The notes: a model not told the origin generated them from the letters alone. A DNA stretch of 27,619 nucleotides, filler included, from an uncultured virus (IMG/VR IMGVR_UViG_2049941000_000851) (9 parts of one record of this genome joined end to end with filler, not necessarily neighbours in it), one strand, 5' to 3'; positions 1 to 27,619 are shown, counted from the first letter of the whole stretch. Numbers and translations are program-made.

Positions 1-284
1 CGGTGCAGTACGTGGTGTATTCATCTACCACGACTGAATCATCGCATCAGGATGATCATGTGACCTCGTTCAGGACATATGTGTACTTAAACCTGTGGAG
101 CGATATCGACCCGACAGATATGGCGAATACCATACGCGAAGCCATGTACAGCTATGGTTTTTCCATACTGGAAGAGTCGGACAAGGGGTATAATCAACCC
201 TCCTACGACACCGCCACCCGGCAGTACACCGTTCAATGGACATGGGTCCTGTATGAGGAGAAAAGCTATGCCGCTGGAGTTTAG
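1..284 (+). CDS. Phage tail completion/terminator-like protein, C-terminal part (5'-truncated)
   Basis: QYVVYSSTTTE...FRTYVYLNLWSDIDP...MYSYGF...YDTATRQYTVQWTW. Its stop overlaps the start of the gp10-like gene. A matching N-terminus (MRQVQEAL) follows the head closure gene at 16762. Function is inferred from composition and position. Confidence 0.65.
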   Translation, partial: VQYVVYSSTTTESSHQDDHVTSFRTYVYLNLWSDIDPTDMANTIREAMYSYGFSILEESDKGYNQPSYDTATRQYTVQWTWVLYEEKSYAAGV

Positions 285-561
285 AGGGTTCGATGAACTG
301 AGCAATGACCTGGGCAAAATGGCCGCCGCCCTGAGCGACGATGGTCCCGTCATAAACAAAGCGCTCAAAGCCGGAGCCATGCCCATCGAGGAGCAGATGA
401 AGATGAATGCGTCCAGTGATCCGAAGATCATCACCGGCGATCTGTATTCGTCCATTCATACCCACGGCGTAAAACACAAAATGGGCGGCTCCGGCAAACA
501 CATCACCATCGGCGTAAAGCACAGTGAAAGAGGCGCGTACTATTCAAACGCTGTCGAGTAC
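268..561 (+). CDS. HK97 gp10-family tail/neck protein, allele 1 (3'-truncated by gap)
   Basis: GAGGAG RBS at 255-260, ATG at 268. MPLEFRGFDELSNDL...ALKAGAMPI...TGDLYSSI...AYYSNAVEY. Nearly the same protein as 3877-4173. Confidence 0.85.
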
Positions 562-871
562 NNNNNNNNNNATCATAGATCACGCTGAATGAATGCGGCA
601 GCCGGGCCAAAGGATAAAGCTAAAGCTGGAAATAAGACGAAAGCGCAAGGGACAGAGGAACCACAGAGGAGACGCTGAAAGGCGAAGTGAGAAAACGCGC
701 TCTCTCCAACAGGCAGGAAATGGCCTGTGAATCTGTGGGGCAGCAGCCCGTAGTAGCAATGACGCAAGGAATAATAAACCTTGCAGAGCGAAGGGGCATA
801 GTCTGTACAGGAATACTGTACAGCCGTAACTTGTTGAGGAAGCCGTAGGCGAACCTGACTAACACCAAACA

Positions 872-901
872 AACCATTTCCGAAAGGGGGTGGTTCGTAT
901 G
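872..901 (+). promoter_or_regulatory. DIVa-like GAAA-tetraloop hairpin containing the IEP ribosome-binding site
   Basis: AACCATTTCC-GAAA-GGGGGTGGTT (872-895) forms a 10-bp stem with G-U pairs that covers the purine-rich SD; ATG at 899. Confidence 0.6.
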
Positions 902-1362
902 GCACAACAATTCAACTACCCGCATTCCGAGACAGAATTACGTGCAACTCAGGATGAACTCTACCGAACGGCTAAAGCCGCACATGACAAAGGAGAGCGA
1001 CCGTCATTTGTCGGGCTCATAGAAATCATGTCGGCTAAGGCAACGATCAACACGGCAATTCACAACATCAAAGCCAATAAGGGCGCAAATACGCCCGGCG
1101 TTGACAGGGTGAAAATCCAACATTATCTGCAAAGCAGAGAAGATTGGGTAATCAGTGATATTCAAAGCGCTTTCCGGCACTATGTACCGAGAATGGTTCG
1201 GAGAAAGTACATAGACAAGCCGGGAAAAACGGAGAAAAGGCCGCTGGGCATACCCACGATAAGGGACAGGATTGTTCAGGAATGTGCGCGCATTGTGCTC
1301 GAACCTATCATGGAAGCTCAGTTCTATGAGCACTCATATGGATTCAGGCCGATGCGGGACAC
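899..1362 (+). CDS. ltrA: Group II intron reverse transcriptase/maturase, N-terminal part (RT0-RT2)
   Basis: MAQQFNYP...IKANKGANTPGVD...VRRKYIDKPGKTEKRPLGIPTIRDRIVQ...LEPIMEAQFYEHSYGFRP, canonical group II RT motifs. Confidence 0.95.
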
Positions 1363-1372
1363 NNNNNNNNNN

Positions 1373-1417
1373 CTTGAAGCTGATCTCGGGATCCGGATAC
1401 AGGGTGTCAAACTCGAT
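1373..1417 (-). CDS. Major tail protein, start of 3' exon (IEFDTLYPDPEISFK)
   Basis: ATCGAGTTTGACACCCTGTATCCGGATCCCGAGATCAGCTTCAA is identical to the intron-free MTP allele at 8679-8636 and directly follows the intron 3' end. Confidence 0.9.
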
Positions 1418-1550
1418 ATAGTGATAGGTAAAGAACGTCTTTTACATTGACCACCTTTCGGTTTTACTGGTCAACGCAGTCAGGGTCTTTTTCCCCCACT
1501 TCGCACCGTACGTGCGCCTTTCAGCGCATACGGCGCTCCATCTGTACAAA
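1418..1550 (-). ncRNA. Group II intron catalytic domain V, domain VI and 3' splice site
   Basis: Minus strand: DV GCGCCGTATGCGC-TGAAAG-GCGCACGTACGGTGC (1536-1503; CGC triad, AC bulge), then GAAGTGGGGGAAAA...TTACCTATCACTAT ending in AY at 1418. This layout resembles bacterial class B introns. Confidence 0.95.
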
Positions 1551-1551
1551 C

Positions 1552-2211
1552 TCACGTGTGCCGTAACTTTTTCCTTAATTCCAATATCTTCCTTCGTGCT
1601 TTGGGGGGCATGTGCGAGAAATCGGCGGTAGGATTATTGACCAGACGATAACAGGCAGCATCCAATGACATCAGATTGTTGACGCGGTTCACTTCGCGCA
1701 GGGGAAGAAACGGGTCTATCCGTTGTGTGCACGGCATTTTGTCGATCAGCCATGCCCCGCAGATTCGACATTTGAGCCTGTCACGATTCAGGGCATACGC
1801 CCGGTTCATGTAGTACTCAAAGTTGTTCTTTGGGTCTGCCCGTCCGAGAATAACCGTATTGGCGGGGCCAATTGAAAGCTCATCCAACCGGGCATTCTGC
1901 CGCGTTTTCTTCGTCCTGTCGAAATGTATCTGCCGTCCTTCATCGCTATAGGGTGTTTCGTCTTGGTTGTGGTAGACTGTTTTTACCCATTTAGCAAATC
2001 CCAGATCGGTGACACCTACCCATAACTCTTTGTATGGGATTGCAACAATCTTCGCTCTTTGTTTGCCGTGGACACTCGGTAGGGTTGAGGTTTTATCCGC
2101 ACGAACCCACCTGGCGCTGTATTTCTTGAGTGCCTTGTGTGCTGCACGCTGCAAATACTGTCGGTACCTTTTGAACGCTACAGTGACCCACGTGGTATTT
2201 TCATAGTAGTT
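1552..2211 (-). CDS. ltrA: Group II intron IEP, C-terminal part (thumb/X, DNA-binding, degenerate HNH), variant A
   Basis: NYYENTTWV...NFEYYMNRAYALNRDRLKCRICG...VNRVNNLMSL...LRKKLRHT*. The TGA stop at 1554-1552 lies just upstream of DV. Confidence 0.92.
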   Translation of the reverse strand, partial: NYYENTTWVTVAFKRYRQYLQRAAHKALKKYSARWVRADKTSTLPSVHGKQRAKIVAIPYKELWVGVTDLGFAKWVKTVYHNQDETPYSDEGRQIHFDRTKKTRQNARLDELSIGPANTVILGRADPKNNFEYYMNRAYALNRDRLKCRICGAWLIDKMPCTQRIDPFLPLREVNRVNNLMSLDAACYRLVNNPTADFSHMPPKARRKILELRKKLRHT

Positions 2212-2221
2212 NNNNNNNNNN

Positions 2222-3046
2222 AATGTACCTCTTACGAACGTCGGTTATAAGCGTTTTCTCCGGTGAGAGCGTTAGCTTCATTTCCTTCGCGAGGAAAAGA
2301 CCGATTCTTTCTTTCCAAAACTCGGCATGTTCACGGCTGTCCGTGATAACGACGAAATCATCCGCATATCTGACCAAGACCCCGGGTATGAGAGAACTGC
2401 GTTTCCGTAGTGCTTCCATTTTGGCGCTTTGGTCGCTATAGGTGGTATGCACTTTCTTTTTGATCCACTGCTTTGCCACATATTCATCCAGTATATCCAG
2501 ATAAACGTTTGCTAGCAGTGGAGAAAGAATACCTCCCTGCGGAGTTCCTTCTTCGTTTACATCACATTCGTCCATGATGCCCGCTTTGAGCATGGATTTT
2601 ATGATCATCAGCACTCTTTGGTCCTTGACCCCCATGTGGTACAGGCGTTTCAGGAGAGTACTGTGGTCTATCCTGTCAAAGCATTTGGAGATGTCACCCT
2701 CGACAATCCAGTGATAGCCATTCTGATGCACCGTTCCCGTGATTCGTTCCAGCGCCATTTTTGTGTCCCGCATCGGCCTGAATCCATAAGAATGCTCATA
2801 GAATTGAGCTTCCATGATGGGTTCGAGTACGATGCGCGCACATTCCTGAACAATCCTGTCCCTTATCGTGGGGATGCCCAGCGGCCTTTTCTCCGTTTTC
2901 CCCGGCTTGTCTATGTATTTTCTCCGAACCATTTTCGGTACATAGTGCCGGAAAGCGCTTTGGATGTCACTGATTACCCAATCTTCTCTGCTTTGCAGAT
3001 AGTGTTGGATTTTCACTCTATCAACGCCGGGCGTATTTGCGCCCTT
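2222..3046 (-). CDS. ltrA: Group II intron IEP, RT core (RT0-RT7)
   Basis: KRPLGIPTIRDR, SYGFRP, WIVEGDISKCFDRIDH, GTPQGGILSPLLANVYL, VRYADDFVV (YADD at 2368-2357), LTLSPEKT. Confidence 0.97.
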
Positions 3047-3056
3047 NNNNNNNNNN

Positions 3057-3866
3057 TTATATACCCCGGACGATACCAAACAGGAAGCGGCTGAAACGCA
3101 AGATCGAGGAAATCCACGCAAATATTGTCTCCATTCCGGCGAACATAAACAGGGACGTAGTGATACAGAAAATCCATCTGATCAACAGTCAGATACGAGG
3201 ACTGGTAAACTACTATGAAAATACCACATGGGTCACTGTTGCGTTCAAAAGGTATAGGCAATATTTACAACACGCAGCACATAAGGCACTCAAGAAATAC
3301 GGTGCCAAATGGGTTCGTGCGGATAAAACTTCGACCCTGCCCAGCGTACACAGCAAACAAAAGGCGAAGATTGTGGCAATCCCATACAAAGAATTATGGG
3401 TAGGAGTCACCGATCTGGGTTTCGCTAAATGGGTAAGAACGGTCTACCATAACCAGAACGAAACACCCTACAGCGAAGAAGGACGGCAGATACATTTCGA
3501 CAGGACGAAGAAAACGCGGCAGAATGCCCGGTTGGATGAGCTTTCTATAGGCCCTGCCAACACGGTGATTCTCGGACGGGCTGACCCAAAGAACAACTTT
3601 GAGTACTACATGAATCGGGCGTATGCCCTGAATCGTGACAGGCTTAAATGTCGAATCTGCGGGGCATGGCTGATCGATAAAATGCCGTGCACACAACGGA
3701 TAAATCCATTTCTTCCCCTGCGCGAAGTGAACCGCGTCAATAATCTGATGTCTTTGGATGCTGCCTGTTACCGTTTGGTCAATAACCCAACTGCCGATTA
3801 CTCGCACATGCCCCCGAAAGCACGAAGGAAGATATTGGAATTAAGGAAAAAGTTACGGCACACGTG
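3057..3866 (+). CDS. ltrA: Group II intron IEP, C-terminal part, variant B
   Basis: INSQIRGLVNYY thumb motif through ...LRKKLRHT. About 10 aa differences from variant A over the shared ~219 aa (manual count). Confidence 0.92.
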
Positions 3867-3876
3867 NNNNNNNNNN

Positions 3877-4173
3877 ATTGAGGAACAGATGAAAGCGAAC
3901 GCGTCCAGTGACCCCAAGATCATCACCGGCGACCTGTACTCGTCTATTCACACACATGGCGTAAAGCACAAAAGAGGCGGTTCCGGCAAGCAGATCACCA
4001 TCGGCGTAAAGCACAGTGAAAAGGGCGCATTTTACGCAAACCCGGTCGAATGGGGGCACGGCGGACCGGCTCCGGCTCCGCCGCATCCCTTCGTCCGTCC
4101 CGCCTTCGACGTCCGCTACCCGGACGCCTGTGAAGAAATGAAGCGCGTGCTCAGGGACGCGCTGAAACCGTAA
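3877..4173 (+). CDS. HK97 gp10-family protein, allele 2, C-terminal part
   Basis: ...FYANPVEWGHGGPAPAPPHPFVRPAFD...LRDALKP*. The VExG...HPFxRPA motif is typical of HK97 gp10. Confidence 0.88.
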   Translation: MEEQMKANASSDPKIITGDLYSSIHTHGVKHKRGGSGKQITIGVKHSEKGAFYANPVEWGHGGPAPAPPHPFVRPAFDVRYPDACEEMKRVLRDALKP

Positions 4174-4206
4174 TACAAACCAAAAATCCAAAGGAGAAAA
4201 ACGATC

Positions 4207-4398
4207 ATGGCAAACAACAATCCTACCGCTTCCCCCAAAGTATCCTCCACGATCGGTCTCAAGAACGTGGTCATCGCGCCGCTCCTGACCGATACGGATG
4301 AGGGCCACAGTTACGGCGACTTGCAGTTGGTTGCCGGCGCGATCGAGGCCAGCGTCACCCCGGACAACTCAGATCCTTCGATTCAATACGCGGACGAC
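4207..4398 (+). CDS. Major tail protein, exon 1 (64 codons, interrupted by group II intron)
   Basis: AAGGAG RBS at 4191-4196. MANNNPTASPKVSSTIGLKNVVIAPL...AGAIEASVTP...IQYADD is a phi13-type MTP N-terminus and is followed at once by GTGCG. Confidence 0.88.
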
Positions 4399-4412
4399 GT
4401 GCGCTCTGTTGC
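4399..4412 (+). mobile_element. Group II intron 5' end (GUGYG consensus)
   Basis: GTGCGCTCTGTTGC begins exactly where the intron-free allele continues ATCGAGTTT. CTCTGT is complementary to ACAGAG at 652-657. Only 14 nt are visible before the gap. Confidence 0.85.
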
Positions 4413-4422
4413 NNNNNNNNNN

Positions 4423-6657
4423 AATCATGGCCTGCAGTTCGTCGCGCTTCCGTTTCCACGCGGCCAGGTAATTTGGATTAAAGTATATATCGACTACGTT
4501 CCAGCCCTCGTCCGCGGACATCTCCCTGAGCGCTTTCTCAGACGAGCCCAGCTTCTCGGATAAACGTACGTAGTCCGCCAGGAAACCCAGCGCCTCGTCC
4601 ATACTCTGCTTCTCGTAATACATATCTCCGGAAGGACCGTTGACGGCGAGGCCTTTCATACCGCTGTATTCACGCTGGAAAGCGGTATAGGCGGTAAGGA
4701 ACCTGTCATAGGCTTCGGGGACTTCCAGCCCGTATTCCTTTAAAGCGTCGACATACTCTTTTACGCCGGAATAGTAGTCCTCCCATGCCTTCATGTTGAG
4801 ACTGCCCATGTACTCGTTTGCCTTGGAAGTATACGTCTCATAATCTATAAGCCCCTGCTCGTACTGCTCCATGAGCTGCCGGTACGTTCGGGCGTTCTTT
4901 TCCGCGCCGGCTGTATTGGTCTCCGCGTTGGTGAGCGCCGACGCCTTATTGTACTTCGAATCCTTTATGCGTTGATCGTACCCGGCAGCCTCTTTGCCCG
5001 CCTGTGAGTATATGTCAAAAGCTTCCAGGTACGCCTGCTCTTCCGCGGTAAGCTCCCTTGTGAGCGCACGGATGTCATCCGCTTTCTGTTTGTACGCGGA
5101 CCAGAGAAAGCGCTCGCCCTGGGAAGCTATGAGTCCGGATATGTCCGGGCTCTCCTCTTTAGCTGCTTCGACTTCTTTGTTCATCTGCGAGAGCCGCTCT
5201 GTCATGGTTCCCAGGCTGGTCGTACCGTACTTCGCGCCGTCCGCCATGCTCCTTAGATAGTCCGGAAGCTCAGCGGCTTTCACGTTTATACCCACTGAAG
5301 CCAGTTCCGCCAGGGTGCTGTTCACCAGTTCCATGTTCTTTCCGCTGGCGTTGGCAGCCTCGGTGGCGTCGGCCATGTCATTCAGGAACTGTATGACTTC
5401 ATCACTGTAGGCTGAGTATGAGTTCCTGCCGTCGTTCACGGCGTTGGTGAGCATGGCGGTGGCTTCGGCGAACTCTGTTATCTCATATGGCGACAGGTCT
5501 TTCGTGAAGAAGTCCTGCACGTCGTTTATAGCTCCGCCCACCCAGTCCGCGGCGTCGTTTAAAGCGCCTATGAACCCGGTATCGCTGTCGCCGAACCAGT
5601 GCATGGTGCCGCCTTTCGCCATAAACGCCCGGTACTGATCCCATTTGCTGGTGAGCTTCCTGTATGTATCGGTATCCGGAGCGAACTCCTTATTGAACTG
5701 CCGTATATCCTCGTCATCAGCTTCCGCCCATTCGGGCTTCACTATAACGTGGTATACCCCTGCCGCGTCAACGCCCACTATGATGCTGTCAGCAGTCAGC
5801 TGCTTCAGTACGTCCGGCGTCACGGGCAAAGGTAAACCGTTTGCTCCGTATACCGCCAGCAGGCCGGAGTCATACTTCTCCTTAAGCGCAGCCTGCCAGC
5901 CTTCGCCCAGGGACACTGAGGCGTTGAGGCCCACGGAAGATGTGAGATCTACCTTAGGCTCATTGATCGTCTTCCACGCCTTGAGCGCAGCGGCGTCTAT
6001 ATCTCCCAGCGTGACTGTGGCTGTCACGGTCGGCGTAAGTCCCGCCGTGCTCGCACCTGTGATCACTTCCGCGTACGCTGACACCAACGCCAGCAGCCCA
6101 GACGGTCCGTCAAACGATCCCACAAAGCCCGCCGGGTCCTTCATGTATCCGGACACCAGCGCCGTAAGCCCCGAAGGATCAGCGAACGCGGTGTCGAACG
6201 CATCCGGGTCCTCGGCGTACGCGGATACCAGTGCCACCAGGCCTTCAGGGTTTCTGAAAAACGCGTTGAACGATACCGGGTCCTGCTGGTACGCGCTCAC
6301 CAGGGCCACCAGTCCGGATGGGCTTTGGAAGAACGAATCAAAGCTGTCCGGGTCGGCGGCATACGCCGTCACCAGCGCGCTCAGTCCGCCCGGCCCGTCA
6401 AAGTACGGTATGAACTCAGGATCCTCGGCGTAATTAGATACATAAGCCGCCAACCCTTCCGGGCTCTCGAACACCTCGCTGAAGCCCTCGGGATCTTTAG
6501 CGTACATGGATACCAGTGCTATGAGTCCTGTTGGGTTATCAAACACATCGCTGAACCCGGGAGCTTTGGCGTACATCCTTACCAAAGCGGAAAGGCCGGT
6601 CGGATTCTCGAACAGTGAGCTGAACGACGGCGCTTTCGCGTAGCCTTCCACCAATGC
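4423..6657 (-). CDS. Tape measure protein, internal fragment with 23-24 aa repeats
   Basis: Open frame of ~745 aa, Ala-rich and helical. Homologous to 24169-25205. The repeat start is linked to TMP-like helical sequence by 26010-26362. Assignment to the TMP is by inference across gaps. Confidence 0.7.
6075..6645 (-). repeat. Eight tandem 23-24 aa protein repeats, consensus YxxDPxxFxxxFxxPxGLxALVxx
   Basis: YAKAPSFSSLFENPTGLSALVRM, YAKAPGFSDVFDNPTGLIALVSM, YAKDPEGFSEVFESPEGLAAYVSN, YAEDPEFIPYFDGPGGLSALVTA, YAADPDSFDSFFQSPSGLVALVSA and three more. Confidence 0.9.
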
Positions 6658-6694
6658 NNNNNNNNNNCCCGACCTTTTGACATGGGAGGATTAT

Positions 6695-6769
6695 ATGATC
6701 ACCTGCACACTGGGAGACAGGAAATACACCGTGGACTTCATAAGCGGGCGCGCGCTCAGGGAGATCGAG
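6695..6769 (+). CDS. Tail assembly chaperone, N-terminal fragment
   Basis: GGGAGGA RBS, then MITCTLGDRKYTVDFISGRALREIE, matching 7822-8187. Confidence 0.8.
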
Positions 6770-6813
6770 NNNNNNNNNNNNNNNNNNNNNNNNNNNNNNN
6801 NNNNNNNNNNNNN

Positions 6814-6825
6814 TTAATTAATTAA
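6814..6825. other. Artificial scaffold linker TTAATTAATTAA within N runs; also at 9224, 16658, 17960, 19878, 20734, 24113 and 26407
   Basis: An identical palindromic 12-mer with stops in all six frames, embedded in fixed-length N padding, occurs eight times. Confidence 0.97.
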
Positions 6826-6869
6826 NNNNNNNNNNNNNNNNNNNNNNNNNNNNNNNNNNNNNNNNNNNN

Positions 6870-7172
6870 CGAGATGGCGTACGAGCATAACTTCAATACC
6901 CTGGGCGCAGGCGACGCGGAGACCGAACGTTATAAGGACCGGCTCGACACGCTGAACGCAGCGCTCAACAGGGAGAAGAATACGCTCGCGTCACTGCAGG
7001 CAGGCACGAAGGCGCTCACTTATTCAAGGAGTATCGCCGCGGACGCCCTTAAGCGGGAGACAGATCGCTCTAAACAGCTGACGCAGCAGAAAGCGGCGCT
7101 GGAGGCCGAGATAAAGAAGCTGGAAGGCCAGGTCAAGGAGGAGACCCAGGCGCTGGAGAACAACCGCACCGC
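6870..7172 (+). CDS. Tape measure protein, N-terminal coiled-coil fragment
   Basis: EMAYEHNFNTLG...QQKAALEAEIKKLEGQVKEETQALENNRT, shared with other TMP alleles. Confidence 0.8.
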
Positions 7173-7182
7173 NNNNNNNNNN

Positions 7183-7608
7183 TATGGATGACAGGTGCGA
7201 CTGCAGCGCCGCGTCCTCCCTTGAGAACACAGCCTGCGCGCTCAACACCCTTGCGTTCTGGCTTTCGATTGCGGCGTTCATGGAAGTGAGCCTGCCGCGC
7301 GCCTCGTCCAGACGCGCGCTGTACGTGGCCAAGTACCCCTGGGTCGCGCTCATCTTCGCGTTTGCCTCGCCCAGGTGCGCCGCGTACTGCCTGACCGCAG
7401 CGCTCTGGAGCGTCTGGGTGCGCATGAGCGTTTCCGCTTTCGCCATCTGTCCGCCCAGGCTGGAACCGAACCTGTCCACTCCAGCGCCGGCGAGCTTAAA
7501 TGTGCTCTCCGCCTCCTTAATGGACGCGTTGATAGCGCGCATGTTGCGGGTGAACTCGCCCGCGTCCAGGGACAGCGACACAACAAGGTCGCGTACTACA
7601 TCGCTCAT
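7183..7608 (-). CDS. Tape measure protein, N-terminus (allele class 1)
   Basis: GAGGT RBS, then MSDVVRDLVVSLSLDAGEFTRNMRAINASIKEAESTFK, directly downstream of the chaperone genes. Confidence 0.88.
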
Positions 7609-7633
7609 GCAATGAATACCTCTGTTTCTGTAT

Positions 7634-7863
7634 CTATGGTTTCAGACCCGGCCACACGTTGTCAATGGTGTTCGGCCGGGGCGCGCTTTTCTTTTTCTCC
7701 CTGCTGGCGTTCCAGGCCCTGAGCCTGATGTAGCCCACCATGTCCATTTCGTCTATATCCTTCATCCGCCAGCCGTTCTCAAGCAGCGCGTTGTATGTGG
7801 CGTATACGTACTCCGGCAGCGTCAGTCGTTCTTCGTCTCCGCTGTCGGCTTCATAGGGAATTC
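7634..7863 (-). CDS. -1 frame extension of the tail assembly chaperone (gpGT-like)
   Basis: The -1 frame reads PYEADSGDEERLTLPEYVYATYNALLENGWRMKDIDEMDMVGYIRLRAW...TIDNVWPGLKP*. It is conserved in 11324-11556 upstream of any ATG and is missing from the ORF track. Confidence 0.8.
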
Positions 7864-8187
7864 GCTGAGCGCCTCTGTGGTCGCGGTCTGTACCGCCATC
7901 AGCGCCACGGGTATGTCCACCATCAGCCGGTCGGCGGGATAGTTGTCGTATACCTCGTCGGGAGTGAACTGGTTACCAAAAAGGATGCAGAACCACTTGA
8001 CCAGCACGTCCAGCGCGTCGGGCACGCTTACCTTTTCGTCATCGCTTATGTCTTCGCCATCCGCGGCCTGTTTCGCCATACGCTGTATCCTGGCGTACAT
8101 CTTAGTGGCCGGCTCGATCTCCCTGAGCGCGCGCCCGCTTATGAAGTCCACGGTGTACTTTTTGTCTCCCAGTGTACAGGTGATCAT
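7822..8187 (-). CDS. Tail assembly chaperone (gpG-like), complete, 121 aa
   Basis: GGAGGA RBS at 8198-8193, ATG at 8187. Lies between MTP and TMP and ends ...LSEFPMKPTAETKND*. Confidence 0.85.
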   Translation of the reverse strand: MITCTLGDKKYTVDFISGRALREIEPATKMYARIQRMAKQAADGEDISDDEKVSVPDALDVLVKWFCILFGNQFTPDEVYDNYPADRLMVDIPVALMAVQTATTEALSEFPMKPTAETKND

Positions 8188-8206
8188 GTATGTCCTCCTA
8201 ATGTCA

Positions 8207-8243
8207 CATAAAAGGGACGCAGGCGTCATGCCATGCGTCCCTT
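8207..8243 (-). terminator. Terminator-like hairpin after the MTP gene
   Basis: AAGGGACGCA-loop-TGCGTCCCTT followed by TTAT. The GGGACGC/GCGTCCC stem is retained in the allele at 22144-22171. Confidence 0.65.
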
Positions 8244-8259
8244 GGGTAGTCTGTTCCGC

Positions 8260-8715
8260 TTACGGCGTGAAGCTGGGCTCGTATACGGACGTAAGGAAGG
8301 TCGCCGCCTTCTCGGCGGTAAAACTGCCCTCGCCCTCGTCAGCCACCGCCTGGTAGCGCCCGTCATGCGTGCGCTTGATGGCGGTGAACTCGACCTCGGG
8401 CGTCTGGCGGTTTATGGTCTTGCCTTCCTTGGTGGCAAAGTTCTCGGTAACGGGCTTGGCCCGAACCTTATACAACCACACGTAGCGGAACTTGCCATCG
8501 CTCTTCTCGCTCTTGAAGCCTATGGCGAAGTAGGGAGGCTTGTCCTGGGCGGTGCGTATCAGCACGCCGTTGTCGTCGATCGCGTTGGCGAATATCTTTT
8601 CCTGTATAATCAGGGGAATGTCCGCCATCTTGAGTTTGAAGCTGATCTCGGGATCCGGATACAGGGTGTCAAACTCGATGTCATCAGCGAATTGGACCTC
8701 TGGGTCCGCGTTGTC
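8260..8715 (-). CDS. Major tail protein, intron-free allele (5'-truncated)
   Basis: DNADPEVQFADDIEFDTLYPDPEISFKLKMADIP...PPYFAIGFKSEKSDGKFRYVWLYKVRA...SVYEPSFTP*. Reads uninterrupted across the intron site (8680/8679). Confidence 0.92.
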   Translation of the reverse strand, partial: DNADPEVQFADDIEFDTLYPDPEISFKLKMADIPLIIQEKIFANAIDDNGVLIRTAQDKPPYFAIGFKSEKSDGKFRYVWLYKVRAKPVTENFATKEGKTINRQTPEVEFTAIKRTHDGRYQAVADEGEGSFTAEKAATFLTSVYEPSFTP

Positions 8716-8725
8716 NNNNNNNNNN

Positions 8726-9179
8726 GCTGTCCTGCGGTAGCGACCACTTCGGCTATATCGTCGGCGGGGGTCGCGACCTCGGTGCTCATCTGTTCTATCT
8801 TCTCATAAAACTCCTCCAGCTGCTCCTCCGTGGCGCTGACTGTACGTCGCACATTGGCGAAAGCCTTGTCGTAGCTTATGAGCGCTGTGACCGAAGCGGT
8901 CGCCAGTCCCATTATGGGAGTGGTTATATACCGCATGAGCGTCCTGCCGGTGCGCTGCATGTTCCGGCCTGCCGTTATACATTTCTGTGAGAACGCGGTC
9001 AGCGCAGTCCCCGCCTGCGTCCACATGGATGACATGAGCGCGATCTGTTTCTGCAGGCTCTTTATCTCGGCCTCGGTCTCCCGGAGCTTTGCCTTCGCGT
9101 TATTGAGTTCCGTCTGCGCCCTTACCACGGCGGTGCGGTTGTTCTCCAGCGCCTGGGTCTCCTCCTTGACCTGGCCTTC
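8726..9179 (-). CDS. Tape measure protein fragment
   Basis: AQTELNNAKAKL...GRTLMRYITTPIMGLATASV...YDKAFANVRRTVSATEEQ...IAEVVATAGQ, the entry into the TP901-type core. Confidence 0.88.
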
Positions 9180-9279
9180 NNNNNNNNNNNNNNNNNNNNN
9201 NNNNNNNNNNNNNNNNNNNNNNNTTAATTAATTAANNNNNNNNNNNNNNNNNNNNNNNNNNNNNNNNNNNNNNNNNNNN

Positions 9280-9402
9280 TTCCTCCTTGAACATGGCGGG
9301 CGTCACGTCATCGGCGAACCAGCTCTGTTCCGCTATCACGCCCTCGAGATACAGTGTGCGGGTCTCATCCTCGTTCTTGACCCAGTTCCAGAAATGGCGC
9401 AT
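9280..9402 (-). CDS. ClpP-type prohead protease class 1, N-terminus
   Basis: GGAGGAG RBS, then MRHFWNWVKNEDETRTLYLEGVIAEQSWFADDVTPAMFKE. Confidence 0.85.
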
Positions 9403-9417
9403 TATTTACTCCTCCGT

Positions 9418-9513
9418 TTATTGGTTAGTGGTATCATCCGCCTTCGCTTTCAGTGTGGCGGTAATGGGGATCATGTTCCCGTTGACGAGGTAGGCGTCTC
9501 CGCCCTGATCCGC
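9418..9513 (-). CDS. HK97-family portal protein, C-terminus (class 1)
   Basis: ADQGGDAYLVNGNMIPITATLKAKADDTTNQ*, directly upstream of the protease. Confidence 0.85.
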   Translation of the reverse strand, partial: ADQGGDAYLVNGNMIPITATLKAKADDTTNQ

Positions 9514-9523
9514 NNNNNNNNNN

Positions 9524-10242
9524 GCCGGGCTGCCAGATGTACTGGCCCTGCCCGTCCTTGAGCTTGCGCACCGCCTTGATAGTGGCGTCGTTCATTATGA
9601 ACGCGGCCTTCCTGCGGTAGCCGGCCTTGAGGCTGTGCTGCAGGTCTATAAGCTCGTCCGCGGTGATGGCAGTGGAACTCGCGGCGGTGACGCCCACCTG
9701 CGCGCCCAGGGTGTCGTGCAGCAGGCCTATGGGCTTGTGGGAGCCGTCGCCGGATATGATCGCCTCTTCCTCAGCCGCGCCCGCCCTGCGCTGGAACTCG
9801 TTTATGATGAATCCAGCTATATCGAAGGCGGAGTCCTGCAGCAGTTCCTGGCTGATGCGGATGGCCGTAGCCAGCTTGTGCGCGCCCAGGGAGATCTGCC
9901 CGAACGCCACGTCGCTCTCGGGTATCTGCTGCTCTTCCTCGATCCAGCTGGCGTTGCCGTAATTGGTCACCAGGGGGATCTTCCTGTCGCCGGACGCGGT
10001 GGTGATCACGTGCACCAGCCCGCGCATGATGTTCTCTTCCTGCAGCGCCTCCACCAGCTGGCGTTCGAACTCATTGGGCACGGTATAGCCGCCCTCGGAG
10101 AGCTCGCCCACCTGCAGGGCGTCGCGGATCTCATAGGAAGTGCGCCCGCGCAGCTGCGCCCAGAACGCCTTCTTATACGCGTCGCTGGCGATGCCCCGGC
10201 GGGTATCGCTGCGGTCGGGCCTGTGGGATTCGCCTGCAGCGA
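9524..10242 (-). CDS. HK97-fold major capsid protein, class A, internal fragment
   Basis: ALQVGELSEGGYTVPNEFERQL...AHKLATAIRISQELLQDSAFDI...GDGSHKPIGL...MNDATIKAVRKLKDGQGQYIWQP. Confidence 0.93.
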
Positions 10243-10252
10243 NNNNNNNNNN

Positions 10253-10480
10253 ATACAGGATGACTTTGTTTCCGGCCGCCACCAGGGGCATGTAGTTGGA
10301 CATGAGCACCTTCTGGTTGAAGAGCATGTCGGGCGCGCCCTCCTTGATGCCGGGCTGCCAGATGTACTGGCCCTGGCCGTCCTTGAGCTTGCGGATGGCG
10401 GATATGGTGGCGTCGTTCATGATCCAGCAAGCCTTCCTGCGGTAGCCGCTCTTCAGGCTGTGCTGCAGGTCGATCAGCTC
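10253..10480 (-). CDS. Major capsid protein, class B fragment
   Basis: ELIDLQHSLKSGYRRKACWIMNDATISAIRKLKDG...MPLVAAGNKVILY. Confidence 0.9.
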
Positions 10481-10668
10481 NNNNNNNNNNNNNNNNNNNN
10501 NNNNNNNNNNNNNNNNNNNNNNNNNNNNNNNNNNNNNNNNNNNNNNNNNNNNNNNNNNNNNNNNNNNNNNNNNNNNNNNNNNNNNNNNNNNNNNNNNNNN
10601 NNNNNNNNNNNNNNNNNNNNNNNNNNNNNNNNNNNNNNNNNNNNNNNTTAGATACCTCCGTGCTATCA

Positions 10669-11078
10669 TCAAGCCTTCATCTGCAGCACCTTGACGGCTT
10701 CGGGCAGTATGAGCCTGCCGTCCAGGCGCTCGGTGAGCTTGAAGCCCACCTGGTCAGTCATGGCATAGAGCTCATTCAGCCGCTGCAGGGTCCTGCCCGC
10801 GCGGTCCGCCAGCCAGTAGTAGCTGTAGTCGCCGTACAGGATGACTTTCTTGCCGGCTTCGGGCAGGGGCATGTAGTTGGACATAAGCACCTTCTGGTTG
10901 AAGAGCATGTCAGGCGCGCCTTCCTTGATGCCCGGCTGCCAGATGTACTGGCCCTGGCCGTCCTTGAGCTTGCGCACAGCCTTGATGGTGGCGTCGTTCA
11001 TGATAAAGGCGGCCTTCCTGCGGTAGCCGGCCTTGAGGCTGTGCTGCAGGTCTATGAGCTCGTCCGCGGTGATGGCGG
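10669..11078 (-). CDS. Major capsid protein, class A, C-terminus
   Basis: ...ILYGDYSYYWLADRAGRTLQRLNELYAMTDQVGFKLTERLDGRLILPEAVKVLQMKA*. Confidence 0.93.
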
Positions 11079-11088
11079 NNNNNNNNNN

Positions 11089-11163
11089 CGTGAGCTTGCC
11101 GCCTATGACGAGCTCATCGCCGCCGTGGGCAAAGTAGTTCTTTGTTACATGTGTGTTGGGCAT
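11089..11163 (-). CDS. Probable head fibre/decoration protein, N-terminus
   Basis: GGAG RBS, then MPNTHVTKNYFAHGGDELVIGGKLT. A GC-rich hairpin (11179-11207) lies upstream. Probably the same gene as 19951-20163. Confidence 0.55.
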
Positions 11164-11226
11164 ATACTTCTCCGTTCCGGCAGGCCGGCAGCTGTGTCCG
11201 GCCCGCCTGTGTCATGNNNNNNNNNN

Positions 11227-11368
11227 TGACGATGTGTACGATCACTATCCCGCCGACCGGCTGATGGTGGATATCCCGATCGCCCTGATGGCCGTACAGA
11301 CGGCAACGACAGAGGCACTGTCTGAATTCCCTATGAAGCCGACAGCGACGGAAACGAAGAGCGACTGA
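11227..11368 (+). CDS. Tail assembly chaperone, C-terminus (allele 2)
   Basis: DDVYDHYPADRLMVDIPIALMAVQTATTEALSEFPMKPTATETKSD*. Confidence 0.85.
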
Positions 11369-11556
11369 CGCTGCCGGATTACATCTATGCTACTTATAAC
11401 GCCCTGCTGGAAAACGGCTGGCGTATGAAAGACATAGACGAAATGGACATGCCGGGCTATATACACCTGCGAGCGTGGAAAGCCCGGAAAGAGAAAAGAA
11501 AACAGGAACCCAGGCCGAACGCCATCGATCAGGTGTGGCCGGGTTTGAAACCGTGA
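11326..11556 (+). CDS. -1 frame extension of the tail assembly chaperone (allele 2)
   Basis: PYEADSDGNEERLTLPDYIYATYNALLENGWRMKDIDEMDMPGYIHLRAW...AIDQVWPGLKP*. This frame is closed upstream by TGA at 11323-11325. Confidence 0.8.
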   Translation: MPYEADSDGNEERLTLPDYIYATYNALLENGWRMKDIDEMDMPGYIHLRAWKARKEKRKQEPRPNAIDQVWPGLKP

Positions 11557-11564
11557 TGCAAGGG

Positions 11565-11594
11565 AAACGGTGCCAGGATGATCTGGCGCCGTTT
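11565..11594 (+). terminator. Terminator-like hairpin after the chaperone extension
   Basis: AAACGGTGCCAG-GATGAT-CTGGCGCCGTTT, a 12-bp stem with one G-U pair and a short U tail. Confidence 0.5.
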
Positions 11595-11674
11595 AGAACA
11601 TAAGTAAAAGGATGATCCTACGTTTACCCGTACACCCAGCTAACAAGACGCCAGGAGGTCATCCTTATTACAGT

Positions 11675-11706
11675 ATTATAATACCACATACCAGTTAATA
11701 AAACAA
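11675..11706 (-). promoter_or_regulatory. Candidate sigma-A promoter antisense to the late operon
   Basis: Minus strand: TTGTTT (11706-11701), 17 nt, then TATTAT (11683-11678) with an extended TGn motif and an overlapping TATAAT (11680-11675), in an AT-rich island. Confidence 0.45.
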
Positions 11707-11734
11707 CTAAAAGTTTGTAGTTTGAGGTAATTCC

Positions 11735-12760
11735 ATGAGCGATGTAGTACGCGACCTTGTAGTGTCGCTGAGCCTTGACGCGGGCGAGTTCAGCCGGAAT
11801 ATGCGCGCGATCAACGCGTCCATCAAGGAAGCGGAAAGCTCTTTCCGTCTTGCGGGCGCGGGCGTGGATAAATTCGGATCGAGCCTGGGCGGGCAGCTGG
11901 CGAAGGCGCAAATGCTGGAACAGACCTATATGCTCCAGAGCGCGGCGGTCAGGCAGTACTCTGCTCACCTTTCAGAATNNNNNNNNNNCTATGCTTCCGT
12001 AGACGCCGCGTATCAGCAGAATATCACTTCCATCAATTCCCTTCAGCAGTCCATGGTCTCCCTCGAGCAGGAGATCGCCGCGACTGAGATGATGTACGAG
12101 CACAGCTTCGCTACCCTCGGCGCGGCAGATGACCAGACGGAAGCGCACAGGACGAAGCTGGCTTCCCTGAACGCGGAATACGAAAAGCAGCGCGCAAGTC
12201 TCGCTTCCCTGCAGTCAATGACGAAATCGCTGGCAACAGCTCGCGCGTCGGCTGCCAGTCAGGCGCAAAGAGCCGCGCAGGCGGAGCAGAACCTGATCCA
12301 GCAGAAAGCGGCGCTCGAGGAGGAGATCAAAAAGTTGGAGGGCCAGGTCAAGGAAGAGACCCAGGCGCTGGAAAACAACCGCACCGCCGTGGTGCGCGCG
12401 CAGACGGAGCTCAACAACGCTAAGGCTCGCTTGCGGGAGACTCAGGCCGAACTCAAGGCCACGCAGAAGCAGATCGCCCTCATGTCCTCCATGTGGACAC
12501 AGGCCGGCGCTGCGCTGACGGCGTTTTCCCAGAAGTGTGTTACCCTCGGACGTACCATGCAGCGTACCGGACGTATGATGCTGCGGTACCTGACTACACC
12601 TATTCTGGGTCTTGCCACAGCATCCGTAAAGGCACTCATCTCCTACGATAAAGCCTTCGCGAATGTGCGACGAACGGTCAGCGCGACGGAAGAACAGTTC
12701 ACTGAATTCTATGAGCAGATCGAGCAGATGAGCACGGTCGTGGCTACGTCCGCGGATGAG
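11735..12760 (+). CDS. Tape measure protein, N-terminal part (allele class 2; gap at 11979-11988)
   Basis: GAGGT RBS, then MSDVVRDLVVSLSLDAGEFSRNM...YDKAFANVRRTVSATEEQF. Confidence 0.88.
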
Positions 12761-12770
12761 NNNNNNNNNN

Positions 12771-13005
12771 ACCGGTGCCGTGGGAGGCTACAATGGGGAT
12801 CTTGTGCTCGCCCGAGCCCGTTCGTATGACGTGCACCAGGCCGCGCATGATGTTCTCGTCCTCCAGGCCTTCGATCAGCTGGCGTTCGAACTCGTTTGGC
12901 ACGGTATAGCCGCCCTCAGAGAGCTCGCCTACCTGCAGGGCGTCGTATATCTCCCGGGACGCGCGTCCGCGCATCTGGTTCCAGAAGGCCTTCTTATACT
13001 CGTCG
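12771..13005 (-). CDS. Major capsid protein, N-terminal fragment differing from class A (probably class B)
   Basis: DEYKKAFWNQMRGRASREIYDALQVGELSEGGYTVPNEFERQLIEGLEDENIMRGL...KIPIVASHGTG. Confidence 0.88.
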
Positions 13006-13015
13006 NNNNNNNNNN

Positions 13016-13401
13016 AAACATCATGGATTTCACCCGGGCTATGATCGACCTGAGCGTGGCGTCCACAGACCTTGAGGCAAACGAGGCTGCTACGCAGCTG
13101 GCGAAGTTCGCCAACATCACCGGCATGAGCCATGATCAATTCACGAATCTGTCATCCGCTATCGTCGCCCTGGGCGTAAACTACGCAACGACTGAGAGCG
13201 AGATCGTGGAGATGAGTAAACGCCTGGCCGCTGCCGGTAAACAGGTAGGCCTGTCCGAAGCACAGATCGTGGGCTTTGCCGCGGCACTGTCTTCCGTCGG
13301 CCTCGAGGCCCAAATGGGCGGCTCGACTTTTTCCAAGGCTCTCGTCAAAATGGAGGTGGCTGCCGCTACGGGCGGGGAAGCGCTCACCGACTTTGCCGGG
13401 G
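13016..13401 (+). CDS. Tape measure protein, TP901-type core fragment
   Basis: FTRAMIDLSVASTDL...AATQLAKFANITGM...ALGVNYATTESEIVEMSKRLAAAGKQVGLSEAQIVGFAAALSSVG. Confidence 0.9.
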
Positions 13402-13428
13402 NNNNNNNNNNATATCATTCTCCTAATC

Positions 13429-13887
13429 TTATTTCAAAAGCAGCAGCCTTTTCTCAAGGTCCGCTGCTTTCACCCGGTTATCAGGCTGGGGTTCGGGTTC
13501 GGGGTTCGGAGCCGGCTCGGTCTCCGTTGCCGGTTCAGGCTCAGGCCTGGGCAGCGCAGCGATGACGCGGTTCATGAGGCAAGTGGCCGCCGTCTTCCGG
13601 CCATAAGAAAAAGCCGACACGTCGTCGGGCAGTTCGTTTTCGCCGGTGAACAAGATCTCGTCGCAGAAGCCAAGCTCCAGCGCCTTCTTCGCGTTCATCC
13701 ACGTCTCGCTGTCCATGAGATGCGAGAGTTTCGTACGGCTCAGGCCGGTCTTGATCTGGTAAGCGTTGATGATGGATTCCTTGACCTCGTCCAGCAGCTG
13801 TATAGCTTTTCGCATCTCGTCGCTGTCGCCCATGGCGGCTGTGAATGGATTATGCACCATGATCATACTGGTCGGGCTCATGGTTAC
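13429..13887 (-). CDS. ClpP-type prohead protease, C-terminal part (probably class 1)
   Basis: MSPTSMIMVHNP...LMDSETWMNAKKALELGFCDEIL, a PE-rich linker, then RVKAADLEKRLLLLK*. An AGGAG RBS for the next gene follows. Confidence 0.9.
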   Translation of the reverse strand, partial: VTMSPTSMIMVHNPFTAAMGDSDEMRKAIQLLDEVKESIINAYQIKTGLSRTKLSHLMDSETWMNAKKALELGFCDEILFTGENELPDDVSAFSYGRKTAATCLMNRVIAALPRPEPEPATETEPAPNPEPEPQPDNRVKAADLEKRLLLLK

Positions 13888-13897
13888 NNNNNNNNNN

Positions 13898-14740
13898 TGT
13901 GGCGCTGACTGTACGGCGCACGTTTGCGAAGGCCTTGTCATAGCTTATGAGCGCGGTAACGGAAGCCGTAGCCAGTCCCATAATGGGCGTAGTAATATAC
14001 CGCATGAGCGTCCTGCCCGTGCGCTGCATGNNNNNNNNNNNNNNNNNNNNNNNNNNNNNNNNNNNNNNNNNNNNNNNNNNNNNNNNNNNTGCCGATATAC
14101 ACTTCTGTGAGAACGCCGTGAGCGCCGCGCCCGCCTGCGTCCACATGGAGGACATGAGCGCGATCTGTTTCTGCAGACTCTTTATTTCGGCCTCGGTCTC
14201 CCGGAGCCTGGCCTTTGCGTTATTGAGCTCCGTCTGCGCCCTTACCACCGCGGTGCGGTTGTTTTCCAGCGCCTGGGTCTCTTCCTTGACCTGGCCTTCC
14301 AGCTTCTTTATCTCGGCCTCGAGCGCCGCTTTCTGCTGCGTGAGCTGCTTTGAGCGCTCGGTCTCCTGCTTGAGCGCCTCGGACGCGATACTGCGCGCGT
14401 AGGTTAGCGCCCTGGTATTCGCCTGCAGCGAAGCCAGGGTATTCTTCTCCCTGTTCAGCGAGGCGTTCAGGGCGTCGAGCCGGACACGGTAGTGTTCGGT
14501 CTCGTCGTCGGCCGCGCCCAGGGTATTCAGGTTATGCTCATACTGCATCTCACAGGCGGCGATCTCCTGCTCCAGGCGCGTTATGCCCTGCGTCACAGAG
14601 TTTATTGAGGACAGGTGCGACTGCAGCGCCACGTCCTCCCGTGAGAACACCGCCTGCGCGCTGGCTACCCTGGCGTTCTGGCTTTCTATGGCGGCGTTCA
14701 TGGAAGTGAGCCTGCCGCGCGCCTCGTCCAGACGCGCGCT
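13898..14740 (-). CDS. Tape measure protein fragments (gap at 14031-14089)
   Basis: SARLDEARGRLTSM...AQTELNNAKARL...MQRTGRTLMRYITTP; class 1 allele. Confidence 0.85.
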
Positions 14741-14750
14741 NNNNNNNNNN

Positions 14751-15004
14751 GCCATGCCGTCTATCTGAACGGTCACGTCAAACGGATACTCCATAAGCAT
14801 GGTGTATATCTGCGACGCCGCTATGCAGTCGCCGCCGGGGCTGTTCACATGGAGCGTTATGGGGCCGCTGCCCGAAAACAGCTCCTCCTTGAACATGGCG
14901 GGCGTGACGTCGTCATCGAACCAGCTCTGCTCGGCTATCACGCCCTCGAGATACAGTGTGCGGGTCTCATCGTCGTTCTTGACCCAGTTCCAGAAATGGC
15001 GCAT
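14751..15004 (-). CDS. ClpP-type prohead protease class 1, N-terminus (second allele)
   Basis: MRHFWNWVKNDDETRTLYLEGVIAE...ITLHVNSPGGDCIAASQIYTML...VQIDGM. Confidence 0.92.
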
Positions 15005-15021
15005 ATAATATGCCTCCTTCT

Positions 15022-15516
15022 TTATAAATGGTTTGGTAAGACTGTGTCTGATCCGGTCGCCTCGTGCTCGGTTTCTTTCCCGGACTCAACATAATTCTTG
15101 AGCGCGAAAGTGATGGGGATCATGTTCCCGTTGACGAGGTAGGCGTCTCCGCCCTGATCCGCGGGGATGGGATTCTGGTTTTCCAGAGCGCGGATGTCGT
15201 TGGCGCTCATCCATCCGTTCTGGCGCGCTATTGCGTAGCCCTCCATACGGCTCTTGTAGTCGCCGCGCATAAGCCCGTCCATATTGAACTGCACATAAAA
15301 ACGGCCCTTCTCCTGTTCGGAAAAGAGCGCGCGGTTCATGGACTGTTCTATCCGCACCAGCCACGGCCGTATGGTATGCACGGCAAAGTCGATCGACTGG
15401 TGCTCGATGTTCGAGAACGTGGCGTGCTCAAGATTTCCCACCAGATGCGGCGGCACTCGGAATATCCGGCAGATCTCGTCTACCTGGAACTTCCTTGTCT
15501 CCAGGAACTGCGCCTC
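15022..15516 (-). CDS. HK97-family portal protein class 1, C-terminal part
   Basis: EAQFLETRKFQVDEICRIFRVPPHLVG...TFSNIEHQ...GLMRGDYKSRMEGY...GWMSANDIRALEN. Confidence 0.95.
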   Translation of the reverse strand, partial: EAQFLETRKFQVDEICRIFRVPPHLVGNLEHATFSNIEHQSIDFAVHTIRPWLVRIEQSMNRALFSEQEKGRFYVQFNMDGLMRGDYKSRMEGYAIARQNGWMSANDIRALENQNPIPADQGGDAYLVNGNMIPITFALKNYVESGKETEHEATGSDTVLPNHL

Positions 15517-15526
15517 NNNNNNNNNN

Positions 15527-15781
15527 AAGCCATGGGCGGATGGTATGTACGGCGAAGTCGATGCTCTGGTGCTCGATGTTCGAGAACGTGGCGTGCTTGA
15601 GATTGCCCACCAGGTGCGGCGGCACACGGAATATGCGGCAGATCTCGTCTACCTGGAACTTCCTTGTCTCCAGGAACTGCGCCTCGTTGTTGGGTATGCT
15701 TATGGGCGTGAAGGTCATGCCCTCCTCTAAGATAGCCACGCGGTTGGCGTTGGACGAGCCGCCGTAAGCGGTGTTCCAGCT
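15527..15781 (-). CDS. Portal protein class 1, internal fragment (another allele)
   Basis: WNTAYGGSSNANRVAILEEGMTFTPISIPNNEAQFLETRKFQ. Confidence 0.92.
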
Positions 15782-15791
15782 NNNNNNNNNN

Positions 15792-16477
15792 TCCGGCGTT
15801 TCCTTCTCCGCCTGGGGCGGGGCGTCCGCTTCCTTAAGCACTGCGGAGCCTGTGTGCGCTCGCTCCGTTACGGCCGAGGCGCTGACCTTGTGCCGTTCCA
15901 GCCACGCCGCCACTTTCTTTTCGGCGTCCGCCTGGGATACTACGCAGTCTGTGGGTCCTGCCTGCCTGACACTCAGTATGCCGTCTATGAACCCGTCCTC
16001 CAGCGCTTTCTGCGCGTCCATCCAGGTGGTCCGCGTCATCAGCGCGGCGGCCTGTTCGCGGGTGATCTTGATCCGGCGCTCGTACACGTTGAGTATGGAA
16101 TCCTTGCACGCCTCCAGCAGCCGTATGGCGTCCTTCAGGTCACGCTCGTTGCCCATCACGATAATGGACGGGTCGTGGATCATCCACAGGCTGCCCGGCG
16201 TCATCTCCAGGCGGTCGGCCGCCATGCACAGCACCGTTGCCGCGGAAGCGGCGGTGCCGGAGACCGTGATCGTCACCTTGCCCGGATATGAAACCAGGTC
16301 GTCATGCATCCTTACGGCCGCGTTGCATGAACCGCCGTAGGAGTTCAGCCGGATATGCACGTCGTCGGTGTGGTCTTTACCCTCCGCGTAAAGCAGGTCG
16401 TGCAGCGCGTCAGGCGTGATCTCGTCGCCGAACCACACTTCGTCGTCTATGTATCCGTTTAAAGTCATCTCCCTCAA
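15792..16477 (-). CDS. ClpP-type prohead protease class 2 (3'-truncated)
   Basis: The TTG start overlaps the portal stop. LNGYIDDEVWFGDEITP...LNSYGGS...SGTAASAAT...WMIHDP...TTWMDAQKALEDGFIDGI, with Ser, His and Asp motifs present. Confidence 0.92.
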
Positions 16478-16613
16478 TCGTTCTCACCTCTGTTCCGGTT
16501 TTGGAGTATGAATGAAATGGGAAGCATGTTCCCGTTAACAAGATAGGCGTCCCCGCCTTCAGACGCCGGGATCGGGTTCTGGTTCTCCAGCCGCCTTATA
16601 TCATTGGCGGAGA
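16474..16613 (-). CDS. Portal protein, C-terminus linked to protease class 2
   Basis: SANDIRRLENQNPIPASEGGDAYLVNGNMLPISFILQNRNRGEND*. Confidence 0.88.
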
Positions 16614-16713
16614 NNNNNNNNNNNNNNNNNNNNNNNNNNNNNNNNNNNNNNNNNNNNTTAATTAATTAANNNNNNNNNNNNNNNNNNNNNNNNNNNNNNN
16701 NNNNNNNNNNNNN

Positions 16714-16762
16714 CGTATACCGGTATCCCGATACCGGCCAATGCTTCCTGTACCTGTCTCAT
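16714..16762 (-). CDS. Tail completion-like protein, N-terminus
   Basis: ATGA overlap with the head closure stop; MRQVQEALAGIGIPVY. Confidence 0.55.
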
Positions 16763-17167
16763 CCGCTCACTCCCTTCGCCACGGACGCTTTAAGTCCCAG
16801 GTATGTACGCTTGAAGCTGTACTCGCCGAGAGTTGAGATATGCCACTTGTCTCCCTGAAAGCGCACCCACATCCCGGGCTTGATATCCGCCCTGTAGCGT
16901 ATGGTGAAGTTGATGACGGCTTCGGTGTTCATCACGTCCGCCGCCCTGTAGTGCTGGTTGCCCGCGTCCACGACCGCNNNNNNNNNNAGTGTTCATGACG
17001 TCCGCCGCCCTGTAGTGCTGGTTGCCCGCGTCCACGACCGCCGCCCAGACCCGGCACACGACCACGTCGCGGGGTTCGGGATACCCGTTCTCGTTTATGG
17101 CGTTCTCGGTATACCCGATCTCTATCCTGTGCCTGAGCGCCCCGGGGTGGGGATCGCTCTCGAAGTT
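16759..17167 (-). CDS. Head closure / head-tail adaptor (SPP1 gp16-like), two overlapping allele fragments
   Basis: PGALRHRIEIG...NENGYPEP...VCRVWAAV and INFTIRYRADIKPGMWVRFQG...YLGLKA. Confidence 0.88.
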
Positions 17168-17656
17168 NNNNNNNNNNNNNNNNNNNNNNNNNNNNNNNNN
17201 NNNNNNNNNNNNNNNNNNNNNNNNNNNNNNNNNNNNNNNNNNNNNNNNNNNNNNNNNNNNNNNNNNNNNNNNNNNNNNNNNNNNNNNNNNNNNNNNNNNN
17301 NNNNNNNNNNNNNNNNNNNNNNNNNNNNNNNNNNNNNNNNNNNNNNNNNNNNNNNNNNNNNNNNNNNNNNNNNNNNNNNNNNNNNNNNNNNNNNNNNNNN
17401 NNNNNNNNNNNNNNNNNNNNNNNNNNNNNNNNNNNNNNNNNNNNNNNNNNNNNNNNNNNNNNNNNNNNNNNNNNNNNNNNNNNNNNNNNNNNNNNNNNNN
17501 NNNNNNNNNNNNNNNNNNNNNNNNNNNNNNNNNNNNNNNNNNNNNNNNNNNNNNNNNNNNNNNNNNNNNNNNNNNNNNNNNNNNNNNNNNNNNNNNNNNN
17601 NNNNNNNNNNNNNNNNNNNNNNNNNNNNNNNNNNNNNNNNNNNNNNNNNNNNNNNN

Positions 17657-17914
17657 GTTCACCGACTGTTCTATGCGCACCAGCCAGGGGCGTATGCAGT
17701 GCACCGCGAAGTCTATGGACTGATGCTCGATGTTCGAGAACGTCGCGTGCTCCAGGTCGCCTATCATGTGCGGGGGCACCCGGTATATCCGGCAGATCTC
17801 CTCCACCTGGAACTTTCGGGTCTCCAGGAACTGCGCTTCGTTATTGGGCATGCTGATGGGCGTGAAAGTCATGTTTTCCTCCAACACGGCCACACGCCCT
17901 GAATTGCCAGAGCC
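17657..17914 (-). CDS. Portal protein, divergent internal fragment (probably class 2)
   Basis: GSGNSGRVAVLEENMTFTPISMPNNEAQFLETRKFQVEEICRIYRVPPHMIGDLEH...HCIRPWL. Confidence 0.9.
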
Positions 17915-18015
17915 CNNNNNNNNNNNNNNNNNNNNNNNNNNNNNNNNNNNNNNNNNNNNTTAATTAATTAANNNNNNNNNNNNNNNNNNNNNNNNNNNNN
18001 NNNNNNNNNNNNNNN

Positions 18016-18107
18016 GACGCCATATGATCCCTGCAGAATACCTGGCCCTGCACGCAGAAACCCGGACACCCGGGATAGCGGCAAGGCCTTTGCGGTTTAT
18101 TGGGCAT
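18016..18107 (-). CDS. HNH endonuclease, N-terminus (second allele)
   Basis: MPNKPQRPCRYPGCPGFCVQGQVFCRDHMA, starting 11 nt after the TerL stop. Confidence 0.85.
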
Positions 18108-18118
18108 AGATTCCCCCT

Positions 18119-18789
18119 CTACAGCAGTAAGAGTCCGCGGCTGTCATATACAGACTCGCCCTGGTTCTTCATGGCACGGTCCAGTGCCATTACCAGCGCC
18201 ACCGCGCCGTCGACTTTCTCCGTGCTCTTTTCCTTGTCTATCTTAAGGTTCCCGGCCGGGTCAGTGCGCACGAACACATTGTCCATGTTCCAACGCAGCA
18301 CGGGATTCATGTTGTGCCGGATGGATCTTTCAAGCACGCGCCTCATCAGTTCCTTGGTCGGGGGACTCATATCCCTGAAGCCCTGACCGAACGGCACCAT
18401 TGTAAAGCCGTCGTCCTGCAGCGCCTGCACCATCATCGTGGCGTTCCAGCGGTCATAAGCGATCTCACGGATCTCGAACCGTTCTCCCAGTTCCCGTATG
18501 AATTCCTCGATGAAACCGTAGTGGACCACATTGCCTTCCGTCGTAAGCAGCTGCTTCTGTTTTTCCCAGACGTCGTACATCACGTGGTCGCGCCTGACCC
18601 GGAGCTGCAGCGTGTCCCGAGGCAGCCAGAAGTACGGCAGCACCCTGTAATACTCATCGTCCGCGAAAGGCGGAAACACCAGCACCAACGCGGTAAGGTC
18701 GCTGGTAGATGACAGGTCAAGTCCCGCGTAGCAGGCCCTGCCCTCGAGATCATCCGCTGTATACATATCGCCGCAGGCGTCCCACTTGT
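18119..18789 (-). CDS. terL: Terminase large subunit, C-terminal nuclease domain
   Basis: CYAGLDLSSTSDLTA...EIAYDRWNA...VPFGQG...NPVLRWNMDNV...GNLKIDKEKSTEKVDGAVALVMAL (Terminase_1/HK97 type). Confidence 0.95.
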
Positions 18790-18799
18790 NNNNNNNNNN

Positions 18800-19479
18800 C
18801 TGCCAAACGCCGTGAATACTTTTCCCAGCGCCCCCGTTATATATCCCAGGTTTTTAATGAGCGTGCCCGATATGAGAATAACAGGCCCTATTGCAGCCGC
18901 TATGCCCGCCCACTTTATTATGCTCTCCCTCTGGCTTTTGTCCAGGCCCATGAACGCGGTGATCAAACCGTTGGCCTTATCCATCAGGCTTTCTATGGCG
19001 GGAGTGAGGTCCCTGCCTATCTGCCTGCCGGCCACAAGGGCCCTGTTCTTAAGGTTGGTGAGTTTGGCCGAGAGCGTATCGTACTTGACCGCCGCGGACT
19101 CCGCCAGCTTTGTATTCTCGTTCCACGCCTGTATGGCGGTCTTTTGTGTATCCGCGAATAGCTCGGTGGCGTTGGTGGCCCTTAACAGCGTATCCCTTAA
19201 ACGTATCTCGCTTATGCCTATCTCCTGCAAGGTGGCGATGGCGCTGACGCCCTCGTCGCCCAGTTTAGACAGGCCTACTATGAACTTCTGGAACACATCG
19301 GAGGGGTCGGCTTCCCACATGCGTTTGAACTCTTCTTCCGAGAGCCCGCACACCTTGGCGAAGTCAGTGAGCGCCTGCCCGCCCGTTGCGGCGGCCACTT
19401 CCATCTTCACTAAAGCCTTGGAGAACGTGGAACCGCCCATCTGCGCTTCCAGGCCCACTGAGGACAGCGCCGCGGCGAA
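18800..19479 (-). CDS. Tape measure protein fragment
   Basis: FAAALSSVGLEAQMGG...GISEIRLRDTLLRATNA...KWAGIAAAIGPVILISG. Confidence 0.9.
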
Positions 19480-19489
19480 NNNNNNNNNN

Positions 19490-19593
19490 GGCTTCCCGCG
19501 CCGGGAGATTATAACGCTCTCTTCCTCGCCTGTTTCGACCTTCCTTACCAGATCTGACAGTTTGGTTTTCGCTTCCAGTATGTTTACCTGCAT
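19490..19593 (-). CDS. Phd/YefM-family antitoxin, N-terminus
   Basis: GAAAGGAG RBS, then MQVNILEAKTKLSDLVRKVETGEEESVIISRRGKP (NxxEAKxxLS...I.RxGKP signature). Confidence 0.9.
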
Positions 19594-19626
19594 ACGCGCT
19601 CCTTTCCGCCTGGACGACAGGCAACC

Positions 19627-19671
19627 TGGTCATTATGACCATATTATATACCAGGCGAAAAGGATTTGCAA
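19627..19671 (-). promoter_or_regulatory. Toxin-antitoxin promoter with palindromic operator
   Basis: TTGCAA (19671-19666), 17 nt, TATAAT (19648-19643), then the inverted repeat TGGTCAT-A-ATGACCA (19641-19627) over the expected start site. Confidence 0.8.
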
Positions 19672-19755
19672 GCGTTTTTTCAGTTCGTGTTCCGCCGCTC
19701 GAGCTGAAGCGGAGCACGTCTTATGCATCGCCTGCGCTTACGCTTACACATTCGC

Positions 19756-19833
19756 TTACGCCTTCATCTGCAGCACCTTGACAGCTTCGGGCAGTATGAG
19801 CCTGCCGTCCAGGCGCTCGGTGAGCTTGAAGCC
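19756..19833 (-). CDS. Major capsid protein, C-terminus (allele upstream of the TA operon)
   Basis: GFKLTERLDGRLILPEAVKVLQMKA*, on the same contig as the antitoxin start. Confidence 0.9.
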   Translation of the reverse strand, partial: GFKLTERLDGRLILPEAVKVLQMKA

Positions 19834-19950
19834 NNNNNNNNNNNNNNNNNNNNNNNNNNNNNNNNNNNNNNNNNNNNTTAATTAATTAANNNNNNNNNNN
19901 NNNNNNNNNNNNNNNNNNNNNNNNNNNNNNNNNCTCAAGCGTTATGAGCA

Positions 19951-20163
19951 TCAGGTACCGCCACCCTCACCCTCGCCGGGCGTTTCAACAGGCGGCTCCG
20001 CGGGCGCTTCGGCCGGCATAAGTCCCGCCGTACGCAGTTTGGCGAGCAGGGCGTTAAAGTCTTCCTTGAGCCCGGAAGCGGAAGTGGCTGTGCTGTCCGC
20101 CTGGTAGGCCAGTACGGGAGCGGTCTCCTCAGGCGCGCTGTCGAACAGGCCCTCTCCCCCTTC
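19951..20163 (-). CDS. Head fibre/decoration-like protein, C-terminus
   Basis: Frame not in the ORF track: ...YQADSTATSASGLKEDFNALLAKLRTAGLM...GEGEGGGT*. A TGATG overlap leads into MLITLE (19951-19934), a probable head-tail connector start. Confidence 0.7.
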   Translation of the reverse strand, partial: EGGEGLFDSAPEETAPVLAYQADSTATSASGLKEDFNALLAKLRTAGLMPAEAPAEPPVETPGEGEGGGT

Positions 20164-20173
20164 NNNNNNNNNN

Positions 20174-20561
20174 ATTTTTCATTGTAATATGACAGCAGCG
20201 AGTCGTGCGTGATAAGCACCAGGTTTTCGGCTTTTGCCTGAGCGATCAGCATCCTGTCAAAAGGATCATGATGCGGGGGAGCTCCTTCCGACCTGCGGAG
20301 CGACTCCAGGTAGATCACATGACTGTTCTTTACTTCCACAGGAAGAAAGCCGGCCTCGCGGCAGAAATAGTCGAGATCCTCCCCCGTAAACTCCACGTTT
20401 TCCGGGTGGATCGCGTGCTTGATCGATACTTCCCAGAGGGATACGGTGCTGTAGTACAGCGTGTTTCCGTCATCGAGTATCAGCCGGCGCGCTTTCGCCG
20501 GAAGTCTCCGGTCTCCGTTCAATGCCCATATAAGTATGTGCGTATCCAGCAGCAGCCTCAT
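20174..20561 (-). CDS. vapC: PIN-domain VapC toxin (nearly complete)
   Basis: MRLLLDTHILIW...STVSLWEVSIK...HHDPFDRMLIAQAKAENLVLITHD. The start overlaps the antitoxin stop (ATGA). Confidence 0.95.
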
Positions 20562-20689
20562 AAAACGCCTCCGAACATCGCGTTGACCTCTTCGTTGTAA
20601 CGGTCAAGATCGTCCGGTGACTTGAGCCTGCCCCTGGCGACGCCTATCCTCTTCGAGACCGGCGCGTCGCTGTAAACGACGAGCTTTGC
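20558..20689 (-). CDS. Phd/YefM-family antitoxin, C-terminus
   Basis: AKLVVYSDAPVSKRIGVARGRLKSPDDLDRYNEEVNAMFGGVL*, a natural continuation of ...RRGKP at 19490. Confidence 0.8.
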   Translation of the reverse strand, partial: AKLVVYSDAPVSKRIGVARGRLKSPDDLDRYNEEVNAMFGGVL

Positions 20690-20789
20690 NNNNNNNNNNN
20701 NNNNNNNNNNNNNNNNNNNNNNNNNNNNNNNNNTTAATTAATTAANNNNNNNNNNNNNNNNNNNNNNNNNNNNNNNNNNNNNNNNNNNN

Positions 20790-21105
20790 CATGGCAGCTC
20801 TTGCAAAGGGGCTGCCAGTTGTTTTCATCCCAGAAAAGACTTTGCTCTCCCCTATGCGGCACGATATGATCCACAACGGTCGCCGGGGTAAGTTTGTTCT
20901 CCTTCATACATTCCACGCACAGCGGATGCAGCTGCAGATACCTCTTCCGGGCAACACGCCAGCGGGCGTCGTAACCCCTCGCGTCCGCGCCGCCGCGCAT
21001 CCTGTCGCCGCTCCACGCCATATGATCCCTGCAGAATACCTCGCCCTGCACGCAGAAACCCGGACACCCGGGATAGCGGCAGGGTCTTTGCGGTTTATTG
21101 GGCAT
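20790..21105 (-). CDS. HK97 gp74-like HNH endonuclease (3'-truncated)
   Basis: ARGYDARW...HPLCVECM...ATVVDHIVPHRG...FWDENNWQPLCKSCH. Confidence 0.93.
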
Positions 21106-21116
21106 AGATTCCTCCT

Positions 21117-21452
21117 CTACAGCAGTAAGAGTCCGCGGCTGTCGTAAACGGACTCGCCCTGGTTCTTCATGGCACGGTCCAGCGCCATTACCAGCGCCAC
21201 CGCGCCGTCGACTTTCTCCGTGCTCTTTTCCTTGTCTATCTTAAGGTTCCCGGCCGGGTCGGTGCGCACGAACACATTGTCCATGTTCCAGCGCAGCACG
21301 GGATTCCTGTTGTGCCGGATGGATCTTTCAAGCACGCGCCTCATCAGTTCTTTGGTCGGGGGACTCATATCCCTGAAGCCCTGTCCGAAGGGCACCATGG
21401 TGAAGCCGTCGTCCTGCAGCGCCTGCACCATCATCGTGGCGTTCCAGCGGTC
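21117..21452 (-). CDS. terL: Terminase large subunit, C-terminus (second allele)
   Basis: Near-identical to 18119-18453; ends SVYDSRGLLLL*. Confidence 0.93.
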   Translation of the reverse strand, partial: DRWNATMMVQALQDDGFTMVPFGQGFRDMSPPTKELMRRVLERSIRHNRNPVLRWNMDNVFVRTDPAGNLKIDKEKSTEKVDGAVALVMALDRAMKNQGESVYDSRGLLLL

Positions 21453-21515
21453 NNNNNNNNNNCGCATGGATTTCTTCCGGCGTCCCCAATACTATCTCTT
21501 TAGGGAGGAAACATC

Positions 21516-21697
21516 ATGATAACCTGTACCCTCGGAGAAAAAGCATACACGGTGGATTTCATCAGCGGGAGAGCTTTAAGGGAGATCGAACCCGCAACCA
21601 AAATGTACGCGCGCATCCAGCGCATGGCAAAGCAGGCCGCCGACGGTGAGGAGATCAGCGAGGACGAGAAAGTCAGCGTACCCGACGCGCTCGACGT
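21516..21697 (+). CDS. Tail assembly chaperone, N-terminal part
   Basis: GGGAGG RBS, then MITCTLGEKAYTVDFISGRALRE...VPDALD. Confidence 0.85.
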
Positions 21698-21707
21698 NNN
21701 NNNNNNN

Positions 21708-22127
21708 ACGGAGTTTGATACCCTGTACGCTGACCCTGAGATCAGCTTCAAACTCAAGATGGCGGATATCCCTCTGACCATACAGGAGATGCTCTTTGCC
21801 AACGCGATCGACGACAACGGCGTACTGATCCGCACCGCGCAGGACAAGCCGCCTTACTTCGCCACCGGCTTCAAGTCGGAAAAGAGCGACGGTAAGTTCC
21901 GCTATGTATGGCTTTACAAGGTGCGTGCGAAACCGCTCACCGAGAACTTCGCCACCAAGGAAGGCAAGACGATCAACCGCCAGACGCCGGAAGTCGAGTT
22001 CACCGCGATCAAGCGCACCCACGACGGCCGCTATCAGGCCGTAGCCGACGAAGGAGAAGGTTCCTTCACCGCGGAGAAGGCGGCGACGTTCCTGACCAGC
22101 GTATATGAGCCCAGCTTCACGCCGTAA
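21708..22127 (+). CDS. Major tail protein, C-terminal part beginning exactly at the 3'-exon boundary
   Basis: TEFDTLYADPEISFKLKMADIP...SVYEPSFTP*. The first codon aligns with the ATC that follows the intron. Confidence 0.9.
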   Translation, partial: TEFDTLYADPEISFKLKMADIPLTIQEMLFANAIDDNGVLIRTAQDKPPYFATGFKSEKSDGKFRYVWLYKVRAKPLTENFATKEGKTINRQTPEVEFTAIKRTHDGRYQAVADEGEGSFTAEKAATFLTSVYEPSFTP

Positions 22128-22143
22128 GAACAGTAACCCACTC

Positions 22144-22171
22144 AGGGGACGCTCCATTCGGGGCGTCCCTT
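22144..22171 (+). terminator. Hairpin after the MTP gene
   Basis: AGGGGACGCTCC-ATTC-GGGGCGTCCCTT with a weak U tract; same position as 8207-8243. Confidence 0.5.
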
Positions 22172-22199
22172 CAATCATCACATTATGGAGGTTTTCATC

Positions 22200-22330
22200 A
22201 TGATAACCTGTACCCTCGGAGAAAAGACATACACCGTAGACTTCATCAGCGGAAGGGCCTTAAGGGAGATCGAACCCGCTACCAAAATGTACGCGCGTAT
22301 CCAGCGCATGGCCAAGCAGGCCGCCGACGG
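22200..22330 (+). CDS. Tail assembly chaperone, N-terminus
   Basis: GGAGG RBS at 22187-22191, then MITCTLGEKTYTVDF...KQAAD. Confidence 0.85.
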
Positions 22331-22361
22331 NNNNNNNNNNNNNNNNNNNNNNNNNNNNNNN

Positions 22362-22726
22362 CTGGGCGACGAAGGCGCGAGCGCCATCGCAACCCTGCAG
22401 GATATAGGCATCAGCGAGATCAGGCTGCGGGATACCCTTTTGAGGGCAACCAACGCCACAGAGCTGTTTGCCAGCACGCAGAAAACGGCCGTGCAGGCCT
22501 GGAACGAAAACACGATGCTGGCAGAGTCAGCGGCAAAGAAATATGATACGCTTTCCGCGAAGCTTACCAACCTGAAAAACCGGGCGCTCGTCGCGGGCCG
22601 GCAGATCGCACGGGATCTGGTGCCAACGCTGGAAAGCCTGATGGAGAAGGCCAACGGGCTCATCACCTCGTTTATGGGGCTGGATAAGAGCCAGCGGGAA
22701 AATATCATCAAATGGGCGGCAATAGC
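22362..22726 (+). CDS. Tape measure protein fragment
   Basis: LGDEGASAIATLQDIGISEIRLRDTLLRATNA...IIKWAAI, an allele of 18800-19479. Confidence 0.88.
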
Positions 22727-23399
22727 NNNNNNNNNNNNNNNNNNNNNNNNNNNNNNNNNNNNNNNNNNNNNNNNNNNNNNNNNNNNNNNNNNNNNNNNNN
22801 NNNNNNNNNNNNNNNNNNNNNNNNNNNNNNNNNNNNNNNNNNNNNNNNNNNNNNNNNNNNNNNNNNNNNNNNNNNNNNNNNNNNNNNNNNNNNNNNNNNN
22901 NNNNNNNNNNNNNNNNNNNNNNNNNNNNNNNNNNNNNNNNNNNNNNNNNNNNNNNNNNNNNNNNNNNNNNNNNNNNNNNNNNNNNNNNNNNNNNNNNNNN
23001 NNNNNNNNNNNNNNNNNNNNNNNNNNNNNNNNNNNNNNNNNNNNNNNNNNNNNNNNNNNNNNNNNNNNNNNNNNNNNNNNNNNNNNNNNNNNNNNNNNNN
23101 NNNNNNNNNNNNNNNNNNNNNNNNNNNNNNNNNNNNNNNNNNNNNNNNNNNNNNNNNNNNNNNNNNNNNNNNNNNNNNNNNNNNNNNNNNNNNNNNNNNN
23201 NNNNNNNNNNNNNNNNNNNNNNNNNNNNNNNNNNNNNNNNNNNNNNNNNNNNNNNNNNNNNNNNNNNNNNNNNNNNNNNNNNNNNNNNNNNNNNNNNNNN
23301 NNNNNNNNNNNNNNNNNNNNNNNNNNNNNNNNNNNNNNNNNNNNNNNNNNNNNNNNNNNNNNNNNNNNTTGGTTATTGCGCTTATGCTTACACATTCGC

Positions 23400-24068
23400 T
23401 TACGCCTTCATCTGCAGCACCTTGACTGCTTCGGGCAGTATGAGCCTGCCGTCCAGGCGCTCGGTCATCTTGAAGCCGACCTGGTCGGTAACGGCGTACA
23501 GCTCGTTCAGCCTTTCCAGCGTCCTGCCTTCGCGCTCCGCCAGCCAGTAGTAGCTGAAATCGCCGTACAGGATGACCTTGTTGCCGGCCGCCACCAGGGG
23601 CATGTAGTTGGACATGAACACCTTCTGGTTGAAGAGCATGTCCGGCGCGCCTTCCTTGATGCCGGGCTGCCAGATGTACTGGCCCTGGCCGTCCTTAAGC
23701 TTGCGGATGGCGGATATGGTGGCGTCGTTCATGATCCACACCGCCTTCCTGCGGTAGCCGCTCTTCAGGCTGTGCTGCAGGTCGATCAGCTCGTCAGCGG
23801 TGATGGCGGCGGTGGCCGCGGCGGTCACGCCTACCTGCGCGCCCAGTGTGGCGTGCAGCAGTCCGATGGGCTTATGGGAACCGTCGCCTGCTATGATCGC
23901 CTGCTCCTCGGCAGCGCCCGCCCTGCGGGTGAACTCGTGGGCGATGTACGCCGCGATATCGAAAGCGGAGTCGTTGAGCAGTTCTCGGCTCACGCGGATC
24001 ATGGTGGCGAACTTGTGTGCGGAGAGGGAGATCTGGCTGAAAGCGTCGTCGCTCTCGGGTATCTGGTT
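23400..24068 (-). CDS. Major capsid protein, class B, C-terminal part
   Basis: QIPESDDAFSQISLSAHKFATMIRVSRELLNDSAFDI...GDFSYYWLAEREG...VKVLQMKA*. Confidence 0.93.
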   Translation of the reverse strand, partial: NQIPESDDAFSQISLSAHKFATMIRVSRELLNDSAFDIAAYIAHEFTRRAGAAEEQAIIAGDGSHKPIGLLHATLGAQVGVTAAATAAITADELIDLQHSLKSGYRRKAVWIMNDATISAIRKLKDGQGQYIWQPGIKEGAPDMLFNQKVFMSNYMPLVAAGNKVILYGDFSYYWLAEREGRTLERLNELYAVTDQVGFKMTERLDGRLILPEAVKVLQMKA

Positions 24069-24168
24069 NNNNNNNNNNNNNNNNNNNNNNNNNNNNNNNN
24101 NNNNNNNNNNNNTTAATTAATTAANNNNNNNNNNNNNNNNNNNNNNNNNNNNNNNNNNNNNNNNNNNN

Positions 24169-25205
24169 ACTGAACGCGCTGGTGAAAGCGTATGAAGCTG
24201 ATCCTGAAAACTTCAAATCATTCTTCCAGAGCCCTTCCGGCCTTGTAGCGCTGATCAGCGCGTATCAGCAGGACCCAGCCGGGTTCAACGCGTTCTTCGC
24301 TAATCCCAACGGGCTTCTGGCTTTGGTCTCCGCCTATGCGGAAGACCCGGAGACCTTCGACGCGGCATTTGCCGATCCGTCCGGACTGCAGGCGATGGTC
24401 GAAGGCTATATTGCTGATCCGGAGAACTTCGTTTCCACCTTCGACGGACCGAGCGGTCTGCTGGCCCTTGTCGCGGCCTATGCTGAAGTGAGCACCGGAG
24501 CGAGTACAGCAGGACTTACTCCCTCAGTAACCGCCACGGTTACGCTGAGCGACCTGGATACCGCCGCGCTTAAGACGTGGAAAGCGGCCAACGGCCCCAA
24601 GGTGAAGCTCACAACTACCGTCGGCCTGAAGGCGTTCGTATCCCTTGGAGACGACTGGCAGACGAAGCTGAAGGAGAAATACGATGCGGGCCTGCTGGCC
24701 GTGTACGGCACAGACGGTATGCCGCTGAGCGTGACGCCCGAGGTACTCGAACAGCTGACTGCCGACAGCCTGATCGTGGGCGTCGACGCGGACGGTACCT
24801 ACCATGTGATCGTGAAGCCTGAGTGGGCTTCCGTCACAGACGAGGAAATCGAGGATTTCAACGAAGGGTTTAACCCCGACACGGATACCTATAAAAAGCT
24901 GACCAGCATATGGGATCAGTTCCGGGCGGGCATGGCCAAAGGTGGTTCCATGCACTGGTTCGGCGACGACGACGGAGGTTTCATCGGCGCGCTGAACGAC
25001 GCGGCGGACTGGATCGGCGGCGCGATCAACGACGCCCGGGACTTCTTTGCGGAAGGCCTGACTCCGTATGAGATCACGGAGTTTGCCGAGGCCACCGCGA
25101 TGCTTACCAACGCCGTGAATGACGGAACGAATTCCTACCGGGTTTTCGGTAAAGAGGCTATACAGTTCCTGAACGACATGGCTGACGCGACTGAGGTCGC
25201 CAACG
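24169..25205 (+). CDS. Tape measure protein, repeat region fragment (second allele)
   Basis: YEADPENFKSFFQSPSGLVALISA-type repeats, then colinear with 4423-6657. Confidence 0.7.
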
Positions 25206-25215
25206 NNNNNNNNNN

Positions 25216-26362
25216 GAAGAGATCGAGATCAAGTACCGCCTGTCCGAAGCGGACACGGATGGATTTTCCAAGCTCGAAGCCGGCATTGACGCGGCGATCG
25301 CGAGAGCCGAGGCCACCGGGCAGGAAGTCGGCGTAGACATCTACAAGGACGCCCTTATCGCCGGCGCGGAAGGCATGCAGGCGGTAAACAAGGCGCTTGA
25401 CGAACAGTACAACGACCGCTACGCCCTCGTGCAGCTCATAAACGACGAAACGGAAAAAGAGACCGCNNNNNNNNNNTCTACAAGGACGCCCTTGTCGCCG
25501 GCGCGGAAGGCATGCAGGCTGTAAACAAGGCGCTGGACGAACAGTACAACGACCGCTATGCCCTCGTGCAGCTCATAACCGACGAAACGGAAAAAGAGAC
25601 CGCGCTGGCGCAGCTTAACGCCTGGTATAATGACGAACGGCTGGCAGCGGGCCGGGAATACGCCCGCGTCATGGGCAGGGCGATCGCGCCTGTCATAAAC
25701 AGCGACGATATCCAGGATACCTACGCACAGATGTCCGATCTGGTGGTACTGCTCAGCCAGTACTCAAGGGGCGAAAAGAATGTCGTCGATCTCAATGATT
25801 TCATCTCCGGGCTTGACGAGAGCAGCATAACCGAATTCTATGGGCTCGTGACACAGATCCAGTCCCTGCGCGATCAGGGGCTCGGATATGATGAGATCAG
25901 CAGCCTGACCGGTGTGGACGTATCTTTTCTCAAAACCGCGTATACCCAACTGGAGCAGATAAACACACTTCTGCAGGGTATGAATACGGACAAGAACCTN
26001 NNNNNNNNNCACAGGTGTAGACGTTTCCTTTCTCGAAACCGCGTATACCCAACTTGAGCAGATAAATACACTTCTGCAGGGTATGAATACGGACAAGAAC
26101 CTGGAGCCGCTGCGTTCCATGTTCAGCGATGCCCTGACCGAGGAAGTCCTGAAGATCGCGACAGACCTGGATATGACAGGAGCAAAGGAAGCGTGGGCAG
26201 CGTTTGCCGCCGATCCCGGAGCGGATGTTTTCACGACGGCTATCGTGGAAGGATATCAGGAGAAGGAAGGCGGCGCTGACAAGAGCGGCGTCAGCAATCC
26301 TGGCGGCTTCTATGCCCTTGTTGAGGGATACCAGAAAGACCCCGAAGGCTTCAGCAGCGTAT
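25216..26362 (+). CDS. Tape measure protein, three overlapping internal fragments (gaps at 25467-25476 and 26000-26009)
   Basis: EEIEIKYRL...AEGMQAVNKALDEQY...EEVLKIATDLDMTGA...VEGYQKDPEGFSSV, running into the repeat motif. Contig ends overlap each other with allelic substitutions. Confidence 0.7.
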
Positions 26363-26492
26363 NNNNNNNNNNNNNNNNNNNNNNNNNNNNNNNNNNNNNN
26401 NNNNNNTTAATTAATTAANNNNNNNNNNNNNNNNNNNNNNNNNNNNNNNNNNNNNNNNNNNNACGCGAGCAGGCAGGAAAGGGGTTCAGACG

Positions 26493-26795
26493 ATGATAAA
26501 AGAAATAGACGGAATACCGGTAAAGACAGAGGAGGAGCTTCCCGACAAGGAGCTCCTTTCCTATGTGCAGCGTAGTCGGGAAAAGTATGGCCGCGCGCTC
26601 ATAAGCGTTGAGATAAAGGTTGATGGTGAGTATGCGGAAGTGTGCTACCACACAAAGAAGGTACCGTTTGACCGCATCAGAAGAATTACCGGCTATTTGG
26701 TCGGCACGATGGACAAGTGGAACAACGGCAAGCGTGCCGAGGAGCACGACCGGGTAAAGCACGGGACGGAAGAGAATGAGAACGACGATCGTTGA
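26493..26795 (+). CDS. Stand-alone 100-aa protein with the NrdD (class III RNR) C-terminal glycyl-radical motif
   Basis: GAAAGGGG RBS at 26477-26484. FDRIRRITGYLVGTMDKWNNGKRAEEHDRVKH matches the clostridial NrdD C-terminus (R-I-T-G-Y; Gly67). Confidence 0.8.
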   Translation: MIKEIDGIPVKTEEELPDKELLSYVQRSREKYGRALISVEIKVDGEYAEVCYHTKKVPFDRIRRITGYLVGTMDKWNNGKRAEEHDRVKHGTEENENDDR

Positions 26796-26997
26796 CGATA
26801 TTCATGCCGCCGCTGCCATGGCGGACAATTTACTTGGCCACGGTGTGAGTGTATTCAAAGCGGTGCTGATCCGGGAAACCGGACAGTACCGTGTTTCATG
26901 GGAGACGGATAATGAAGGACTACATAATCTGGAAAGGGATAAACAGCCGTACGGTCGGCATAACGGTGACCGAGCTGCCGGAGATCATATTGCCTGA
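26776..26997 (+). CDS. Small hypothetical protein
   Basis: The ORF fills the space between the NrdD-like gene and Dit and overlaps both. No recognisable motif. Confidence 0.35.
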   Translation: MRTTIVDDIHAAAAMADNLLGHGVSVFKAVLIRETGQYRVSWETDNEGLHNLERDKQPYGRHNGDRAAGDHIA

Positions 26998-27619
26998 GGA
27001 AAGGGTCACATTTACCGATGTGCCGGGACTCAGCGGTTCTCTTGTGCAGACCGAGGGCGTGGACGTATATAAGGACATAACGCTGACGGTGAAGTGCTAC
27101 TGCCCTGATCCCACACCGGCGGCTGTGGTTGCAATCGCCGCTTACTTCAGGGGCAGCGGCAGACTGGAATTGCCCAACCGGCCGGACGGATATTATGAGG
27201 CAAGGGTGGTAAACCAGATCTCCTTTGCCAAGATCCTGCGCGGAAATACACCCAGAACGTTCACGGTCAACTTCCGCTGTAAACCGATGCTGCACCTGTA
27301 CAGCGGTGAAACTGAGCAGTCGATAAGCAGTGGAGATTTTCTCCAAAACCCGACCGGCGTGCAGGCGAAACCGCTGATTACGATTATGGGCAGTGGGGAC
27401 ATTACTCTGCTGGTCGGTACGCAGATCATTGAGCTAAACGGCATTGAAGGCGGTATCATCCTCGACAGTGAACTGCAGGAGGCGTATTGGAATAACGCCC
27501 TCCAAAACAGCTGCATGACCGGCGAGTTCCCTGTGCTGGGAGAAGGCAATACGGCTATTAGTTGGACGGGCGGGATTGTGACAGAAGTGACGGTTGTTCC
27601 ACGTTGGGTCTCATTGTAA
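26912..27619 (+). CDS. Distal tail (Dit)-like siphophage tail component
   Basis: GGAG RBS, ATG at 26912. YIIWKGINS...PEERVTFTDVPGLSGSL...FTVNFRCKP...NPTGVQAKPLITIMGSG...FPVLGEGNTAISWTG...VVPRWVSL*. Confidence 0.85.
   Translation: MKDYIIWKGINSRTVGITVTELPEIILPEERVTFTDVPGLSGSLVQTEGVDVYKDITLTVKCYCPDPTPAAVVAIAAYFRGSGRLELPNRPDGYYEARVVNQISFAKILRGNTPRTFTVNFRCKPMLHLYSGETEQSISSGDFLQNPTGVQAKPLITIMGSGDITLLVGTQIIELNGIEGGIILDSELQEAYWNNALQNSCMTGEFPVLGEGNTAISWTGGIVTEVTVVPRWVSL

What the first reader, a model, noticed from the sequence alone, without database searches (positions are those of the whole stretch)
4207..4412. Group II intron inserted in-phase in a phage major tail protein gene, with both splice junctions and an empty allele visible
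Seen: MTP exon 1 ends ...CAA TAC GCG GAC GAC and is followed by GTGCG (4399). On another contig, DV-DVI end in ...CTATCACTAT and are followed by ATC GAG TTT GAC (1417, minus strand). Joining the exons gives Q(Y/F)ADD|IEFDTLYPDPE, the same reading as the uninterrupted allele at 8260-8715. The 5' CTCTGT pairs with ACAGAG (652-657), which ties these pieces to one intron family. Known: bacterial group II introns usually sit in mobile DNA or non-essential sites, and phage introns are mostly group I. Inference: this phage cannot build a tail without maturase-assisted splicing of a highly expressed structural mRNA, so splicing could gate or time virion assembly. Caveat: the two junctions come from separate contigs and probably separate alleles.
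Basis: partly seen in the sequence, partly recalled or inferred. Interest (0 to 1): 0.88.

Follow-up and report, generated by a model that had tools for sequence, protein, structure and literature searches.

The report
Group II intron splitting phage tail gene
A self-splicing, mobile group II intron sits exactly between two codons of the major tail protein gene of gut-bacterial phages, a real and apparently still-spreading element, but of a kind first described for phages in 2025.

Summary
The window is a bag of short contigs joined by N runs. It carries major tail protein (MTP) exon 1 (4207-4398) followed by GTGCGCTCTGTTGC. It also carries DV-DVI (Rfam RF00029, 57.9 bits, 1538-1418 minus) followed by exon 2, four further intron and RT-maturase pieces, and an uninterrupted MTP allele (8260-8715).

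Public contigs do: 5 of 6 IMG/VR contigs and 8 of 11 long-enough metagenome contigs with the same 5' junction hold a whole 2.74-kb intron and an in-frame exon 2. One DNA-run contig bridges 4412 to 572.

The intron is IIB-like: GTGCG...AT, a CGC triad, a bulged A in DVI, an intact ~624-aa RT/maturase, and EBS1 GUCGUCG pairing with the Asp-Asp codons GAYGAY. Copies 99.3-99.5% identical sit in MTP genes only 74-78% identical, which points to recent retrohoming. The spliced frames give dN/dS of 0.12-0.27.

Splicing itself is not shown. One metatranscriptome contig joins the exons, but it could come from an intron-less allele.

Group II introns in phages were published in 2025 (PMC12350094), and four of these contigs appear in its Table S2 as raw hits. 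I therefore rate this a new member of a known kind. Gating of tail assembly remains untested.

The parts
3877..4173 (+). C-terminal part of the tail-completion / Neck1 protein gene, directly upstream of the MTP gene
   Evidence: PHROG 5, E 1e-11
4207..4398 (+). MTP exon 1 (64 codons, ends ...IQYADD). The last 6 nt, GACGAC, are IBS1.
   Evidence: Translation; PHROG 88 profile positions 14-71; homologous exon 1 in L001-L006
4399..4412 (+). First 14 nt of the group II intron (GTGCGCTCTGTTGC). The contig ends here.
   Evidence: Identical to the intron 5' end in 6 IMG/VR and 24 metagenome contigs. An X3 DNA contig joins 4412 to 572.
572..898 (+). Intron RNA: 3' end of domain I (includes ACAGAG at 652-657), domains II-III and the start of IV with the IEP ribosome-binding site
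   Evidence: Piece 578-1362, of which this is the 5' part, aligns to L001 intron nt 421-1202 at 87%. Consensus fold.
899..1362 (+). Intron-encoded protein (IEP), N-terminal 154 codons
   Evidence: Translation; weak RVT_N and RVT_1 matches; aligns to L001 intron
2222..3046 (-). IEP reverse-transcriptase domain. It overlaps the previous piece by 284 nt at 94.7%, so it is a second variant.
   Evidence: RVT_1, E 8e-32. X3 contig record 20 links 735-1336, then 2788-2222, then 3057-3866.
3057..3866 (+). IEP C-terminal part, variant 2. The contig ends within the stop codon.
   Evidence: Aligns to L001 intron 1795-2603; 91.4% identical to the 1373-2211 piece
1555..2211 (-). IEP C-terminal 219 codons, variant 1 (stop codon at 1554-1552)
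   Evidence: Piece 1418-2211, which holds it, aligns to L001 intron 1945-2738. Piece 1373-2211 is 98.9% identical to L045.
1418..1538 (-). Intron domains V and VI with the 3' splice site (...CTATCACTAT)
   Evidence: RF00029, 57.9 bits against a gathering score of 40. The homologous L001 alignment shows a CGC triad, a bulged A and a 3' AU.
1373..1417 (-). MTP exon 2, first 15 codons (IEFDTLYPDPEISFK)
   Evidence: 44 of 45 nt identical to the empty allele. An X1 contig continues it as LKMADIPLII.
8260..8715 (-). Uninterrupted ('empty-site') MTP allele, from 12 codons before the insertion site to the stop
   Evidence: PHROG 88, 1.3e-35; TIGR01603
21708..22127 (+). Third MTP allele fragment. Its contig begins exactly at the first codon after the insertion site (TEFDTLYADPE...).
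   Evidence: The same reading continues an RNA contig of X18 after 4398.

Best explanation
This is a bona fide mobile group II intron of about 2.74 kb. It is IIB-like and matches the Rfam D1D4-5 model. It carries a ~624-aa reverse transcriptase/maturase in domain IV. It is inserted in phase 0 right after the conserved Ala-Asp-Asp codons of the phi13-type (TIGR01603) major tail protein gene of siphophages/prophages of gut Bacillota, found in ruminant and human gut.

The likely mechanism runs in four steps.
1. The late structural transcript carries the intron.
2. The IEP is translated from the unspliced RNA and helps the ribozyme fold.
3. The intron is removed as a lariat through the bulged A of DVI, restoring ...ADD|(I/V/T)EFD....
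4. The intron-IEP particle reverse-splices into empty MTP alleles. It recognises them through EBS1 (GUCGUCG) pairing with the Asp-Asp codons GAYGAY, a site that protein function keeps constant.

Shown: anatomy, boundaries, contiguity, empty sites, and near-identical introns in diverged genes. Inferred: in vivo splicing, retrohoming, and any effect on the timing of tail production. In this window the intron is seen only in pieces, from at least two variants in a mixed population.
For: Anatomy:
- 5' GTGCG and 3' AT. DV-DVI scores 55-58 bits. D1D4-5 (RF02004) scores 37-42 bits against a gathering score of 34.5 in 6 of 6 IMG/VR loci.
- The L001 alignment shows a CGC triad and a bulged A about 8 nt from the 3' end.
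- The consensus fold of domains I-III has 160 pairs, 32 of them with compensatory changes.

IEP:
- TIGR04416 group_II_RT_mat scores 317 bits against a cut-off of 300. RVT_1 gives 3e-32. The nearest solved structure is LtrA, 1e-52.
- The ORF is intact in 5 of 5 complete copies.

Contiguity:
- 5 of 6 IMG/VR loci hold an intron of 2738-2746 nt with an in-frame exon 2.
- 8 of 11 long-enough metagenome contigs do the same.
- DNA contigs of run X3 join 4412 to 572 and link pieces A, B and C in order.
- The window pieces tile L001 intron nt 421-2738.

Empty sites: the window allele and 18 of 18 close IMG/VR relatives are uninterrupted and have GAYGAY at the site.

Target pairing: GTCGTCG is present in 18 of 18 copies that reach intron nt ~370. 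It pairs with all four exon variants (GACGAC, GATGAC, GATGAT, GACGAT) by G-C or G-U pairs.

Mobility: the introns of L001, L002 and L003 are 99.3-99.5% identical over 2738 nt, while their spliced MTP coding sequences are 74-78% identical. L036, L049 and L059 add further exon contexts at 99.3% identity or more.

Function of the host gene: dN/dS of the spliced MTP is 0.116-0.270 in 10 of 10 pairs.

Phage context: the window and the loci encode terminase, portal, protease, capsid, neck, tape measure and Dit proteins.
Against: No direct proof of splicing. The only exon-exon junction seen in RNA is one X18 metatranscriptome contig of depth 4.1. Its exon 1 is 174 of 178 nt identical to the window's, and it then reads TEFDTLYADP. 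It could equally come from an intron-less allele or from DNA carried over into the library.

For the window's own exon 1 allele, only 14 nt of intron are visible. No fetched locus is more than 82% identical to that exon. The X3 bridging contig shares only 32 nt with it and has a different exon sequence upstream.

Intron nt 15-420, which include EBS1, are absent from the window.

Some copies are decayed or misassembled:
- A 180-nt remnant sits next to bacterial genes in a MAG and in 4 metagenome contigs.
- L005/L046 break off after 982-983 nt and L053 after 1868 nt.

Most divergence among the MTP genes may predate the recent insertions, so dN/dS only weakly tests function after insertion.

I could not identify EBS2. 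My candidate lies in a covarying helix instead. No HNH endonuclease domain was detected in the IEP at E <= 1, so the priming route for retrohoming is unknown.
Confidence: 0.85

Rival explanations
1. The intron is not merely tolerated. Maturase-dependent splicing of the MTP mRNA, and in some phages of neighbouring tail genes too, acts as a gate or timer for tail assembly, or gives an edge in co-infection.
For: The MTP is needed in the highest copy number of all tail proteins, and the IEP must first be translated from the unspliced late transcript. Some relatives stack introns. [quoted passage not shown] L004 has one in the neck gene. Three intron lineages about 80% identical to each other all sit at this one site, which suggests long residence. 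By analogy, the abstract of PMC1874635 (seen in the listing) states that Ll.LtrB splicing efficiency controls relaxase level and conjugation.
Against: No expression data bear on timing. 18 of 18 close relatives do without the intron, and only 1 of 18 has any group II intron within 4 kb. The patchy distribution, near-identical copies in diverged hosts and decayed copies are what a purely selfish element produces.
Confidence: 0.15
2. The intron copies in this window are inactive relics. The interrupted MTP alleles belong to defective prophages, and only the uninterrupted alleles make tails.
For: A decayed lineage exists: a 180-nt remnant appears in 5 independent assemblies. The window shows uninterrupted alleles in the same sample. 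The window's intron is fragmentary, so its integrity cannot be checked end to end.
Against: All window IEP pieces are open reading frames without stops. L045 is 95.7-98.9% identical to three of the four window intron pieces and 91.7% to the fourth, and it is complete with an in-frame exon 2 of 139 codons. The IEP is intact in 5 of 5 complete IMG/VR copies.
Confidence: 0.1
3. The exon-intron junctions are assembly chimeras between a phage and an unrelated chromosomal group II intron.
For: The window is a set of short contigs broken at repeats. Some public contigs switch to unrelated sequence inside the intron.
Against: The same two junctions, at the same codon, recur in 13 complete contigs from different assemblies and habitats. 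Exon sequences differ among them and the frame is always preserved. In IMG/VR this intron's 5' end occurs only at this MTP site, in 6 of 6 matches.
Confidence: 0.01

Closest known systems
Phage group II introns catalogued by Merk, Jones and Eddy, NAR 2025 (PMC12350094), for example the Listeria phage LPJP1 DNA-polymerase intron (IIB, D1D4-5, CGC triad, GTGCG...AT, RVT ORF, 2547 nt)
   Same: Same Rfam models, same subtype signature, an RT-encoding ORF, and location in an essential phage gene with an intron-less homologue. The DV of the window piece matches LPJP1, AR9/PBS1 and c-st at 85-90% over ~55 nt. The contigs behind L001, L003, L004 and L006 are listed as raw hits in that paper's Table S2.
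   Different: The host gene is the major tail protein, which is not among the 20 curated cases. Table S1 lists a 'minor tail protein' in c-st and a terminase in LPJP1. That paper does not annotate host genes for its IMG/VR hits. It does not report the same-site lineage, near-identical copies in diverged alleles, or two introns in one MTP.
Ll.LtrB (Lactococcus lactis relaxase intron) and its IEP LtrA
   Same: LtrA is the closest solved IEP, 1e-52. Both are mobile introns in a gene on which the spread of a mobile element depends.
   Different: From recall, Ll.LtrB is IIA with an HNH endonuclease domain. Here the RNA is IIB-like, and no HNH or Intron_maturas2 Pfam hit was found. The GIIM match is below threshold, E 0.045.
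Group I introns in capsid and tail genes of Cluster J mycobacteriophages (PMC3706429)
   Same: Both are self-splicing introns in virion structural genes. That paper reports that the Cluster J introns are spliced efficiently during late expression (passages read).
   Different: Those are group I introns with or without a homing endonuclease. This one is a group II retroelement.

Membership tests
Group II intron (self-splicing ribozyme) | Conserved 5' GUGYG and 3' AY boundaries at the exon junctions | tested here: met
   GTGCG at 4399. ...CTATCACTAT ends at 1418 on the minus strand. The same holds in L001-L004 and L006.
Group II intron (self-splicing ribozyme) | Domain V with a catalytic triad, and domain VI with a bulged branch-point A | tested here: met
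   RF00029 scores 57.9 bits against 40 in the window. The L001 alignment shows a CGC triad and a bulged A 8 nt from the 3' end.
Group II intron (self-splicing ribozyme) | Domains I-IV fold | tested here: met
   RF02004 scores 37-42 bits against 34.5 in 6 of 6 IMG/VR relatives. RNAalifold finds 32 of 160 pairs with compensatory changes. The window itself lacks intron nt 15-420.
Group II intron (self-splicing ribozyme) | EBS1-IBS1 pairing between domain I and the last nucleotides of exon 1 | tested here: met
   GUCGUCG pairs with (N)GAYGAY over 6-7 bp in 6 of 6 IMG/VR loci. The motif is present in 18 of 18 metagenome copies that reach it. EBS1 is invariant, so there is no covariation.
Group II intron (self-splicing ribozyme) | EBS2-IBS2 and EBS3/delta pairings | tested here: inconclusive
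   The candidate GUGCUG turned out to lie in a covarying structural helix. EBS3 was not examined.
Group II intron (self-splicing ribozyme) | A discrete intervening sequence relative to an intron-less homologue, with the reading frame restored by removal | tested here: met
   The window's empty allele, 18 of 18 uninterrupted relatives, and in-frame spliced products of 198-208 aa.
Group II intron (self-splicing ribozyme) | Splicing activity (ligated exons and a lariat) | not testable with these tools
   The single RNA contig with joined exons is ambiguous.
Group II intron RT/maturase (TIGR04416) | RT domain plus X/maturase region, encoded in domain IV | tested here: met
   317.2 bits against a cut-off of 300, over residues 51-435. 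The ORF lies between the D1-D4 and DV hits.
Group II intron RT/maturase (TIGR04416) | C-terminal HNH endonuclease domain (present only in some classes) | tested here: not met
   No HNH family at E <= 1 in residues 389-624. By contrast, the L004 neck-gene intron IEP has AI2M-like_HNH at 7e-22. This feature is not required for membership.
phi13-type phage major tail protein (TIGR01603 / PHROG 88) | Sequence match above the curated cut-off, and position between the neck and tape-measure genes | tested here: met
   TIGR01603 scores 83.1 bits against 35.2. PHROG 88 gives 1.3e-35. The neck gene lies upstream, and chaperone-like and tape-measure pieces lie downstream at 7183-8259.

The most novel reading that the evidence does not exclude
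A group II intron lineage has specialised on one protein-constrained Asp-Asp codon pair of siphophage major tail protein genes. It is currently retrohoming between diverged gut phages of ruminants and humans. Together with further introns in the same tail module (two in one MTP, one in the neck gene), it makes tail production depend on intron-encoded maturases. Splicing would then act as a timer or checkpoint for tail assembly, or as a weapon in phage-phage competition during co-infection.
Probability: 0.15. Interest if true: 0.75.

Novelty: new member of a known kind. Interest (0 to 1): 0.45.

Why it matters
It gives a clean, well-bounded example of a retro-mobile intron in the most abundantly needed tail protein of a phage. 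Intron-plus, intron-minus and decayed alleles are all available for comparison, and there is a sequence signature of very recent spread: introns 99% identical in genes 75% identical.

It matters practically because gene callers split or miss such MTP genes. The window's fragmentation also shows how multi-copy introns break metagenome assemblies.

It matters biologically as a tractable system for two questions. Does group II splicing limit or time late gene expression in phages? How do the introns move between phage genomes?

It does not open a new category, because phage group II introns were described in 2025.

Tried and rejected
- Whole-genome route: no genome is held for this window.
- A 3'-junction word (CTATCACTATATCGARTTYGA) found nothing in IMG/VR, because relatives differ there.
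- One search failed on a wrong frame. I replaced it with stop-to-stop ORFs.
- One search used wrong coordinates for L002, so that row is noise. I redid the work in scripts.
- EBS2: the candidate GUGCUG pairs with exon positions -15 to -10 in 4 of 6 loci and has one apparent compensatory change. I rejected it because the same bases form a covarying helix with intron columns 447-452.
- RNA evidence: metatranscriptome runs X18 and X19 held only small shares of the stretch, 0.12 and 0.08. Their contigs give one exon-exon join, one join across the neck-gene site, and one intron fragment, all at depth of about 4. None can separate spliced RNA from intron-less alleles or DNA carry-over. Uncovered parts in those runs say nothing.
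- Host-genome copies: the MAG behind L013 holds only the 180-nt remnant and no full intron. The MAG is incomplete.
- I looked for a contiguous relative of the window's own exon 1 allele among all 61 loci. The best is 81.5% identical.
- The window holds no pieces of the L004 neck-gene intron, and of the second L006 intron it shares only a 54-nt DV-like similarity.
- Earlier-findings look-up: nothing on record.
- Literature: searches for 'group II intron' with 'major tail protein'/'phage', with 'tail protein', and with 'prophage'/'retrohoming'/'virion' found no description of a group II intron in a major tail protein. The library is not exhaustive.

Full report
**What the window is.** The 27.6-kb window is not one molecule. 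It is about 50 short contigs joined by N runs, and no parent genome is held. PHROG scans show that the pieces are overlapping alleles of one siphophage structural module. They encode terminase, portal, protease, major head protein, neck/tail-completion protein, major tail protein (MTP), tape measure and Dit. The sample therefore holds a mixed population of related phages. Runs that hold the exon 1 contig are animal-gut metagenomes, mostly bovine, from 10 studies.

**Checking the observation.**
- Positions 4207-4398 (+) encode 64 residues ending IQYADD. They match PHROG 88 'major tail protein' at profile positions 14-71.
- The next 14 nt are GTGCGCTCTGTTGC, and then the contig stops.
- On another contig, Rfam's DV-DVI model RF00029 matches 1538..1418 (minus) at 57.9 bits against a gathering score of 40. 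It ends CTATCACTAT and is followed by ATCGAGTTTGAC..., which reads IEFDTLYPDPEISFK.
- A third contig (8260-8715, minus) reads DNADPEVQFADDIEFDTLYPDPEISFK... without interruption through to the stop. It matches PHROG 88 at 1.3e-35 and TIGR01603 at 83 bits against 35.
- The insertion lies between codons.

Four more contigs carry the rest of the intron. They are 572-1362 (+), 2222-3046 (-), 3057-3866 (+) and 1373-2211 (-). Together they tile nt 421-2738 of a complete relative. Where they overlap they are 94.7% and 91.4% identical, so at least two intron variants are present. Intron nt 15-420 are missing from the window.

- IMG/VR: a scan for the junction word GAYGAY+GTGCGCTCTGTTGC returned 6 contigs, all 6 in MTP exon 1. 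Five of the 6 (L001-L004, L006) hold a complete intron of 2738-2746 nt followed by an in-frame exon 2. An example is L001, QHADD|VEFDVLYPDPE.... The sixth, L005, breaks off after 982 nt of intron.
- Intron word alone: the intron's 5' end without any exon constraint finds the same 6 contigs and no others. In that collection this intron sits only at this site.
- Metagenome contigs: the junction word gave 29 matches. Five are chance matches and 24 are MTP exon 1 plus this intron. Of the 11 contigs long enough to hold the whole intron, 8 hold it with an in-frame exon 2. The other 3 are truncated at 180, 983 and 1868 nt. Some metagenome records may duplicate IMG/VR ones. L046 and L005, for example, share a contig length and a truncation point.
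- Closest relative: L045 is the nearest contiguous relative of the window's intron. The window pieces match it at 95.7, 97.3, 91.7 and 98.9%, but its exon 1 is only 79% identical to the window's.
- Laid public contigs: a DNA contig of run X3 joins 4412 to 572. It has 32 nt on the exon 1 side and about 410 unplaced letters in between, the length of the missing domain I. A 2.2-kb X3 contig links 735-1336, then 2788-2222, then 3057-3866. An X1 contig extends exon 2 into LKMADIPLII.

**What it is.** The RNA has the group II hallmarks.
- Boundaries are GTGCG...AT.
- DV carries a CGC triad, and DVI carries a bulged A 8 nt from the 3' end.
- The D1-D4 region matches RF02004 in all 6 relatives.
- The consensus fold has 160 pairs, 32 of which keep pairing through changes on both sides.
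The pairs never vary, so they neither prove nor disprove the helix.
- In Merk et al.'s Table S1, the combination of D1D4-5, CGC and GTGCG...AT is their subtype IIB.

The intron ORF has these properties.
- It is 624 aa in L001 and open in all window pieces.
- It passes NCBIfam's group II RT/maturase model at 317 bits against 300.
- It has RVT_1, and LtrA is its nearest solved relative at 1e-52.
- No HNH domain was detected.
- It is intact in 5 of 5 complete IMG/VR copies.

**How it recognises the site.** GUCGUCG at intron nt ~371-377 can pair with the last 6-7 nt of exon 1 in 6 of 6 IMG/VR loci. It is present in 18 of 18 metagenome copies that reach that position. The exon variants GACGAC, GATGAC, GATGAT and GACGAT all pair through G-C or G-U. 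These bases encode the Asp-Asp of the conserved ADD motif. The window's empty allele and 18 of 18 uninterrupted relatives all have GAYGAY there. The intron therefore targets a sequence that protein function holds fixed, the usual strategy of homing elements. I could not identify EBS2, because my candidate lies in a covarying helix.

**Evidence that it is alive.**
- Mobility: the introns of L001, L002 and L003 are 99.3-99.5% identical over 2738 nt, while their spliced MTP genes are only 74-78% identical. L036, L049 and L059 add more exon contexts at 99.3% or better. That pattern points to recent lateral movement into the same site in diverged phages.
- Age at the site: three further lineages about 80% identical to each other (L004, L006, and the window/L045 group) sit at the same site. 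The association is therefore also old, or has been renewed repeatedly.
- Host-gene function: spliced MTP genes give dN/dS of 0.116-0.270 in 10 of 10 pairs. This is weak evidence, because much of that divergence may predate insertion.
- Decay: one lineage is plainly dead. Exon 1 plus 180 nt of intron abuts peroxiredoxin and ribonucleotide reductase genes in a Bacillota MAG, and the same locus appears in four metagenome contigs. That MAG holds no full copy. This also suggests the phages are temperate.

**Splicing itself is not shown.** A metatranscriptome contig (X18, 496 nt, depth 4.1) covers 4221-4398 with 4 differences. It then runs straight into ACCGAATTCGATACC..., which reads TEFDTLYADP. 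That is the reading of a third MTP fragment in the window, whose contig starts exactly at the first codon after the insertion site (21708). This fits spliced mRNA. It fits an intron-less allele or DNA carry-over equally well. X19 holds a fragment of the intron itself.

**Comparison with what is known.** Merk, Jones and Eddy (NAR 2025, PMC12350094) searched phage genomes with the same Rfam models. I read the Results section and supplementary Tables S1 and S2. They curated 20 phage group II introns, including one in a 'minor tail protein' of phage c-st and one in the terminase of LPJP1. They also listed hits in 9,229 IMG/VR contigs. The contigs behind L001, L003, L004 and L006 are in their Table S2 as raw hits without host-gene annotation. 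Group I introns that splice efficiently from capsid and tail genes are known in Cluster J mycobacteriophages (PMC3706429, passages read). My three literature searches found no account of a group II intron in a major tail protein. The finding is therefore a new member of a known kind. What it adds is the host gene, the one-site lineage with a signature of current mobility, and the stacking of introns in the tail module.

**Verdict.** The gating idea is an untested inference, which I put at about 0.15. Interest is moderate (0.45). It is a good model system and an annotation and assembly lesson, but no longer a surprise after 2025.

Noticed in passing
L006:8967-11772 (also L035): The same 204-codon MTP gene carries a second, unrelated group II intron of 2806 nt (RF02004 at 137 bits, plus DV). 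It is inserted in phase 1 at ...YVWLYK-G|GTGCGAC...CACTAT|TG-CGC (VRAKP). That makes two introns in one tail gene. It resembles the first intron only in about 57 nt of DV.
   Followed up: partly
L004:1819-4310; window 1-561: In L004 the neck/tail-completion gene just upstream of the MTP has its own group II intron (VEF|GTGCG ... |GHGGPAPAP). Its IEP is of a different type (RVT_1 + Intron_maturas2 + AI2M-like HNH). The window contig 1-561 ends exactly at the homologous codon (…AVEY|). An X18 RNA contig joins 561 directly to 4054 (GHGG...).
   Followed up: partly
window 21708: A contig of a third MTP allele begins exactly at the first base after the intron insertion site (TEFDTLYADPE). In a de Bruijn assembly, that is what two different upstream contexts (intron-plus and intron-minus) would produce. 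It may be the true exon 2 partner of exon 1 at 4207-4398.
   Followed up: partly
window 1373-1417 vs 8635-8715: Next to the intron, exon 2 is 44 of 45 nt identical to the empty allele. The 36 nt before the site are only 25 of 36 identical between the interrupted and empty alleles (counted from the alignment printed). This could reflect mosaic alleles, or co-conversion or recombination at the site.
   Followed up: no
L013:3501-3680 (MAG), L032, L037, L043, L050: The same decayed locus recurs in five assemblies. It consists of MTP exon 1 plus 180 nt of intron fused to bacterial peroxiredoxin and ribonucleotide-reductase genes. It looks like a prophage remnant fixed in a Bacillota species.
   Followed up: partly
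L020:493-589: One of the 18 intron-less-MTP relatives has a group II DV hit about 3.4 kb upstream of its MTP, probably in a head-module gene.
   Followed up: no
window 4423-6657 (-): A 745-codon open frame fills a whole contig but has no PHROG match at 1e-5. It has the highest laid depth in X1. It was not examined.
   Followed up: no
window 20791-21240 (-): An HNH endonuclease gene (PHROG 144, 4.5e-32) lies next to terminase large-subunit fragments. This is the usual HNH-terminase pairing of cos phages.
   Followed up: no
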